From Balneolaceae bacterium (lineage in GTDB: Bacteria > Bacteroidota > Rhodothermia > Balneolales > Balneolaceae), in assembly GCA_040876545.1 (NCBI GenBank), contig JBBDPF010000029.1, forward strand, positions 1,056-65,055: a stretch of 64,000 nucleotides of DNA. Reading direction: 5' to 3'. How positions within the stretch are numbered: the first letter of the stretch is position 1; every line of letters begins with the position of its first letter. The translations under genes were made by a program, and so were the position numbers. Of the stretch, positions 1-64,000 are shown piece after piece. A model generated the notes under the pieces. The model searched no databases and was not told where the DNA came from. It saw nothing but the letters and a program-made list of their open reading frames with translations.

Positions 1-393
1 TGCAAATCCCATAAAATATTCTTCAGCGCCTCCTTGCGACCATTCTTCCTGAGATTCAAAAATCAACACATGCATTTCCTGAAATTTGTCTTGATTACGA
101 GCCGCTTCTGCCACGTGAGCCGCTAATCGGCTATATTGAAATCCACTCAATGGAAAATGGCGATAAATAATTTCAACGTTGTCTCCATATTCCTCAACCA
201 ACGGTTTTAAAAGCTCATAACCGTGCCGGCAAGAGGGACATTGATAATCACTGTATTTGATGATTTCAACTTTTTGAGCCGTTCGTTCACCTTGCGTTTC
301 GGTTGAGTTACCATTTATCCCATAATAGAGCAGACCGCCCCCAACCAAAATAAATAGGGCTAAAAGAGCAAATTGGACGTTTTTGTTTTTCAT
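1..393 (-). CDS. DsbA/thioredoxin-fold thiol:disulfide oxidoreductase, N-terminal part only (gene runs off the left edge)
   Basis: This ORF is open at the window edge and is not in the ORF track. Reverse translation from the ATG (complement of 391-393) gives MKNKNVQFALLALFILVGGGLLYYG (signal/anchor) and then KYSDYQCPSCRHGYELL, which has a CPSC redox motif. Confidence 0.7.
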   Translation of the reverse strand, partial: MKNKNVQFALLALFILVGGGLLYYGINGNSTETQGERTAQKVEIIKYSDYQCPSCRHGYELLKPLVEEYGDNVEIIYRHFPLSGFQYSRLAAHVAEAARNQDKFQEMHVLIFESQEEWSQGGAEEYFMGFA

Positions 394-518
394 AGTTTTG
401 ATATTCTTCTGTTTAAATAATGTATTGAGTAAACACGCTGGTATGATAAAAATTGATCATTAGATGAAATTACACCAAGTTTGTTTCATATGAAAGGAAT
501 GGCATATAAAGGAAAAGA

Positions 519-947
519 TTATGAATTTTGTAGTTTGCTTTTATATGCCATGGCGTAGATTTTCATCTGTTTAATCATTGAAGCCAAACCATTGGAGCGC
601 GTTGGAGAAAGATGTTCCTGCATTCCAATTTCCCTGATAAACTGAGGATTTGTGGTTAAAATGGTATTGGGTTCTTCACCGGAATAGAAGTTCACCATCA
701 TGGCAACTAAACCCTTGGTAATGGCAGCATCACTATCTGCATTGTAAATTACTTTATCCCCTTCGAGGTTAGTTGTAAGCCAAACCTGGGATTGACAACC
801 GCGCACCAAATTTTCTTCCACTTTATATTCATCATCCAAAGGGGATAATTTCTGTCCCATTTTTATGATGTGCTTGTACCGCTCCTGCCAATCAGAAAGT
901 GATTGAAATTCGCGGATAATTCTGTCCTGTTTTTCCTCAATAGTCAT
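519..947 (-). CDS. sufE: cysteine desulfuration protein SufE
   Basis: The translation contains the SufE-type motif LVRGCQSQVWL and has the expected size of about 140 aa. The track start at 956 is TTG. The in-frame ATG at 947 (MTIEEKQ) is the more likely start. Confidence 0.85.
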   Translation of the reverse strand: MTIEEKQDRIIREFQSLSDWQERYKHIIKMGQKLSPLDDEYKVEENLVRGCQSQVWLTTNLEGDKVIYNADSDAAITKGLVAMMVNFYSGEEPNTILTTNPQFIREIGMQEHLSPTRSNGLASMIKQMKIYAMAYKSKLQNS

Positions 948-1106
948 ACTTAGCAATCAAAATATTTACAATTAACTCTTTCGAGAATGAGCACGGATAA
1001 ACCTGAGAGCATTTCCCAAATCTAATTCTTAAAAAATTCTTTTTCATTTACCAAACGAATATATCTCCGTTTGATTCTGCCCATTAAATGAAGAGGAAAG
1101 ATAAGG

Positions 1107-1156
1107 AAAAAAACAGGGCTGAACAGTGATTCAATCATAAATAACTGTTCAGCCCT
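1107..1156 (-). terminator. Rho-independent terminator downstream of the PAS gene
   Basis: A 12-bp stem pairs agggctgaacag (1115-1126) with ctgttcagccct (1145-1156). On the minus strand it is followed by a T-run (A-run 1107-1113 on the plus strand), 23 nt after the stop at 1179. Confidence 0.65.
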
Positions 1157-1178
1157 TTTAATAACGTAAGGTTGTTTA

Positions 1179-2462
1179 CTATTTGCTTTCTGAAGACAAT
1201 TCAGTTGAAGTAGCCCCTTTAATGGCATTTACTTTTGATTCAGAATCATCCCAGTCCGGCTTTGCATAATCAATAACTTCAATGTATTCACCGGTTTTTC
1301 CTTTCACTCGAAACTGTTCAGTATTTGGTTTTCCCTCTAAAACAACATTAAAGTGGGTGACTACTTTCTCAATATCTTCGCGATGGATAAAATCTGAAAG
1401 ATTCAAAGCCGAAACTTCTCCAACGTCAACCCCGGTAATTGTTGAGAATGTATCGGATACATAATCAAAATGAAATTCGCCTTCCGAATCCTGAACTACT
1501 TTATAGGTAAAATCAGTGGTTTGATCGAATACACGGGAAAAATCTTTGTTCCTTTGATTCAAAATACTCATAATCCGCTTTTTCAATGATTTATTTTGAA
1601 AAGCAATCCGAACAATTATGTGACCATTAGAAGATAAAAGCCTTGCCAAAGCTTCTACTTCGATCAAATTGTCTTTTTTATTTGTAAGTGTTAAATCGTA
1701 AGATATCCCATCAAAATCACTGGGTTTAAATGCATCAAACCGATGGCGGAATGACTCCACTTCTTTTTCACTTAACAGGTTCCAAAACTTCATTTTTTTA
1801 AGTTCCCCATCATCAAACCCAATGAGATCTCTAAATGATTTATTCGATGTTACTATATTTCCCTGTTCATCAACGTCAATAAGGGTTTTTTTGGATTCTT
1901 CAGCTAATTTATCGAACTCTATTTCTGCATCCACAACCTTTCTCTCTGATCGTTTACGCTCCGTAATATCGTGTTGATAAGATACCCAATGGGTAATTTC
2001 TCCTTCTTTATTGGTCAGCGGATGAATATCCCACTGATTAATAAACTCCGTTCCGTCTTTTCTATAATTTACTGTGTGGCCAAAAAACGCCTGTCCATCC
2101 TGCAACCTTTTTTTCAATTTGTCTAAAACGATTCGATCCGTTTTTTCACCCTGAAGCATTCTGGGTGTATTTCCAATGGCTTCTTCCCGGGTGTATCCGG
2201 TCATTTTGGTAAATCCATCATTCACATAAACAATTTTAGGACCGGGTTTTTCGAGTTCGAGTGATGTAATTAAGATTGAGTCGTAATCACTGCGGATGGA
2301 ACCCTCTAATAAAGACAAATAGGTTTTGTATTGATCTCTCTCGTACTTTAACTGATTTACTAATTTCGTAAGCTCACTTTCTGCTTGCTCATCACTTACA
2401 TATTTCGAAATCAGATTTAATATTTTCTTGTGCATGATTTGGTAATTGTTTTGGCATTCCAC
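1179..2462 (-). CDS. multi-PAS domain protein with no recognisable output domain; the first PAS is LOV-like
   Basis: The translation shows PAS/PAC signatures (GYTREEAIG...LQG...NYRKDGTEF...HDITERK) and two further PAS-like segments. The track start is GTG at 2462. An alternative ATG lies at 2435. Confidence 0.75.
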   Translation of the reverse strand: MECQNNYQIMHKKILNLISKYVSDEQAESELTKLVNQLKYERDQYKTYLSLLEGSIRSDYDSILITSLELEKPGPKIVYVNDGFTKMTGYTREEAIGNTPRMLQGEKTDRIVLDKLKKRLQDGQAFFGHTVNYRKDGTEFINQWDIHPLTNKEGEITHWVSYQHDITERKRSERKVVDAEIEFDKLAEESKKTLIDVDEQGNIVTSNKSFRDLIGFDDGELKKMKFWNLLSEKEVESFRHRFDAFKPSDFDGISYDLTLTNKKDNLIEVEALARLLSSNGHIIVRIAFQNKSLKKRIMSILNQRNKDFSRVFDQTTDFTYKVVQDSEGEFHFDYVSDTFSTITGVDVGEVSALNLSDFIHREDIEKVVTHFNVVLEGKPNTEQFRVKGKTGEYIEVIDYAKPDWDDSESKVNAIKGATSTELSSESK

Positions 2463-2693
2463 TAAGGCATACTCACCTATAATTCTTCTGTGGAATTTGT
2501 AAAAAGAAGTTTAAAAAGTATAATCGCTATCTGCAAAAACAAAGAACAGAAGTGATAAAATTCCCATGATAGGAATTAATTTAAATAGTATAATTTAGGC
2601 ACAAGAAAGATCATAAGAATAACCATCTCAATAACTTACTAAATTTCAAATTAGTAAATCACAAGAATCTATACCCACTTAAAAGCAAACTAT

Positions 2694-3860
2694 TTATCCT
2701 TTTAAAAGGATTTTTGAGATCGTTTGCAGCTGCATGTTTGATGTGCCTTCGTAAATCTTTCCAATCTTTGAATCACGATAGAATTTTTCGACCGGATACT
2801 CTTTCACATATCCATATCCACCAAATAAATCTATAGCCATAGAGCTTACATTTTCGGCAACTTCCGAACTGTAATATTTTGCCATTGCTGCCTCTTTTAA
2901 AAATGGCTGACCGGCTTCTTTAAGCCTTGCAGCGTTATAAACCAGAAGTCGTGCAGATTCCAGTTCTGTTGCCATTTTTGCCAGTTGAAACTGAACACCC
3001 TGAAAATCAGAGATGGCTTTCCCAAATTGCTTACGCTCTTGAGTATAAGCAAGTGCTGCATCAAGCGAACCCTGAGCAATTCCGATCATCTGTGCGCCAA
3101 TTCCAATTCGCCCTTCGTTAAGCGTTTCAATTGCTACTTTATACCCTTTGCCAACTTCTCCAAGAATATTTTCCTTGGGTACGCGAACATCTTCAAACAA
3201 AAGCTCACAAGTAGAACTGGCCCTGATTCCCAGCTTGTTCTCTTTTTTGGAGATCGAAAATCCGTCCATCCCCCTCTTAACAATAAATCCAGTAATCCCT
3301 TTGTACCCTGCTTCCGGGTTGATGTTTGCAAAGACCAGGAAAATATCGGCTTCATTGGCATTGGTAATCCAAAGTTTTGTGCCGTTTAACACATACGAAT
3401 CACCATCCTCCTTTGCAGAACATTTTAGGGCAAAAGCATCGCTGCCTGATCCGGCCTCAGATAAGCAGTACGCCCCCACTTTTTCTGTCGCAAGCTGAGG
3501 TAAAAACCGTTCTTTTACTTCCTCAGATCCCCATCGAATAAATGCATTGTTTACCAGTGTATTTTGCACGTCCATAAAAACACCCACGGAAGCATCCACA
3601 CGAGATATCTGTTCGATCGCCACAATACTCATAAAAAATGTGCCGCCGGCCCCGTTATACTTTTCCGGGATTTCAATTCCCATCAAACCCATTTCAAAAA
3701 ATTGTTTGATCAAATCCGGATCCAATTTTGCAGCCTCATCCATTTCATGAACTTTTGGCTGAATAATATTATCAGCAAAATCCCCGGCCGCATCTTTTAA
3801 CATTTGCTCGTCTTCGGTGAGGTGGGTCAGTGGATGGGTTTTCGTCTCTGCAATTGGCAT
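2694..3860 (-). CDS. acyl-CoA dehydrogenase (short/branched-chain type)
   Basis: The protein aligns with acyl-CoA dehydrogenases along its full length by eye and has the C-terminal IYEGTSNMQ catalytic-Glu motif. The track start at 3914 is TTG. The in-frame ATG at 3860 (MPIAETK) is the likely start. Confidence 0.9.
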   Translation of the reverse strand: MPIAETKTHPLTHLTEDEQMLKDAAGDFADNIIQPKVHEMDEAAKLDPDLIKQFFEMGLMGIEIPEKYNGAGGTFFMSIVAIEQISRVDASVGVFMDVQNTLVNNAFIRWGSEEVKERFLPQLATEKVGAYCLSEAGSGSDAFALKCSAKEDGDSYVLNGTKLWITNANEADIFLVFANINPEAGYKGITGFIVKRGMDGFSISKKENKLGIRASSTCELLFEDVRVPKENILGEVGKGYKVAIETLNEGRIGIGAQMIGIAQGSLDAALAYTQERKQFGKAISDFQGVQFQLAKMATELESARLLVYNAARLKEAGQPFLKEAAMAKYYSSEVAENVSSMAIDLFGGYGYVKEYPVEKFYRDSKIGKIYEGTSNMQLQTISKILLKG

Positions 3861-4010
3861 ATTAATATCTTTAAATGATTTGTTAACTTTAATATCTAAG
3901 CGTTGAAGATACAAATAAGGAAGCGCTTTTACCTTGCTTTATGTTTAGGTTCGTAGACGGTTCCTTTTTATGTTTGTTTCAAATAGACTAACACCAAATT
4001 TACTTCTATT

Positions 4011-5852
4011 GTGCCGAAAAATTTGAAAAATAATAAAAACCTGTTTTCTGAATTTTCACCCACTTCACTTGAAGAGTGGGAAGCCGTTCTTGAAAAAGAT
4101 TTAAAAGGTAAAGATTATCGGTTTGTACTGAAATGGGAATCACTGGAAGGAATCAGTGTGCTGCCATTTTACCGAAAAGAGGATCTTGAATCTGTTCAGC
4201 ACGTTAAAGAAAATTCACTATCAACGTCTGACCGAAATTGGAAAATCTGCGAAGAAATTTTTGAACCTGATCCCGCAAAAGCCGGTGAAGAAGCCCTTCA
4301 TGCAGTCGAGGCTGGCGCCACTACTTTAAAAATTAATGTATCTGATTCATCTGATAACAAATCCCGAACCCGGCTCCAGACTCAGCATGATGTTGATACC
4401 TTTTTCAGTAAACTTGATCTGAATAAAACCGAATTTCTCTTCAACTCAGAAATAAATTCCCGGGATTTGATGGCAAAGGTGAAAAATCACGCCATAAAAA
4501 CAGATATCAACATTAACGCATCTTTTCAATTCGATCCGTTTACCTTCGCCGCTGCAAATGGAGATTTAAATGAGGGAGAAATTGATTCTCTGATTCGGGA
4601 AATGTCATCGCAGCCGGACTATAAAACTCTATTTGTTGATGGAGCTTTTTATCATAATTGTGGAGCGACTATCATTCAAGAGGTTGGAATTGCCTTGGCT
4701 ATTGCAAGTGAATATGTAGCCCGCACGCCAGAGAATAACCGAAAAAAGACATCAAACCAAATATTCCTAAACCTCTCCGTCGGTTCACTATACTTTCCTG
4801 AAATTGCCAAATTAAGGGCGGTTCGATTACTGTGGACAACATTGATGAACGCCTATAAGATCGAAAATGCGGAGCCGGTTACCATTCATTCCACAACATC
4901 AACTTGGAATAAATCCACTGCCGATGCCCATAATAATATGCTTCGCGTTACCACAGAGGCGATGAGCGCGGTACTTAGCGGAACGGATTTGTTGATTGTC
5001 CACCCGTACAATCAACACTTCGAAAAACCGGATATTTTCTCAAAACGAATTGCACGAAATGTGAACCATATTTTGAAAGAGGAAGCCCATTTTACAAAAG
5101 TGTCGAACCCGGCATCCGGCACTTATTATGTGAAAATAATGATGGATCAAATTGCTAAAAAAGGATGGGAATTCTTTCAACAGATTGAAAACGAAGGTGG
5201 ATTTTTAAAAGCGCTGGAATCGGGAATGATTCAGGATGAAATCAATCGTTCGGCTGATGCAAAAAGAGAAGCCGTCGCTACAAGGAAAATCACGCTAACA
5301 GGCACCAATAACTATCCAAATGCGGAAAATAGAATACCTGAGGATCTGTTTGATAAAGAAAATATAGATAATGAATCCACTTTAACACCCCATCGTGCGG
5401 CAGAACCATTTGAAAAAATCCGCCTCAAAACTCAACAATGGAACAAAAGTAGTAACGAAGAACTTACCGCAACACTGATTCCCATCGGGGACAAACGAAT
5501 GCGAAAAGCACGGGCATCGTTTTCGCAAAATTACCTGCAGTGCGCCGGCATTTCTGTGCAAAATCATGTAGGATTTTCTTCCATACAAGAAGCGGCAGAG
5601 GAATTATCAGATGACAAATCACAAATCTTGGTTTTGTGCGGCTCAGATTCTGACTATGAAGAATTGGTTGATCCATTTTGTAAAGAATTCAAAAACAGTA
5701 ACCAACTTTTAATTTTGGCGGGATATCCAAAACAGAAGATTGAAGAGTACAAGGAAGCCGGGATTGATCTGTTTATTTATAACGGATCGAACATGATTGA
5801 TACACTTACAGAAATTCAACAGAATGTATTTAAAGCGAAAGATTTAAAATAA
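4011..5852 (+). CDS. mutA: methylmalonyl-CoA mutase small (beta) subunit
   Basis: This 613-aa mutase-fold protein ends 6 nt before the large subunit gene. Its C-terminal domain has LVLCGSDSDYEEL in place of the B12-binding DxHxxG motif, as expected for the beta subunit. The start codon is GTG. Confidence 0.8.
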   Translation: MPKNLKNNKNLFSEFSPTSLEEWEAVLEKDLKGKDYRFVLKWESLEGISVLPFYRKEDLESVQHVKENSLSTSDRNWKICEEIFEPDPAKAGEEALHAVEAGATTLKINVSDSSDNKSRTRLQTQHDVDTFFSKLDLNKTEFLFNSEINSRDLMAKVKNHAIKTDININASFQFDPFTFAAANGDLNEGEIDSLIREMSSQPDYKTLFVDGAFYHNCGATIIQEVGIALAIASEYVARTPENNRKKTSNQIFLNLSVGSLYFPEIAKLRAVRLLWTTLMNAYKIENAEPVTIHSTTSTWNKSTADAHNNMLRVTTEAMSAVLSGTDLLIVHPYNQHFEKPDIFSKRIARNVNHILKEEAHFTKVSNPASGTYYVKIMMDQIAKKGWEFFQQIENEGGFLKALESGMIQDEINRSADAKREAVATRKITLTGTNNYPNAENRIPEDLFDKENIDNESTLTPHRAAEPFEKIRLKTQQWNKSSNEELTATLIPIGDKRMRKARASFSQNYLQCAGISVQNHVGFSSIQEAAEELSDDKSQILVLCGSDSDYEELVDPFCKEFKNSNQLLILAGYPKQKIEEYKEAGIDLFIYNGSNMIDTLTEIQQNVFKAKDLK

Positions 5853-5858
5853 TCAGAA

Positions 5859-7997
5859 ATGAAACGACCTGATTTTTCAACTATAGATTATAATGAGTTC
5901 GCTGAGGATGTTTCCGGTCCGGCACAAAATGACGCCGAGGAATGGCTGACTCCGGAAAAAATATCTGTAAAGCCTCATTTTGATGAGACAGATATCAAAA
6001 ATCTCCACCACCTCGATTTTGCAGCCGGAATTCCGCCCTATTTACGTGGGCCGTATTCCTCGATGTATGCCAATCGTCCGTGGACAATTCGTCAATATGC
6101 CGGATTTTCTACTGCCGAGGAATCCAATGCTTTTTACCGACGAAATTTAGCGGGCGGACAAAAAGGGTTATCCGTTGCGTTTGATTTGGCCACTCACCGC
6201 GGATATGATTCTGATCATCCTCGTGTTTCGGGCGATGTTGGAAAAGCCGGCGTGGCAATTGATTCTATTTTAGACATGAAAGTTCTGTTCGATCAGATTC
6301 CGTTGGATGAAATGTCCGTTTCCATGACCATGAACGGAGCCGTAATTCCCATTATGGCGTTTTATATTGTGGCGGCCGAAGAGCAGGGTGTTCCGCCCAA
6401 AAAACTTCAGGGAACCATCCAAAATGATATTCTCAAGGAGTTTATGGTTCGAAATACGTATATCTATCCGCCTGAACCATCCATGAAAATCATTGGTGAT
6501 ATTTTTGAATATACGTCCAGAAATATGCCAAAATTCAACTCCATCAGCGTAAGTGGATATCATATGCACGAAGCCGGTGCCACTGCCGATATTGAGTTAG
6601 CGTACACTCTTTCTGATGCGTTGGAATATGTTCGCACCGGCGTGAAAACCGGTCTGGAAGTGGATCAGTTTGCTCCAAGAATTTCTTTCTTTTGGGGAAT
6701 TGGGATGAATCATTTTATGGAAATTGCCAAGATGCGGGCCGGCAGAATGCTTTGGGCTAAAATCATGAAGCAGTTTGAGCCGAAAAATCCAAAGTCATTG
6801 TCACTTCGAACGCATAGCCAGACATCCGGGTATAGTTTGACCGAGCAGGATCCTTTCAATAATGTAGCCCGAACTACCATCGAAGCAATGGCCGCTGCGC
6901 TGGGACATACCCAATCACTCCACACGAATGCGTTGGATGAAGCGATTGCCCTCCCAACGGATTTTTCAGCCCGAATTGCCCGAAATACTCAAATTTACCT
7001 GCAAGAGGAAACCGGGATAACAAAAGCGGTAGATCCATGGGCAGGTTCCTATTATGTGGAATATCTAACCGATCAGATTGCCAAAAAATCGTGGGAGTTG
7101 ATGCAGGAAGTGGAAGAACTGGGTGGGATGTCGAAAGCGATTGAGACCGGTGTTCCAAAAATGCGGATTGAAGAAGCCGCCGCAAGAAAACAAGCCCGCA
7201 TCGACAATAAAAAAGAGGTGATTGTTGGGGTGAATAAATATCGCCTTGAAAAAGAAGATCCAATTGATACCTTGGAAGTGGATAACGAGAAGGTTCGTCA
7301 GTCGCAGATCAAGCGATTACAAAAGCTGAAAAAAGAACGGAATGATGAGGCTTTCAAAAAATCAATTGATACATTAGAAAAAGAAGCTTCAGCCGGAACA
7401 GGCAATCTGCTTGAGCTGGCTATTGACGCTGCACGAAACCGGGCAACCCTTGGCGAAATATCCGATGCTATGGAAAAAGCATTCGGACGATATCAGGCAA
7501 CCATAAAATCCATATCAGGCGTGTATTCTTCAGAAATAGATGACGATAGTTCTTTCAAAAAAGCACAACAAATGGCCGACCAATTCGAGGAGCTTGAAGG
7601 AAGACGTCCCCGAATTATGGTGGCAAAAATGGGCCAGGATGGCCACGATCGCGGAGCCAAGGTGATCTCCACAAGTTTTGCAGATCTTGGTTTCGATGTA
7701 GATGTTGGCCCTCTATTTCAAACTCCCGCAGAAGCCGCCAAACAGGCCGTCGAAAATGATGTGCATATTTTAGGTGTTTCAAGCCTCGCTGCCGGACACA
7801 AAACGCTCGTGCCACAAGTATTGGAAGAGCTAAAAAAACTCGGGCGTGATGACATTATGGTCATCGTCGGCGGAGTTATTCCCAATCAGGATTATAAATT
7901 TTTATATGACAAAGGAGTTGCTGCGGTATTTGGGCCGGGAACGGTTATATCTGAAGCTGCACAAAATATTTTGAGTATTTTGATGAAAGTGGAATAA
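5859..7997 (+). CDS. mutB: methylmalonyl-CoA mutase large (alpha) subunit
   Basis: The 712-aa translation has the mutase TIM-barrel motifs ([19 protein letters not shown]) and the C-terminal cobalamin-binding motif [11 protein letters not shown]. Confidence 0.95.
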
Positions 7998-8116
7998 CCG
8001 CTAAGGTCACAAAGGTTTGCACAATGAACACGATGGAGTAGTAAGAGAAATTCCAGAATTTAAATTTTAATTCTCCATTGTGAACCTTTGCGAAATCCTT
8101 CGCGACCCTTGCGGTT
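7996..8116. repeat. hairpin unit A1: left arm 7996-8036 (AACCGC...), 38-nt AT-rich loop, right arm 8075-8116 (...GCGGTT)
   Basis: The arms are imperfect reverse complements: aaccgctaaggtcacaaagg against ccttcgcgacccttgcggtt. The left arm starts inside the mutB stop codon (gaaTAACCGC). Confidence 0.8.
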
Positions 8117-8150
8117 AAAATGACGTCTTATTTTAAACCATAAACCGAAT
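8111..8150 (+). repeat. 40-nt perfect direct repeat, copy 1 (gcggttaaaatgacgtcttattttaaaccataaaccgaat)
   Basis: This sequence is identical to 8678-8717. Its first 21 nt recur at 8999-9019, where they run into the meaB ATG. Confidence 0.95.
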
Positions 8151-8151
8151 C

Positions 8152-8192
8152 AACCGCAATGGACACAAAGGTGTGCGCAATGTCCTCAATGG
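8152..8192. repeat. hairpin unit A2, left arm
   Basis: The sequence aaccgcaatggacacaaaggtgtgcgcaatgtcctcaatgg is related to arms 7996-8036 and 8719-8753. It is complementary to the right arm at 8643-8683. Confidence 0.75.
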
Positions 8193-8238
8193 GGTTTAAG
8201 GAGGAGAGATTTTTAATTGATAATTTAATAAGATTAAG

Positions 8239-8634
8239 ATGATTGAAAATAAAATTTCAAAAGAAGTCTTAGATTCTGCCTTTAAGGTGCATACAAAATT
8301 GGGTCCGGGATTACTTGAATCTGCCTATCAGGAGTGCTTGTTTTATGAGATAAAGAAAAAAGGACTTATAGTCGAAAAAGAGTGCCCACTACCACTTGAA
8401 TATGAAGAAGTAAGACTTGATGTAGGATATCGGATTGATTTATTGGTTGAAAAGAAGTTTGTTGTAGAAATAAAATCAGTTGAAAAGCTTACCGATGTAC
8501 ATCTTGCACAAATATTAACTTATTTAAAGCTCTCTGAAAATAAATTAGGCCTATTATTAAATTTCAATGTTTCTCGTTTAAAAAATGGCATTAAACGAGT
8601 TATAAATAGTCGAACGAGAAATTTAAATTTCTAA
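8239..8634 (+). CDS. GxxExxY protein (PD-(D/E)XK nuclease superfamily, PDDEXK_3-like)
   Basis: The 131-aa translation has GPGLLESAY (GxxExxY) and the nuclease-type motif D-x-LV...VVEIKSV. It ends NFNVSRLKNGIKRVINS, as is typical for this family. The gene lies between the arms of unit A2. Confidence 0.85.
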   Translation: MIENKISKEVLDSAFKVHTKLGPGLLESAYQECLFYEIKKKGLIVEKECPLPLEYEEVRLDVGYRIDLLVEKKFVVEIKSVEKLTDVHLAQILTYLKLSENKLGLLLNFNVSRLKNGIKRVINSRTRNLNF

Positions 8635-8642
8635 ATATCATT

Positions 8643-8683
8643 CATTGCGAACCTTTGCGCAAACCTCTGCTCTCATTGCGGTT
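8643..8683. repeat. hairpin unit A2, right arm
   Basis: The sequence is cattgcgaacctttgcgcaaacctctgctctcattgcggtt. Its reverse complement, aaccgcaatgagagcagaggtttgcgcaa, matches the left arm at 8152-8192. Confidence 0.75.
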
Positions 8684-8717
8684 AAAATGACGTCTTATTT
8701 TAAACCATAAACCGAAT
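8678..8717 (+). repeat. 40-nt perfect direct repeat, copy 2
   Basis: This sequence is identical to 8111-8150 and lies 567 nt downstream of it. Confidence 0.95.
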
Positions 8718-8718
8718 T

Positions 8719-8753
8719 AACCACAATGAACGCAGAGGAGTGCTCAATGATGG
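8719..8753. repeat. hairpin unit A3, left arm
   Basis: The sequence aaccacaatgaacgcagaggagtgctcaatgatgg belongs to the same arm family. Confidence 0.7.
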
Positions 8754-8766
8754 ATGTTTGGTGGAA

Positions 8767-8929
8767 ATCTCCCCTGGAGGGGAGTTAACGTTGAGCGTTC
8801 AGCCCCGCCGTATGACGGGGGAGGGGTGTCCCATAAATCCACTAAATTTATAGGAATGATTTTATACCTTTACAACACCCCTCGCATAATCATCTGAACG
8901 ATGATTATGATCTCCCTTCAAGGGGAGAT
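8767..8929. other. hairpin-rich ~165-nt module (MITE-like or structured RNA) carried inside unit A3
   Basis: Five consecutive stems are visible:
- ctcccc/ggggag (8769-8784).
- ccccg/cgggg (8803-8820).
- gaggggtgt/acacccctc (8821-8883).
- cataatcatc/gatgattatg (8885-8909).
- atctccc/gggagat (8909-8929).
The first and last hairpins resemble each other (ATCTCCCnT..AGGGGAG), so they look like terminal repeats. The module contains no ORF. Confidence 0.5.
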
Positions 8930-8961
8930 ATTTTACTAGATCTAAATATCAAACCTTATTA

Positions 8962-9004
8962 CTCATTGTGACACTTAGCGCAATCCTTCGCGACCCTTGC
9001 GGTT
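8962..9004. repeat. hairpin unit A3, right arm
   Basis: The sequence is ctcattgtgacacttagcgcaatccttcgcgacccttgcggtt. Its last 23 nt (atccttcgcgacccttgcggtt) match right arm A1 exactly. Confidence 0.8.
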
Positions 9005-9017
9005 AAAATGACGTCTT

Positions 9018-10091
9018 ATGACCAAACCCAATAACAAATCACTTTCAATAAATAAAGGAACCGAAGTACATGAATCGGTGAACCCAAACTATGCTTCAAA
9101 AAAAGTAAAGTTGAGAAGTATGGATGAATATGTTGAAGGAATTAAATCCGGAAACAGGGCTTTTTTATCGCAAGCTATTACGTTGATTGAAAGCTCTAAA
9201 AATGAGTATCGTCAGCTGGGACAGCAGATTTTGGAGAAGGTGATTCATCTGACCGGAAATTCTGTGCGAATTGGAATTACCGGTGTACCCGGTGTTGGGA
9301 AAAGTACTTTTATTGAAGCATTGGGCCGGCAAATATTGAAAGATGGTGGATCATTAGCCGTTCTCGCTGTGGATCCAACAAGCAGCCGAAGCAAAGGAAG
9401 TATTTTAGGTGATAAAACACGCATGGAAACTCTCTCTACTCATGAAAGGGTATTCATCCGACCCTCACCAACCTCCGGGAATTTAGGGGGAGTAGCACGT
9501 AAATCCCGCGAAACGATGTTGCTTTGTGAAGCCGCAGGGTTTGAAACGATTTTTATTGAAACCGTTGGTGTGGGTCAATCAGAAACATCGGTTCACAGTA
9601 TGGTTGATTTTTTCCTTCTGTTAATGTTGGCCGGTGCCGGAGATGAACTTCAGGGAATTAAGCGGGGAATTATGGAGATGGCGGATCTGATTGCCATCAA
9701 CAAGGCAGAGAAGGATAATTTAAGTGCTGCCAAAAAAGCTCGGCAAGAATATGAAAATGCATTATCACTCTTTCCGCCATCCCCATCAGGCTGGAAACCA
9801 AAAGTAGTAACCTGTTCAGCTTTAAAAGGGGAGAGAATTGATGAGGTGTGGGCTCAAATCAACGAATATTTTGATCAAACCAAGAAAAACGGGTTTTTTA
9901 ATAGCCGCAGAAAAGAGCAGTCTACCTATTGGATGTACGAGACGATAAATCAGGAATTAAAGAGCCGGTTTTTTAAGAATCCTGTAATTGAAGAGCAGCT
10001 CAAACTATTTGAGGAGAAAGTTAAGGACGGTAAAATCAGTTCTTTTAGAGCCGCAGAAGAGCTGCTGAAGATCTTTGAGAAATCGGAGTAG
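9018..10091 (+). CDS. meaB: methylmalonyl-CoA mutase-associated GTPase MeaB (ArgK family)
   Basis: The translation has the P-loop GVPGVGKST, the switch region VGVGQSE and an NKAE (NKxD-like) motif. It is 357 aa long. An alternative start lies at M35. Confidence 0.9.
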   Translation: MTKPNNKSLSINKGTEVHESVNPNYASKKVKLRSMDEYVEGIKSGNRAFLSQAITLIESSKNEYRQLGQQILEKVIHLTGNSVRIGITGVPGVGKSTFIEALGRQILKDGGSLAVLAVDPTSSRSKGSILGDKTRMETLSTHERVFIRPSPTSGNLGGVARKSRETMLLCEAAGFETIFIETVGVGQSETSVHSMVDFFLLLMLAGAGDELQGIKRGIMEMADLIAINKAEKDNLSAAKKARQEYENALSLFPPSPSGWKPKVVTCSALKGERIDEVWAQINEYFDQTKKNGFFNSRRKEQSTYWMYETINQELKSRFFKNPVIEEQLKLFEEKVKDGKISSFRAAEELLKIFEKSE

Positions 10092-10098
10092 AAAATTT

Positions 10099-10911
10099 CT
10101 ATTTCATTTCCAGTTCAGCTTTTTCTGAGCTAAATCCTACATCTTCTTCTTTCACTTCACCCAGTGATTTTTCCATCTCTGCACGAAGTTTTTGAATAGA
10201 CAGGCCACTGGTAAGATCTCCGTTTTGAGCCACGGAAATTCGGCCATTTTCCTCTGAAACCGTCACCACAAATACGTTATTGGTTTCACTGATCCCTACA
10301 GCCGCCCTGTGACGTGTACCAAATACAGACGAAATATTTGGATTTTGAGAAATTGGCAGATAGCAGCTGGCAGCCACAATTCTATTATTTCGAATAATTA
10401 CGGCCCCATCATGAAGAGGAGTATCTTTTTGAAAAATGGTTTGTAATAATTGTGCATTCACTCTGGCATCAAGTTTTACTCCAACATCAACCAAATCCTG
10501 AAGGGATGAACTGCGCGCAAAAACAATCAATGCGCCGGTTTTTGTATGAGCCATGTTTCGAACGGCTTCAACTACTTCATCAATGACAGAATCGGAACCT
10601 GACTTTCCGGTAAATCGATCAAAAGACGTATTCTGACCCAGGCTATAAAGAAGTTTTCGGATTTCGGGCTGGAAAATGATAAATACGGCAAGTACACCCA
10701 CATCCAAAATACTGCGTAGCATAAAATTAAGAGTCGTGAATCCAAGGAGGCTAACTACTGCATTTATGATAATAATAAACAGGAGGCCAAAAGCAGCCTG
10801 AATAGCAAAGGTTCCCCTGATCCACCGATAGAGGTAATATAGAACAGTGGCAATAACCAGCGTTTCGAGCAGGTCTTTTATACCAAATTCTAAAAATCCA
10901 AAAGGTATCAC
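10099..10911 (-). CDS. cdaA: diadenylate cyclase CdaA (c-di-AMP synthase)
   Basis: Three N-terminal transmembrane helices are followed by a DAC domain with the HDGAVII and GTRHRAAVG motifs. The start codon is GTG. Confidence 0.9.
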   Translation of the reverse strand: MIPFGFLEFGIKDLLETLVIATVLYYLYRWIRGTFAIQAAFGLLFIIIINAVVSLLGFTTLNFMLRSILDVGVLAVFIIFQPEIRKLLYSLGQNTSFDRFTGKSGSDSVIDEVVEAVRNMAHTKTGALIVFARSSSLQDLVDVGVKLDARVNAQLLQTIFQKDTPLHDGAVIIRNNRIVAASCYLPISQNPNISSVFGTRHRAAVGISETNNVFVVTVSEENGRISVAQNGDLTSGLSIQKLRAEMEKSLGEVKEEDVGFSSEKAELEMK

Positions 10912-10922
10912 GTTCTGTAGAT

Positions 10923-11777
10923 CTAATTATTTGCAGCGGTAACTGCATTGAAAATTTTTATTGAGTCAGCAGCTTCTTTTACATCATGAACTCTAATGAT
11001 GGATGCTCCTTTCATCAGGCAATGATAATGAATGGCAATTGTGCCAATCAACCGATCATTCACATCGCGGTTTCCTAAAATTTTGCCGATCATCGCCTTT
11101 CTGGATGCACCTATTAAGATAGGATATTTTAAGGAGGAAAAATGATCCAAATCTCCAATAAGTCGGGCATTATGCTCAAGTGTTTTTCCAAAACCAATTC
11201 CCGGATCTAATAGAATGTTTTCGACTCCTCCTGCATTCAGCTCCAAAATTTTCTTCCCAAAAAATGTATAGATATCATCAATTACGTCAGAATAGGACGG
11301 ATTATTCTGCATAGTTTTGGGATCTCCCTGCGAATGCATACAAATGTAAGCACAGCCTGACTTTCTGCACAACTCCACAAAACGCGGCTCATTTTCCAAT
11401 CCGCTAACATCATTGATAATATGTGCTCCTACCTCAATCGCTTTATTTGCGACGTCGTATTTAGTGGTATCGATCGAGAAAAGGGTATCCGGGAATTTAT
11501 TGACTGCATGTTTCAAAACCGGAATGGTTCGTTCCAGTTCATCTTTAACAGAAACAGGATCGGCACCCGGGCGGGTTGATTCTCCCCCAATATCAATAAC
11601 TGAAGCTCCCTCGTTAACCATTTTCTCAATGTGAGATAGGGCAGTATCAACACTCGTAAATTGACCGCCGTCTGAGAATGAATCGGGAGTTACATTTAAA
11701 ATCCCCATTATTTTTGGCGTTTGCAGATTTAACTTTTTATTTCTGCACTGTACAGTGGAAAAGGGGGATGTATTCAT
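10923..11777 (-). CDS. folP: dihydropteroate synthase
   Basis: The translation contains GILNVTPDSFSDGG, DIGGESTRPG and further pterin-binding motifs. Confidence 0.9.
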   Translation of the reverse strand: MNTSPFSTVQCRNKKLNLQTPKIMGILNVTPDSFSDGGQFTSVDTALSHIEKMVNEGASVIDIGGESTRPGADPVSVKDELERTIPVLKHAVNKFPDTLFSIDTTKYDVANKAIEVGAHIINDVSGLENEPRFVELCRKSGCAYICMHSQGDPKTMQNNPSYSDVIDDIYTFFGKKILELNAGGVENILLDPGIGFGKTLEHNARLIGDLDHFSSLKYPILIGASRKAMIGKILGNRDVNDRLIGTIAIHYHCLMKGASIIRVHDVKEAADSIKIFNAVTAANN

Positions 11778-11798
11778 TCTTGAAAATCACATAAAAAA

Positions 11799-12137
11799 TT
11801 AATCCCACTCTTCTTTAAGAAGCTCTAATTTGCCCTTTTTCTCTGCCCATTCATCGGCATCTGGAAATTCATCTTGAGTTTCATTGATGATATGATCTTC
11901 CCAATTTTCGGCAAGCCTTTCATTCAGTTCAATATAATGCTCCCACTCTTCAGGAACTTCATCATCAGCATAAATCGCTTCAACAGGACATTCGGATACA
12001 CAAGCATCGCAATCAATACATTCAAGTGGATCGATTGTTAAAAAGTTGGGTCCTTCACGAAAAGCATCAACCGGACAAACAGCCGCACAGTTTGTGTATT
12101 TACAATTGATACAGGGTTCAGTAACTACGTATGCCAT
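11799..12137 (-). CDS. fdxA: 7Fe-type ferredoxin (FdxA-like)
   Basis: The translation has the two cluster motifs CINCKYTNCAAVCP and CIDCDACVSECP, followed by an acidic C-terminal tail. Confidence 0.85.
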   Translation of the reverse strand: MAYVVTEPCINCKYTNCAAVCPVDAFREGPNFLTIDPLECIDCDACVSECPVEAIYADDEVPEEWEHYIELNERLAENWEDHIINETQDEFPDADEWAEKKGKLELLKEEWD

Positions 12138-12277
12138 GGGGGTAATTCAGTTTTAAATATTTTTAGTGATCAAGTAACGAGTGTAGCTCTAATTGCACAA
12201 AAATTCAATCTAAATTAACGATTTAAGATGATTAGACTATGAATTTTGATTCGTAAAAATTAGAGGGCCTGAAATTT

Positions 12278-12697
12278 TTACCTGTTAAAAATCAGTTCAG
12301 AATCATACACTTTTACATCTGCCCATAAGTGATTATATGTATCAATAAATTCCAGATGATCCGGATGATCTGCATAAACATTATAATCATCTATGGTTTC
12401 GAACCATGTAAAAATGGAATAGACAAAAGAATGATCGGTTACATCTCTGACTTCCGTTGATCCCGGAACCCCCACTTCAGCTTTGTATACCTCTTCAATT
12501 CCTACAAGTTCTTCCAACCCTGTTTCAAACTGAGCTATTTCTTCGGATGTAACACCATCATTCAAATAAAAATACACATTGTGTTGCAACAGTCCAACGG
12601 TGCTTTCTGTTTCGGATGATTGACTTTCTGTCTGCTGACACGAGATAACGCCTATACATATAATTGCGAAGGAAAGTAGTTGCAAAGTAATTTTCAT
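12278..12697 (-). CDS. Dabb (stress-responsive alpha/beta-barrel) family lipoprotein
   Basis: A signal peptide with lipobox VISC is followed by a roughly 100-aa region (HNVYFYL...F..GL..L..I...) that resembles a Dabb domain. Confidence 0.55.
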   Translation of the reverse strand: MKITLQLLSFAIICIGVISCQQTESQSSETESTVGLLQHNVYFYLNDGVTSEEIAQFETGLEELVGIEEVYKAEVGVPGSTEVRDVTDHSFVYSIFTWFETIDDYNVYADHPDHLEFIDTYNHLWADVKVYDSELIFNR

Positions 12698-12821
12698 GTT
12701 TTATACCATAGTTTAATGTTTTTTAATCAGTTTAATATACATTATATGAAGAATCATTCATATTTGAGAAGTGCAAATATATTGTAAACTACTGAGTCTT
12801 TGGATTAAACCGACGATCGTA

Positions 12822-13787
12822 TCAATGATATTTTTTCCTATATTCAAATGGTGTTAAACCAGTTACTTTTCTGAATACAGTTCGAAATGATTTTGTATCT
12901 GAATATCCCACATCATACATAATTTCATTTACATTTTTCCGGGTTGTTTCGAACGATCTCTTAGCCACTTCTACCTTAACTCGTTGAATGTATTCAACCA
13001 GAGTGTTGGATGTTGCTTTTTTAAACCTTCTCTCCAAACTTCTGCGACTTATTGCCAGCGATTCAACCAAATCATTCACGGTCAGTTTTTCACCATAGTT
13101 TTTTTCAATAGTCTCCTGTGCTTTTTTAACTACTTTATCATCATGATCTTTTTGTCCCTCAAAAATAATAAATGGAGATTGGCTGTCCTTGTCAATATCA
13201 ATATTAAACGCTTTTGAAATATGAACAGCGACATCTCTTCCGGCATTTTTCTCAATCAGGTACAACAAGAGGTTCAAAAATGCATAGGCGCCTCCGCTGG
13301 TATAAATACCATCTTTTTCAGTCATAATTTTATCATCTACCAATACTACATTAGGATAGAGTTTTCTGAAATTATTGGCGTGCATCCAGTGGGTAGAACA
13401 TTGCTTGCCGTCTAAAAGCCCCGTTTCTGCCAGGAAAAAAGCTGCGACACATAAACTCGCCACCTCTGCCCCATTCTTGTAATGATGCAGAATCCACGGT
13501 ATAAATTCCTGATTTTGCTTTTTGGCGGTTGATATCTCATCAAAAATTGCCGGGATTATAATCAAATCTGTTTTCTCAACATCGCTCATCATGCAATCCG
13601 GTTTCACAGAAAAAATTCCGGGAGATTTCTCCGTAGTACGTTCAACCCCCACTAAATGGATATCAAAAACCGGATTTCGCCTCATCTGTTGTAACACAGG
13701 ATTCACCATTGAAAATATTTGATGCGTTCCACCGATGTTAACCACACTGGTATTGCCGCGGGGTATTAAAATAGATACGTGTTTCAT
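12822..13787 (-). CDS. GlxA-type AraC family transcriptional regulator (DJ-1/PfpI-like N-domain plus AraC HTH)
   Basis: The N-terminal part is class-I glutamine amidotransferase-like. The C-terminal part has the paired AraC HTH (LTVNDLVESLAISRRSLERRFK...DVGYSDTKSFRTVFRKVTGLTPFEYRK). The gene is divergent from the island that starts at 14006. Confidence 0.85.
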   Translation of the reverse strand: MKHVSILIPRGNTSVVNIGGTHQIFSMVNPVLQQMRRNPVFDIHLVGVERTTEKSPGIFSVKPDCMMSDVEKTDLIIIPAIFDEISTAKKQNQEFIPWILHHYKNGAEVASLCVAAFFLAETGLLDGKQCSTHWMHANNFRKLYPNVVLVDDKIMTEKDGIYTSGGAYAFLNLLLYLIEKNAGRDVAVHISKAFNIDIDKDSQSPFIIFEGQKDHDDKVVKKAQETIEKNYGEKLTVNDLVESLAISRRSLERRFKKATSNTLVEYIQRVKVEVAKRSFETTRKNVNEIMYDVGYSDTKSFRTVFRKVTGLTPFEYRKKYH

Positions 13788-14005
13788 TTCAATGAGAGTA
13801 AGGATTGGTTGATTGCTACTGAAGGTTTGTCCGGATACACGGCAGGATTCTATAAATAACTAAATCCCGGTGTCGCAATCAACCCGTAAGAATGGCGTAA
13901 TCACCACGCGCGAAGGTGTTTATAAGAATGTATTTTAATAAAAAATGAATCATTCAAACAAGTCTTCAATGCTTAAGAAACCGTTGAGGCCTACAAATAA
14001 AATCC

Positions 14006-14494
14006 ATGAAAAACTTTTTGATCATTCAATTTGATCTCCATCAACGCCTTTTCAACAATGTACTGAATGGCTTTACCGAAGAAGAGACCAATCGTCGTCC
14101 TTATGGTGACACCAATGTGAATCACGTAAAATACCTGGCGGGACATCTGCTGAATTCCCAATATGCATTACCCATGATTGCCGGTTTAGAACCGGAAGTA
14201 AAATGGAATGAATTGTTTGCCGCAATGGGACAATCAGTAGCCAAAGATGATTTCCCCTATCCAACCATAGAAGAAATAAAAGATGAATGGAACGCATGGT
14301 ATGAGCCTACTCGAAAGGGATTAATGAAACTTTCTAATGAAGATTTAGGGTCGCCACTACCTGCTCCATTTAACGAAGTTTCGGATTCGAAAGGAGATTT
14401 CTGGGCGTTTATCAACCATCATCAGGCGTACCATATTGGGCAGATCAGCATTTTGAGGAAAGTGTTCGGAAAAGAGCCTATGAGTTATGAGTAA
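14006..14494 (+). CDS. DinB superfamily protein
   Basis: The protein is sized like a four-helix bundle and has the His triad pattern (NHVKYLAGHL ... NHHQAYHIGQ). Confidence 0.7.
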   Translation: MKNFLIIQFDLHQRLFNNVLNGFTEEETNRRPYGDTNVNHVKYLAGHLLNSQYALPMIAGLEPEVKWNELFAAMGQSVAKDDFPYPTIEEIKDEWNAWYEPTRKGLMKLSNEDLGSPLPAPFNEVSDSKGDFWAFINHHQAYHIGQISILRKVFGKEPMSYE

Positions 14495-14540
14495 AGAGTT
14501 TTTCAGTAATCAATAGAACCGTAAACAAAATTTCGAGATT

Positions 14541-15272
14541 ATGTCAAAGTCAGATATCCAATATTCATTACCAAAAATTGTAACCCGGGACGAATGGTTT
14601 GCCGACCGAAAAGCACTATTGGAAGAAGAAAAGAAAGCCACCCGCCTGCTGGATAAGCTAAGAGCTAAGCGCAGGCGGCTGCCGATGGTTAAAATAGAAA
14701 AGAACTACACGTTTGAAGGGCCAAATGGAACGGTGAGTTTGCCTGATCTTTTTGAAGGCCGGCAACAACTTCTTGTTCATCATTTTATGTGGTTTGATGA
14801 ACCAGATACCTTTTGCCACGGCTGTTCGCTCGAAGCAGATCAGAATTATAATGATGCTTTCTTTGCGGAAATGGATTCCCATGATGTTACCATTGCCGCC
14901 GTTGCGCGTGCACCCTTCAATAGAATCCAGCAGGAAAAATCCGGGAAAGGCTGGAATTTCCCTTTTTATTCCTCTCAGGGCACGGATTTTAATTACGATT
15001 TCCAGGCAACCCTTCATCAGGCTCGGAATACCGAATTTAATTACCATTCGAATGCCATTACTGATTTATTTGACGGGTATGAAGGCGATTTACCGGCCCG
15101 AAGTGTTTTTCTGAAAGATGGTAACACTGTTTATCATGCTTATTCGGCATACACCCGCGGATTAGGTTTCCTGGCCACACATTATAACTACCTGGACCTG
15201 ACACCTTACGGCAGACAGGAAAGCTGGGAAGATTCGCCTGAAGGATGGCCCCAAAAGCCAGCTTATGGGTAA
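14541..15272 (+). CDS. DUF899 thioredoxin-like protein
   Basis: The translation shows the DUF899 pattern REEW..R..LL..EK..TR..D.L...RR.LPMV...K.Y.F.G and the motif CHGCS. It is a paralogue of 16058-16822. Confidence 0.8.
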   Translation: MSKSDIQYSLPKIVTRDEWFADRKALLEEEKKATRLLDKLRAKRRRLPMVKIEKNYTFEGPNGTVSLPDLFEGRQQLLVHHFMWFDEPDTFCHGCSLEADQNYNDAFFAEMDSHDVTIAAVARAPFNRIQQEKSGKGWNFPFYSSQGTDFNYDFQATLHQARNTEFNYHSNAITDLFDGYEGDLPARSVFLKDGNTVYHAYSAYTRGLGFLATHYNYLDLTPYGRQESWEDSPEGWPQKPAYG

Positions 15273-15341
15273 TTCCGGAAAAATTCTGGGGAATTTTATA
15301 CGAATCTGTATAGACTTAAGCTAAATTAAAGGAGAAAATAC

Positions 15342-15491
15342 ATGTGTCCATTTTGTATAGCAATGGTTACAGCCGGAGCAACTTCTGCTGGTGGATTGAC
15401 GGTTTTTACTGTAAAAAAATGGAGAAAACTGAAAGAAGACTCTTCACCAAAAAAACATTCAAACAAAAGAAAAAACAAACCCAATAATTAA
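15342..15491 (+). CDS. 49-aa CxxC membrane peptide (below the ORF-track threshold)
   Basis: The ATG is preceded by aaaggag 7 nt upstream. The peptide is MCPFCIAMVTAGATSAGGLTVFTVKKWRKLKEDSSPKKHSNKRKNKPNN, which reads as CxxC, one transmembrane helix and a basic tail. It ends 8 nt before the next gene. Confidence 0.4.
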   Translation: MCPFCIAMVTAGATSAGGLTVFTVKKWRKLKEDSSPKKHSNKRKNKPNN

Positions 15492-15499
15492 CTCCTATT

Positions 15500-15916
15500 A
15501 TGAAATCAGTAAACCCTTATCTCAATTTTAATGGACAAACCGAAGCAGCTTTCAACTTTTATCAATCTGTATTTGGTGGTGAGCTGGAGATCAGCCGCTA
15601 TGGAGATCTTGATGACAACATGGGCGCCACAGGCGAAACATTGAATCTTGTGGCAAATGCATCTCTCTCCCTTACGGGTGATATCAAACTTTTTGGCTCT
15701 GATATTCTTGAATCCTTGGGACAAACATTAATCAGGGGTAACGATTTCCATATCAACCTGGAAACCGAAAGTGAAGAAGAAACCAAACAGTTATTTGGAA
15801 AACTGACAGAACATGGTGAAATACAGATGCCTCTGGAACATACTGGCTGGGCTGAAAAGTTCGGGATGGTCAAAGACCAGTTCGGCATTCAATGGATGAT
15901 TTATTACACAGGCTAA
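15500..15916 (+). CDS. VOC/glyoxalase-fold protein (PhnB-like)
   Basis: The translation has NPYLNFNGQTEAAFNFYQSVFGG and a C-terminal DQFGIQWM motif. It is a paralogue of 21440-21874. Confidence 0.8.
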   Translation: MKSVNPYLNFNGQTEAAFNFYQSVFGGELEISRYGDLDDNMGATGETLNLVANASLSLTGDIKLFGSDILESLGQTLIRGNDFHINLETESEEETKQLFGKLTEHGEIQMPLEHTGWAEKFGMVKDQFGIQWMIYYTG

Positions 15917-15930
15917 ACATAAACTTGATT

Positions 15931-15995
15931 TCTTTGCACCCTGGAATTTTAACCGCCCCGAGAAATCTGAGAAATCGGGGCGAAGAGCGCAAAGG
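15931..15995. repeat. repeat-family fragment (reverse-oriented copy of the unit-A right arm with an internal mini-hairpin)
   Basis: The reverse complement reads tcctttgcgctcttcgcccc..ggggcggttaaaat. Compare cctttgcgaaatccttcgcgacccttgcggttaaaat at 8085-8121. Confidence 0.55.
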
Positions 15996-16057
15996 AAAAA
16001 TAAATACGACCATGAGTACCTCACAAAACAAACAATAATCCTATAATCTAAAATATT

Positions 16058-16822
16058 ATGAGAGAATCAGAATTAACACTCCCCGAAGTGGTATCACGGG
16101 AAAAATGGCGCATAAAACGAAAAGAACTCCTCAAAAAAGAAAAAGAACTCACGCGATTGCAGGATGCACTAAATACCGAACGCCGCCACATGCCAATGGT
16201 GGAAATCGACAAAAATTATGAATTTCAGGGGCCAGACAGAAGCATGCAACTTCTCGATCTGTTCGAAGGCCGTCTCCAGCTAATCGTTTATCATTTTATG
16301 TTCGATCCCGATTGGGAAAAAGGCTGTTCAAGTTGTACGGCCTGGGCAGACCAAATTGCCAGGGGGCACCTCCGTCATCTTCAAAGCCGTGGAACGACTC
16401 TTGCCCTTATCTCCAGAGCCCCGATTAATAAAATTCATGCTTTTAAAAAACGTATGGACTGGAAAATGCCGTGGTATTCATCTTTTGGAAGCGACTTTAA
16501 TTATGATTTTCATGCAACCCAGGATGAATCTATAGCTCCTGTTGAATACAATTATCGTGATAAAGAAACCCTGGAGCATTTGGGGCAACACTATCACATC
16601 AAAGGTGAACAACCGGGTATAAGTTGTTTTGTCAGGACAGGCAAAAAAGTATTCCATACGTACTCAACCTATGGGCGGGGAATGGAAGCAGCTGGTGATG
16701 CCAATTATTTTCTTGATTTAACTATACTTGGCCGCCAGGAAGAGTGGGAGGAACCCAAAGGTCGATCAACCGGGTCAGGAGCCATGGCCGGTAGTGATAA
16801 AATTCTGTATCCCGATGAATAG
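16058..16822 (+). CDS. DUF899 thioredoxin-like protein (second copy)
   Basis: The architecture matches 14541-15272 and the protein carries the motif CSSC. Confidence 0.8.
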   Translation: MRESELTLPEVVSREKWRIKRKELLKKEKELTRLQDALNTERRHMPMVEIDKNYEFQGPDRSMQLLDLFEGRLQLIVYHFMFDPDWEKGCSSCTAWADQIARGHLRHLQSRGTTLALISRAPINKIHAFKKRMDWKMPWYSSFGSDFNYDFHATQDESIAPVEYNYRDKETLEHLGQHYHIKGEQPGISCFVRTGKKVFHTYSTYGRGMEAAGDANYFLDLTILGRQEEWEEPKGRSTGSGAMAGSDKILYPDE

Positions 16823-16833
16823 GGAGTAGATAG

Positions 16834-16888
16834 TCTTTGCGTCCCTCCGCGTCTTTGGCGGTTTAATTTAAGCACAAAGAGAAATTCC
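16834..16888. repeat. repeat-family fragment (right-arm-like)
   Basis: The stretch tctttgcgtccctccgcgtctttggcggtttaa resembles the unit-A right arm. The following aagagaaattcc is identical to 8043-8054 in the A1 loop. Confidence 0.55.
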
Positions 16889-16901
16889 TAATGAAAAACT
16901 T

Positions 16902-17384
16902 ATGCTCACACTTCGTTTAGCTACTTTAGATGATCTTGATTTACTTCAACACTGGGATCAACAACCCCACGTAATTGCCACGGTACCTAATGAAGAATGG
17001 GATTGGGAACCTGAACTTCGGAAAAATACAGACTGGCAGGAAATGCTGATCGCAGAGTTGAATGGAAGGTCTATCGGATTATTACAAATAATGGATCCGG
17101 TCTGTGAAGAAACCCATTACTGGAGTGACATAGAAGAAAACTGCCGGGCGATTGACATCTGGATCGACGAAAAAGAAAATCTCGGCAAAGGTTACGGAAC
17201 ACAAATGATGAACCTGGCCATTGAGCGCTGCTTTACAGATCCAAAGGTTCATACCATCTGGATTGACCCGCTGAAATCTAACACAAAAGTACATCGGTTT
17301 TAAGAACGGATGGGTTTTGAATTTGTAGAAAAGCGCCGGTTTGATGAGGATGATTGTTTGGTTTACAAGTTAAATCTAAAATAG
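16902..17384 (+). pseudogene. GNAT N-acetyltransferase interrupted by an in-frame TAA
   Basis: The ORF stops at TAA 17301-17303 (...NTKVHRF*). The same frame then continues as ERMGFEFVEKRRFDEDDCLVYKLNLK*, which is the normal GNAT C-terminus (FY-E-x-GF). The stop sits where Tyr (TAT/TAC) is expected. Confidence 0.7.
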
Positions 17385-17432
17385 ACCAGCCAGAGAAAAA
17401 ACTATAACAGATCTTACTGCAAATACTTCCCT

Positions 17433-17990
17433 ATGAGAAAAATAATCTATGCACAACTAACCTCACTCGATGGATATATCGAAGATTCTGATGGTAAAAT
17501 TGAATGGACCAAACCGGATGAAGAACTCCACCGGCATTTTAATGAACTGGAAAAAAACCTGGACATCAATTTTTACGGGCGTGGTACGTCGGAAGCGATG
17601 GATTTTTGGCTGACGGCCGAAGAACTTCCGGACCTGAAGGAGCATGAATACGAATACGCCCGCCTCTGGAAAGAAACCCGGCGAATCGTATTTTCCAAAA
17701 CGCTGGATAAAATAGAGGGAAATGCCGAATTAAGAACCGAAGTCAATCCCGATGAAATCCGTGAATTAAAGAATCAACCTGGAGGTGATTTGACAGTTAG
17801 CGGAGCAAGCCTGGCTTCTACTTTTATTCAACTTGGCTTAATAGATGAATTTCGGGTGTATATTCATCCGGTAGCCATTGGCGGCGGAAAGCCAATGTTT
17901 CCGATTCACCAAAAACTGAATCTGAAGTTTGTGGAAAGCAAAACTTTTCACGGCGGTGTGGTGATGCTGAAGTATCAACTCAAAAATTAA
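17433..17990 (+). CDS. dihydrofolate reductase-like protein (RibD C-terminal domain family)
   Basis: The translation shows the RibD_C pattern (SLDGYI...G...W ... VFSKTL ... LIDE..VYIHPV.IGGGKP.F). Confidence 0.8.
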   Translation: MRKIIYAQLTSLDGYIEDSDGKIEWTKPDEELHRHFNELEKNLDINFYGRGTSEAMDFWLTAEELPDLKEHEYEYARLWKETRRIVFSKTLDKIEGNAELRTEVNPDEIRELKNQPGGDLTVSGASLASTFIQLGLIDEFRVYIHPVAIGGGKPMFPIHQKLNLKFVESKTFHGGVVMLKYQLKN

Positions 17991-17994
17991 CCAA

Positions 17995-18027
17995 AGACCT
18001 TGGAGGTTTTGAAAACCTCCAAGGTCT
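17995..18027 (+). terminator. perfect 14-bp hairpin after the RibD_C gene (REP/terminator-like)
   Basis: The hairpin is agaccttggaggtt-ttgaa-aacctccaaggtct and starts 5 nt after the stop codon. A covarying twin lies at 20338-20370. There is no clear T-run. Confidence 0.55.
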
Positions 18028-18041
18028 ACTTTAAATCAACA

Positions 18042-18404
18042 ATGAACTCTATGAAAACAAAAAATCAGAAATTTTTAGAAGAATTCAACAAAGCGTTTGC
18101 CAGAAGTGACACCGATTTTATTCTCCAACATGTTTCTGATGACATTTCCTGGACCATTTATGGAGATTTTTCCATTCAGGGAAAAGAGGCTTTTGCAAAG
18201 GAATTAAAGAAAATGGAGAGTCCCGAACCTTTCGAGCTGATTATCAACAACATCATTACCCATGGGCGATCAGCCGCAGTAGATGGCACCATGACAAGTC
18301 CAGACGGTAAGGTTTATGCCTTTTGTGATTTGTATAAATTTAGCGGATTAAAAAATCCAAAAATCAAAGAGATGAATTCGTATGTGGTGGAGATCAAGAA
18401 GTAG
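18042..18404 (+). CDS. SnoaL-like / NTF2-fold protein
   Basis: The roughly 120-aa translation has the pattern FLEEFNKAFARSD.DFIL.HVSDDI.W. The track start at 18000 lies inside the upstream hairpin, so the ATG at 18042 is preferred. Confidence 0.6.
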   Translation: MNSMKTKNQKFLEEFNKAFARSDTDFILQHVSDDISWTIYGDFSIQGKEAFAKELKKMESPEPFELIINNIITHGRSAAVDGTMTSPDGKVYAFCDLYKFSGLKNPKIKEMNSYVVEIKK

Positions 18405-18456
18405 CTGTTCAAAGTCATTTTAAAAAAATTATTGCAAATAAATTTCATTTATTCTA

Positions 18457-18490
18457 TTTTACTAAAAGGTTAATTAACTAATTAGTAAAA
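18457..18490. promoter_or_regulatory. candidate ArsR operator palindrome
   Basis: The 9-bp arms ttttactaa (18457-18465) and ttagtaaaa (18482-18490) are perfect inverted repeats. They flank the palindrome gttaattaac and end 11 nt upstream of the ArsR ATG. Confidence 0.45.
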
Positions 18491-18500
18491 TTAAATAAAG

Positions 18501-18833
18501 ATGTCAACAGATCCACTCAGTTCCACTTTTCACGCCCTTGCAGATCCTACACGCCGATCAATTTTGGCCAGTTTAACATCCGGTGAAAAATCTGTATCTG
18601 ATCTTGCCGAGCCATTTGATATGACAATGCCGGCCATCACCAAACATCTGAAAGTGCTGGAAAAGGCAAACCTGATTGAACGAAGCAAGCAGGCTCAATA
18701 TCGCCCCTGTAGGCTCCATCCCGAACCACTGAAGGATATTGATGAGTGGATGGAACAGTATCGCATCTTTTTTGAGGCGAGCTTTGATAGACTGGATGAT
18801 TACCTGAAAGAAATGAAAACAAAGGAGGATTAA
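18501..18833 (+). CDS. ArsR/SmtB family transcriptional regulator
   Basis: The translation has the family pattern FHALADPTRRSIL..L..GE.SV.DLA..F.M...AI.KHLKVLE.A.LI. Confidence 0.85.
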   Translation: MSTDPLSSTFHALADPTRRSILASLTSGEKSVSDLAEPFDMTMPAITKHLKVLEKANLIERSKQAQYRPCRLHPEPLKDIDEWMEQYRIFFEASFDRLDDYLKEMKTKED

Positions 18834-18834
18834 T

Positions 18835-19323
18835 ATGAAAACCCAAGCACAAAAAGAAGACAAAAAACTAATCCTGACCCGGGATTTTAACACCACCCCT
18901 ACCCTCATGTTCGAAATATGGAGCGACTGTAAACACCTGAAACACTGGTGGGGGCCTAAAGAATGGCCTATTGATGAATGCATAATGGATTTTCGCGAAG
19001 GCGGAGAATGGAGATATTGCATGCGCGGCCCGAACGAAGGTGACGAAGCCTGGGGAAAGGCCATTTATCAAAATATTAACAAACCGGACAAAATCGTTTA
19101 TCAAGATCATTTCACGGATAAACATGGTAAGACAAATGAAGAACTGCCGAAACCACTGGTAACCGTTGAATTTGAAGATGTGGATGGTAAAACAAGACAG
19201 GTAATGTCTATGCAGTTCAATACCCGGAAAGAATGCCAACAGATTGCCGACATGGGCTTCTTTGAAGGCATGACCAGCTCATTGGATCGAGTGGATGAGT
19301 ATCTGTCAAGTTTAAACCAATAA
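18835..19323 (+). CDS. SRPBCC / AHSA1 (Aha1-like) domain protein
   Basis: The gene starts 1 nt after the ArsR stop. The translation has the typical R.F.A....F..W.....L..WWGP and GG.W.Y.M motifs. Confidence 0.85.
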   Translation: MKTQAQKEDKKLILTRDFNTTPTLMFEIWSDCKHLKHWWGPKEWPIDECIMDFREGGEWRYCMRGPNEGDEAWGKAIYQNINKPDKIVYQDHFTDKHGKTNEELPKPLVTVEFEDVDGKTRQVMSMQFNTRKECQQIADMGFFEGMTSSLDRVDEYLSSLNQ

Positions 19324-19341
19324 CCCAACCGGCAAACAATT

Positions 19342-19719
19342 ATGAAAGAAAAAATACTGAATGTAATCTATGTGCTTGTTGGGTTGATATTTATAAATGC
19401 AGGTTTGAATAAGTTTTTAAACTATATGCCAGTCCCCGAAGATCTGCCTGAAGCGCTTGTCTCCATGTCGATGGCTATGATGGAAATCGGGTGGCTGATG
19501 CCTCTTGTGGCCATCGCGGAAATTACCGGCGGGGCATTATTCACCATCAAAAGATTTCGCGCACTTGGAGCCATCATTCTGTTCCCGGTTGTGACGGGCG
19601 TGTTGATCATTCACTTCACCGTGGCACCATCCGGCTTGCCAATCGCACTGATTTTGGCTTTCATTTTGATTTGGAGTATGATCGAAAACCGGAAAAAATA
19701 CTTTGAGTTAATCAACTAA
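19342..19719 (+). CDS. DoxX-like membrane protein
   Basis: The protein is 125 aa with four predicted transmembrane helices. It has the pattern GLNKF and E..GG..F. Confidence 0.65.
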   Translation: MKEKILNVIYVLVGLIFINAGLNKFLNYMPVPEDLPEALVSMSMAMMEIGWLMPLVAIAEITGGALFTIKRFRALGAIILFPVVTGVLIIHFTVAPSGLPIALILAFILIWSMIENRKKYFELIN

Positions 19720-19760
19720 TGTTGATCATAGAATACATCACTTAAAATAAATCTTAAAAA

Positions 19761-20327
19761 ATGAGAACACTCAAACTTCAAGTACAAATTTCAGTGGATG
19801 GATACATTGCCGGTCCAAACGGCGAGATGGACTGGATGGTGTGGGACTGGGATGATGCATTAAAACAATATGTAGGTGATTTAACAGACCCTGTTGACTG
19901 CATCGTTCTCGGCAGAAAACTCGCCGAAGGATTTATTCCCCACTGGACGGCAGTAGCCTCTGATCCCAAAAACCCGGAAGTACAAGCAGGTAAAAAATTC
20001 ACGAATACCCATAAAGTTGTTTTCTCCAAAACGCTTGAGGAGTCGAAATGGGATCATACTATTTTAGCCAAAGGGGTTCTTGTGGATGAGATCAACAAAC
20101 TGAAAAATCAGGATGGAAGTGACATTATTGCCTATGGGGGAGCAGCCTTTGTTTCATCCCTTATTAAACACGGGCTTATTGACGAGTATCATTTATTAGT
20201 TAATCCAACCGCCATTGGTACCGGGATGCCCATTTTTAATGAACTTGAAGGGAAACAAGACCTGGAACTGGTGCAGGCTAAAGCTTTCGATTGCGGGATT
20301 GTGTTGCTGAATTATAAGCTGAAGTAA
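19761..20327 (+). CDS. dihydrofolate reductase-like protein (RibD_C family, second copy)
   Basis: The translation shows SVDGYIAGPNGEMDW ... VFSKTL ... LIDEYHLLVNPTAIGTG.P.F. It is a paralogue of 17433-17990. Confidence 0.8.
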   Translation: MRTLKLQVQISVDGYIAGPNGEMDWMVWDWDDALKQYVGDLTDPVDCIVLGRKLAEGFIPHWTAVASDPKNPEVQAGKKFTNTHKVVFSKTLEESKWDHTILAKGVLVDEINKLKNQDGSDIIAYGGAAFVSSLIKHGLIDEYHLLVNPTAIGTGMPIFNELEGKQDLELVQAKAFDCGIVLLNYKLK

Positions 20328-20337
20328 CAAGCGGGTA

Positions 20338-20370
20338 AGACCTCCAAGGTTTTTGAAACCTTGGAGGTCT
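20338..20370 (+). terminator. perfect 14-bp hairpin after the second RibD_C gene
   Basis: The hairpin is agacctccaaggtt-tttga-aaccttggaggtct. It matches 17995-18027 except that 3 nt are flipped to their complement in both arms, which preserves the stem. Confidence 0.55.
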
Positions 20371-20455
20371 CGTTGATGCAAACAACTCGTAACATTGCCG
20401 AATATACCAACTGAAAGATTTCTAAAATGTAATCCAAAACTCTAATCTAACTCTT

Positions 20456-20956
20456 ATGGGCATCCAAAAAATCACCACACACCTTTGTTTCGATCATCAA
20501 GCCGAAGACGCTGTGAAATTCTATGTTTCCGTTTTTGGAGAGGATTCAGGTATTGATGCCATAGTTCCCTATTCGGATGAAGGGCAGGAAATCCATGGAA
20601 TGAAAGAAGGCTCAATAATGACGGTAGATTTTCACCTGCGGGGACAATCTTTCATCGCACTAAACGGCGGACCTCATTTTCAATTCAACGAAGCAATTTC
20701 ATTCGTAATTACCTGTAATGATCAGAATGAAATTGACTATTTCTGGAATAAACTTTCTGCCGATCCCAACGCCGAACAGTGTGGCTGGCTAAAAGATAAA
20801 TACGGTGTTTCGTGGCAGGTTGTTCCTGAAGGAATGAATGAAATGCTGACCGATGATGATCCGGAAAAAGTAAAGCGTGCCATGCGCGCTATGTTGCAAA
20901 TGAAGAAGATTGATATTCAAAAATTGAGGGATGCTTTTAAAGGAGCAAGATTATGA
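20456..20956 (+). CDS. VOC-fold protein of the 3-demethylubiquinone-9 3-methyltransferase-domain family (PF06983-like)
   Basis: The translation shows I...L.F...AE.A..FY.S.F ... F.ALNGGP.F.F.EA.SF.I.C..Q.E.D..W..L ... CGWLKDK.GVSWQ..P. Confidence 0.8.
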   Translation: MGIQKITTHLCFDHQAEDAVKFYVSVFGEDSGIDAIVPYSDEGQEIHGMKEGSIMTVDFHLRGQSFIALNGGPHFQFNEAISFVITCNDQNEIDYFWNKLSADPNAEQCGWLKDKYGVSWQVVPEGMNEMLTDDDPEKVKRAMRAMLQMKKIDIQKLRDAFKGARL

Positions 20957-21420
20957 ACAACCGAACCATACACATCACCCGTAATTTTGATGCACCACGA
21001 AAGCTCGTTTTTGAAGCCTTCAGTCAGCCCAAACATATTGGGAAATGGTGGGGACCTAACGGATTTTCAACTACAACCAAGAAAATGAATTTTGAAGTAG
21101 GCGGGGACTGGATTTTCACTATGTATGGACCGGATGGCACGGATTATGAAAACCACATTATATACACCGAAATCGTCAAACCGGAACTGATCAAATACGA
21201 CCACTATGGACATCGCGATGAAGAAGGTGATCCACCTCACTTTAAATCAACCATAATATTTACTGACGTAGTGGGAAAAACCAAAGTTGAAATGAACATG
21301 CTTTTCCCTACGTCAGAAAAACGAAATGAAGCTGCCGAATTCGGCGCCATTGAAGGCGGACATCAAACCTTAGCCAGACTGGCTGAATTTCTTCAAGAAA
21401 CTCATCAACAAACATTGTAA
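20953..21420 (+). CDS. SRPBCC / AHSA1 domain protein
   Basis: The gene has a 4-nt ATGA overlap with the upstream gene. The translation contains the KWWGPNGF and GG.W.F.M.GPDG motifs. Confidence 0.85.
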   Translation: MNNRTIHITRNFDAPRKLVFEAFSQPKHIGKWWGPNGFSTTTKKMNFEVGGDWIFTMYGPDGTDYENHIIYTEIVKPELIKYDHYGHRDEEGDPPHFKSTIIFTDVVGKTKVEMNMLFPTSEKRNEAAEFGAIEGGHQTLARLAEFLQETHQQTL

Positions 21421-21439
21421 ACAACTAATCAAATAAGCC

Positions 21440-21874
21440 ATGCCAACTATCAATCCATATCTGAACTTTCAGGGTAACACCGAAGAAGCTTTCAACTTCT
21501 ACCAATCCATTTTTGGCGGAGACTTTATCGGAGGAATCTCCCGATTCAAAGATACACCTGAAGGTGATCAACTGCCAAAACCCGAGCAGAACAAAGTCAT
21601 GCACATCGGCCTTCCCTTTGGTAACTCAAATATGATTATGGCCACGGATGCACTCGAATCCATGAATCAAAAAGTGAATCAGGGTAACAACGTCTATCTC
21701 TGTATTTCTGCCGATAGCAGACAACAAGCTGATAAATTCTTCAACGGACTTTCTGTCAGTGGTGAGATTGAAATGGAGATGCAAGATATGTTCTGGGGCG
21801 ATTATTTCGGGATGCTGACTGATAAATTTGGGATAAAGTGGATGGTTAGCTTTGATAAAAATCAAGAATCGTGA
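21440..21874 (+). CDS. VOC/glyoxalase-fold protein (PhnB-like)
   Basis: The translation has NPYLNFQGNTEEAFNFYQSIFGG, H and DKFGIKWMV. Confidence 0.8.
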   Translation: MPTINPYLNFQGNTEEAFNFYQSIFGGDFIGGISRFKDTPEGDQLPKPEQNKVMHIGLPFGNSNMIMATDALESMNQKVNQGNNVYLCISADSRQQADKFFNGLSVSGEIEMEMQDMFWGDYFGMLTDKFGIKWMVSFDKNQES

Positions 21875-21887
21875 TTAGTATATACCC

Positions 21888-22433
21888 ATGAGTAAATCTA
21901 TGCGATATGTAGCATTTTTGAGAGGTATTAATGTAGGCGGAAGCCATAAAGTACCCATGGCAGATCTAAGGAAAGAGATGAGCAATCTTGGGTACAAGAA
22001 TGTAAATACGCTACTCAATTCCGGTAACGTTATTTTTGATGCCTCCACTGGAGCAGTTCAGAATCTGGCAGAAAATATATCCAATCATTTAGAGCAGGTA
22101 TTTGGATTTCGAGTCCCGGTGCTTGTACGAAGTGTAGAAAATATTTTTAACCTGATTGATCATGATCCTTTTAAACAAATTGAGTTGACCAACGATTTGA
22201 GGTTTTATGTCTCATTTCTACAAGAAAATCCTAAGGTAGAAATAACTTTGCCATGGTCGGCAGAAGATGAATCCTTTAGAATTCTTGAAATCCGGGATAA
22301 AGTAATCTGTAGTGTATTAGATCTATCTGTTACAAAAACCACAAAAGGGATGAAACTATTGGAACATATGTTTGGAAAAAATTTAACGACAAGAAATTGG
22401 AATACAGTTCTTAAACTTGGAAATAAAATTTAA
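21888..22433 (+). CDS. DUF1697 family protein
   Basis: The translation has the typical N-terminus YVAFLRGINVGG..KV.MADLR........G...V.T.L.SGNVIF. Confidence 0.75.
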   Translation: MSKSMRYVAFLRGINVGGSHKVPMADLRKEMSNLGYKNVNTLLNSGNVIFDASTGAVQNLAENISNHLEQVFGFRVPVLVRSVENIFNLIDHDPFKQIELTNDLRFYVSFLQENPKVEITLPWSAEDESFRILEIRDKVICSVLDLSVTKTTKGMKLLEHMFGKNLTTRNWNTVLKLGNKI

Positions 22434-22451
22434 ACTAAAAGTTATAAAATC

Positions 22452-22826
22452 ATGATGAATCCCTCCTATTACAATACTGTAATGCCTTATTTGATCCTAA
22501 AAAACGTCGAGGCATTTATTGAGTTTACAAAAACCGTGTTTGATGCAGAAGAGAAAATGAAACACCCCGATGAAAATGGACGAGTTGTACATGCTGAAAT
22601 TACAATTGGAGATAGCGCCATTATGACCGGTGAAAGTAATGATCAATATTCTACTCAAAATGCCGGACTCTATATTAATGTAAATTCTGCTGATGAAACC
22701 TATCAAAAAGCACTTGATGCCGGAGCCGAATCTGTAATGGGGCTTTCCGATAAAGAGTATGGAAGAAGCTGTGGAGTGAAAGATCCATTTGGAAACACGT
22801 GGTGGATTACATCCCAAGAAAGTTAA
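22452..22826 (+). CDS. VOC/glyoxalase-fold protein
   Basis: The 124-aa translation has the pattern P.L...N...AI.F....F.A.E......G...HAE..IGDS.IM ... G.KDPFGN.WWI. Confidence 0.75.
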   Translation: MMNPSYYNTVMPYLILKNVEAFIEFTKTVFDAEEKMKHPDENGRVVHAEITIGDSAIMTGESNDQYSTQNAGLYINVNSADETYQKALDAGAESVMGLSDKEYGRSCGVKDPFGNTWWITSQES

Positions 22827-22847
22827 CCCATCCCGAAAATTTAACTT

Positions 22848-22895
22848 GCGTAACTTTTTGGTTACGCTTATATTTATGTAACCGAAAAGTTACAT
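22848..22895. promoter_or_regulatory. two tandem GTAAC-N6-GTTAC palindromes (candidate ArsR operators)
   Basis: The palindromes are gcGTAACtttttgGTTACgc (22848-22867) and atGTAACcgaaaaGTTACat (22876-22895). They end 17 nt upstream of the ArsR ATG at 22912. Confidence 0.55.
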
Positions 22896-22911
22896 AAATA
22901 GATATAATCCA

Positions 22912-23232
22912 ATGCCACAAGATATTTTCCAGGCCATCGCCGACCCCACTCGCAGAGAAATTATTGATCTCTTGGCTGATCAATCACTCCCTGTAAATGA
23001 TGTTGCTGAACGCTTTGATATGAGCCGACCCGCTGTATCCAAACACATCAAAATTTTAAATGAGTGCGGATTGGTTGTCATTCATAAAGAAGGGAGGAAA
23101 CGTTACTGCCGTGCAGATACTCATAAGCTGCAAGAAGTAATGGAGTGGGCCAATCGCTATCGAAAATTCTGGAATGAAAAATTGGATGCACTGGAATTGG
23201 CTTTGGCCACGGAAGTCAAAAAAACTAAATAA
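22912..23232 (+). CDS. ArsR/SmtB family transcriptional regulator (second copy)
   Basis: The translation shows FQAIADPTRREIIDLL...SL.VNDVAERF.MSRPAVSKHIKILNECGLV. Confidence 0.85.
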   Translation: MPQDIFQAIADPTRREIIDLLADQSLPVNDVAERFDMSRPAVSKHIKILNECGLVVIHKEGRKRYCRADTHKLQEVMEWANRYRKFWNEKLDALELALATEVKKTK

Positions 23233-23242
23233 TTACAGGTTA

Positions 23243-23722
23243 ATGAACACACAAAATCACCCAATCGTAAAGACACAAATGCTTATCCGAAAGCCCATTG
23301 AAGAGGTTTTCGAAGCAATGATTGATCCGAATATCACCTCTAATTTCTGGTTCACAAAAAGTAGCGGTCGGGTAGAACCGGACCAAACACTGGAATGGGA
23401 ATGGGGACAATTCGGCTTGAAAGACACCGTGGATATCAAAGAAGTGAAAACCAACGAATTCATTTCCCTCGAATGGAAACTCGGAGATTTAAAAACGCTC
23501 GTGGAGATGAATTTCGAACCGTATTCGGGTTCCTCTACCTTGGTGAAAGTAACAGAAAGTGGATTTTGGAAATCCGAGCCCTCCAGAGATAAAAAACTCA
23601 AAGAAAAAATCAACCTGATGCTGGGTCAAAATGGCGGATGGAATCTTATTCTCAGCAACATGAAGGCTTGGCTGGAACACAAAATTGACCTGAATTTGAT
23701 TGCAGATCATCATCCACAATAA
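23243..23722 (+). CDS. SRPBCC domain protein
   Basis: The ATG at 23243 (MNTQNHPIV) is in frame with the track ORF at 23174, whose 5' end overlaps ArsR. The fold signature is I.K....VFEA..DP......WF. Confidence 0.7.
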   Translation: MNTQNHPIVKTQMLIRKPIEEVFEAMIDPNITSNFWFTKSSGRVEPDQTLEWEWGQFGLKDTVDIKEVKTNEFISLEWKLGDLKTLVEMNFEPYSGSSTLVKVTESGFWKSEPSRDKKLKEKINLMLGQNGGWNLILSNMKAWLEHKIDLNLIADHHPQ

Positions 23723-23770
23723 TCAAATTCTAAAAATTAGGGGCATTTTTAAAATTAAATCTAAACTATC

Positions 23771-24148
23771 ATGAAAATCCAACTCACAAGTATTTATGTC
23801 AATGATCCTGTTGAAGCATTTAAGTTTTATACAGAGATTCTTGGCTTTAAAGAGCAAATGTTCATGCCAGAAGCAAACCTGGCTATCGTAGTATCACCTG
23901 AGGAACCAGAAGGTACCGCAATACTACTTGAACCCAGTGATAATCCCATAGCCAAAGAGTACATGGTCAAACTATATGAAGCCGGACTTCCTCCTATCAT
24001 TTTTTCGGTTAAGGATATTCAGAACGAGTATAAACGTTTGACAAAACTGGATGTGGAGTTCAAAAAGAAGCCCACTCAAATGGATTGGGGTTGGGAAGCT
24101 ATTTTTGATGATACGTGCGGGAACTGGATACAATTAGCACAGAAATAA
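23771..24148 (+). CDS. VOC/glyoxalase-fold protein
   Basis: The 125-aa translation begins with the glyoxalase-type pattern I.L.SIYV.D...A..FYTE.LGF. Confidence 0.75.
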   Translation: MKIQLTSIYVNDPVEAFKFYTEILGFKEQMFMPEANLAIVVSPEEPEGTAILLEPSDNPIAKEYMVKLYEAGLPPIIFSVKDIQNEYKRLTKLDVEFKKKPTQMDWGWEAIFDDTCGNWIQLAQK

Positions 24149-24212
24149 CTTAGAGTTATAATAGCTTTTTAATAGATAAGACCTTGCGAGAATACTTTTA
24201 AGTCGTACAATC

Positions 24213-24758
24213 ATGAACAAACAACACGGCATTTTCCCAGAGCCCGAAACCATACAATTTGAGCGATTGCTTCCCGGTCCGGCTGAGCGAATTTGGGATT
24301 ATCTAACCAAATCGGAATTTAAAGCAAAATGGCTGTCGGCCGGCGATGTAGAACCCCGGGTTGGTGGGAAAGTGGAATTCAGGTTTCAGCATAAAAATCT
24401 GTCCGAAACAGACGATCCCATTCCTGATAAATATAAGCATATGGTAGACGGTACCTATTTTGAAGGCAAAGTAACGGAATGGAATCCTTACAAAAAACTC
24501 AGTTACACATGGGGTGAAGAAACCGGAGAAGAATCTGAGGTTACTTATGAGCTTATCCCAAAAAAGGATGAAAAAGTTCTCCTGAGATTAACCCATCGGA
24601 GATTGGGTGATGATCCTGATACATTGATTAGCGTTTCCAGTGGCTGGCATACTCATCTTGAAATACTTTCTGACAAACTTGAGGGCAAGAAACCAAAGGG
24701 GTTTTGGAAAGTTCATAATCGAATGGAAAAGGAGTACGAACAGATCATCAACAAGTAA
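24213..24758 (+). CDS. SRPBCC / AHSA1 domain protein
   Basis: The translation shows ERLLPGPAERIWDYLT and WL....VEPRVGG. Confidence 0.8.
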   Translation: MNKQHGIFPEPETIQFERLLPGPAERIWDYLTKSEFKAKWLSAGDVEPRVGGKVEFRFQHKNLSETDDPIPDKYKHMVDGTYFEGKVTEWNPYKKLSYTWGEETGEESEVTYELIPKKDEKVLLRLTHRRLGDDPDTLISVSSGWHTHLEILSDKLEGKKPKGFWKVHNRMEKEYEQIINK

Positions 24759-24860
24759 TTCGAAGTTGATCCACTTTCCCCACGAATATTACCATAATCC
24801 TGACGCTGACAGGAGCCAGTAAAAAACGGGCACGCTGTCAGGTCATTCTTATCTCTAAAC

Positions 24861-26651
24861 TTACGTTTCAACGATCACCTCTCCCGACTGCACCATCCAT
24901 AACTGTTTGTAGATCCCGTTTTGATTCACCAGCTCTTCATGAGTTCCCGATTCGGCCAACTCTCCCCTGTTGAGCACAAAAATAGTATCTGCATGGCGAA
25001 CCGTTGAAAGCCGATGGGCAATGATAATGGTTGTACGATCTTTGGAAATTTTAAAAAGTGATCGCTGTATGGCAGCTTCAGTTTCATTGTCTACGGCAGA
25101 AGTGGCTTCGTCAAGAATAAGGATTGGTGGATTCTTAAGGATTGCCCGCGCAATGGATATTCTCTGACGCTGTCCACCGGAAAGTTTCTGTCCCCGTTCG
25201 CCCACAATGGTGTCATAACCTTCGGGGAGATCCATCACAAAGTCGTGTGCTTCGGCCAGTTTTGCAGCTTGTTTAATTTCTTTATCGGTAGCGCCAAACG
25301 TGCCGTACCGTATGTTTTCAGAAACTGTGCCGTGAAACAGAAACACATCCTGACTGACCAACCCCGCAGTACGCACCACATCATTAATTTTATACTCCCG
25401 AAGATCTTTGCCGTCCAGCAGAATTTGTCCACCGGTAACATCATAAAATCGCATTAATAGCTTAATCAAACTGCTTTTTCCGGCTCCGGTAGCTCCTACA
25501 ATTCCCACAGTTTGACCCGGCAGGATTTCCAAATTCAAATTGCGAAGTACAGGTCCACCGGTGCGATATTCAAACGCTACGTTTTCGAATTTGTATGATC
25601 CGGCCACATCTTCGGGGCGCAAATTTGTATCGCCATCACGTAGCGTTTCTTCGGTTTTCAACAATCCCATGACACGCTTGGTACTTGCCATAGCCCGCTG
25701 ATATAGATCAAATGTTTCTCCCAAACGAGTGAGAGGCCAGAGAAGTCGTTGTGTGACAAAAATAAGTACACTGTAAAGTCCCACTTCCATCCCTCCTTCC
25801 AGAGTTTTAAAACCTGCAAAAATGAGAATGCCAATGAATCCGGAGAGAATTAGCATTCGAATCAGTGGGACAAACGCCGCACTAAGGCGGATCACGCTCT
25901 GGTTCGCTTCCTTATAGTTCTCCGAAAGTTTTGAAATCCGGCCATTTTCGAAAGCTTCTGTCCCGAAACTTTTGATGGTTGCCATACCACCCAAATTATT
26001 CACTAATTGAGAACTGGTTTCTCCCGCCCGTTCCCTCATCAAACTGTATCGCGGAGCCAATTTTTTCTGAAACCAAACGGAGCCCCAAATAATAAACGGC
26101 ATCGGTACAAGTGCCATCCAACCAATTTCAGGTGCCGAAAACATAAAAATGGATCCGATTACCGTTACCGTAACCACCACTTGAATTAAATCATTTGCAC
26201 CATGATCCAAAAAACGCTCCAGTTGGTTGATGTCATCGTTTAGAATGGCAATCAAATCACCGGTTGAGCGGTCTTCAAAATAGGCCATCTCCTGTTGCTG
26301 CATATTTCGGTACGCGTCTTTACGGAGGCTGTCTTGCGTGAACTGGGCGAGATCCCTCCAGTATACTTCAAACAGATATTGAAAGACTGACTCAAACACC
26401 CAAACCACTACCGTAACACCGGCCAGCCAAATCAATTGGTTAAACGGATCGGTGACTCCAAAACTGGCAATAAGACTTTCTTCTCCCTGTACCACAACAT
26501 CTACGGCCGCACCAATTAAAATGGGTGGAGCCAGATCAAAAAGTTTGTTTAAAATGGAAAACAGAGTAGCCAGTCTCACCTTTCGGCGAAACGGTTTCAT
26601 GTAGTGGATAAGTTGTTTTAGGGGGTTGGAATCAGTGGAAGAATCGCTCAT
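24861..26651 (-). CDS. ABC transporter, fused permease/ATPase (MsbA/multidrug exporter type)
   Basis: A six-transmembrane N-terminal domain is followed by Walker A GATGAGKSS, signature LSGGQRQR and Walker B ILILDEATS. Confidence 0.9.
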   Translation of the reverse strand: MSDSSTDSNPLKQLIHYMKPFRRKVRLATLFSILNKLFDLAPPILIGAAVDVVVQGEESLIASFGVTDPFNQLIWLAGVTVVVWVFESVFQYLFEVYWRDLAQFTQDSLRKDAYRNMQQQEMAYFEDRSTGDLIAILNDDINQLERFLDHGANDLIQVVVTVTVIGSIFMFSAPEIGWMALVPMPFIIWGSVWFQKKLAPRYSLMRERAGETSSQLVNNLGGMATIKSFGTEAFENGRISKLSENYKEANQSVIRLSAAFVPLIRMLILSGFIGILIFAGFKTLEGGMEVGLYSVLIFVTQRLLWPLTRLGETFDLYQRAMASTKRVMGLLKTEETLRDGDTNLRPEDVAGSYKFENVAFEYRTGGPVLRNLNLEILPGQTVGIVGATGAGKSSLIKLLMRFYDVTGGQILLDGKDLREYKINDVVRTAGLVSQDVFLFHGTVSENIRYGTFGATDKEIKQAAKLAEAHDFVMDLPEGYDTIVGERGQKLSGGQRQRISIARAILKNPPILILDEATSAVDNETEAAIQRSLFKISKDRTTIIIAHRLSTVRHADTIFVLNRGELAESGTHEELVNQNGIYKQLWMVQSGEVIVET

Positions 26652-26772
26652 GAATTAAAAAATTGTAGATCAACTGGTTTTAAGTCAAGAAGATACAGTT
26701 AATCATGATGAGTCCATACTTGTGTGTTTGTGTAATTTTGGAGAATTCTGACTTCAACAGAAATGCTTGTAA

Positions 26773-26979
26773 TTAATTGTCTTTAAATTTATACAGAGAC
26801 CATGCTGTAATTCCTAAAACTGATGCAATTCCCCCTAAAATTAAAGCAAGATTTAAATCCCGTTGCATTCGTTCTGCTTTGGAAAGATAATCTGAACCCA
26901 CTCCTTTTTGGGCGATCAAATCTTCCAATTCTTCAATTTGATTTTCCAATTCGTCTCTTGTTCGTTTCTTCAAACTCAT
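26773..26979 (-). CDS. small tail-anchored membrane protein (hypothetical)
   Basis: The 68-aa translation has an acidic coiled-coil N-terminus and one C-terminal transmembrane helix (LALILGGIASVLGITAWSLY). I recognise no family. Confidence 0.35.
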   Translation of the reverse strand: MSLKKRTRDELENQIEELEDLIAQKGVGSDYLSKAERMQRDLNLALILGGIASVLGITAWSLYKFKDN

Positions 26980-27121
26980 TTGCTTGTAGTTGAATTTTAC
27001 GTTTTGGTTTGAGCATCATACAATGATGTTAATTATCAAACAGAATCATAACTTTCTACGTTTCATAACTTTAAGAGTAAATGAGACCTGAAATAAGCTG
27101 TTTCCGCCATCAAAAAGTTTC

Positions 27122-28015
27122 TTAGAACAACCCTTTTTGGAGAGTTTTTGTAGTTTGAGGTATTTTCAGATCTGTTCCAAGACGCTCATTCAGTTGTTGA
27201 ATAAAATGTGCGGCCAGTACAGGCGATTCCACTTCTTCATTCTGATGTACAAAAAAGTAAATATTCTGCAAACCTTGATCGGTCCAATCTTCCAATCGAT
27301 CTACCCAGCCATCCAAACGGGAGTAATCGGTTTCGTGATTGGCACCGACATATCGTACAAACACCTCGTTGTTGGTAAGCCTCATGTGTAGCATATCTCT
27401 GCGTCCGGCAGTATCAACCAGAACATTTGCAACCTTGTTTTCCTCTAATAGCTGAACCATTTCTTCGAAAACGGTAGCGTCTGAAAACCACTCCGGATGG
27501 CGAAGCTCTATGGCCAACGGCACATCTTTGGGCCACCATTCTACGAAGTTTTGAAGGCGATCCATATATTTTGGGCCAAAATTATCACGCATCTGCAAAA
27601 ATACCGTACCCAGTTTTTCTTTTAGATGCATCACACTTGATAAAAAATCTTCGGAAGGCTGTTCAAAGTCTTTCAGCCATTTTAAATGGCTTACCCGTTG
27701 ATGCACTTTTGGGAAAAACCGAAAATCTTCCGGTGTTTTATCATACCATTCCTGAACCTGCTTTGCAGAGAAATTTCGGTAAAAGGTCGCATTGAGCTCA
27801 ATGGCGTTAAATTGATTTGAATAATATTCCAGTTCATCCTTTGTGCCACGAGGATAGAAATTTTTCAGGTCCTTTCTACTCCATTTTGCACAGCCTACAT
27901 ATATACCCGGAGATTTCGAGTTATTTACTTTAGATAATAATTTATCGGTTTCCGGGTGGTTTTCCGGTAAAGAAAAATTTATCTGTCCGGGATTTTCTAC
28001 GCTGCCAAAGTTCAT
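27122..28015 (-). CDS. DUF72 family protein
   Basis: The translation has the typical pattern Y.G...W......FYP...K...EL.YYS..FNAIE.N.TFY. Confidence 0.8.
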   Translation of the reverse strand: MNFGSVENPGQINFSLPENHPETDKLLSKVNNSKSPGIYVGCAKWSRKDLKNFYPRGTKDELEYYSNQFNAIELNATFYRNFSAKQVQEWYDKTPEDFRFFPKVHQRVSHLKWLKDFEQPSEDFLSSVMHLKEKLGTVFLQMRDNFGPKYMDRLQNFVEWWPKDVPLAIELRHPEWFSDATVFEEMVQLLEENKVANVLVDTAGRRDMLHMRLTNNEVFVRYVGANHETDYSRLDGWVDRLEDWTDQGLQNIYFFVHQNEEVESPVLAAHFIQQLNERLGTDLKIPQTTKTLQKGLF

Positions 28016-28102
28016 ATCTAAACTCCTGTAATAATTAAGCTTATCTCGCTTTTCAATTAAAAATGGTTATTTTGAGTTTTCTTAACCAAATCATCTTTAC
28101 TC

Positions 28103-28264
28103 ATGAGTATTTTACGGATAATCTTTGCAATTATTTTACCGCCACTGGGAGTCTTTTTAACCGTTGGAATTAAACCCCATTTTTGGTTGAATATACTCCT
28201 TACCATTTTGGGATTCATTCCGGGAATAGTTCATGCCGTGTGGATTATTGCGAAAAACGACTGA
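28103..28264 (+). CDS. YqaE/Pmp3 family small membrane proteolipid (below the ORF-track threshold)
   Basis: The 53-aa translation is MSILRIIFAIILPPLGVFLTVGIKPHFWLNILLTILGFIPGIVHAVWIIAKND. It matches the UPF0057/Pmp3 pattern (ILPPLGV...LT.LG.IPG..HA). Confidence 0.7.
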   Translation: MSILRIIFAIILPPLGVFLTVGIKPHFWLNILLTILGFIPGIVHAVWIIAKND

Positions 28265-28454
28265 TTCTATTCCAATATATTCCTTAAAATTTGGTTTCGA
28301 TTTTAAAATAGATAAATCCAACCTTCAAACGCCTGGGCGGAACGAAGTCCTTGATGCGTTGGGTATTTTCGCAATTCCCAACCTGAACTTCGCCACACTT
28401 CAAGGTGCAAGCACGCTTTAAGGAGGCTCGGCAAAGGCTTTGGAGTAAAAAACT

Positions 28455-29681
28455 CTATTTAATTACATGTTTTAAAGAGTCCAAACTACCATCATTTACC
28501 GCCGGTTCAATATTCAATAGACGTGCCATTAGTTCATAAAGATGAACGGATGAAAAGGGAGCAATTATTTCACCATTTCTGATAGACGGCCCATTAGCGT
28601 AGAAAATAGTGGCCATTTCCGATGAACGGTGATCGAATCCATGAGCCCCGCCCATCACGCCCCGGCTTTCGAAAAATGATTGATTGGTAATCGTGTACGG
28701 AACTTCCGGAATCATAATAATTTCGGGGATACGCTCGTGATTGCTAAACCTGTACTCTTCGGGCATTTCACTCTTATAATAAACTGAATAATTTTGTTCG
28801 TTCTCTTTTAATGCCTGATATACCTCTTCTCTTTTTCCCTCTATCGGTTGAAGCATTGCCACGGGAGACCAATCAATTACGTCAACATCATCCAGATTAA
28901 TAATGTCATCCAATAGAATGATTTTATCTTCTGACAGTTCTGCCATTCCGTGATCTGAAGTCAACAGAATATCTACTGTATTTGATAGCCCTTTTGCTTC
29001 GAGCTGCTCCATTAAATAACCCAATAACGAATCAGCGTTTACAACGGCTTCATCCACCTCGGGTGAATTAGGTCCGTACGAATGGCCCTGACTATCCACA
29101 TGGCTAAAATAGAGAGTTGAAAAATCAGCGTCTACTTCGCCGGCAGGATCAAGCCAACTTACGACCGTATCTATTCGGGCTGCGTTTGCTACCGAGCCGT
29201 CGTACTCTTTCCAAAGGGTGGGTTGCACATCGTTGTAGGTCGCTTCAGAGCCCGGCCAAAACATGGTTGCGGACGTTAAACCTTGATTTTCGGCAGTAAT
29301 CCAAATGGGTTCGCCTTGCCACCAGCGTTCGTCATTTTCACTATCCTGGGGTCCATAGCTAAAATATCCTTCAAGGTTTGGATCGGGAAAACTGTTTGAA
29401 ATTACTCCATGGTTCTCAACATAAAGCCCTGTGACTACAGTGAAATGATTAGGGAATGTTTTGGTGGGAAAAACGGGAATCATATGCTCTGCTTTTACTC
29501 CATTGGCAATAAATTGATCAAAATGCGGGGTTTCGTTTCTGTCGAGGTATTCATTCATGAATCCATCAAAAGAGACTAAAAGAACTTTGGTATCAGCTTG
29601 CGGAGTTTCGGGAGTTGCGCAGCTGCTAAGTAACAAACCGCAAATAAAAATAGTGGAAATCAATAATCGGTTTACATTCAT
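28455..29681 (-). CDS. nucleotide pyrophosphatase/phosphodiesterase (NPP, alkaline-phosphatase superfamily) lipoprotein
   Basis: The translation has lipobox LLSSC and the motifs SFDGF, PTKTFPNHFTVVTG (Thr nucleophile), DHGM and GAHGFD. Confidence 0.85.
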   Translation of the reverse strand: MNVNRLLISTIFICGLLLSSCATPETPQADTKVLLVSFDGFMNEYLDRNETPHFDQFIANGVKAEHMIPVFPTKTFPNHFTVVTGLYVENHGVISNSFPDPNLEGYFSYGPQDSENDERWWQGEPIWITAENQGLTSATMFWPGSEATYNDVQPTLWKEYDGSVANAARIDTVVSWLDPAGEVDADFSTLYFSHVDSQGHSYGPNSPEVDEAVVNADSLLGYLMEQLEAKGLSNTVDILLTSDHGMAELSEDKIILLDDIINLDDVDVIDWSPVAMLQPIEGKREEVYQALKENEQNYSVYYKSEMPEEYRFSNHERIPEIIMIPEVPYTITNQSFFESRGVMGGAHGFDHRSSEMATIFYANGPSIRNGEIIAPFSSVHLYELMARLLNIEPAVNDGSLDSLKHVIK

Positions 29682-29711
29682 CTTAATAGTTGGTTATAAA
29701 GTTTCATCAAA

Positions 29712-29747
29712 TAAAAAAGGCAGCCCCGAAAATTGGGGCTGCCTTTA
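29712..29747 (-). terminator. Rho-independent terminator after the TonB-dependent receptor
   Basis: The stem pairs aaggcagcccc with ggggctgcctt (29718-29746). On the minus strand it is followed by a T-run (plus-strand A-run 29712-29718). Confidence 0.7.
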
Positions 29748-29781
29748 AAATATGATTTTAGAAATTCTCTAAATCAAATTT

Positions 29782-32700
29782 TTAGAAATTGTAACGTACA
29801 GAAAACTGCATCTGCCATCTTGAGGCAAAGTCACTTACGTCAAATCTGTTATCAGTTGTTTGCTCATTTGGATCAAATGAAGCAACAGGTTTTCCAATAT
29901 CCGAACTTGTCAACCCTAATCCTGCATTTTCGGGATCGTCGATAAAGTCCTGATCCACATATTGCTCAAAGAACATGGCAAAGTGGTTATTGAAGCTAAC
30001 TCCTCTTCGCACGCCCCATTCAGGGTTCACCATATTCAACAGGTTAATTACAGTAGCACTGAACTCAACAGATTGACCGCCAAAGGTTTTAACTTCCTGG
30101 GTCAATTTCAGATCCAGAAAATTAGTCCATTCTTCACGTGAAGTGTTTCTGTCAATGTGTCCGCCTCGGGCATCGTCAAGATCGCTTTCACCTGAGATAA
30201 AAGAATCAAGCTCATTCCAGTTACCGCTTGAAAGAACGATTTCGTCTGCTGAAGCAGGTACGTAAATCAAATCATTATCGTATTGGCCGTCGCCGTTGGC
30301 ATCTCCGTTATAAATCCAGCTATATGGGGTTCCTGAACGTCCATCATAAATTAATGATAGAGTTGTTGCAAATCGGTCTGCATACTCTGTTGTGTACGAA
30401 ACGATACCTAAAATTCGGTGTCTTCTTTCGTAGTCAGCAGTTCCTAATCCCGGATTGTTGATGTCAACGTTTTCGTTGTAAATCCAATTTGAGCTGGCCT
30501 GACTTGAAGAACCATTATTTACGCTTTCTGCACGGTTATAGGTGTAAGAAAGTTGTGTATAAAGGCCTGTATCAAACTGCTTTTCTAACTGACCTGTAAG
30601 GCTGTACTGATAGCCTTTGTTGGTATTGCTGAGTAGGATAGCATCTGTAAAGTTCTCGTCTATCCGAGAAGGAGTACCAGATGCGGTTCCATATGAACTT
30701 AGATAAACCTCACCATACAGAGGTCGCCCATAAGGTGTTGTGCCTTCCTGATTCAAGTTTATGTTTGAGAAGGTAACTTCATTAATGGCTTTAGAATAAA
30801 CACCTTCAAGTGTTGCATTAATACCAAATGGAAGTTCCTGATCAACAGCAAGGTTAAATTTAAGTGACTGAGGATACTTGAAATCATCAGCAATCAAGTT
30901 TACTTCTGTAGTGTTTTCAGGCTGTAACGCCGGGTTATCTCCCGGTTTCGGTTGGTTATCTGGATCAGGTGAAAATAAACCCGGTAAACCATCATCATAA
31001 TTACTAACATCTAATCGTCCGTAATCTACTCCGGTGTTTCCATATTGATTGGAAATCCATACAAATGGAGGAGTTCCTGAAAAGATCCCTACACCACCAC
31101 GAATTTGTGTAGTTCTGGCTCCTTGGCTGGCATCCCAGTTAAATCCAAGACGTGGAGACCAAAGAACATTTCCTGAAGCAACATTATCTGTTGAGTAACC
31201 AGGAAAGGCGTTGGGTACCAATTCATTATAACTTGGGCTATCTGGTAGTACCGGAACATCAACTCTTAACCCGTATGTTACTTTCAAGTTATCAGTCACA
31301 GACCATTTATCCTGAGCGTACACACCAAACTGCATTCCTGAAAAGTTAGCTGTTGGGTTTCCACCATCTAACAGGTAACTATGTGTATACTCTACCGGAG
31401 TTCCGTTTTCAAGATCGTCAATGCTTTCGAATGTATACGCACCAAACGCATCTCGTACAAACAGATTATCAAACGTGAAAATCTGATTGCTGGTACCAAC
31501 GGTAAATTCATGATCACCGGCAATGTAGGTGAAGTTGTTTGTCAACTCTATTAAATCCTGATCAAGCCTGTTAGCCTGAGAATATTGTTCAACCCCTGCA
31601 TTAATGGTTCCATCCCCACTTCTACCATCATCGTACGGAAGTCTTACAGATACACTTGGAAATCGCTGAGAAGGGACATCTCTGGAATCACGAATTCGGG
31701 TATAAACAACTCGTGCCTCGTTGTATGCATTATTACCAAACGTACTTGTCAATTCAGCAACAGCAGAGTTCTGCTGACTGTTAAAATCATACTGTCGATT
31801 ACTGAATGTATAAGAGCTTGATCCACGACTAATTCCTCTGTTTGCGATCGCATCCACAAAATTGTATCGGAAACTCAGCTTATTGCTTTGGTTGATGTTC
31901 CAATCCAATTTGGCAAGAATTTTATCGTTGTTTGTCTCTTCATCCAATGGGGATGTGTAAGCTCCCGGATCATATCCGTACCCACCCAACACAGTAGAAA
32001 TCTCATCAAATGTAGATGCTTCAAAGTTCACTTGATTCGTTGCGCCACTTCCCAAAATACCACCTGTGATTGGGCTGGTTTCACGTTTAAATTCCGCGTT
32101 TACAAAGAAGAAGAGTTTATCTTCAATAATCGGTCCGCCAACATTTAAGCCAATGTAGCGCTCAGTGAAATCAGGATAATCGTTGGCTGTATCACCGTCA
32201 ATTTCGTAGTTACCAATTAAATTTTGGTTACGAGTTTGAAAATAAACAGATCCTGTATAATCGTTTGTACCACTTTTTGTAATGGCGTTAACCTGTCCGC
32301 CAGTAAAACCATTATTGGTTACTTCAAAAGGAGCAATATCAACATTAAATTCTGCAATGGCATCGATACTTAATGGAGAACCAACTCCTGCCTGAGATCC
32401 GGGAGTTGCATCCCCTAACCCGAACACATCATTCAAAGTAGAACCATCTACCTGAATATTGTTATATCGGTTATTTGCACCACCAAAACTGTTACCGCTG
32501 GTAACCTGTGGTGTTAATCGGGTAAAATCTCCCAAAGAACGAGCAATACTTGGGGTACGCTCTATATCTTCTGTAGAAATATTTGTACGGGCTCCGGTTC
32601 TGTCAGAATTAAAAACCTGATCAGTAACAGCTGTCACTGAAATTTCGCCTAATTCCAATGACCCTTCCTCAAGTTCAAAGTCTAACGTTCTTCGCTCTCC

Positions 32701-32994
32701 AAGTTCAATACTTTCAATTTCCTGAACTTGTGCATTAAAGCCTAAAAATGTAACCCTAACCTCATAAGGTCCACCTACTCGTACGTTACGAATAGTAAAG
32801 CGTCCATCTGCACGGCTTGATGTGCCGTACTCCGAGCCTGTTGGCAAATGTACTGCAACCACATTGGCCCCGGGAAGTGATTCGCCTGTTTGATCTGTTA
32901 TTGTTCCTTCAATTGAACCCGATGTTGACCCTTGCGCGAGCACGGACAATGGGAGCAAAAGAATTGCACCAAGTAATAGTATATATCGCATCAT
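29782..32994 (-). CDS. TonB-dependent receptor with N-terminal carboxypeptidase-regulatory-like domain
   Basis: The 1070-aa protein has a signal peptide, a CarboxypepD_reg-like segment (GTITDQTGESLPGANVV), a plug and a beta-barrel that ends in the aromatic residue F. No SusD-like partner gene is present. Confidence 0.9.
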   Translation of the reverse strand: MMRYILLLGAILLLPLSVLAQGSTSGSIEGTITDQTGESLPGANVVAVHLPTGSEYGTSSRADGRFTIRNVRVGGPYEVRVTFLGFNAQVQEIESIELGERRTLDFELEEGSLELGEISVTAVTDQVFNSDRTGARTNISTEDIERTPSIARSLGDFTRLTPQVTSGNSFGGANNRYNNIQVDGSTLNDVFGLGDATPGSQAGVGSPLSIDAIAEFNVDIAPFEVTNNGFTGGQVNAITKSGTNDYTGSVYFQTRNQNLIGNYEIDGDTANDYPDFTERYIGLNVGGPIIEDKLFFFVNAEFKRETSPITGGILGSGATNQVNFEASTFDEISTVLGGYGYDPGAYTSPLDEETNNDKILAKLDWNINQSNKLSFRYNFVDAIANRGISRGSSSYTFSNRQYDFNSQQNSAVAELTSTFGNNAYNEARVVYTRIRDSRDVPSQRFPSVSVRLPYDDGRSGDGTINAGVEQYSQANRLDQDLIELTNNFTYIAGDHEFTVGTSNQIFTFDNLFVRDAFGAYTFESIDDLENGTPVEYTHSYLLDGGNPTANFSGMQFGVYAQDKWSVTDNLKVTYGLRVDVPVLPDSPSYNELVPNAFPGYSTDNVASGNVLWSPRLGFNWDASQGARTTQIRGGVGIFSGTPPFVWISNQYGNTGVDYGRLDVSNYDDGLPGLFSPDPDNQPKPGDNPALQPENTTEVNLIADDFKYPQSLKFNLAVDQELPFGINATLEGVYSKAINEVTFSNINLNQEGTTPYGRPLYGEVYLSSYGTASGTPSRIDENFTDAILLSNTNKGYQYSLTGQLEKQFDTGLYTQLSYTYNRAESVNNGSSSQASSNWIYNENVDINNPGLGTADYERRHRILGIVSYTTEYADRFATTLSLIYDGRSGTPYSWIYNGDANGDGQYDNDLIYVPASADEIVLSSGNWNELDSFISGESDLDDARGGHIDRNTSREEWTNFLDLKLTQEVKTFGGQSVEFSATVINLLNMVNPEWGVRRGVSFNNHFAMFFEQYVDQDFIDDPENAGLGLTSSDIGKPVASFDPNEQTTDNRFDVSDFASRWQMQFSVRYNF

Positions 32995-33164
32995 AAAAAG
33001 GTGTTAAGTTGTGTGAGTTTTGCTTTTGATTACTGGACAAATAATAGAGATTCTACTATTAACCAACTGTTAAGAATTCAAGAAAAATTTACGGAATTCA
33101 GAGGTAAATTTAAGCTCTAATTCAAAATTATAATGAAACCGCTTTTCTGTTTTTTTAAAGAGCT

Positions 33165-33869
33165 TTAAATCTTTTGATTAGATGGATCAGCTAACATTTC
33201 TTTATAAAAATGAGTGAGCACTTCTTGGTTAATACCGAAATAATATCCTGCCCAGATTAAAGCAAATAAACACTGTAATTTTATGTAGCCGTTCTGTTTA
33301 TACTTTCGGGATGAGGTAATCACATATTGGGCTAATACTTTAAATGGGGTTTGCTTTTTTAGCCTTCTTATGATTTCCTGATCTTCCATTACTATCAGTG
33401 ATTCATCAAACCCATCTACATTATCGAACAATAATTTTTCAACATATAAACTCTGATCCCCAAACCGGAACCACGTTGTATCGAAGCGGGTAAACCAACT
33501 GTACGTTTTTAGTGTCCAATGGGCATCATCAAACCGAAGCTGAAAACAACCTGATTTATACCCGTTGTTATAAGCCTCAACTATTCGTTGATCGTAGCCA
33601 TCCGGCGGGAAAGTATCGGCATGTAAAAAATAGAGGATATCTCCGTTTGCAACAACAGCTCCCTCATTCATCTGAACGCCACGCCCTTTGTTTTTGCACT
33701 CCAATATTGTGGCGCCTTCTTCCCGGGCAATTTCCATGGTTCTATCAGTGCTTCCACCATCAGCGACAATGATTTCGGTGAGATAACCAGTACTCCTCTT
33801 TTTCAGATGAGCTATCAGTCTGCCAATTGTTTTCTCTTCGTTTAGAACAGGAATAATAATACTAATCAA
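33165..33869 (-). CDS. family-2 glycosyltransferase of the TIGR04283 type (rSAM/selenodomain- or arsenosugar-associated family)
   Basis: The translation shows ISIIIPVLNEE...IIVADGGSTDRT..IA...GA......KGRGVQMN.GA..A.G..L.FLHADT ... GDQSL ... MEDQE ... TSSRKY. The family assignment is by recollection of the family consensus. Confidence 0.75.
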   Translation of the reverse strand: MISIIIPVLNEEKTIGRLIAHLKKRSTGYLTEIIVADGGSTDRTMEIAREEGATILECKNKGRGVQMNEGAVVANGDILYFLHADTFPPDGYDQRIVEAYNNGYKSGCFQLRFDDAHWTLKTYSWFTRFDTTWFRFGDQSLYVEKLLFDNVDGFDESLIVMEDQEIIRRLKKQTPFKVLAQYVITSSRKYKQNGYIKLQCLFALIWAGYYFGINQEVLTHFYKEMLADPSNQKI

Positions 33870-34473
33870 GAAGCTCAGGTTTAAAGTTGCTTTTTTTCAA
33901 ATCCTCTTCATTATCGATGTCATTCAATTCTTCCAACAACTCATATGAAAACCTGTGATTTTCAAGGGTATCCACGGATTCTTCAAGTACAGATTCGGTA
34001 CTCCACTCTCTATCTTTAAACAACTCAGGCAACCTTTTACTGAGCCCCAACAGGTAGTACCCACCATCTTCTGATGGACCAATCACACAATCTTTTTTAG
34101 CAAGCTGTAAGAATGCTTCTTTTATATGATTAGATGTAAGGCCCGGGCAGTCGCTGCCAATAATAACCACCTTTGTACAATCTTCATCAAACGCTTCATG
34201 AAAAGCATTATTCATTCTCGCTCCAAGGTCATTTCCAATCTGAAGTCTCTTATCGTAGTATTCCATGCTCCAATCATCTGCATCATCTATGTACGAAGAG
34301 TACCACACCTGCCGATGTACATCTACCCCGGCAGTAATTTCTTGAGTGTAAGCCATCAAGGCTTTATAGACCTCAAGAGCTTTATCATTTCCTATGGCGG
34401 CAGCGAGCCTTGTTTTTACTTTTCCTGCGGTAGGATTTTTAATAAAAATAAGTAAACGTTCTTCTTTTAACAC
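33862..34473 (-). CDS. DUF2064 / TIGR04282-type nucleotidyl/glycosyl-transferase-like protein
   Basis: The translation shows LIFIKNPTAGKVKTRLA ... V.IIGSDCP.L....I..AF..L...D.V.GP..DGGYYLLG. The gene overlaps the downstream glycosyltransferase by 8 nt. Confidence 0.7.
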   Translation of the reverse strand: MLKEERLLIFIKNPTAGKVKTRLAAAIGNDKALEVYKALMAYTQEITAGVDVHRQVWYSSYIDDADDWSMEYYDKRLQIGNDLGARMNNAFHEAFDEDCTKVVIIGSDCPGLTSNHIKEAFLQLAKKDCVIGPSEDGGYYLLGLSKRLPELFKDREWSTESVLEESVDTLENHRFSYELLEELNDIDNEEDLKKSNFKPELLD

Positions 34474-34628
34474 CTGTTTAATTGATTTCTTATCCTTAAC
34501 TCAATTCTGATAAATACCTGAATTGTATAACTTTATAGTTGGTAACTTATCGTTATGAAACAATATTCTTAGTATTCAGTTGTATACAACAAACGAATAA
34601 CTACACAAATAACTCAATAATTCAAGGT

Positions 34629-35093
34629 ATGAAATACTCTACTATTTTAATTTTTACTGCTATTCTATCGGGAATGCTCTTAATGGCAAATCCTGCTCAA
34701 TCTCAAGATCGGTTTAGTAATACAGAACTCGGTGTTATTTTAGGCGAACCTACAGGTATAAGTTTAAAAGCCTGGACATCAAACAACACTGCTTTTGATC
34801 TTGGTGTAGCGTGGTCATTTGCCCGAAGTGGATCTGTACATGTCCATGGTGATTATCTGCGCCACAAATGGTTAGACGCTGATGCCGGTGCTCTTGCGCT
34901 TTATTATGGTTTAGGAGCAAGAGTACTTTTAGCTGATGATCCCCGTTTAGGAGCACGGATTCCAGTGGGACTGCAATATATGGTACCCGACACCAGGCTA
35001 TCTGTATTCTTTGAGATTGCTCCATTGCTCGATCTCATTCCCGAAACCACATTCGATGTAAACGGTGGATTAGGACTTAGAATATTCCTATAA
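34629..35093 (+). CDS. small outer-membrane beta-barrel-like protein (hypothetical)
   Basis: The in-frame ATG at 34629 gives the signal peptide MKYSTILIFTAILSGMLLMANPAQS. Alternating hydrophobic strands follow and the protein ends LGLRIFL. Confidence 0.5.
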   Translation: MKYSTILIFTAILSGMLLMANPAQSQDRFSNTELGVILGEPTGISLKAWTSNNTAFDLGVAWSFARSGSVHVHGDYLRHKWLDADAGALALYYGLGARVLLADDPRLGARIPVGLQYMVPDTRLSVFFEIAPLLDLIPETTFDVNGGLGLRIFL

Positions 35094-35101
35094 ACTTGAT
35101 G

Positions 35102-36346
35102 TCATTTTAAACCAATGGGGAGTCTAACCTGGCTCCCCTCTTTGGTTAAACCAATTTCCAAAAACGGATTCCCTTTATAGCTCTTCAGTTTTTTGTCAAT
35201 TTCTTTTAAAGCATCATCCGAAGAATCGGGATCGTGATGCGTTAAAAACAATCTTTTTACGCCATTCTTTTTCGCTAATTCAACCACTCTTTCCCACGAA
35301 GAATGCCCCCAGCCTTCACGCTTTTTATACATTTCTTGATCGTATTGTGCATCGTGTATCAGCAAATCACACCCGGAAATAAATTTTTCGTACTGTTCTA
35401 AAAACCGAATAGGCGATGTGGTAACAGGCACTTCATTGTCAGGGGCATAAATAATACTATAGCCATTAATTGCAAACCGGTACATAGCCGTTTTGGTGGG
35501 ATGATTAGCCACTAAATACTCAACCGAAAAATGCGGGAACTCCTCTTTTTCCTCTTCCCTTGTTATATACGTCAGATCGGCACTAAGCATATTTAGTGTA
35601 ACGGGAAAAAATGTTTTGGGCAGATGGCCTGATAAAATTTCACGTGCCCCGCCTCTATACTGTTCCGGCAAGCTAACCGAAAATGAATTCAGGCGATTGT
35701 AAAGAGGTTTAAAAAAAGGAAACCCCTGTATATGGTCCCAATGAGGATGAGTAATAAAAATATCCCCAACAATATGCTCTTTTTTATAGCTTAAAAGATG
35801 ATTACCTAAATTTCTTAAACCGGTTCCGCAATCCAAAATCAGCTGTCGGTCAGATCTGGGAATTTTAATTTGTACACAGCTTGTATTACCGCCATACTTA
35901 ATATTTTCGCTGTTTGCACACGGGGTTGATCCTCTTACGCCCCAAAACTTTACTGCAATAGATTCTTGCAATAAATCTTGCACCTTATCAAAAAAAATCT
36001 CCTCTTCACCTTTTTTTTCAAAAAAAGAGATACTGCAAACGATATCAGAGTATAGCTTTTTAGATAGCTCAGAATCATCAGTCAGCATAAGGATTGGCAC
36101 AAATCGAATTCCGGGCGATGTGCTAAATACTTCACCCAAAATTTCTGCTGAGTCAGTGATTTTTTGCCCATCTAAAACGACTAAATCCGGCTCCTCTGCA
36201 TATAAAATTTTCACCAGTTGATCTTTACGCTCTAAAACAACTACCTGATCAGAACTCAGCTTATTTTTTTGCATGACCTCTCTCACAAGATCATCCTCTC
36301 CAAGTATAACTACACTATTTTTTTTGAGCCATTTCAATAAACACAT
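35102..36346 (-). CDS. response-regulator receiver domain fused to an MBL-fold metallo-hydrolase
   Basis: The N-terminal REC-like part has ILGEDD, DLVVLD and PILMLT. The C-terminal metallo-beta-lactamase part has ITHPHWDHIQGFPFF and LTHHDPD. Confidence 0.75.
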   Translation of the reverse strand: MCLLKWLKKNSVVILGEDDLVREVMQKNKLSSDQVVVLERKDQLVKILYAEEPDLVVLDGQKITDSAEILGEVFSTSPGIRFVPILMLTDDSELSKKLYSDIVCSISFFEKKGEEEIFFDKVQDLLQESIAVKFWGVRGSTPCANSENIKYGGNTSCVQIKIPRSDRQLILDCGTGLRNLGNHLLSYKKEHIVGDIFITHPHWDHIQGFPFFKPLYNRLNSFSVSLPEQYRGGAREILSGHLPKTFFPVTLNMLSADLTYITREEEKEEFPHFSVEYLVANHPTKTAMYRFAINGYSIIYAPDNEVPVTTSPIRFLEQYEKFISGCDLLIHDAQYDQEMYKKREGWGHSSWERVVELAKKNGVKRLFLTHHDPDSSDDALKEIDKKLKSYKGNPFLEIGLTKEGSQVRLPIGLK

Positions 36347-36362
36347 TTTTTAGATGAAGCAC

Positions 36363-38498
36363 TTAATCATTCTCTTTTTTTACCAGATCAATTTTCTTCT
36401 CAATTTCAGCCAGTCTATCTTCTTTCTCTGCCAACTTATTCTCAAGATTTTCAATATTCTGATTTACTTCATCCAACAGAGGACTGCTTTTACCTGAGGG
36501 CTTAAAGTAGCTGAGTGATTCTTTTTTCTGAACCAGTTCACTCTGCATCTTTTTGATCTGATTATAGAGCTTTGACGATTCCGACTTCATTTTCCGAATT
36601 TCATCAATATCGTCGGAAGAGAAATTGTCTATATTTTTCCGCCCAACAACATCCACCGCTGCCTTCGCTGCACGAAAGCGATCGTAAATCACATCGCATA
36701 CTTCGCGGTACTCTTTCCACATTCTGTTTTTGTGCTTAATAGGCACATATCCTGCTTTTTTAAACTCTTCCTGCAGGGGTTTTGCTTCTTCAACGGCTGA
36801 AATGGGATCTTCATGATCCCGCAAAGCTTTCAGTTGATCCAGCACATCTTCTTTCTCTTTAAGATTGTCTTTTCGCTCTTCCTTCACCTCCTTAAAGTGA
36901 TCGCGCCGGCGATCGTAAAAATGATCCATCGCCCCTTTAAACTTCTTCCAGATCTTACCTGATTGACGACGTGCAACGGGCCCCACCTTTTTCCATTTGT
37001 CCATCAACCGCTGCATCTCACGATGGGTATCTTCCCAATCATCAGAATCCTGAATATCTTCGGCTTTTTTGATGAGCTCCATTTTCTCATCCAAATTTTC
37101 CTGCTCCTGATCGCGCAGAACATCCAGATTATCAGCTTTTTTCTCATTAAACTTATCGGTCGCTTCTTTAAAGCGATCCCACATCTCATTTTCATCTTTC
37201 TGTGGAAGATTTCCAACCTTCTTCCATTTGCGATGTAGTTTATTTACGCGCCGGGCTGCATCCGCTAAATCATCTGCATCAATCAACGCCTCAGCCTGAT
37301 CGATAAGCTTTTTCTTTTTAGATAAAAATGTTTCTATCTGGTTTCGATAAGCCTTGTCGTGCTTAAACCGCATGGAATGGAATGTATCCTGCATTCCGTG
37401 ATAACGGTTCCAAATTTCCTGGTTTTTTTCCACCGGAACCTTACCAATTTTGCGAAACTGTTTCGATAATTTTTCAAAATCATCTTCGAGTTCCTTCCAA
37501 TTCGAATCATCATCCAAATCTTTCAAAAAGGATTCCATTTTCTCAAGAATTACCAGTTTCCCGGTCAGGTTATCTTCTTCCTGCTGCATCTTTTTAACGA
37601 TGCGATCTACTTTATGTTCGTCGAAAGTGGCTAAGAGCTTCTCAAATTTTTTCTCAAGCTCTTCGGCTTTGTCAGCCGGCACCGATTTTACTCGCTCCCA
37701 CTTTCCTTTAATTTTTCCAACTTCTTTAGTGAATGTCCACTTCTCTTCATCCACTATTTTTTTCAACTCTGTAAGAAGCTCATTCTTTTTCTCAAGATTT
37801 TGCTCACGCCGTTTTTTCTGTTCTTCGTAATGAGCCTGCTTTTTCTCTTCAAACTGAACACGTAATTCATCAATCTTTTTTCTATATCCGGATATATCTA
37901 CTCCCTCCGGGTCAGGTCCTTCGCCCCAGTTGTTATCAATATTATCGAACTCCATGGAAACGTAAGCCCAATCGGTGAGATCCATCAACGCTTCTGCTTT
38001 TTCAGCGAGTTCTTTATAGTACGTTTCTACATCGCCTTTCTCACCATCATTTGATGGTTCAGTATCTGAAGATTCTACCGATTCAGTTTCCGGTTCTACT
38101 GCCGATTTTGCTTTCTCCTTAAGTTCTTCCAGTCGTGCTTCAGCATTTTTGATCAATCCTTCAAAATCACCCACTGCATCAGCTGAGGTAATTTCTTTGG
38201 TAAGATTTTTAAAAGCTTCTTCTGCATCTTCAGTTTGGTCTGCTACCTTGCCTGACCACTCCTGAAAATAGTTTTCTACTTTTGATTCTATATTTTTAAA
38301 AGCCAATTCAAATGCTTTAATCTGCTCTTCGGCAGACTCTGCATCTACTGTGGTGAGTTTTCGCTCATCAAAAAACGACGTCTTTTTAAGCACTACATCA
38401 CCCTCGGGTGATACATATACATAATCGTTTTCAAACAAGTTATTGGTTTCGGTCTCGGTAGCTTTGGAAATCTTTTTTTCTTCAGACAAAATAAACAC
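36363..38498 (-). CDS. DUF349 repeat protein
   Basis: The protein is 711 aa, highly charged and coiled-coil-like. It carries at least five copies of the DUF349-type module (KWKKVGxVP....E.lW.rF....D.F). Confidence 0.7.
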   Translation of the reverse strand: MFILSEEKKISKATETETNNLFENDYVYVSPEGDVVLKKTSFFDERKLTTVDAESAEEQIKAFELAFKNIESKVENYFQEWSGKVADQTEDAEEAFKNLTKEITSADAVGDFEGLIKNAEARLEELKEKAKSAVEPETESVESSDTEPSNDGEKGDVETYYKELAEKAEALMDLTDWAYVSMEFDNIDNNWGEGPDPEGVDISGYRKKIDELRVQFEEKKQAHYEEQKKRREQNLEKKNELLTELKKIVDEEKWTFTKEVGKIKGKWERVKSVPADKAEELEKKFEKLLATFDEHKVDRIVKKMQQEEDNLTGKLVILEKMESFLKDLDDDSNWKELEDDFEKLSKQFRKIGKVPVEKNQEIWNRYHGMQDTFHSMRFKHDKAYRNQIETFLSKKKKLIDQAEALIDADDLADAARRVNKLHRKWKKVGNLPQKDENEMWDRFKEATDKFNEKKADNLDVLRDQEQENLDEKMELIKKAEDIQDSDDWEDTHREMQRLMDKWKKVGPVARRQSGKIWKKFKGAMDHFYDRRRDHFKEVKEERKDNLKEKEDVLDQLKALRDHEDPISAVEEAKPLQEEFKKAGYVPIKHKNRMWKEYREVCDVIYDRFRAAKAAVDVVGRKNIDNFSSDDIDEIRKMKSESSKLYNQIKKMQSELVQKKESLSYFKPSGKSSPLLDEVNQNIENLENKLAEKEDRLAEIEKKIDLVKKEND

Positions 38499-38688
38499 GT
38501 CTTAGGGTTGCACATTACGGCGCGTGGCCTTCATATTAGTTTTTAAGTTTAACTAACATTCGGTATGGAAGCAACTATTGCGCCTTTTTTTAAAACTCTA
38601 TCCACTTATAGTCACCAAATCAAAAAAGGTGCCTTATCCCGCAAGAATAAAGCATTGTTTAATTTTCAAAACATCGAACCATTACATG

Positions 38689-39519
38689 CTATTTCTGCTC
38701 ATGGATATGAACATCTTGTTGAGGGAAAGGAATGCTGATTCCGTTTGCATCAAATTCTTCTTTTACACGCTTATTAATATCGTATCTAAGTGGCCAAACA
38801 TCGCTTGTTTTTGTCCATGGCCGAACCCGAATACCAATAAAACTATCTGCATGTTCGGAAATAGCAATAAGCGGTTCAGGTTCATCTAATACCCGATCAT
38901 CCTCATCAAGTATCTTTTTGATTAATGCAATGGCATCATCCATACTATCATCATAGCTGATCCCGAATTCCAGATCAACCCGGCGAGTTTCGAACCTTGT
39001 AAGGTTTTTAATTTCATCTCCCCAAACTCTCGAATTCGGTATGGTAATTCCAATATTATCGAAAGAATGCATCTCTGTTGTAAATAATCCTATCTCATCA
39101 ACTATGCCTAAAGTGCCCCCGATTTCTACGACATCCCCCACTTTAAAGGGTCTTAATATCAGCAATACAATTCCTGAGGCAATATTACTGAGCGTTCCCT
39201 GAAGGGCAAAACCTATGGCTAAACCTGCGGCACCTAATACCGCAACAAGACTTGCTGTTTGAACTCCAAACTGACCCAGTACAATTACAAGAGTAAATAT
39301 CAATACTAAGATACGTGCTGTTTGAGCAAATACCGGCACTAATGTATCATCAAACTTTTCAGCTTTTGTGGCTGTTTTAGTCACTTTTCTCGCTACCCAA
39401 CCTGCAACAATAAATCCGGCAATAAGTATAATTACCGCTCCCAACAAATTTAATCCATGATCGACTATGAGTGGGATAAGAGCTTCGGAATTAGCACTTA
39501 AATCGTTAAAAAAGTCCAT
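38689..39519 (-). CDS. mscS: small-conductance mechanosensitive channel (MscS family)
   Basis: Three transmembrane helices are followed by the MscS beta-domain motif PFKVGDVVEIGG..G.V.EIGLF.T.....DN....IPNS. Confidence 0.85.
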   Translation of the reverse strand: MDFFNDLSANSEALIPLIVDHGLNLLGAVIILIAGFIVAGWVARKVTKTATKAEKFDDTLVPVFAQTARILVLIFTLVIVLGQFGVQTASLVAVLGAAGLAIGFALQGTLSNIASGIVLLILRPFKVGDVVEIGGTLGIVDEIGLFTTEMHSFDNIGITIPNSRVWGDEIKNLTRFETRRVDLEFGISYDDSMDDAIALIKKILDEDDRVLDEPEPLIAISEHADSFIGIRVRPWTKTSDVWPLRYDINKRVKEEFDANGISIPFPQQDVHIHEQK

Positions 39520-39554
39520 TTTTGTGGTTTATGTTAGAAATTAAATTTTCACCA

Positions 39555-39585
39555 AAATAAAAAAGCCCATAAAATTTATGGGCTC
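39555..39585 (-). terminator. Rho-independent terminator after dps
   Basis: The stem pairs agcccat with atgggct (39564-39584). On the minus strand it is followed by tttttatttt. Confidence 0.65.
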
Positions 39586-39604
39586 TTTTATAGTTAATGA
39601 TTTT

Positions 39605-40108
39605 TTATTCCAAATGACTTCTAAGCATCCAAGCTGTTTTGGAATGAACATCTAACCGGTGAGTCAGCATATCTATTGATGCTTCATCGTCAGCGGCTTC
39701 GCAAGCGGGTAGAGCTTCTCGGGCAGTACGAAGGATTGCCTCATTATCAACAGCCAGTTTTCTTACCATTTCCATTGCATCAGGATGTTCTGTGTCTTCT
39801 TCAATAGACGTGATTTCAGTGAACTCACGAAAAGATCCGGGAGCCCTGTAACCTAATGCACGAATTCGTTCGGCAATTACATCTACTGCTTCTGCAAGCT
39901 CTGTATATTGTTGTTCGAACTGTTCGTGCAGGGAGTGAAACAGTTGACCTGTTACATTCCAATGATAGTTGTGTGTCTTTAAATAAACCATGTACGAATC
40001 AGCCAATACTTTGGATAAAGCTGCGGCTATTTTCTCTCTGTCTTTTTCAGAAATCCCAATGTTAATTTCCATGATCTTTTTCCCATTTACAGTTGTTGAA
40101 GAACTCAT
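39605..40108 (-). CDS. dps: Dps family DNA-protecting ferritin-like protein
   Basis: The translation contains the ferroxidase-site region HNYHWNVTGQLFHSLHEQFEQQY and DVIAERI. An alternative start is M13 (MEINIGI) at 40072. Confidence 0.85.
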   Translation of the reverse strand: MSSSTTVNGKKIMEINIGISEKDREKIAAALSKVLADSYMVYLKTHNYHWNVTGQLFHSLHEQFEQQYTELAEAVDVIAERIRALGYRAPGSFREFTEITSIEEDTEHPDAMEMVRKLAVDNEAILRTAREALPACEAADDEASIDMLTHRLDVHSKTAWMLRSHLE

Positions 40109-40245
40109 TTCAGACCCTCAATATTTATAGTTAACCTTTGCGATTCATTCTATTAGACTTACACTTCTAACATGATAATCATTCCCTCATTTTGATCTTA
40201 ATGAAGTTGCACAAATCAAAAAGAAAAGCGCCGGTCACCTATAAA

Positions 40246-40596
40246 TCAGATCTCTATTTCGTGAACTTCTTTTAAAATCGCTTCGGCATTTTTATCATTT
40301 TTCTGCATCACTCGGTGCTGTAGATTTGTGATAATCTCAGGCTCTGCCTTTTCGAACGCTTCTTCTTTAGCATCTTTTTCCGTTCCGGTTCTCACCAGTT
40401 CATAAATATCATCAGCGCGGACGATGCTGTAAAGATTATCTTCATTAAAAGCGTGTGAACGAAGATCTTCAAATTTCTTAAATAGCTCTGGAAACTGATT
40501 GCTGTCATCAGCCCGATCAACAATTTCCACATCTTTGGGACCTTCGGCACTAAGTGGGGTTTTACACAGGTAGTAAAATTTTTGCTTGTAAATCAT
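40246..40596 (-). CDS. hypothetical protein
   Basis: This is a 116-aa acidic ORF. I recognise no motif. Confidence 0.35.
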   Translation of the reverse strand: MIYKQKFYYLCKTPLSAEGPKDVEIVDRADDSNQFPELFKKFEDLRSHAFNEDNLYSIVRADDIYELVRTGTEKDAKEEAFEKAEPEIITNLQHRVMQKNDKNAEAILKEVHEIEI

Positions 40597-40721
40597 GTGA
40601 GTAAAATAGCTTTGTGAACGTTGTGCTTGTCTACATTTATATTCAAATATAGTGTATTTTTGGCTCCATCACACATCGGAATCAATTCTGAATGTTGAGT
40701 TCTGAGATTTAAAAAATTTAC

Positions 40722-40816
40722 TAACCACAGCGGCTCGGCGGATTCACAGCGAACACGGCTTTCTCGTTTTAAATTTCCTCTGTGACCGCTGTGCATCCGC
40801 TGCGTCCGCCGTGGTA
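40722..40816. repeat. hairpin unit B1 (TAACCAC...GTGGTA)
   Basis: The left arm taaccacagcggctcggcggattcacagcg is complementary to the right arm cgctgtgcatccgctgcgtccgccgtggta. The loop is AT-rich. The unit is about 75% identical to B2. Confidence 0.8.
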
Positions 40817-40844
40817 AAAAACTTTTCCAATTGATGCACTTCTA

Positions 40845-41218
40845 TTACAAAATCACTCTTTTGATTCCATTTTTTAATAAGGAGGTATTGAAATTAATCA
40901 GTAACCCAATCTGTTATCTGAAAGTTTTAGGTAGGTTAATACTTGGGCAAGATGAACATCATGTATTGCCTCTACGGATTTTATTTCAAGGATTAAAGCG
41001 TTCCCAACAAGAAAATCCATCCGATATGCCGTTTCTAAAAAGCGTCCCTTGTATTCAAGTGGAACTTCATTTTGAGATATAAATGGGACCGATTGTTCAA
41101 TAAATTCAGCCTCAAGAGCCATTTGGTAAGCGGACTCCAGAAGTCCCGGTCCTAAATTTCTATGAACCTGAAATGCACAATCAAGAACTTTCGTTGCCAA
41201 TCTATTTTCCCTCTCCAT
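40845..41218 (-). pseudogene. GxxExxY protein gene with a C-terminal frameshift
   Basis: The ORF 40898-41218 has GPGLLESAY and LILEIKSV but stops at ...KLSDNRLGY*. The family's normal tail, GLLINFNTSLLKNGIKRVIL*, continues in the next frame to 40845. A single missing T in the ggtt(t) run near 40903 explains the shift. Confidence 0.7.
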
Positions 41219-41369
41219 AAATCCTCTTGTCTTAGGTTTATTAAGTCAATTATTTCTTTCTCAGCATTGGAATGAACTACAATTGTATGAACTCATTATT
41301 CAAACTTCCTTACAGTTTTAAGTTGTGATTTTTTCTAATGATGGGATTGATGTGCTTTAAAACCATTGC

Positions 41370-41465
41370 TAACCACAACGACTCGGCGGAGTCACGGCGA
41401 ACACGGCTTCTTCATTTAGAGTTTACTCTTTTGCCCCGCTGTGCATTCGCCGAGACGCCGTGGTA
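41370..41465. repeat. hairpin unit B2
   Basis: The unit runs from taaccacaacgactcggcggagtcacggcg to cgctgtgcattcgccgagacgccgtggta. It is a direct repeat of B1, 648 nt away, on the other side of the GxxExxY pseudogene. Confidence 0.8.
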
Positions 41466-41492
41466 TCTCCCTCAACTTAAGCCAATCCCCCA

Positions 41493-41999
41493 TCACAAAT
41501 CCTTCGGGCTCTTTATCCATTTTAAAGTACACTCACCTGAACGCACATCTTTCCAGTTTCCAATATTTACCTCAAAACAGGCAATGGTAGCGGTGGGAAC
41601 AGCATTAGTAAAACGCCTGTCTGATAGCTCAGCGATGACCTGCTCCGTCATTGGGTTGTGGCCAACTGTCATTACCACATTACACTCTTCAGACGTTTGT
41701 CTGATAGCATCCAGATAATCCTTCGATCCTCCATAATACAGATCATCATTCCACGAAATTATCTCCTCATTCACACCTAATTCATCAACCACAGACAGAA
41801 CAGTTGCTTTTGCCCGGGCTGCGGGCGAACTGACAATGGCATCAGGAATCAGGTTCAGCCGTTTCAACAACTGCCCCATTTTTGGAGCATCTTTTTTGCC
41901 CCGATTGTTCAGCGGACGCTCAAAATCCTTGAGGTCACGATCTCCCCAAGAGGATTTTGCGTGGCGCATAAGGAGAATAGTTTTGGGTGATGGTGGCAT
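41493..41999 (-). CDS. histidine phosphatase family protein (SixA-like)
   Basis: The translation has the N-terminal LLMRHAKSSW (RHG/RHA catalytic motif) and a later GHNP motif. It is 168 aa. Confidence 0.75.
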   Translation of the reverse strand: MPPSPKTILLMRHAKSSWGDRDLKDFERPLNNRGKKDAPKMGQLLKRLNLIPDAIVSSPAARAKATVLSVVDELGVNEEIISWNDDLYYGGSKDYLDAIRQTSEECNVVMTVGHNPMTEQVIAELSDRRFTNAVPTATIACFEVNIGNWKDVRSGECTLKWIKSPKDL

Positions 42000-42020
42000 T
42001 GAGCAGTTTTTTAAAGCGTA

Positions 42021-43379
42021 TTAAAATTTTCGATCAGGTACAGAATCCATCTTCAATATAGTTCTCGGTAAATAAAATCCAAGCGCCACTCCTCTTGTCA
42101 TCATAAAAAGAACCATCGCCAGCCAAAGTCCGTGAATGGCGAAAATCATCGTACCGAAATAGTAAGCAGGTAAAAAAATCACGAACGTAGCCACGAGCAT
42201 GGTATTCCGCATCGGACCGGTTTCTGTGGCGCCAATAAATATGCCATCCAAAATATAGCAGAAACTTGATACAATAGGCGCCATAATCGTCCAGATGAGA
42301 ACCACTTTTGCCAAGTCAATGACCTCCCGGTTGTTTGTGAATATTGCCAAAATCGGGTCGCTGAAAGCCCAGTAAATCAAGGTTCCTAAAACACCAAGCG
42401 CCATTCCCCAGCCAAGATTGTAGGTGACTGCTTGTTTGAGTTTTTCCTTATCCTTGCTGCCCTTAAACCTGCCGATCAAACTTTCCGCAGCATAGGCAAA
42501 ACCATCAATCCCGTACGAAGCCACCATCCAAAGCTGAAGTAAAATAGTGTTTGCTGCCAAAACTAAATCTCCCTGTTTGGCAGACATCGCCGTAAAAAAG
42601 GAAAAGGTGAAAATGAGGCAGATGGTCCGAATAAAAATATCTCTATTGACTGAAAAATACTCTTTAAGCGCTACGGTATTGATCAGCTCTGTGGGTAAAT
42701 AATGAGAAATGTATCGTTTATATCTTCTGAAAAACAGGTAAACGCCCAACCCAAGCGCCAGATACGTAGAGATCAGGGTTCCCCAAGCCACACCATCTAC
42801 GTGCATATCCAATACCTGGATAAAAAATACATTCAGCACAATGTTCAGCACGTTGTGCGCAATGGTAATGATCATTGGATATTTGGCATTCTGCATCCCC
42901 AGAAACCAGCCCTGTAACCCATAAAGAGCGAGCATTGCCGGTGCGGTATAAATCCGGATATCATAATAAACCCGTGTGTATTCGGCTACTTCATTGCTGC
43001 TCTCAATAATCCATAAACTGAATAGAATGATTGGGACCTGGAACAGAATCAACATCAACCCGATGCCAAGTGCAATGAGCTGAACTCTGGCGAGAATCAA
43101 AATCATTTTAGAGCGATCGCGGGCGCCATACTCCTGAGCGGTGAGTCCCGTTGTACCCATTCGAAGGAATCCAAATCCCCAAAAGATGAAATTAAAAATC
43201 ATACTTCCCACAGCCAGCGCACCTAAATAGTAGATTTGATCGAGATGCCCAACCAACGCTGTATCTACCACACCCAGCAGCGGTACCGAAAGGTTGCTGA
43301 TGATGTTAGGAATTGCGAGTTTTAGAATGGTTTTGTTCAAAGGACGCTGTTGGTTTACTAATAATCCGAGCTTGGGCAT
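42021..43379 (-). CDS. MATE family efflux transporter
   Basis: The protein is 452 aa with about 12 transmembrane helices. The N-terminus follows the MATE-like pattern I.KLA.P...S.....L....DTA.VGHL. Confidence 0.85.
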   Translation of the reverse strand: MPKLGLLVNQQRPLNKTILKLAIPNIISNLSVPLLGVVDTALVGHLDQIYYLGALAVGSMIFNFIFWGFGFLRMGTTGLTAQEYGARDRSKMILILARVQLIALGIGLMLILFQVPIILFSLWIIESSNEVAEYTRVYYDIRIYTAPAMLALYGLQGWFLGMQNAKYPMIITIAHNVLNIVLNVFFIQVLDMHVDGVAWGTLISTYLALGLGVYLFFRRYKRYISHYLPTELINTVALKEYFSVNRDIFIRTICLIFTFSFFTAMSAKQGDLVLAANTILLQLWMVASYGIDGFAYAAESLIGRFKGSKDKEKLKQAVTYNLGWGMALGVLGTLIYWAFSDPILAIFTNNREVIDLAKVVLIWTIMAPIVSSFCYILDGIFIGATETGPMRNTMLVATFVIFLPAYYFGTMIFAIHGLWLAMVLFMMTRGVALGFYLPRTILKMDSVPDRKF

Positions 43380-43478
43380 TAAGTCATACCCTTTTTGATG
43401 ATTTTCTGACGTTTTATTTAAACCTTGTCATCAAAACCACAAAAAGTATCGTTTAATTTTCACGATTAAAACCAAAAC

Positions 43479-44147
43479 ATGGAACTAAGCTATTGGCAGA
43501 GTCGCTGGCGAAAAAATAAGATTGGGTTTCATCTGCCTGAGGGATATCCCGGGTTGCAGAAGTACTGGCATCATCTCGATATTACCGATCATCCTGTGGT
43601 ACTGGTTCCTCTTTGTGGTAAATCCATTGATATGGTTTGGATGGAAGAACAGGGAGGGACCGTTATTGGTGTGGAAATCTCAGAAAAAGCAATTCTGGAT
43701 TTTTTGGATGAAAACAATCGGGAGTATAAAACAAACACATTTGCCAATTTCACCATTTATCAAACAGGCAAGATTCATCTCTGGTGCGGCGATTTTATGA
43801 AGCTGCCTAAGCACAAACTCCCAAAAATTAATCTGATTTTTGACAAAGGGGCCTTAATTGCCCTGCCACCCAAAATGCGAATTTCATATTTTTACAAAAT
43901 AAAAGAGCTTGCCGGTAATAGCACAAAAATACTGCTCCAACATTTCGAATATCCTCAAAATCAAATGCCCGGGCCACCTTTTAGTGTTTCTGAAGAAGAG
44001 ATTGAAAATGCTTTTAAAGCCACTTTTTCGATCCATTTGCTTGAATCGAACAACATCAAGCCGGAAACTTTTCCTAAATTTCAGCGTCGGGGATTAAATA
44101 GCATAATAGTAGAACAGCTATTGTTTTTGGAGCCAAAGTTGCCTTAA
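43479..44147 (+). CDS. tpm: thiopurine S-methyltransferase family protein
   Basis: The N-terminus YWQSRWRKNKIGFHL is typical of TPMT. It is followed by VLVPLCGKS and FDKGALIALPP. Confidence 0.75.
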   Translation: MELSYWQSRWRKNKIGFHLPEGYPGLQKYWHHLDITDHPVVLVPLCGKSIDMVWMEEQGGTVIGVEISEKAILDFLDENNREYKTNTFANFTIYQTGKIHLWCGDFMKLPKHKLPKINLIFDKGALIALPPKMRISYFYKIKELAGNSTKILLQHFEYPQNQMPGPPFSVSEEEIENAFKATFSIHLLESNNIKPETFPKFQRRGLNSIIVEQLLFLEPKLP

Positions 44148-44265
44148 TTTTGAATTAAATGTTAACTTTCTGCTACTTAAGCTTTTGAAAGTTGCATCTC
44201 AAGTAACCTGCATTTATTTTCAGTCTCATTTTAACGATCTTCGTAAAACCTCATTCAACTGTCTC

Positions 44266-44742
44266 ATGGATATAGATAAGCGCAATAATCTACTTACAAT
44301 TTTACTCGGAGTTTTGATTCTCGGTCTCAGCTGGTACTTGTATCGCTCATTAGTTGACCCATATCAAGAAGTATTGGAAGAACGCGAGCTGGTAGAAAGA
44401 GAACGCCACCGTATGGAAATTACACGTGATGCCTTGGTTCAGTACAAAAATAGAAGAGGCGATTTTCCACCAACTGAAGGCGGTTTAGATAGTTTGGTAG
44501 CCTTTTTAAAATCAGATTCCTTTATGGTTGAACGAGGAGATTCGTTACTTGCATTCCGGTCTCCTTCAACATACTCACCGGATTCTGTAATTTACTCACC
44601 CCGGGCTCCTCACAACAGATTTGAGTATACTCTCAACGATACTATAAACCCAAAGCTTTATCTCTTAGAAAATCCGGGATCGGACGATCGAATTGGTGAT
44701 CTTGAGCGGACAACGATGTTGAATGCTCCTAACTGGAACTAA
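44266..44742 (+). CDS. membrane-anchored protein with a GspG/pseudopilin-like domain (hypothetical)
   Basis: The ATG at 44266 is in frame within the track ORF that starts at 44185 (TTG). One transmembrane helix (LLTILLGVLILGLSWYLY) is followed by DALVQYKNRRGDFPPTEGGLDSLV. This resembles the GspG core motif Y..dnG.yPtteqGL.aLv. Confidence 0.45.
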   Translation: MDIDKRNNLLTILLGVLILGLSWYLYRSLVDPYQEVLEERELVERERHRMEITRDALVQYKNRRGDFPPTEGGLDSLVAFLKSDSFMVERGDSLLAFRSPSTYSPDSVIYSPRAPHNRFEYTLNDTINPKLYLLENPGSDDRIGDLERTTMLNAPNWN

Positions 44743-44744
44743 AT

Positions 44745-45644
44745 ATGGAAAGTGACGGGATTTGTCTTGGTGTTTGTTATGCCGATAACCAACTGTTTTA
44801 TTCGGTTAACGACCCAGAAAATCCCGGATCACTACAACATATAGGTTGCTTCGATTTTAATTTTGATGTACGCAATGCCGTCGTTACAGGAGATGGCGAT
44901 GCGTTTACAGGTATTAAATCTTCCCTGGAAAAATTAAAGGAAAAGTTTAATTGTTCAACTGTTCGGATTTTATCTCCGGCCATCGAAGAGTGTTGGAGTA
45001 TTGTTCCGCGCTCGGTTTATGAAGAGCCCGAAGAGAGAGAATCACACATCCATATTTTAATGCATGGAATTGATAGTTCAAATCGTGTATCTACTTGGTA
45101 TCCTCTTCACAATGCTGATTACAAACTGCTCCTTGCCCGAAATTCAACGACAATGATGGGTTTTCAAAAGTTACTGGGATCATTTTCAAACTCAGAGTAT
45201 GTATCAGAATTTGAAGTAGGAAACGCATGGCAGGATTTTACCCAGGTAAATGGCTCTTTTTTAACCATTCATTGCCAAAAAAACTACTTGTCTGTTTCAT
45301 CCCATATTTTAGGAAAACTTAGGGGATCTACTGTAATTCGGTTTGATAACCGTACCGATCTCCCCTACTTATGGACACTTTACAGCAGTAAGTTATCCTG
45401 GATGCGTGGCATTCATGAACAAATTTATGTTTATGGCCAATATGCTCAGCAAATTAATGAAGCGCTCACTCCTTTCTTGGATGATGATAATGATGTTACC
45501 GTAATGAACACTCTTCAGGTGATGAATGTTGAAGCAAAAGAGCAAACATACGGGTTCAGGCTTGAAGCCGCCTTTCCAGCCGTAATGTTGAGTTTAAATA
45601 TCGATTCAGAAAAAATGAACCTCCATGAGAATCATAACGGGTAA
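44745..45644 (+). CDS. hypothetical protein, possibly a degenerate actin-fold (PilM/DUF3822-like) protein
   Basis: This is a 299-aa ORF that starts 2 nt after the previous gene and overlaps rsmD by 20 nt. The N-terminus ICLGVCYADNQLFYSV resembles the first strand pair of ASKHA-fold proteins. The family assignment is tentative. Confidence 0.5.
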   Translation: MESDGICLGVCYADNQLFYSVNDPENPGSLQHIGCFDFNFDVRNAVVTGDGDAFTGIKSSLEKLKEKFNCSTVRILSPAIEECWSIVPRSVYEEPEERESHIHILMHGIDSSNRVSTWYPLHNADYKLLLARNSTTMMGFQKLLGSFSNSEYVSEFEVGNAWQDFTQVNGSFLTIHCQKNYLSVSSHILGKLRGSTVIRFDNRTDLPYLWTLYSSKLSWMRGIHEQIYVYGQYAQQINEALTPFLDDDNDVTVMNTLQVMNVEAKEQTYGFRLEAAFPAVMLSLNIDSEKMNLHENHNG

Positions 45645-46176
45645 ATTAAAAGGAAGAAATGTACCCATTCCAAAAACGGATCTGTTAAGGCCCACATCAG
45701 ACCGAACAAAAGAGAGTCTTTTTTCTGTGATTGCAGCCCGGCGATACCTCGATCAAACCGTGGTGCTCGATCTTTTTGCCGGTAGTGGAAACCTGGGGTT
45801 CGAAGCCATTTCAAGAGGTGCAAAACATGCAACGTTTGTAGATAGTGAATCTGCACATCTCGAACATATCACAAAACTGGCTGAAACATTTGAGGTTGCA
45901 GATCAAATTCTCACAGTAAATTCTGATGTGGAAGATTATCTTGAAAGATCGCATGCCTCGTTCGACTTTATTTTTGCTGATCCTCCCTACGATTATTACA
46001 ATATGGAAGGCCTGATTCACTCCATTATGGATAATGATTGGCTGAATACCGACGGATGGTTTATTTTAGAACATGATAAACGGCACGATTTTTCCAAGCT
46101 CGAAAAATGTGTCTTTTCAAAAGCATACGGCAGAACGATTGTCAGTATATTTAAGCATTCGGATTTAGATTCTTAA
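45625..46176 (+). CDS. rsmD: 16S rRNA (guanine966-N2)-methyltransferase RsmD
   Basis: The translation shows RII.G...G........RPT.DR.KE.LF, DLFAGSG.LG.EA.SRGA and FADPPY. Confidence 0.85.
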   Translation: MRIITGKLKGRNVPIPKTDLLRPTSDRTKESLFSVIAARRYLDQTVVLDLFAGSGNLGFEAISRGAKHATFVDSESAHLEHITKLAETFEVADQILTVNSDVEDYLERSHASFDFIFADPPYDYYNMEGLIHSIMDNDWLNTDGWFILEHDKRHDFSKLEKCVFSKAYGRTIVSIFKHSDLDS

Positions 46177-46197
46177 TACCCACCAAAACCCAATTCC

Positions 46198-46686
46198 ATG
46201 AGTAAAGTTGCCCTCTACGCCGGCTCTTTTGATCCCGTAACCAATGGTCATTTAGATATATTGGAACGGGCAACCAAGCTTTTTGATAAAGTGATCGTCA
46301 CCGTGGCGGTTAATAAAAACAAAAAAACACTGTTTACAGGAGATGAGCGCGTTCAACTTTTGAAAGATTCCATCAAACCGTACCCTTGGAGTGATAAATT
46401 AGAGGTTGAACAATTTACAGGATTGCTGATTGATTTTGCTCAAAAAAAAGATGCTAATATCCTTATTCGAGGTGCACGGCGGGTTTCGGATTTTGAATAT
46501 GAATTTCAGATGGCACTCACCAACCGAAGGCTTGCCCCAACCATCGACACCGTTTTCCTTATGCCCGATGAAAAGTACACATTTACGTCTGCCTCCATTG
46601 TACGAGAGATAGCGGCCTGGGAAGGCGATTTAAGCTCATTTGTACCGAACACCGTAGCTAAAGCGCTTCAAGAAAAATATTCCTGA
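46198..46686 (+). CDS. coaD: pantetheine-phosphate adenylyltransferase
   Basis: The translation contains YAGSFDPVTNGHLDI, RG.R..SDFEYE and SS..VREI. Confidence 0.9.
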   Translation: MSKVALYAGSFDPVTNGHLDILERATKLFDKVIVTVAVNKNKKTLFTGDERVQLLKDSIKPYPWSDKLEVEQFTGLLIDFAQKKDANILIRGARRVSDFEYEFQMALTNRRLAPTIDTVFLMPDEKYTFTSASIVREIAAWEGDLSSFVPNTVAKALQEKYS

Positions 46687-46781
46687 TAATTTAATTAGCG
46701 CCTTTGCTGTCAATAGAATGTAGGCGTAGTTTTTGGTATTTTTAAAACCGTCCGCAATAATCATTTACCTTTACTGAACAC

Positions 46782-47975
46782 ATGATCTCAAATAGAGCCA
46801 ACAACCTTTCTCCATCTGAAACCCTGAAAATTACTGCTAAAGCCAAACAAATGGCTCGCAAGGGAGCGTCGGTAATTTCATTAAGTGCGGGTGAACCTGA
46901 CTTTAAAACTCCGGCGCATATTTGTAATGCCGCAATTGAAGCCATTACGGACGGGTTTCATGGCTATACCATGAATACCGGAATGCCCGAACTGAGAGAA
47001 GCTATTTCTGCCAAATTAAAAAAAGACAATAATTTAGATTTTACAGCCGATCAAATTGTGCTCTCCAATGGCGCAAAACAGTCGATTGGGTTTTCCATTT
47101 TAGCAACCATTAACCCGGGTGATGAAGTACTGATTCCGGCACCTTATTGGGTTTCATATCCTGAAATGGTAAAAATGGCAGATGGAATTCCTAAAGTTGT
47201 AAGTACCACATTTGCGAATAATTATAAGCTGACTCCCGAACAGCTCGAAGAAGCGATCACAAAAAAAACAAAAGCTATTATTCTTTGTACGCCTTCGAAT
47301 CCTACGGGCGCCTGCTATTCCAAAAAGGAGTTAAAAGCACTGGGTGATGTTCTTGAAAAACACCCCGATATCATCATTTTTTCTGATGAAATTTATGAGT
47401 ACATCGTGTTTGATGGCGAACACACCAGCATACTCAATGCCTCACCGGCATTAAAAGACAGAACCGTTATCATAAACGGATTCTCGAAAGGATTTGCAAT
47501 GACCGGCTGGCGGCTCGGCTATATTGCCGGTCCAAAATCAATTGTGGACGCAATGGCAAAAATTCAAAGTCAGGAAACCTCAGCGCCGTCTTCAATCTCA
47601 CAAAAAGCAGGTTTAGCTGCCTACACCGGAACCATGAAGCCGATTCTGGAAATGAGAAAAGCGTTTAAAGAACGGCGAGATTTTATCGTTCAGAGCCTGC
47701 GTGAAATTGAGGGAGTTGAATGCTTTACTCCGTCGGGTGCTTTTTATGTTTTTCCTGATATCCATCAATTTTTAAGCAAAAAAACAGCTGATGGTCTAAA
47801 GATTGAAACATCTACTGATCTTTGCATCTACCTTCTTGAAAAACACGGGGTAGCCACCGTTCCCGGAGATGCTTTTGGTGAACCCAATGGCCTACGGATC
47901 AGTTATGCCGCTTCCATAGAGCAATTAAAAGAAGCCATGATTCGATTTAATAATGGTTTATCCCAAATAAAGTAA
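46782..47975 (+). CDS. pyridoxal-phosphate-dependent aminotransferase (aspartate aminotransferase class I)
   Basis: The translation has the SKGFAMTGWRLGY PLP-Lys motif, the PSNPTG motif and a C-terminal GLRISYA motif. Confidence 0.9.
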   Translation: MISNRANNLSPSETLKITAKAKQMARKGASVISLSAGEPDFKTPAHICNAAIEAITDGFHGYTMNTGMPELREAISAKLKKDNNLDFTADQIVLSNGAKQSIGFSILATINPGDEVLIPAPYWVSYPEMVKMADGIPKVVSTTFANNYKLTPEQLEEAITKKTKAIILCTPSNPTGACYSKKELKALGDVLEKHPDIIIFSDEIYEYIVFDGEHTSILNASPALKDRTVIINGFSKGFAMTGWRLGYIAGPKSIVDAMAKIQSQETSAPSSISQKAGLAAYTGTMKPILEMRKAFKERRDFIVQSLREIEGVECFTPSGAFYVFPDIHQFLSKKTADGLKIETSTDLCIYLLEKHGVATVPGDAFGEPNGLRISYAASIEQLKEAMIRFNNGLSQIK

Positions 47976-48043
47976 GGAGTAGTTTACCGGTTTTGGCATG
48001 TTTTATGCCAATACAGTTCTAAACAAACACATAAAATTTTACT

Positions 48044-48337
48044 ATGCCTACATACGAATATAAACGAAAAGATGGGTCTACCTTTGAAATAGTTCAGCCC
48101 ATGAGTGATGATGCACTCACAAAATGTCCTACCACAGGTCAAGATGTAAAACGTATTATCTCGGGCGGAGGCGGCGTTGTTTTAAAAGGAAGTGGTTGGT
48201 ATGTAACCGACTACAAAAATAAGGGCAATGGTAAAGAAACAGATAATGAGAAAAAGAACGGTTCTTCTGAAGCTCCAAAATCAGAAACACCAAAAAAATC
48301 TGGTGAAGACACTAAAAAATCTACGCCGAAAGAATAA
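48044..48337 (+). CDS. FmdB-family (CxxC_CxxC_SSSS-like) protein with degenerate zinc ribbon
   Basis: The N-terminus MPTYEYKRKDGSTFEIVQPMSDD and the GSGWYVTDY motif match the family. Only one Cys (KCPTTG) remains of the usual four. Confidence 0.6.
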   Translation: MPTYEYKRKDGSTFEIVQPMSDDALTKCPTTGQDVKRIISGGGGVVLKGSGWYVTDYKNKGNGKETDNEKKNGSSEAPKSETPKKSGEDTKKSTPKE

Positions 48338-48340
48338 CTA

Positions 48341-48937
48341 ATGGAAAAAGAGAGATCAGACATTTACAATCAGGCATCCGAGCAGTTTGTTCTTCTTTGG
48401 GGCGAAATGGCCTCTGCATGGGGCATCAACAAAACGATGGCGCAAATTCATGCCCTTTTATATGCAGAAAGCGAACCTCTCGATACAGATACCATCATGA
48501 AGCAGTTAGAGATTAGCAGAGGAAATGCGAATATGAACCTTCGCAATTTGGTTAAGTGGCAACTGATTACAAAAGTCCATTTTAAAGGTCAGCGAAAAGA
48601 TTTCTATACCGCAGAAAAAGATGTTTGGAATATTGTTGCCCTGCTAATAAATGAGCGACAACAGCGAGAAATTGAACCGATCCATCAAAATCTAATCAGC
48701 TGTTTAGAACTGTTTGATGACAAAGAAACGCTCACAAAAGAGGAAGAAGATTTTAAAGAACGAATTCAACGTTTTGTAGAATTTTTAGAAATGTTCGACC
48801 GATTTACAAAAGCGATGCTTCCCTATATCAATAAAAAGAATTTGAAGTTTCTGAAACAATTAGTAAAGCTGGCAGAAGCACATCAAACATTAAAAGGCGG
48901 AAAAAATACATCACTTTCAACCGAACCGGATGACTAA
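48341..48937 (+). CDS. GbsR/MarR-like winged-helix transcriptional regulator
   Basis: The translation has FVLLWGEMASAWGINKTMAQIHALLY followed by MKQLEISRGNANMNLRNLVKWQLI. This matches my recollection of the GbsR (COG1510) layout. Confidence 0.6.
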   Translation: MEKERSDIYNQASEQFVLLWGEMASAWGINKTMAQIHALLYAESEPLDTDTIMKQLEISRGNANMNLRNLVKWQLITKVHFKGQRKDFYTAEKDVWNIVALLINERQQREIEPIHQNLISCLELFDDKETLTKEEEDFKERIQRFVEFLEMFDRFTKAMLPYINKKNLKFLKQLVKLAEAHQTLKGGKNTSLSTEPDD

Positions 48938-49292
48938 AACAACGCGCGACATTGGCAACGAAGGCGAAAATATTGCGGCTGCTTATTTAGAGTCGAAAGG
49001 ATGGATTATTTTAGACCGAAACTACTTTTTCGAAAAAGCAGAAATAGACATTGTGGCATTCGACCGCACTCAAATTATTTTTGTGGAAGTTAAATTACGT
49101 TCCAACATTTATTTTGGCAGACCAGAAGAGTACGTAACACCTTCGAAGGAAAAAAACATGAAGTCTGCTGCCGAAGCATGGATTTACGAACGAAAAATGG
49201 AGACCGCTCTTGTTCGGTTTGATATTATTTCCGTTGTTCAGGATGGAAATTCAGCTCCGGATATTACCCACTTTGAAGATGCATTCCGATAA
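48930..49292 (+). CDS. YraN family (UPF0102) endonuclease-like protein
   Basis: The translation shows G..GE..AA.YLE.KGW.IL.RN......EIDIVA........FVEVK.R. Confidence 0.8.
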   Translation: MTKTTRDIGNEGENIAAAYLESKGWIILDRNYFFEKAEIDIVAFDRTQIIFVEVKLRSNIYFGRPEEYVTPSKEKNMKSAAEAWIYERKMETALVRFDIISVVQDGNSAPDITHFEDAFR

Positions 49293-49305
49293 CGAAAATA
49301 CAGTT

Positions 49306-50040
49306 ATGAAACCCACTCCGATGCAACTTTTTCGGACAGTGCTATCGATGATCGTTTTTTCATTGTTACTGTTATTGATCATTCCAATTTCACTCTTTCT
49401 GTTAATTATCTCTTTCGGCAGGCTCACAAATTTTATTGTTGAATACTTTGGTCCCTTCATTTCATATCCGGTTCTTTGGATTTTAGGAATTGATTTTCAC
49501 ATCGATAAAAAAGTCGATCCCTTACCAAAACAAGTCGTTTATATTTCCAACCACAGCTCCACTCTCGATCTTTTTACCATTCTTGCACTCGGCCTGCCAC
49601 GAGTTCGATTTGTAGCCAAGTGGGAATTACAATACAATCCTCTCTTTTTCATTATTGGCCGATTGACGGGTCAGGTATTTATAAAACGACAAAAATCAAA
49701 AAAAGCGATAGCGACGCTTCAAAAATCGTACGATAAAATTAAAAAACAGCAGCTTTCGATATTTGCCGCACCGGAAGGCTCCCGAAAACATGAGGGGGTA
49801 ATTGGCCCTTTTAAAAAGGGGCCGTTTCGAACAGCACTCGCACTAAATTATCCCATTGTACCCATCTATTTCGAAGGCAACAGAGAACTCAGTAATGGCG
49901 GTTCGATGTTTACCAAACCCGGGAAATGTATTGCACATATTCACCCGCCAATAGATACTTCCGACTGGACGCTGGATAACCTTCCTGAAAAAATTGATCA
50001 TGTTCAAAGTCGATATAAACAGTGGGCAGGGGTTAAGTAA
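49306..50040 (+). CDS. plsC: 1-acyl-sn-glycerol-3-phosphate acyltransferase
   Basis: The translation has the acyltransferase motifs NHSSTLD (HX4D), FIKR and APEGSR. The start is ambiguous: ATG at 49306 or 49279. The track start at 49210 overlaps yraN. Confidence 0.8.
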   Translation: MKPTPMQLFRTVLSMIVFSLLLLLIIPISLFLLIISFGRLTNFIVEYFGPFISYPVLWILGIDFHIDKKVDPLPKQVVYISNHSSTLDLFTILALGLPRVRFVAKWELQYNPLFFIIGRLTGQVFIKRQKSKKAIATLQKSYDKIKKQQLSIFAAPEGSRKHEGVIGPFKKGPFRTALALNYPIVPIYFEGNRELSNGGSMFTKPGKCIAHIHPPIDTSDWTLDNLPEKIDHVQSRYKQWAGVK

Positions 50041-50199
50041 GTCCTTTTCTGCCAATTAGTTAAGTATATCCACCTATTCCTTAATTATTTGATTAGTTAT
50101 GTTAAGATCAAATTATCAGCTTAAAATGTGTTTTTTGATTAGCAGAACATATATTAATAGCACATTTAGGAACAAAAACGATTTGGCAGCCTGATTTAA

Positions 50200-51756
<1,557 letters not shown>

Positions 51757-51775
51757 AAAAATCAACTGATCTATT

Positions 51776-53338
51776 TTGAACAGAGAAACCAATATCAAAG
51801 AGCTTCAGGACGAAACTAAAATCTGGGATTTTGTAATTATTGGCGGTGGCGCAACCGGACTGGGCACAGCGGTGGAAGCCGCATCTCGAGGATATAAAAC
51901 ACTCCTTTTAGAGCAGCATGATTTTGCAAAGGGTACATCAAGCCGAAGCACAAAATTGGTGCATGGTGGTGTGCGGTATTTGCGCCAGGGAAATATTTCG
52001 CTGGTACTGGAAGCGTTGAAAGAACGTGGGCTGTTGATGGAAAATGCTCCTCATCTCGTAAAAAATCAATCCTTCATCGTTCCAAATTACGATTGGTGGG
52101 AAGGCCCTTTTTACGGTATTGGCATGAAAATTTACGATAAACTTGCCGGCGATTTAGGGCTTGGTCCATCAAAACATTTATCCGTTAAAAAAACGCTCGA
52201 GTACATTCCCACGCTGGAACCGGGTGGACTTGTTGGCGGCGTGATTTATTATGACGCTCAGTTTGATGACTCCAGGCTTGCAATCAATTTACTGCAAACA
52301 CTGGATGATCATGACGGAGTTGGAATTAATTATGCGAAAGTAACCGGGCTTCGTAAATCAAACAATTTGGTAAGCGGAGTTTCTGTGAAGGATATGGAAA
52401 GCGGTGATGAATTTGATGTAAATGCCCGCGCAGTAATTAACGCAACAGGAGTATTTACAGACAGCATCCGGCAGATGGATAATAAAAATACTGATTCAAT
52501 CATTCAGCCGAGTCAGGGTGTTCATATTGTTTTAGATAAGAAATTCCTGCCCGGGGAAAGTGCCATTATGGTTCCTAAAACGGATGATGGCAGGGTACTT
52601 TTTGCGGTCCCCTGGCACGATAAAGTAATAGTGGGTACAACCGATACCCCTGTAAAAGAAGCTTCTCTTGAACCCAGGGCTCAAAAAAAAGAGATTGAAT
52701 TTCTCCTGACCCATTGTGCCCGTTATATGACCGGAGATCCTGAACCTGAAGATGTTTTAAGTGTATTTGCCGGATTGCGTCCGCTTGTGAGTTCTGGAAA
52801 AGGGAAAAATACATCCACCATTTCGCGGGATCATACGTTAATGATAGATCCATCCGGACTTGTAACCATTACAGGTGGAAAATGGACTACGTACCGAAAA
52901 ATGGCTGAAGATACCATTGACGAAGCAACTGTTGTGGCCGGACTCGATTCCCGCCCTTCCATCACATCAACCCTAAGACTTCATGGATGGCTTAAAAATA
53001 ATGATGCTGCCGAACCTTATTCATTCTATGGATCTGATGCACCTTCTTTACTTAAAATTGAAAAAGAACAACCCGGTTGGGGTGATCAAATGCATCCAAA
53101 ACTAACCAATCGTCCTGCTGAAGTAATTTGGGCCGCAAGAAATGAAATGGCACGTACGGTTGAGGATGTGTTAGCAAGAAGAACCCGTGCGCTACTATTG
53201 GATGCTAAAGCAAGTGTGGAAATTGCGGAAGATGTAGCCACACTTCTTGCAAAAGAGCTGGGATACAACAAAACGTGGGTTACTAATCAAACAAAAGAAT
53301 ATACTGAACTCGCAAAAGGTTATTTATTGAATCCATGA
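51776..53338 (+). CDS. glpD: FAD-dependent glycerol-3-phosphate dehydrogenase
   Basis: The translation has the dinucleotide fold DFVIIGGGATGLG, the motif SSRSTKLVHGG.RYL and a C-terminal alpha-helical domain. The start codon is TTG. Confidence 0.9.
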   Translation: MNRETNIKELQDETKIWDFVIIGGGATGLGTAVEAASRGYKTLLLEQHDFAKGTSSRSTKLVHGGVRYLRQGNISLVLEALKERGLLMENAPHLVKNQSFIVPNYDWWEGPFYGIGMKIYDKLAGDLGLGPSKHLSVKKTLEYIPTLEPGGLVGGVIYYDAQFDDSRLAINLLQTLDDHDGVGINYAKVTGLRKSNNLVSGVSVKDMESGDEFDVNARAVINATGVFTDSIRQMDNKNTDSIIQPSQGVHIVLDKKFLPGESAIMVPKTDDGRVLFAVPWHDKVIVGTTDTPVKEASLEPRAQKKEIEFLLTHCARYMTGDPEPEDVLSVFAGLRPLVSSGKGKNTSTISRDHTLMIDPSGLVTITGGKWTTYRKMAEDTIDEATVVAGLDSRPSITSTLRLHGWLKNNDAAEPYSFYGSDAPSLLKIEKEQPGWGDQMHPKLTNRPAEVIWAARNEMARTVEDVLARRTRALLLDAKASVEIAEDVATLLAKELGYNKTWVTNQTKEYTELAKGYLLNP

Positions 53339-55692
53339 ACAATATTATCACATTTAATGAAATAAAAGCTAAACAGCTTCTATCAGATTTAAAATTATTG
53401 ATCCAAGGGGGAATTTCGTTTAACGATGCAAAACAGGTTTCCCGGCATCTTGGCGTTCAACTTGATGAACAATCTACCACCTTTCTTTTTTGGAACCCCG
53501 AGTTTAAAGAAGCAAAAAAACTCAATCTTGAACTTTTTCTTCCATCTCAACATCTCAAGTTTGATAAGCCCGAACAACACGCTTCTTTTACCTATCGAAC
53601 GTTTCCACTTATCACAAACGGAAATTTTGCAGCTGCATCACTTGATGATGTTCCCATTGGAACTAAAGAAAAAATAGGAGCACTTTATCAGGTTAAACTA
53701 ACCTACGAGAATGGGAATACATTAATTGTTCGAGATCCATTAGCTTCGTCTATTCCTTATGGAATTTTTGCTCCATCGGAAATTTATGATGTTGATAAAG
53801 CTCTATCCAAAAGAAAGGACTTAGAATATTATCAGCATCTGAGTGAGCAATTGACTCCTAAAAATGATTTCCGAATAGATCCCTCCGTTAATCTGCTCGA
53901 GATCCATACCCAAACGGCCACAAGAGAAGGTACTCTCCATTCGTTAGCACAGCGATACAATCAAATCGCTTCTAAGTTATTGACAAACGAAGAACTCTCT
54001 GCTGATGAAAAAAATCTTACCGGATTTGATGCCATTGAGTTAATGCCCATTGATCCGGTTATTGAACATCCCGAAAATCATCAGTTTTGGAAACCTATAA
54101 ATTCACCCAAAAAAGATGGCGACGAACTAACCGTACGGCTTAGAAAACCCAATACTGTAAATTGGGGATATGATACGGTTATTTTTGGAGCCGGTGCCAT
54201 CAATCCATCACTCCTTTCGAGTGGCCGGCCTGATGAATTAATTGAGCTGATAGAAATCCTTCATAATTTCCCCAAACCTATCAAAGTTGTTTTGGATGTT
54301 TGTTATGGGCATGCACACAATCAAGCTGTAGATATTTTGCCCACCATTTATTTTTCCGGCAAAAATATTTATGGCCAGGATGTGAACTATCAACACCCCA
54401 TGGTTCGGGCGATTATTCTGGAAATGCAGCGTCGAAAAATGAACTACGGGTTTGATGGTATTCGCGTTGATGCGGCTCAAGACATCAACTATTATGATTC
54501 CGAATCTGAAAAACTCATCTATGATGATGACTATCTACAAGAGATGAGTAATATAAAACAAGAGGTTGCGGGTGTTGAATATCGCCCCTGGATGATTTTT
54601 GAAGATGGACGGCCGTGGCCTCGCGACGATTGGGAACTTGCTGCTACAAACAGAGAGATCACTAAAAAACAACCTTATGCTTTTCAATGGGCTCCTATGA
54701 CTTTCGCTTACAATACTCCATACAGCTTTACCTATTGGGTATCGAAATGGTGGAGAATAAAGGAAGTGTTGCAATATGGGGACAAATGGATAGGTGGGTA
54801 CGCCAATCATGATACCATGAGAAGGGGAACCCAGGCAGATCCCACAAAAATAAATGTGAACACCCAGTTAGGAAATTCATTAAAAATGATCATGGAGAAT
54901 GCATATAACAATCCTGCAAGTACCTTATTGATGAACGGTTTTTTACCGGGAGTCCCGATGGATTTCTTGCAGGCTCTTGGTAGTACTCCCTGGAGTTTTA
55001 TGAGAGATACAGATACAACATATGCCATAAAAGTTGTGGCTGAAGAAGCTCCTTTTTTAAAATGGCAGGTTACGGAAGTAGAATTTAGACAGTCCCATTT
55101 TTTTACCCGGCTCAAATATATGGGTTTTAAATCTTTGAGTGAACTTAGAAGGTTTTCACAAATTTTATTAGATCTTGTGGGTTCCACAAACTATGATCCT
55201 TCCATCATAGCAAGAAACTTAAATAAAGTAGAACCGGGTTTTGATGTAAATGAATGGACTGAACAAAAGCTAAAAAAATATGCTGCTGCCTGGATGCTTG
55301 ATGTGAATGAATACTGTAATGTTGATCAGCATTCTCATTTTATCAACAAAAAGAAAGCTGATTTTAATTTAGAAGTCCGAAATTTCAGGCTTAATAATCC
55401 ATGGTTAATTAACAAATTCCAAGATGCGGATATGCTTAGCTATCATGAACCTTTAGATGGTTCTGTCATTTTTTTCGGATATAGAAAAGATCCGGGTTCA
55501 GGTAAAGAGCTGGTTTTTATTGCCAATATGGAAGGTCAACCCAAACAAATTACTCCATCAAAACTTCCAATTCCTATTCTAAATACAGATAGATGGAAAG
55601 TAGGGTGTGGAACGCCATCCATCTCCCATAAAAAAATTACTGATTCTATTCGGTTCTCAATATCTCAGGCACTTATTTTTGAAAAAACTTAG
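53335..55692 (+). CDS. GH13-like (alpha-amylase superfamily) glycoside hydrolase, 785 aa
   Basis: GH13-type regions are visible: DVCYGHAHN (I), FDGIRVDAAQD (II, nucleophile Asp), MIFEDG (III, Glu) and GGYANHDTM (IV). The gene has a 4-nt ATGA overlap with the glpD stop. Confidence 0.65.
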   Translation: MNNIITFNEIKAKQLLSDLKLLIQGGISFNDAKQVSRHLGVQLDEQSTTFLFWNPEFKEAKKLNLELFLPSQHLKFDKPEQHASFTYRTFPLITNGNFAAASLDDVPIGTKEKIGALYQVKLTYENGNTLIVRDPLASSIPYGIFAPSEIYDVDKALSKRKDLEYYQHLSEQLTPKNDFRIDPSVNLLEIHTQTATREGTLHSLAQRYNQIASKLLTNEELSADEKNLTGFDAIELMPIDPVIEHPENHQFWKPINSPKKDGDELTVRLRKPNTVNWGYDTVIFGAGAINPSLLSSGRPDELIELIEILHNFPKPIKVVLDVCYGHAHNQAVDILPTIYFSGKNIYGQDVNYQHPMVRAIILEMQRRKMNYGFDGIRVDAAQDINYYDSESEKLIYDDDYLQEMSNIKQEVAGVEYRPWMIFEDGRPWPRDDWELAATNREITKKQPYAFQWAPMTFAYNTPYSFTYWVSKWWRIKEVLQYGDKWIGGYANHDTMRRGTQADPTKINVNTQLGNSLKMIMENAYNNPASTLLMNGFLPGVPMDFLQALGSTPWSFMRDTDTTYAIKVVAEEAPFLKWQVTEVEFRQSHFFTRLKYMGFKSLSELRRFSQILLDLVGSTNYDPSIIARNLNKVEPGFDVNEWTEQKLKKYAAAWMLDVNEYCNVDQHSHFINKKKADFNLEVRNFRLNNPWLINKFQDADMLSYHEPLDGSVIFFGYRKDPGSGKELVFIANMEGQPKQITPSKLPIPILNTDRWKVGCGTPSISHKKITDSIRFSISQALIFEKT

Positions 55693-55717
55693 CACCTCAG
55701 CAAACGCTTCGTTCTAA

Positions 55718-55969
55718 CTATTTTTCTCGGTAAAAATAAATCTTCTTATTGTTTGCGTCCTTACCACTTTTAATTTTCACATTATTCTCTTGATTGTACT
55801 GATATACAGCCGTTCTCATAGAGTTAACGCTTTTATCATTTGTATATTCAACTTCTACTGCCTGTCCGCCCGGTTGTAGTTTATCCAAGGCATCCATCAA
55901 GGGCTTAAACTTTGATGATCTTCGCTTACTTGATTTTATTTGTGATCGTTTTACGAATTTTATGTCCAT
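55718..55969 (-). CDS. hypothetical basic protein
   Basis: This is an 83-aa Lys/Ser-rich ORF. I recognise no motif. It is convergent with the GH13-like gene. Confidence 0.35.
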   Translation of the reverse strand: MDIKFVKRSQIKSSKRRSSKFKPLMDALDKLQPGGQAVEVEYTNDKSVNSMRTAVYQYNQENNVKIKSGKDANNKKIYFYREK

Positions 55970-56380
55970 TTCTCAATATTCTGTTAATATTTATAACATT
56001 TTATGAATAATTTTTTTTCGAAACCTATGCATACAAAAGTCTACATCACAAGTATTAATTCAACATCATAATCTACTTATAAATGAATGACCAATAAACA
56101 TTTTAAAATAATTAAAACAAAAAGTAGTGAACTTCACTTTAATATTCTAAGGATTTAACATCCTTTAATGGCATGTTCGAAAAATATTACCACCTTTAAA
56201 CGTAGCTTTTATTTTATATTTAACTATAGTTGGCAATCTACTCTATTTATTACGACAAGGCTGAAAAATTGTTTCTTGTGATATTTTATATCATGTAAAA
56301 AAAAGTAATCAAGAAATATGATAAGGTATATTTATAGACATGGTGCCAGCTCTCTCACAAGCGTAACTCAAAAATCACAG

Positions 56381-56420
56381 AAAATAAAAAAGGACAACTC
56401 TATAAATAAAGTTGTCCTTT
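56381..56420 (-). terminator. Rho-independent terminator after tRNA-Val
   Basis: The stem pairs aaggacaac (56390-56398) with gttgtcctt (56411-56419). On the minus strand it is followed by a T-run. Confidence 0.65.
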
Positions 56421-56421
56421 G

Positions 56422-56496
56422 TGGGCGCTGAGGGATTCGAACCCCCGACCCCCTCGGTGTAAACGAGATGCTCTAAACCAACTGAGCTAAGCGCCC
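56422..56496 (-). tRNA. tRNA-Val (anticodon TAC)
   Basis: The reverse complement folds as a cloverleaf: GGGCGCT-TA-GCTC-AGTTGGTTT-AGAGC-A-TCTCG-TTTACAC-CGAGG-GGGTC-GGGGG-TTCGAAT-CCCTC-AGCGCCC-A. The acceptor, D, anticodon and T stems all pair. No CCA is encoded. Confidence 0.9.
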
Positions 56497-56520
56497 TGCA
56501 TTTGTAATCAGGACGCCAAA

Positions 56521-56606
56521 TATAAGAAGGTTAACGTTCTGCACAAAACAGTTTTTACTCTTTCAGAATTTTTTTATTTATAAGAAGAGGTTAACACCGT
56601 TAACCT
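56521..56606. promoter_or_regulatory. repeated motif and palindrome upstream of fadA (candidate operator)
   Basis: A direct repeat is present: tataagaaggttaac (56521-56535) and tataagaagaggttaac (56579-56595). The second copy extends into the 8-3-8 inverted repeat aggttaac-acc-gttaacct (56588-56606). Confidence 0.4.
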
Positions 56607-56656
56607 AAAATACTTATATTGATGAAAAGCTTCTTTAATTAAAAATAGAGTATATT

Positions 56657-57955
56657 ATGCCTGGTAAAAAGAAAAACAAGAGTGTAGTATTTATTGATGG
56701 TGGACGAACACCTTTTTTAAAATCCGGTACTGATTTTAAAAAAATGTCGTCTTATGATTTAGGGCGACTGGCAATTGCCGGGCTGATAACAAAAACAAAA
56801 TTGGACGGCGATCATGTGGATCGCGTCTACTTTGGCAATGTGATCCAGGATATTAACACCAGTAACGTTGCCCGGGAATCCTCTCTGGCGGCAGGACTAC
56901 CCGAGCACATTCCCGCAAACACCATTTCCATGGCATGTATTTCATCCAACATGGCGCTTACTACCGCAATGGATACCATCATCACCGGAAACGCAGCTGC
57001 GGCTGTAGTTGGAGGAACTGAAGTGATGAGTGACATTCCCATCCGTTTTCGAAAAAAATTCCGCCAAAAATTGCTTGAAACACAAAAATATAAATCACCA
57101 ACAGATTACTTAACGTTTCTAAAAGGATTATCTCCTTCCGATTTACTTCCTGAAATTCCTTCCATCGCAGAATTTTCAACCGGAATAACAATGGGGGAAA
57201 GTTGTGATATGATGGCTGCCAAATACGATATTTCGCGGGAAGAACAAGATGCTTATGCCCTGCGCTCCCACCTTCTTGCTGATAAAGCATCAAAATATCT
57301 ATCCGATGATATTTTTCCGATTCCGGTAAATGACGGAGATACGATCATCAGTGAAGATAACGGGATACGTGGGGATAGTACTCCCGAAAAGCTTGCGTCC
57401 CTTCAGCCTTCCTTCATCAAACCGCACGGAACCGTTACTGCCGGGAATTCTTCATTTCTTACCGATGGTGCCTCAGCGGGTCTTATAATGGATGAAGAGT
57501 TTGCTGTTAAACATGGTTACAAACCAAAGGCCACACTTCGTGCTTATAGCTATGTTGCAAACAGACCCGATGACGACTTGCTTATTGGCCCGGCTCATGC
57601 TGTTCCGAAAGTGCTTGACAACATGAATCTTTCCATAGATGATATTGATGTGTTTGAATTTCATGAAGCGTTTGCGGGACAAATGTTAACCGTGCTGAAA
57701 GCCTTGGCCAGTGATTCTTTTGCCAAAGAGCAGTTGAACAGAAAAGAGAAAGTTGGAGTTATTCCCTACAATAAATTGAACAGCTGGGGCGGGTCTTTAT
57801 CAATTGGCCATCCATTTGGCGCCACCGGTGTGCGACTTGTAACAACTGCGGCAAACCGGCTCATCCATGAAAATGGTAAATATGCCTTAATCGCTGCATG
57901 TGCTGCCGGCGGACAGGGTCATGCCATGATTATTGAACGATATGAAAGTGAATAA
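56657..57955 (+). CDS. fadA: acetyl-CoA C-acyltransferase (3-ketoacyl-CoA thiolase)
   Basis: The translation has the nucleophile Cys in MACISSN, the His in FEFHEAFAG, the motif GGSLSIGHPFGATG and the C-terminal ACAAGGQG. Confidence 0.9.
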   Translation: MPGKKKNKSVVFIDGGRTPFLKSGTDFKKMSSYDLGRLAIAGLITKTKLDGDHVDRVYFGNVIQDINTSNVARESSLAAGLPEHIPANTISMACISSNMALTTAMDTIITGNAAAAVVGGTEVMSDIPIRFRKKFRQKLLETQKYKSPTDYLTFLKGLSPSDLLPEIPSIAEFSTGITMGESCDMMAAKYDISREEQDAYALRSHLLADKASKYLSDDIFPIPVNDGDTIISEDNGIRGDSTPEKLASLQPSFIKPHGTVTAGNSSFLTDGASAGLIMDEEFAVKHGYKPKATLRAYSYVANRPDDDLLIGPAHAVPKVLDNMNLSIDDIDVFEFHEAFAGQMLTVLKALASDSFAKEQLNRKEKVGVIPYNKLNSWGGSLSIGHPFGATGVRLVTTAANRLIHENGKYALIAACAAGGQGHAMIIERYESE

Positions 57956-58008
57956 AAGACTGATTTTCTAAAAGACATCAACACAACAAATTATCAAATA
58001 ACAATATC

Positions 58009-60135
58009 ATGAGCACAAAATCTATTCTTCATTCTGAAATAATAAAGAACGTTGCAGTTGTCACTTTAAACACTCCCGGTGAAAAAGTTAATAAGCTTGA
58101 TGAAAAACTAATTGATGAGTTTTCAACATTTTTAGATGAATTGGAGTCTGATAAAGAGCTTCTGGGAGCCGTACTTCTAAGTGGGAAAAAAGAAAATTTT
58201 ATTGCAGGAGCAGATATTGAAATGTTTAAAACCCGAACTACAGCTAAGGAGCTTTCTGAGCTCAGCTGGACAGGCCATGAAATTTTAAACCGGGTTGAAA
58301 ACTTCAAAAAACCTATCGTAGTTGGAATTCATGGAACCTGCATGGGGGGCGGTACGGAGCTTGCATTAGCTTGTCATTACCGAATAGTATCAGATCATTC
58401 AGCAACCAAAATTGGGCTGCCTGAAGTAAAACTTGGGTTACTTCCGGGAATGGGTGGAACCCAACGCCTGCCTCGATTAATAGGACTTCAAAAATCACTC
58501 CCCTATTTACTGACCGGGAAAAATATGTATGCTTATCAGGCAAAGAAAACAGGCTTTGCTAACGAAGTTATTCATCAATATGGGTTAAAAGATGCCGGAA
58601 TGAGTGCGGTAAAAAAACTGTCAAAAAAGAAAATAAAGTCACCGGATAAAAGAGCTATTCCCGAAAAACTTATCGAGGGAAACCCATTAGGACGAAGCGT
58701 AATTTTTAAACAGGCACGGAAAATGACGCTGAGACAAACCAAGGGAAATTACCCGGCCCCTTTAAAAATTATTGATTCAGTAGCATTCGGTTTGAAAAAT
58801 GGTTTTAAAGAAGGCCTTAAGAACGAATCAAAACTCTTTGGAGAACTTGCAGTAACTCCAGAGTCGCGGGCATTAGTAAACCTCTTTTTCGGGATAACAA
58901 ATGCCAAAAAGAATCCTCTGGAAAAGGAGAAACATGAGGTTAAAAATATAGGTGTACTTGGTGCCGGCTTGATGGGATCGGGAATTTCACAGGTGAGTAT
59001 TCAAAATGGATATCATGTGTGGCTTAAAGATCAACAAATCGATCAGGCCGTGAATGGTAAATCTACCATTGAAAAAGATCTGCAAAGTCAGGTAGATAAA
59101 CGAATTCTATCGGATTTTGAAAAAGATGATCTGATCAGCAAAGTTCATCCTACCGCTTCTTATGATGGGTTCGATAAAATTGATGTTGTGATTGAAGCTG
59201 TTTTTGAAGATCTGAATTTAAAACAAACTATCGTGGAGGAAGTGGAGAAAAACTCAGATGAACATTGTATTTTCGCTTCCAATACCTCTTCCCTACCAAT
59301 CAGTGATATTGCAGCGAAAGCAAAACGGCCGGAAAATATCATTGGGATGCACTACTTTTCTCCTGTTCAAAAAATGCCGCTTTTGGAAATCATCAAAACA
59401 GAAAAAACCGCTGACTGGGTAACCGCAACAGCGTATGATATTGGAGTCCAACAAGGAAAAACGGTAATTGTGGTGAACGATGGCCCCGGATTTTATACCA
59501 CCCGCATTCTCGCTCCCTTTATGAATGAAGCCCTCCTTCTTTTGGAAGAAGGAGCCTCCATCGAACAGCTGGACAGGGCCATGAAAAATTATGGATTTCC
59601 TGTTGGCCCGATTGCACTGCTTGATGAGGTCGGGATTGATGTTGGCGCACACGTTGCTAAAACGCTCAGTGATGAATTTAAATCACGCGGAGCCAAAACA
59701 AGCACGAAGGCAAAAGAACTTTTAGATGCCGGGTATAAGGGGCGAAAGAACAAAAAAGGGTTTTACAAGTATGAATCAGGCTCCAAGAAAAAAGAGGTTA
59801 ATACAGACATCTATGAGTATTTTGGAGGAACGGACCGGAAGAAATTCAGCGACACCGAAATACAGGAACGGCTTTTCTTGGTGATGGTTAATGAAGCCAT
59901 ACTTTGTTTGGAAGAAGGAATTCTTACAAAACCTGTAGACGGAGATCTCGGAGCCATTCTTGGCCTTGGTTTTCCACCCTTTTTAGGAGGCCCCTTTCGT
60001 TATGTTGACCGCAAGGGGGCAAACGCTGTTCAAGAACAAATGAAAAAACTTAAGGGTGAACATGGTGCCCGTTTTAAACCGGCCGATCTGCTCGTTGAAA
60101 AAGCTACAAACGGAGAATTTTTCTACACTGATTAA
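58009..60135 (+). CDS. fadB: multifunctional enoyl-CoA hydratase / 3-hydroxyacyl-CoA dehydrogenase
   Basis: The N-terminal crotonase fold (FIAGADI, GGG.ELALAC) is followed by the NAD-binding motif [12 protein letters not shown] and a 3-hydroxyacyl-CoA dehydrogenase C-terminal domain. Confidence 0.9.
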
Positions 60136-60232
60136 CCTTTATACAGAACCATGGTTTGGTAAATACGTTGTACTCAGGGTTTAAAAATGGTATCTTTTCC
60201 CTGCTGAAAAAATTTAACTTAAAACTTCGTTT

Positions 60233-60550
60233 ATGACTTTATTAAACCTGTATTTTTTGATGGGATCACCTGATGGCGGTGGCGATGGTGCCTTAATTAA
60301 CCTTCTGTTTCTGGGAGCCCTCTTTTTTGTATTCTATTTTTTCATTATTCGTCCTCAAAGCAAGCGCCAAAAAGAGATACAAACGAAAGTATCTGAAATG
60401 AAAAAAGGTGACAAAGTTGTTACCGGTGGCGGAATGCTTGGTACTGTAAATTCAATTGATGACGACACAGTGCTTTTAGAAATCGACAGTGGTGTTAAAG
60501 CACGGTTTCAAAAGTCTGCAATCACGGATGTAAATCCCAATAAGAAGTAA
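60233..60550 (+). CDS. yajC: preprotein translocase subunit YajC
   Basis: A single transmembrane helix is followed by FFIIRPQSKRQKE...MKKGDKVVT.GG..G.V, which is typical of YajC. Confidence 0.8.
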   Translation: MTLLNLYFLMGSPDGGGDGALINLLFLGALFFVFYFFIIRPQSKRQKEIQTKVSEMKKGDKVVTGGGMLGTVNSIDDDTVLLEIDSGVKARFQKSAITDVNPNKK

Positions 60551-60620
60551 ATTTAATTGATGGTGGAACAGAAGGAGTAAATTTTTCTGTTTTGTTAATG
60601 CCATTACTCGGAGATAAGTT

Positions 60621-61844
60621 ATGCCAGAAAATCCATTCCATAGTATACCGGAAGCTGTTGAAGATATCCGCAATGGAAAAATGATCATTGTTGTAGATGA
60701 CGAAGATCGTGAAAATGAAGGGGATTTTCTGATGGCGGCAGATAAGGCCACACCTGAAGCCGTTAATATAATGGTAAAGCATGGCAGAGGCTTGGTTTGT
60801 GTGCCTATTACCCGTGGCAGAGCCCACGAGTTGAAACTCGACTATATGGTTTCAGAAGGTGCAGATCCCGATGAGGCCGCTTTTACAATTTCCGTTGATC
60901 ATAAAAAACTGACCACAACCGGAATCTCTGCTCCCGACAGATCCAACACCATTAAAGAGATCATCAACCCGGAAGCAAAACCCGGAGACTTTCGCCGACC
61001 CGGACACGTATTTCCGCTGATTGGCGTAGATGGAGGTGTTTTGCGCCGTGCCGGACACACCGAGGCCGCTATTGATTTTGCCCGCCTTGCTGATTGTGCA
61101 CCCGCAGGAATTATCTGCGAAATTATGCATGATGATGGTGAAATGGCACGCCTACCTGAGCTGATTACCCTCTCCAAAAAATTTGATATGAAACTGGTGA
61201 CAATCAAGGATTTGATTGAATACCGCATGGAGCACGAATCTCTCATCAAAGAAATTTTTACCGTAGACATGCCCACCATTTATGGTGATTTTGATCTCCA
61301 TGTGTTTGAAGAATCACTGACCGGCGATCATCATTTGGCATTTGTGAAAGGGGCGTGGTCGGAGGATGACACCGTATTGGTTCGTGTTCATTCAGCCAAT
61401 GCGTTGGGTGATATTTTTGGCAGTAAACGAAGTGATAAAACAGCCCTTCTTCAACAGGCTATGAAAATGGTAGACGAATCTGAAAGCGGAGTTGTACTGT
61501 ACATGAACCAGATGAGCCGTGAACAAGGAGTGGTTGATCAGCTGCTGGCCATTAAACTTCAGGATGATGGCTTGAGTAAGGAAGAGATCAAAAATAAGCT
61601 GGGCGTAAAAATAGATTCACGTGATTATGGTGTTGGCGCTCAAATTTTACACTCTCTTGGCGTTCGAAAATTACGATTACTCACCAATAATCCTGTGAAA
61701 CGTGTTGGGCTTAAAAGTTTTGGGCTTGAAATGGTTGAAGAGGTTTCTATCCCAACCGATCATTTGGATTTAACCCATCACGAAGAGAAGTTGGATAAAG
61801 TTGAAACAAAAGATGGGTTTCTAAAAAACCTGATGCTCGAATAG
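60621..61844 (+). CDS. ribB: 3,4-dihydroxy-2-butanone-4-phosphate synthase fused to a degenerate GTP-cyclohydrolase-II-like domain (RibBX-like)
   Basis: The N-terminal half has intact RibB motifs (VVDDEDRENEGD, GHTEAA). The C-terminal half aligns with RibA but reads VHSANALGD...KRSDKT where RibA has VHSECLTGD...LRCDCG, so all three Zn-ligand Cys are absent. Confidence 0.85.
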   Translation: MPENPFHSIPEAVEDIRNGKMIIVVDDEDRENEGDFLMAADKATPEAVNIMVKHGRGLVCVPITRGRAHELKLDYMVSEGADPDEAAFTISVDHKKLTTTGISAPDRSNTIKEIINPEAKPGDFRRPGHVFPLIGVDGGVLRRAGHTEAAIDFARLADCAPAGIICEIMHDDGEMARLPELITLSKKFDMKLVTIKDLIEYRMEHESLIKEIFTVDMPTIYGDFDLHVFEESLTGDHHLAFVKGAWSEDDTVLVRVHSANALGDIFGSKRSDKTALLQQAMKMVDESESGVVLYMNQMSREQGVVDQLLAIKLQDDGLSKEEIKNKLGVKIDSRDYGVGAQILHSLGVRKLRLLTNNPVKRVGLKSFGLEMVEEVSIPTDHLDLTHHEEKLDKVETKDGFLKNLMLE

Positions 61845-61865
61845 AGATTCATCAGACCTAAATAA

Positions 61866-62459
61866 TTACATTTCTATACTGCTTTTATCCTGCCTCATTG
61901 GGTTTTCATCTTGTTGATCGCTCTCTTTTAAAGCTTCCTCCTCTACCGGTAAAATTTTCTTATGGAAAAGAAGCATAGCTATTATGGATGTGCTTATAGC
62001 TATGTCTGCAACATTAAAAATATAGGGAAACACCGGTGTATCCCACAGGACAAGGTTAAAGTGAATAAAGTCTACAACATGTCCATCAAGAACGCCACCA
62101 TAGCCGCCAACAATTGCCATAAATAATCGATCAGCTATATTTCCCAAAGCCCCGCCAACAATCAGCCCCATGCAAAGCAGATAGTAAAAATTAGCGTTGT
62201 GCAATGTTTTTAAAATATAGAACAGAATCCCAATGGTTGCCAAAATCGCTACAATACTGATGGCCTGCGTAGACAACCAGTCCATGCCTAAGGCCATGCC
62301 CGGATTTTTTGTAAAATTGAACGCAAGCCAACCATCAATCACATCAAGCCGATGAAGACTAGGATTCGTTCGAACCCATTGTTTTGAAACCTGATCAAGA
62401 ATCAAAATAATGATTGCGGGCACGAAGAGTACTGCTAATTTTTTATTGCGAAGTGACAA
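61866..62459 (-). CDS. lspA: lipoprotein signal peptidase (signal peptidase II)
   Basis: The protein has four transmembrane helices and the motifs NPGMALG and FNVADIAIS. Confidence 0.85.
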   Translation of the reverse strand: MSLRNKKLAVLFVPAIIILILDQVSKQWVRTNPSLHRLDVIDGWLAFNFTKNPGMALGMDWLSTQAISIVAILATIGILFYILKTLHNANFYYLLCMGLIVGGALGNIADRLFMAIVGGYGGVLDGHVVDFIHFNLVLWDTPVFPYIFNVADIAISTSIIAMLLFHKKILPVEEEALKESDQQDENPMRQDKSSIEM

Positions 62460-62464
62460 AGGGA

Positions 62465-62869
62465 TTATCTGCGTTTTAGTTTTGCATCGATACTCAACTG
62501 AGTGTGCGGAACCGCTTCAAGGCGCCCTTTGGCAATCTTATTACCTGTTACTTTGCACACACCGTACGTTTTGTTATCAATTCGTGTAAGTGCATCATCC
62601 AGGTATCGAACGAATTTTTTTGTCCGATTAAAAAGCATATATGTTTTTTCACGTTCCTGTGCATCCGTACCTGCATCCGCCATATGAAATGAGTATGCCG
62701 ATTCATCAGATGCATTTTCCATGCTTTCTTTCAAAGAATTCTGCAGGGTATTTAGTTCGTTTTCAGCTTCTTCACGTTTCGATAAAATGATTTCCCGAAA
62801 ATATTCGAGTTCTTCATCGTTATACGGTGAAATACGCTTACTCTCTTTGGAATCTTTTGAAGATGCCAT
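62465..62869 (-). CDS. DksA/TraR family protein (single-Cys variant)
   Basis: A DksA-like coiled coil is followed by the tail YGVCKVTGNKIAKGRLEAVPHTQLSIDAK. This is the finger region with one Cys instead of four. Confidence 0.75.
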   Translation of the reverse strand: MASSKDSKESKRISPYNDEELEYFREIILSKREEAENELNTLQNSLKESMENASDESAYSFHMADAGTDAQEREKTYMLFNRTKKFVRYLDDALTRIDNKTYGVCKVTGNKIAKGRLEAVPHTQLSIDAKLKRR

Positions 62870-62884
62870 AAGCCTTATCCTTTT

Positions 62885-64000
62885 TTAACTGTTAATGGTT
62901 CGTTGAATAGAAATTTCGCAATTCTGTCCTTCTATATCCCAAGACTTAACAAAGTCTGGAGCTTCCAAAAGTTCATTGTCTACTTTTTCTGCTAAAGTTT
63001 CTGTTTTAATATTTTCCAGCCTTGCAGTGATCGCTTTTCGGAGATCATCTGATCCGCTAAATCCAATTTCAATACGGTCTGTTACTTCATAATCCGCTTC
63101 TTTCCGCATGTTTTGAACACGATTCATAAATTCCCTGGCCATTCCCTCCTGACGGAGTTCATCAGTTAGGTCGGTGTCTACTGCAACGGTAATTCCATCT
63201 TGTGTTTCAACTGACCACCCTTCCAAACCGGTTCGTTGGATTTCTAACTCATCGCCACTAATTGTAACGACATCATCTTCATCCATATCTAACTGAATGC
63301 TGCCAACGCTTTCGAACTTAGTAATTTGATCACTGGTTAATTTACTAATTTTCCCAGCAACTGCCTTCATCCTTTTACCAAGTCTTTTTCCTAATACAGG
63401 AAAATTTGGTTTTGCGGCTTTACTGACAATCCCCGAATCATCATCAACAAATTGGATGTCTTTAACGTTAACTTCATCCAAAATAATATCTTTCACCGCT
63501 TCAACAATTGAACGATCTTCTTCATTCATCGGCAAAATAATCTTCGCAAGCGGCTGACGCACATTTATATCTATCTGATTTCTAACCCGAAGTACCACCG
63601 TACTTATCGTTCTGGCAATATCCATCCGCCGCTCGAGCTGTTTATCGATCGCTGTTTCCTCAACCGTTGGGTAAAACGAAAGATGAACTGATTTTTCATC
63701 TTTTTCGGTTACATCATTCAGTTTTTGGAACAGCCACTCTCCTAAATACGGAGCAATTGGACTGATGATTTTTGATAGACTTGCAAGACACTCATAAAGT
63801 GTTTGATAAGCAGCTGTTTTATTCAGGCTTTTTCCTTCTTTCCAGAAACGCCGTCTGTTTCGTCGAACATACCAATTGCTCATCTCTTCAACAAACTGCT
63901 CAATTTCGCGGGCAGCTTTTGTCGGTTCATACTCTTCAAGGTGCTCATCCACAATTTTGATCACACTGTTCAGTCGAGAAATAATCCAGCGATCCATTTC
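62885..64000 (-). CDS. ileS: isoleucine--tRNA ligase, C-terminal part (gene continues beyond the right edge)
   Basis: The translation covers the anticodon-binding and C-terminal region (DRWIISRLN...NWYVRRNRRRFW). The ORF is open to the window end. The ileS-dksA-lspA order fits a known synteny. Confidence 0.9.
   Translation of the reverse strand, partial: EMDRWIISRLNSVIKIVDEHLEEYEPTKAAREIEQFVEEMSNWYVRRNRRRFWKEGKSLNKTAAYQTLYECLASLSKIISPIAPYLGEWLFQKLNDVTEKDEKSVHLSFYPTVEETAIDKQLERRMDIARTISTVVLRVRNQIDINVRQPLAKIILPMNEEDRSIVEAVKDIILDEVNVKDIQFVDDDSGIVSKAAKPNFPVLGKRLGKRMKAVAGKISKLTSDQITKFESVGSIQLDMDEDDVVTISGDELEIQRTGLEGWSVETQDGITVAVDTDLTDELRQEGMAREFMNRVQNMRKEADYEVTDRIEIGFSGSDDLRKAITARLENIKTETLAEKVDNELLEAPDFVKSWDIEGQNCEISIQRTINS

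Follow-up and report, generated by a model that had tools for sequence, protein, structure and literature searches.

In this Balneolaceae bacterium the 1,020-nt spacer between mutB and meaB consists of three head-to-tail units that belong to a single element family. Unit 2 is intact and carries a GxxExxY nuclease-family gene; units 1 and 3 lack a gene, unit 1 being a MITE-like copy and unit 3 containing in its loop what remains of another palindromic element, of the DUF559 type. Instead of a local hairpin, the arms that bound these units represent the conserved ends of a family spread over phyla, and the GxxExxY gene is its native cargo, since arms of this kind accompany GxxExxY genes in unrelated loci and phyla and their type appears to track the protein subfamily. 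In our best reading, which we hold to be somewhat probable, the family consists of selfish elements bounded by terminal inverted repeats (TIRs), REP/RAYT-like or homing-like in character and with MITE-like derivatives.

Organisation of the mutB-meaB junction

Positions are those of the window, that is, the whole stretch of 64,000 nt that was analysed.

4011-5852: mutA (NCBIfam)
5859-7997, + strand: mutB, methylmalonyl-CoA mutase large subunit (NCBIfam PRK09426, E = 0)
7996-8036, + strand: arm L1, left arm of gene-less unit 1, AACCGC plus four heptad-like repeats
8037-8074, + strand: loop of unit 1, 38 nt, AT-rich, without ORF
8075-8116, + strand: arm R1, ending in GCGGTT
8117-8151, + strand: linker 1, AAAATGACGTCTTATTTTAAACCATAAACCGAATC (direct repeat D1)
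8152-8192, + strand: arm L2, left arm of gene-carrying unit 2
8239-8634, + strand: GxxExxY gene of unit 2 (TIGR04256, 5.6e-42, 142.8 bits; PF13366, 6e-41)
8643-8683, + strand: arm R2
8684-8718, + strand: linker 2, near-identical to linker 1 (D1/D6 repeats)
8719-8753, + strand: arm L3 (AACCAC...), the most degenerate of the six
8754-8961, + strand: unit 3 payload, a palindromic module without a gene
8962-9004, + strand: arm R3, ending in GCGGTT
9018-10091, + strand: meaB, mutase-associated GTPase (NCBIfam PRK09435, 1.7e-143)

At one end of the spacer the mutB stop codon TAA (7995-7997) shares its last two bases with the beginning of arm L1 (AACCGC at 7996); at the other, the GCGGTT of arm R3 ends at 9004, 13 nt short of the meaB ATG. 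A preliminary description of this DNA had recognised the six arms and their grouping into three left/right units, and both the alignment and an arm HMM confirmed them, as well as the modular order of left arm, payload and right arm. All six arms are mutually alignable, with inverted-repeat identities of 77% over 30 nt for L1/R1, 79% over 29 nt for L2/R2 and 81% over 26 nt for L1/R3, and of 76% (R1/L2) and 81% (R2/L3) between adjoining units. This similarity, which the preliminary description had left to be scored against shuffled sequence, is beyond chance: the 19-mer TTGCGGTTAAAATGACGTC is present in three copies where 0.03 would be expected, and the RNA-fold z-scores run from -3.2 (R1/L2) through -4.6 (R2/L3) to -6.6 (unit 1). 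The HMM was trained on arms from other loci only and then run on the 64-kb window, where it matched R1 (8077-8115, E = 9e-7), L1 (7997-8034, E = 2e-6), R3 (8964-9003, E = 1e-4), R2 (8644-8682, E = 1.6e-3), L2 (8153-8189, E = 0.028) and L3 (8720-8750, E = 0.33), with no other match at E < 1 across the whole 64 kb.

The block of right arm, linker and left arm forms a 107-nt direct repeat whose copies 1 and 2 are 85% identical, which bears out the tandem amplification proposed earlier and resembles the arrays of loci L123, L134 and L162. The preliminary description had missed that the 15 nt past each right arm are also directly repeated (AAAATGACGTCTTAT); after R1 and R2 this tail runs on into the conserved 35-nt linker, and after R3 it takes in the meaB leader together with the A and T of the start codon. 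The unit 1 loop showed no significant similarity to the 3'-terminal part of the GxxExxY gene in unit 2. Unit 3 carries the motifs CTCCCCTGGAGGGGAG (8769-8784), GAGGGGTGT (8821-8829), ACACCCCTC (8875-8883) and CTCCCTTCAAGGGGAG (8912-8927), and its inner module (8785-8912) folds with z = -4.1. In two relatives, L016 and L082, these palindromes are likewise found at the mutB-meaB junction, where they border a gene for a DUF559 nuclease, and the payload is thus foreign to the unit, as had been supposed.

In L082, the closest relative found, the junction is occupied and the insertion is therefore old. The GxxExxY proteins are 76% identical, a value that falls between those of MeaB (72%) and of the MutB C-terminal region (86.5%), and the occupancy looks vertically inherited, judging from these identities. 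With regard to conservation of the spacer in position and sequence across distant relatives, which the preliminary description had named as evidence against its own reading, the junction is occupied in L082, the arms of L082 and of the window lack sequence conservation, and in other Balneolaceae the spacer measures 23-710 nt and occupancy varies.

The GxxExxY protein and a second locus

The unit 2 gene encodes a 131-aa protein of the PD-(D/E)XK type (PDDEXK_3), and its TIGR04256 score is well above the cut-off of 35 bits. As the preliminary description had it, the gene is intact, with the catalytic residues E27, D67, E77, K79 and Q91/Y95 in place; E27, Y30, D67, E77, K79, Q91 and Y95 are invariant among 32 GxxExxY sequences. 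The structure model has a pLDDT of 92 and its closest folds are Cas4 SSO0001, lambda exonuclease and RecE, with tRNA-splicing endonucleases among the weak neighbours. The product is predicted to be an active nuclease, and strong purifying selection on a gene that rarely moves points to some role besides selfish propagation.

The window holds another GxxExxY gene, which had gone unnoticed, flanked on each side by a complete hairpin of a second arm type.

40722-40812, no strand assigned: first of two complete hairpins with arms of the second type, ACCACAGCGG...CCGCCGTGGT (fold z = -6.3)
40898-41218, - strand: second GxxExxY gene, truncated (phmmer 3.4e-30; PF13366)
41370-41466, no strand assigned: second of these hairpins, at the opposite end of the gene (fold z = -4.4)

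A frameshift near its 3' end (seen as a frame change in tblastn) shortens the product of this gene to 106 aa, close homologues having 124 aa, and the gene belongs to another subfamily. The two paralogues of this genome are only 53% identical, so there is no sign of recent bursts. The window thus contains two protein subfamilies and two arm (heptad) types. The gx1-type loci have 521 heptads of the CRCARAG type and 85 of the other, and the gx2-type proteins of Rhodohalobacter barkolensis (L273) and of L274 are found with CACRGYG heptads like those of the second window locus. The heptad type would accordingly track the protein subfamily and not the locus or host, although the gx2-type loci behind this link are only four and one of them, L275, is mixed.

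Distribution of the element family

Arms of about 40 nt, with four CRCARAG heptads and an ACCRC/GYGGT end, abut the start and stop codons of GxxExxY genes at many unrelated loci. The canonical left arm reads (TT)AACCRCARAG-NN-CRCARAG-N4-5-CRCAAAG-NN-CRCAAAG and is followed by 0-40 nt, the GxxExxY ORF from ATG to stop, 0-10 nt, and a right arm made of the same four heptads inverted and ending in GYGGTT(AA). Runs of at least three heptads numbered 170 in 1.07 Mb, with none in shuffled sequences and none in 80 MeaB loci without the gene (about 700 kb of Bacteroidota DNA). Flanking inverted repeats with z > 5 were present at 31 of 77 loci and direct repeats at 26, one or the other being found at 44. 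A unit's own arms resemble each other only modestly more than they do those of different units (0.77 versus 0.675), the own partner being the best match in 7 of 20.

Isolated units, each between unique flanks, were found (L101, L154, L119, L121, L114 and Bacteroides finegoldii), and head-to-tail arrays of up to six or more units are present in the unrelated loci L123, L134 and L162, the array of L123 including two genes that are 96% identical. The arrangement is R-gene-R or L-gene-L at some loci (L086, L123), and at others (e.g. L082 and the second window locus) the gene lies between complete hairpins (H-gene-H). The GxxExxY genes sit in short spacers of co-directional genes, always in the sense direction: the neighbours were (+,+) at 32 loci, (+,-) at four, (-,+) at two and (-,-) at none, with median gaps of 88 and 73 nt.

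Gene-less derivatives of about 105-125 nt, which fold as hairpins, occur beside the genes in head-to-tail arrays and also dispersed with no gene nearby. One lies in frame within a methyltransferase ORF (L137) whose homologues are about 18 aa shorter at that place, although the insertion is not clean, since the hairpin takes the place of some 15 residues present in the homologues. In homologous mod-res pairs the element is absent between the two genes. No target-site duplication was seen at isolated units, and the identical GxxExxY proteins that were looked up each occurred in one genomic context only, across samples. None of three four-helix-bundle genes examined had these heptads, and we found no description of the element in Rfam or in the searchable literature.

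Mechanism and alternative explanations

Conservation within the arms is centred on the heptads, with an information content of 1.1-2.0 bits, compared with 0.2-0.6 bits in the spacers between them, which in many units are neither conserved nor complementary. The heptads are 9 nt apart within a pair and 11-12 nt apart between pairs, and alternate heptads are therefore 20-21 nt apart. The arm mismatches of 30 gene-carrying units (52 G:U, 49 A:C and 192 others) follow the neutral 1:1:4 ratio, with neither wobble excess nor strand asymmetry, and the gene-less hairpins are alike in this respect. Because there is no G:U excess, conservation is heptad-centred and the heptad type follows the subfamily, the sequences point to recognition of the arms at the DNA level, probably by the encoded Cas4/RecB-like nuclease.

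The arms would thus be TIRs that serve as putative binding-site arrays for the element's own PD-(D/E)XK nuclease, which could synapse or cut them. Rare spread would then follow by one of two routes: gene-less hairpins could be entered through homing or the repair of double-strand breaks, the arms of about 40 bp supplying homology, or the element could be excised and inserted. No transposition or homing event was observed; we infer mobility at the DNA level from the in-frame hairpin of L137, the element-free mod-res homologues, the dispersed hairpins and the variable occupancy of mutB-meaB. Against the reading as a mobile selfish element stand the lack of target-site duplications at isolated units, the single genomic context of each identical protein, the seemingly vertical inheritance at mutB-meaB, the divergence of the paralogues, the strong purifying selection, the modest likeness of partner arms, the small and mixed set of gx2-type loci and the replaced residues in L137. 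Arrays may grow locally through unequal recombination between repeated arms, as the D1 repeat, a 143-nt repeat in L082 (94% identity) and the near-identical L123 genes suggest. For its expression the promoter-less gene would depend on host-operon transcripts that read through it, which would explain its sense orientation in tight spacers of co-directional genes. The heptad hairpins were not terminator-like when scored for terminator features, and their stems are followed by A-runs, not T-runs, so that they would be non-terminating and mutAB and meaB could stay co-transcribed.

The strict sense orientation would suit a role at the RNA level equally well. Under this explanation, which we consider rather unlikely, the unit resembles the protein-coding intervening sequences with S23p ORFs in 23S rRNA, and its arms pair into an imperfect duplex of about 40 bp in the mutAB-meaB transcript; RNase III, or GxxExxY acting as an RNase, would cut the duplex, excising or stabilising the nuclease mRNA and uncoupling the host cistrons. 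The intervening sequence of Coxiella and Leptospira likewise has an ORF inside terminal inverted repeats, with a 28-bp stem that is cut by RNase III (PMC4990558), and the co-directional neighbours, the arms abutting the start and stop codons, hairpin folding far better than in shuffles and the weak fold similarity to tRNA-splicing endonucleases are all in its favour. However, the neutral mismatch spectrum and the unconserved, non-complementary spacers of many units are not what pairing predicts, R-gene-R and L-gene-L loci cannot enclose the ORF in a stem, gene-less hairpins occur within an ORF and dispersed, and there is no Rfam match.

That the hairpins serve the host, as REP/BIME-type mRNA stabilisers or host-factor sites tuning expression within operons, with a domesticated GxxExxY maintaining or regulating them, appears improbable. 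Intra-operon hairpins in alternating-orientation arrays with conserved linkers are indeed BIME-like, terminator features are absent, the insertion has long persisted at one junction and the protein is under strong purifying selection, but two arm types in one genome that follow the protein subfamily speak against a single host factor, and the sporadic occupancy among relatives, the absence from the 80 MeaB loci and the coding sequence interrupted by a hairpin fit such a role poorly. The preliminary description had instead proposed a pre-existing hairpin local to mutB-meaB, amplified in tandem and with its loops later used as landing pads for unrelated cargos. Its modular units, the amplification and the different element in the unit 3 loop stand, and if the nuclease homes into empty hairpins these are landing pads in a sense; the local origin does not, as the arm consensus flanks GxxExxY in many unrelated loci and phyla, units occur in isolation with no array, and the three four-helix-bundle genes examined lack the heptads. 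An HMM built from other loci finds exactly the six window arms, which largely refutes this model, and we regard it as quite improbable. Least credible, to the point of being very improbable, is an integron-like cassette array (CALIN), in which the R-arm+linker+L-arm hairpins would be attC-like sites between promoter-less cassettes. Same-orientation ORFs separated by imperfect hairpins of about 120 nt, the H-gene-H loci and the few termini of the form RYYYAAC...GTTRRRY (e.g. L119, L095) recall such arrays, yet the minimal isolated unit is L-gene-R with arms adjoining the ORF and not an ORF with one hairpin, the core-site consensus is missing from the window arms (GAATAAC, AATCAAC; GTTAAAA) and most others, and the cargo is essentially always one gene family.

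Comparison with known systems

TIR transposons with MITE derivatives include the Rickettsia palindromic elements, which insert in frame into genes. The present elements share with them terminal inverted repeats of about 40 bp, a single gene and short gene-less hairpin derivatives, one of them in frame, but they differ in that the arms are tandem heptads and that target-site duplications, recombinases of the DDE, HUH or serine/tyrosine kind and families of near-identical dispersed copies were not seen. Homing endonuclease genes are free-standing or intron-borne, and one of the enzymes, I-Ssp6803I, is of the PD-(D/E)XK type. They too are small, co-oriented nuclease genes present or absent at orthologous junctions between conserved genes, and a homing mechanism would here use the arms as homology; conserved inverted arms of its own and gene-less arm copies set the present element apart from the classical ones. 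Integron cassettes and attC arrays resemble it in their promoter-less ORFs of one orientation and imperfect hairpins of about 100-120 nt, whereas here the unit boundary is the outer ends of the arms enclosing the ORF, and no consistent R''/R' core, cargo diversity or integrase association was seen.

The 23S rRNA intervening sequences of Leptospira and Coxiella with an S23p (four-helix-bundle) ORF (PMC4990558) are similar in having a small ORF, terminal inverted repeats and a possible long stem, in lying sense in the host transcript and in their sporadic distribution. The element described here, in contrast, is located in spacers of protein-coding operons and not in rRNA helices, its cargo is a nuclease instead of a four-helix-bundle protein, and its arms have no signature of selection at the RNA level. 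With regard to REP/BIME sequences and their RAYTs (REPtrons, REPINs), the protein is PD-(D/E)XK (RecB/Cas4-like) and not HUH/Y1 TnpA(IS200)-like, the arm is a four-heptad array, with the hairpin formed between L and R, where a REP is itself palindromic and has a GTAG head, the genes are multi-copy, each in its own arms and two within 64 kb, and the gene-less copies cluster near genes in the data examined. In both systems, nevertheless, one small nuclease gene lies between inverted cognate repeats, gene-less repeats occupy intergenic spacers of operons and form alternating-orientation arrays with conserved linkers, and different repeat types go with different protein lineages.

The mutB-meaB spacer and its arms

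The mutB-meaB spacer is 1,020 nt long by both the sequence and the NCBIfam gene calls, as the preliminary description had it, and its AACCGC start at 7996, within the mutB stop codon, and GCGGTT end at 9004, 13 nt 5′ of the meaB ATG, are likewise in place. The array that fills it is flanked by mutAB and meaB, and a second GxxExxY locus lies further on in the window.

Genes and hairpins at the two GxxExxY loci of the window
4011-5852, plus strand, mutA (NCBIfam)
5859-7997, plus strand, mutB (NCBIfam)
8239-8634, plus strand, GxxExxY protein gene, 131 aa (TIGR04256, 5.6e-42)
9018-10091, plus strand, meaB (NCBIfam)
40898-41218, minus strand, second GxxExxY gene, 53% identical to the first, within locus 40600-41560
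40722-40812 and 41370-41466, complete hairpins flanking the second gene, with CACAGCG/CACGGCG heptads

The six spacer arms, left (L1-L3) and right (R1-R3), had been described as imperfect reverse complements arranged in three units. They are indeed mutually alignable and form imperfect inverted repeats of 26-32 nt at 75-81%, and their similarity is beyond chance, a 19-mer across the right-arm end being seen three times against 0.03 expected. The spacer hairpins fold at z = -3.2 to -6.6 relative to shuffled sequences, and an HMM built only on arms from other loci recovered exactly the six window arms (E 9e-7 to 0.33), with no further match below E = 1 across the 64-kb window. L2 and R2, on either side of the GxxExxY gene, show 79% complementarity over 29 nt and are paired in the whole-spacer fold. 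Since the arms all resemble one another, R1/L2 and R2/L3 form hairpins too, across conserved 35-nt linkers, and the unit geometry is ambiguous; the block of R-arm, linker and L-arm is a 107-nt direct repeat, copies 1 and 2 of which are 85% identical.

Two local origins for parts of the array were rejected. The loop of unit 1, which carries no gene, aligned with the 3′ end of the unit 2 gene, of which it could have been a deletion remnant, with a local score of 24 that was equalled by 24 of 500 shuffles and is not significant. Nor does the 35-nt linker significantly match the meaB 5′ end or the mutB 3′ end (365 and 182 of 1000 shuffles, respectively), as a tandem duplication of the host flanks would have it, and only the first 15 nt of the linker are common to the meaB leader. 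The heptad hairpins, so called from the 7-nt repeats of their arms, have A-runs downstream and are not terminator-like in a scan for a GC-rich stem followed by a T-run. Only one site in the spacer resembles a terminator, namely the inner palindrome ATCTCCCTTCAAGGGGAGAT at 8910-8929, followed by ATTTTA, which could, on the sense strand upstream of meaB, act as an attenuator of read-through. Rfam at gathering score found only tRNA in the window and no rRNA, and at E <= 1 the spacer gave chance-level matches only and ten array-rich loci gave nothing. Elsewhere in the window, positions 55693-56656 make up 964 nt without a called ORF, with a tRNA gene on the minus strand at 56422-56496 (68 bits).

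Heptad arms accompany GxxExxY genes at many loci

The preliminary description saw in the array a local hairpin that was later used as a landing pad, and this interpretation is at most partly right, since the arms belong to the GxxExxY gene family at many loci and not to this junction. In a sample of 80 metagenomic loci, other contexts and one Bacteroides finegoldii record, we found a stereotyped unit that begins with (TT)AACCRCARAG-NN-CRCARAG-N4-5-CRCAAAG-NN-CRCAAAG, continues after 0-40 nt with the ORF and closes, 0-10 nt further on, with inverted heptads ending GYGGTT(AA). The window arms are of this kind, with 3-4 CRCARAG heptads spaced 9 and 11-12 nt, ACCRC/GYGGT ends and an inverted arrangement around the ORF. 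Lone single units with unique flanks occur at L101, L154, L119, L121 and L114. Flanking inverted repeats reached z > 5 in 31 of 77 loci and direct repeats did so in 26, one or the other in 44, and runs of at least three heptads number 170 in 1.07 Mb, compared with 0 in shuffled sequence and 0 in 80 loci encoding MeaB relatives.

Gene-less units (left arm, loop and right arm) measure about 105-110 nt and form head-to-tail arrays beside the genes, as at L123, where at least six lie between two 96%-identical GxxExxY genes. They are also dispersed without a nearby gene, GC-rich contigs included. Four IMG/VR contigs (L262, L180, L205 and L251) carry GC-rich hairpin variants (CACGAAGGACACGAAGG...CCTTCGTGTCCTTCGTGGTG), several per 10 kb and with no GxxExxY gene nearby, and some GC-rich IMG/VR hairpins are nested with CACGGAG-type hairpins. 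At L137 the reading frame of a 477-aa site-specific DNA methyltransferase runs through a gene-less unit (1448-1535). Three homologues of this enzyme, on plasmids of Chryseobacterium, Alicyclobacillus and Hymenobacter, are without some 18 residues at the hairpin point, and their mod gene directly adjoins res, no GxxExxY gene intervening; the L137 enzyme is also without a central segment of about 110 aa that these homologues possess. Another type of flank surrounds the GxxExxY gene of L128, where a tandem unit of about 25 nt, CTTTGTGGTAAANCACCTTCGWGCAC, is repeated in one orientation at 100-290 and 670-970.

The genes show a marked bias of context. Their orientation relative to the neighbours was (+,+) in 32 cases, (+,-) in 4, (-,+) in 2 and (-,-) in none, with median gaps of 88 and 73 nt, and the window gene is itself sense-oriented between mutB and meaB, all on the plus strand. 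GxxExxY expression evidently depends on host transcription.

In the window, heptad arms are confined to the two GxxExxY loci. The second gene sits between two minus-strand genes, inside a minus-strand gene run, and is shortened by a frameshift to 106 aa, compared with 124 aa in close homologues; this second copy, taken at 40901-41218, scores 112.5 bits against PF13366. Its arms have the ACCAC...GTGGT termini in common with the first locus and carry CACAGCG/CACGGCG heptads instead. Genes of this second subfamily (gx2-type, the first locus being gx1-type) adjoin toxin-antitoxin pairs at L274 (767-2783) and L273 (1-120), of the Unstab_antitox/ParE and PIN-domain kinds, and sit there in polysaccharide-synthesis clusters (Epimerase_2, UDP-glucose dehydrogenase).

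The mutB-meaB junction in relatives

Among the 80 loci encoding MeaB relatives, mutB lies directly upstream of meaB only in those of Balneolaceae type, whose spacers measure 23, 65, 177, 194, 303 and 710 nt. Unrelated palindromic or hairpin sequences fill the same junction at L008, L013, L031 and L033; the L031 spacer contains GGGTTGCTAACCCG...CGGGTTAGCAACCCG, that of L033 several CCCGT/ACGGG hairpins, and that of L013 a single solitary CTCCTGCCTCAAGAGGGGAGG-type palindrome. A comparison with the closest genomes, suggested earlier as a check of whether the junction is empty or filled, found it filled in the closest relative identified, a Rhodohalobacter (L082; MeaB 72% and the MutB C-terminal region 86.5% identical), with a GxxExxY gene (76% identical) and a DUF559 gene. 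A 143-nt direct repeat of 94% identity stands on the two sides of the L082 GxxExxY gene, each copy consisting of an R-arm, a 46-nt loop and an L-arm. Since the junction is filled in both genomes, its occupancy is older than their split, and because the hairpin copies are more alike within than between genomes there has been local turnover. The inheritance at this junction looks vertical.

The 710-nt spacer, that of L016, is occupied by a gene for a DUF559 (Vsr-like) nuclease, with CTCCCCTCAAGGGGAG palindromes and ACACCCCTC/GAGGGGTGT on its flanks. The unit 3 payload of the window (8754-8961) has the same palindromes and GAGGGGTGT/ACACCCCTC motifs as L016 and L082 and no gene, and on this likeness is probably what is left of a DUF559-type element that sits within a heptad hairpin. 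The flanks of the DUF559 gene, at L016 700-1240 and L082 3010-3500, consist of perfect 16-18-nt palindromes (CTCCCCTCGAGGGGAG) with ACACCCCTC/GAGGGGTGT, and at window positions 8767-8930 the palindromic shell alone remains, in the permuted order p..x-loop-x'..p. A general link between the CTCCCCTnnAGGGGAG palindrome and DUF559 was considered and rejected, as 40 viral-contig loci have the palindrome and no DUF559 gene; the link could be established only at the Balneolaceae mutB-meaB junction (window, L016 and L082). This junction looks like a hotspot of hairpin elements.

The GxxExxY protein

The window protein scores 142.8 bits against TIGR04256 (cut-off 35) and 139.9 bits against PF13366 (PDDEXK_3; cut-off 22). 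Its motif residues G24-L-L-E27-S-A-Y30, D67, E77-I-K79 and Q91xxxY95 are all invariant in 32 sequences, and the series E...D...ExK...QxxxY is that of the RecB/Cas4-type PD-(D/E)XK nucleases. Pfam and NCBIfam returned only PDDEXK_3/GxxExxY and a weak Cas4 match, the latter also given by PADLOC. The AlphaFold model is confident (pLDDT 92), and closest to it in fold among PDB entries are Cas4 SSO0001, lambda exonuclease, RecE and tRNA-splicing endonucleases, each a weak match (best E = 3.7e-3); a sequence search of the PDB gave no solved relative. The family is large, at least 7,999 clusters at 90% identity scoring E <= 1e-10, with members 65-86% identical across phyla, and it is annotated in thousands of genomes, gut Bacteroides included. 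We found no function for the GxxExxY/PDDEXK_3 family, on which there is almost no literature, and no description of the arm architecture in Rfam or the searchable open-access literature, an older account in a subscription journal being possible.

Recognition of the arms and mobility of the element

The arms could be kept as an RNA helix or as sites on DNA, and four results from sequence comparison speak for duplex DNA being recognised by its sequence rather than for a selected RNA helix. There is no RNA-type covariation: the L/R positions of 30 non-redundant gene-carrying units comprise 1,056 Watson-Crick pairs, 52 G:U, 49 A:C and 192 others, so that the mismatch spectrum is the neutral 1:1:4 without strand asymmetry, and the gene-less hairpins behave likewise. 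Information content is 1.1-2.0 bits in the heptads versus 0.2-0.6 bits in the spacers between them, the first five columns being fixed by anchoring. The heptads of a pair follow at an interval of 9 nt and successive pairs at 11-12 nt, which puts every second heptad about two B-DNA turns away. Arm type, moreover, tracks the protein subfamily and not the host: the gx2-type proteins of Rhodohalobacter barkolensis (L273) and of L274 go with CACRGYG hairpins, as does window locus 2, and gx1-type loci contain 521 CRCARAG heptads versus 85 of the other type, a link that is seen in a small sample. Arm identity is 0.77 within a unit versus 0.675 between units, only a modest excess. Against these results stands the striking co-orientation of gene and neighbours, which would suit a role at the RNA level just as well.

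We infer binding, cleavage and mobility of the element. The spacer would be an array of three units, one intact, one empty and one invaded, of an element bounded by terminal inverted repeats, either selfish or partly domesticated, and the arms would be putative binding and cleavage sites of its own nuclease. Spread would be rare, through break repair or homing into gene-less hairpins or through excision and insertion, and local arrays could grow through unequal recombination. The terminal inverted repeats are present. Several results stand against active mobility. Isolated units show no evident target-site duplication, although at these the A/T-rich extensions of the repeats (TTAACC...GGTTAA) preclude the calling of short ones. 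No recent multi-site copies were seen, identical proteins each occurring in a single context and the two window paralogues being 53% identical, and a plasmid collection searched for near-identical filled and empty sites yielded four distant matches only. The inheritance at the junction looks vertical, as noted, and purifying selection on the protein is strong.

What can be added to the description of the family is that GxxExxY genes are packaged in a stereotyped cis-architecture of inverted heptad arms, gene-less arrays and sense insertion in operon spacers, which gives it a testable role and a probable DNA substrate, its own arms. For annotation, long spacers in conserved operons, among them mutAB-meaB, batA-batB, hemL-hemE and mod-res, become recognisable as insertions of the heptad-arm element. 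A wider proposal, which we advance tentatively and consider somewhat unlikely, is that GxxExxY genes and heptad arms constitute a large, ancient and unrecognised "gene-in-hairpin" class, in which a Cas4/RecB-like PD-(D/E)XK nuclease recognises the tandem heptads of its own inverted arms and homes into, or mobilises, gene-less hairpins. In mechanism such a system would parallel REP/RAYT, with a nuclease of another fold; the DUF559 gene with CTCCCCTnnAGGGGAG palindromes may then be a related architecture, and perhaps also the S23p ORFs of 23S rRNA intervening sequences, in which case these sequences would be one visible part of a wider class living in operon transcripts. If the nuclease does mobilise hairpins, it would be a new enzyme class among the few proteins that propagate bacterial repeat elements, would account for a class of hairpin repeats that lie between genes and, on occasion, in frame, and might illuminate the unexplained origin of ORF-bearing rRNA intervening sequences.

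Comparison with known systems

Individual traits of the element are in common with MITEs, Rickettsia palindromic elements, homing endonuclease genes and integron cassettes. An integron cassette reading is ruled out by the core sites and the unit boundaries, the RYYYAAC (R″) and GTTRRRY (R′) core sites of integron/attC systems being absent from the window arms, whose termini are GAATAAC/AATCAAC and GTTAAAA, and integron-type core sites being inconsistent in other loci. Transposons with terminal inverted repeats and MITEs are alike in those repeats, whereas the dispersed near-identical copies are missing here. A common arm system with the four-helix-bundle genes (PF05635/TIGR02436, S23p/Avd-like) is not claimed, as the three loci examined (L333, L337 and L341) have no CRCARAG heptads; these genes occupy short spacers between co-directional genes, with flanks rich in TCAGC/GCTGA repeats and a significant flanking inverted repeat in one of the three (z = 5.1, 1.1 and 0.4, respectively).

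The closest functional counterpart is REP/BIME with RAYT. In that system, however, the gene encodes an HUH Y1 (IS200/IS605 TnpA-like) transposase in place of the PDDEXK_3/GxxExxY protein, and the repeats are self-palindromic, with a conserved 5′ tetranucleotide and many dispersed copies, unlike the heptad-array arms, which are not self-palindromes. The closest architectural analogue is the ORF-bearing 23S rRNA intervening sequence (PMC4990558), which lies in a helix of the 23S rRNA and is excised by RNase III, whereas the element described here lies between protein-coding genes; the likeness is in an ORF between complementary ends that pair into a stem.
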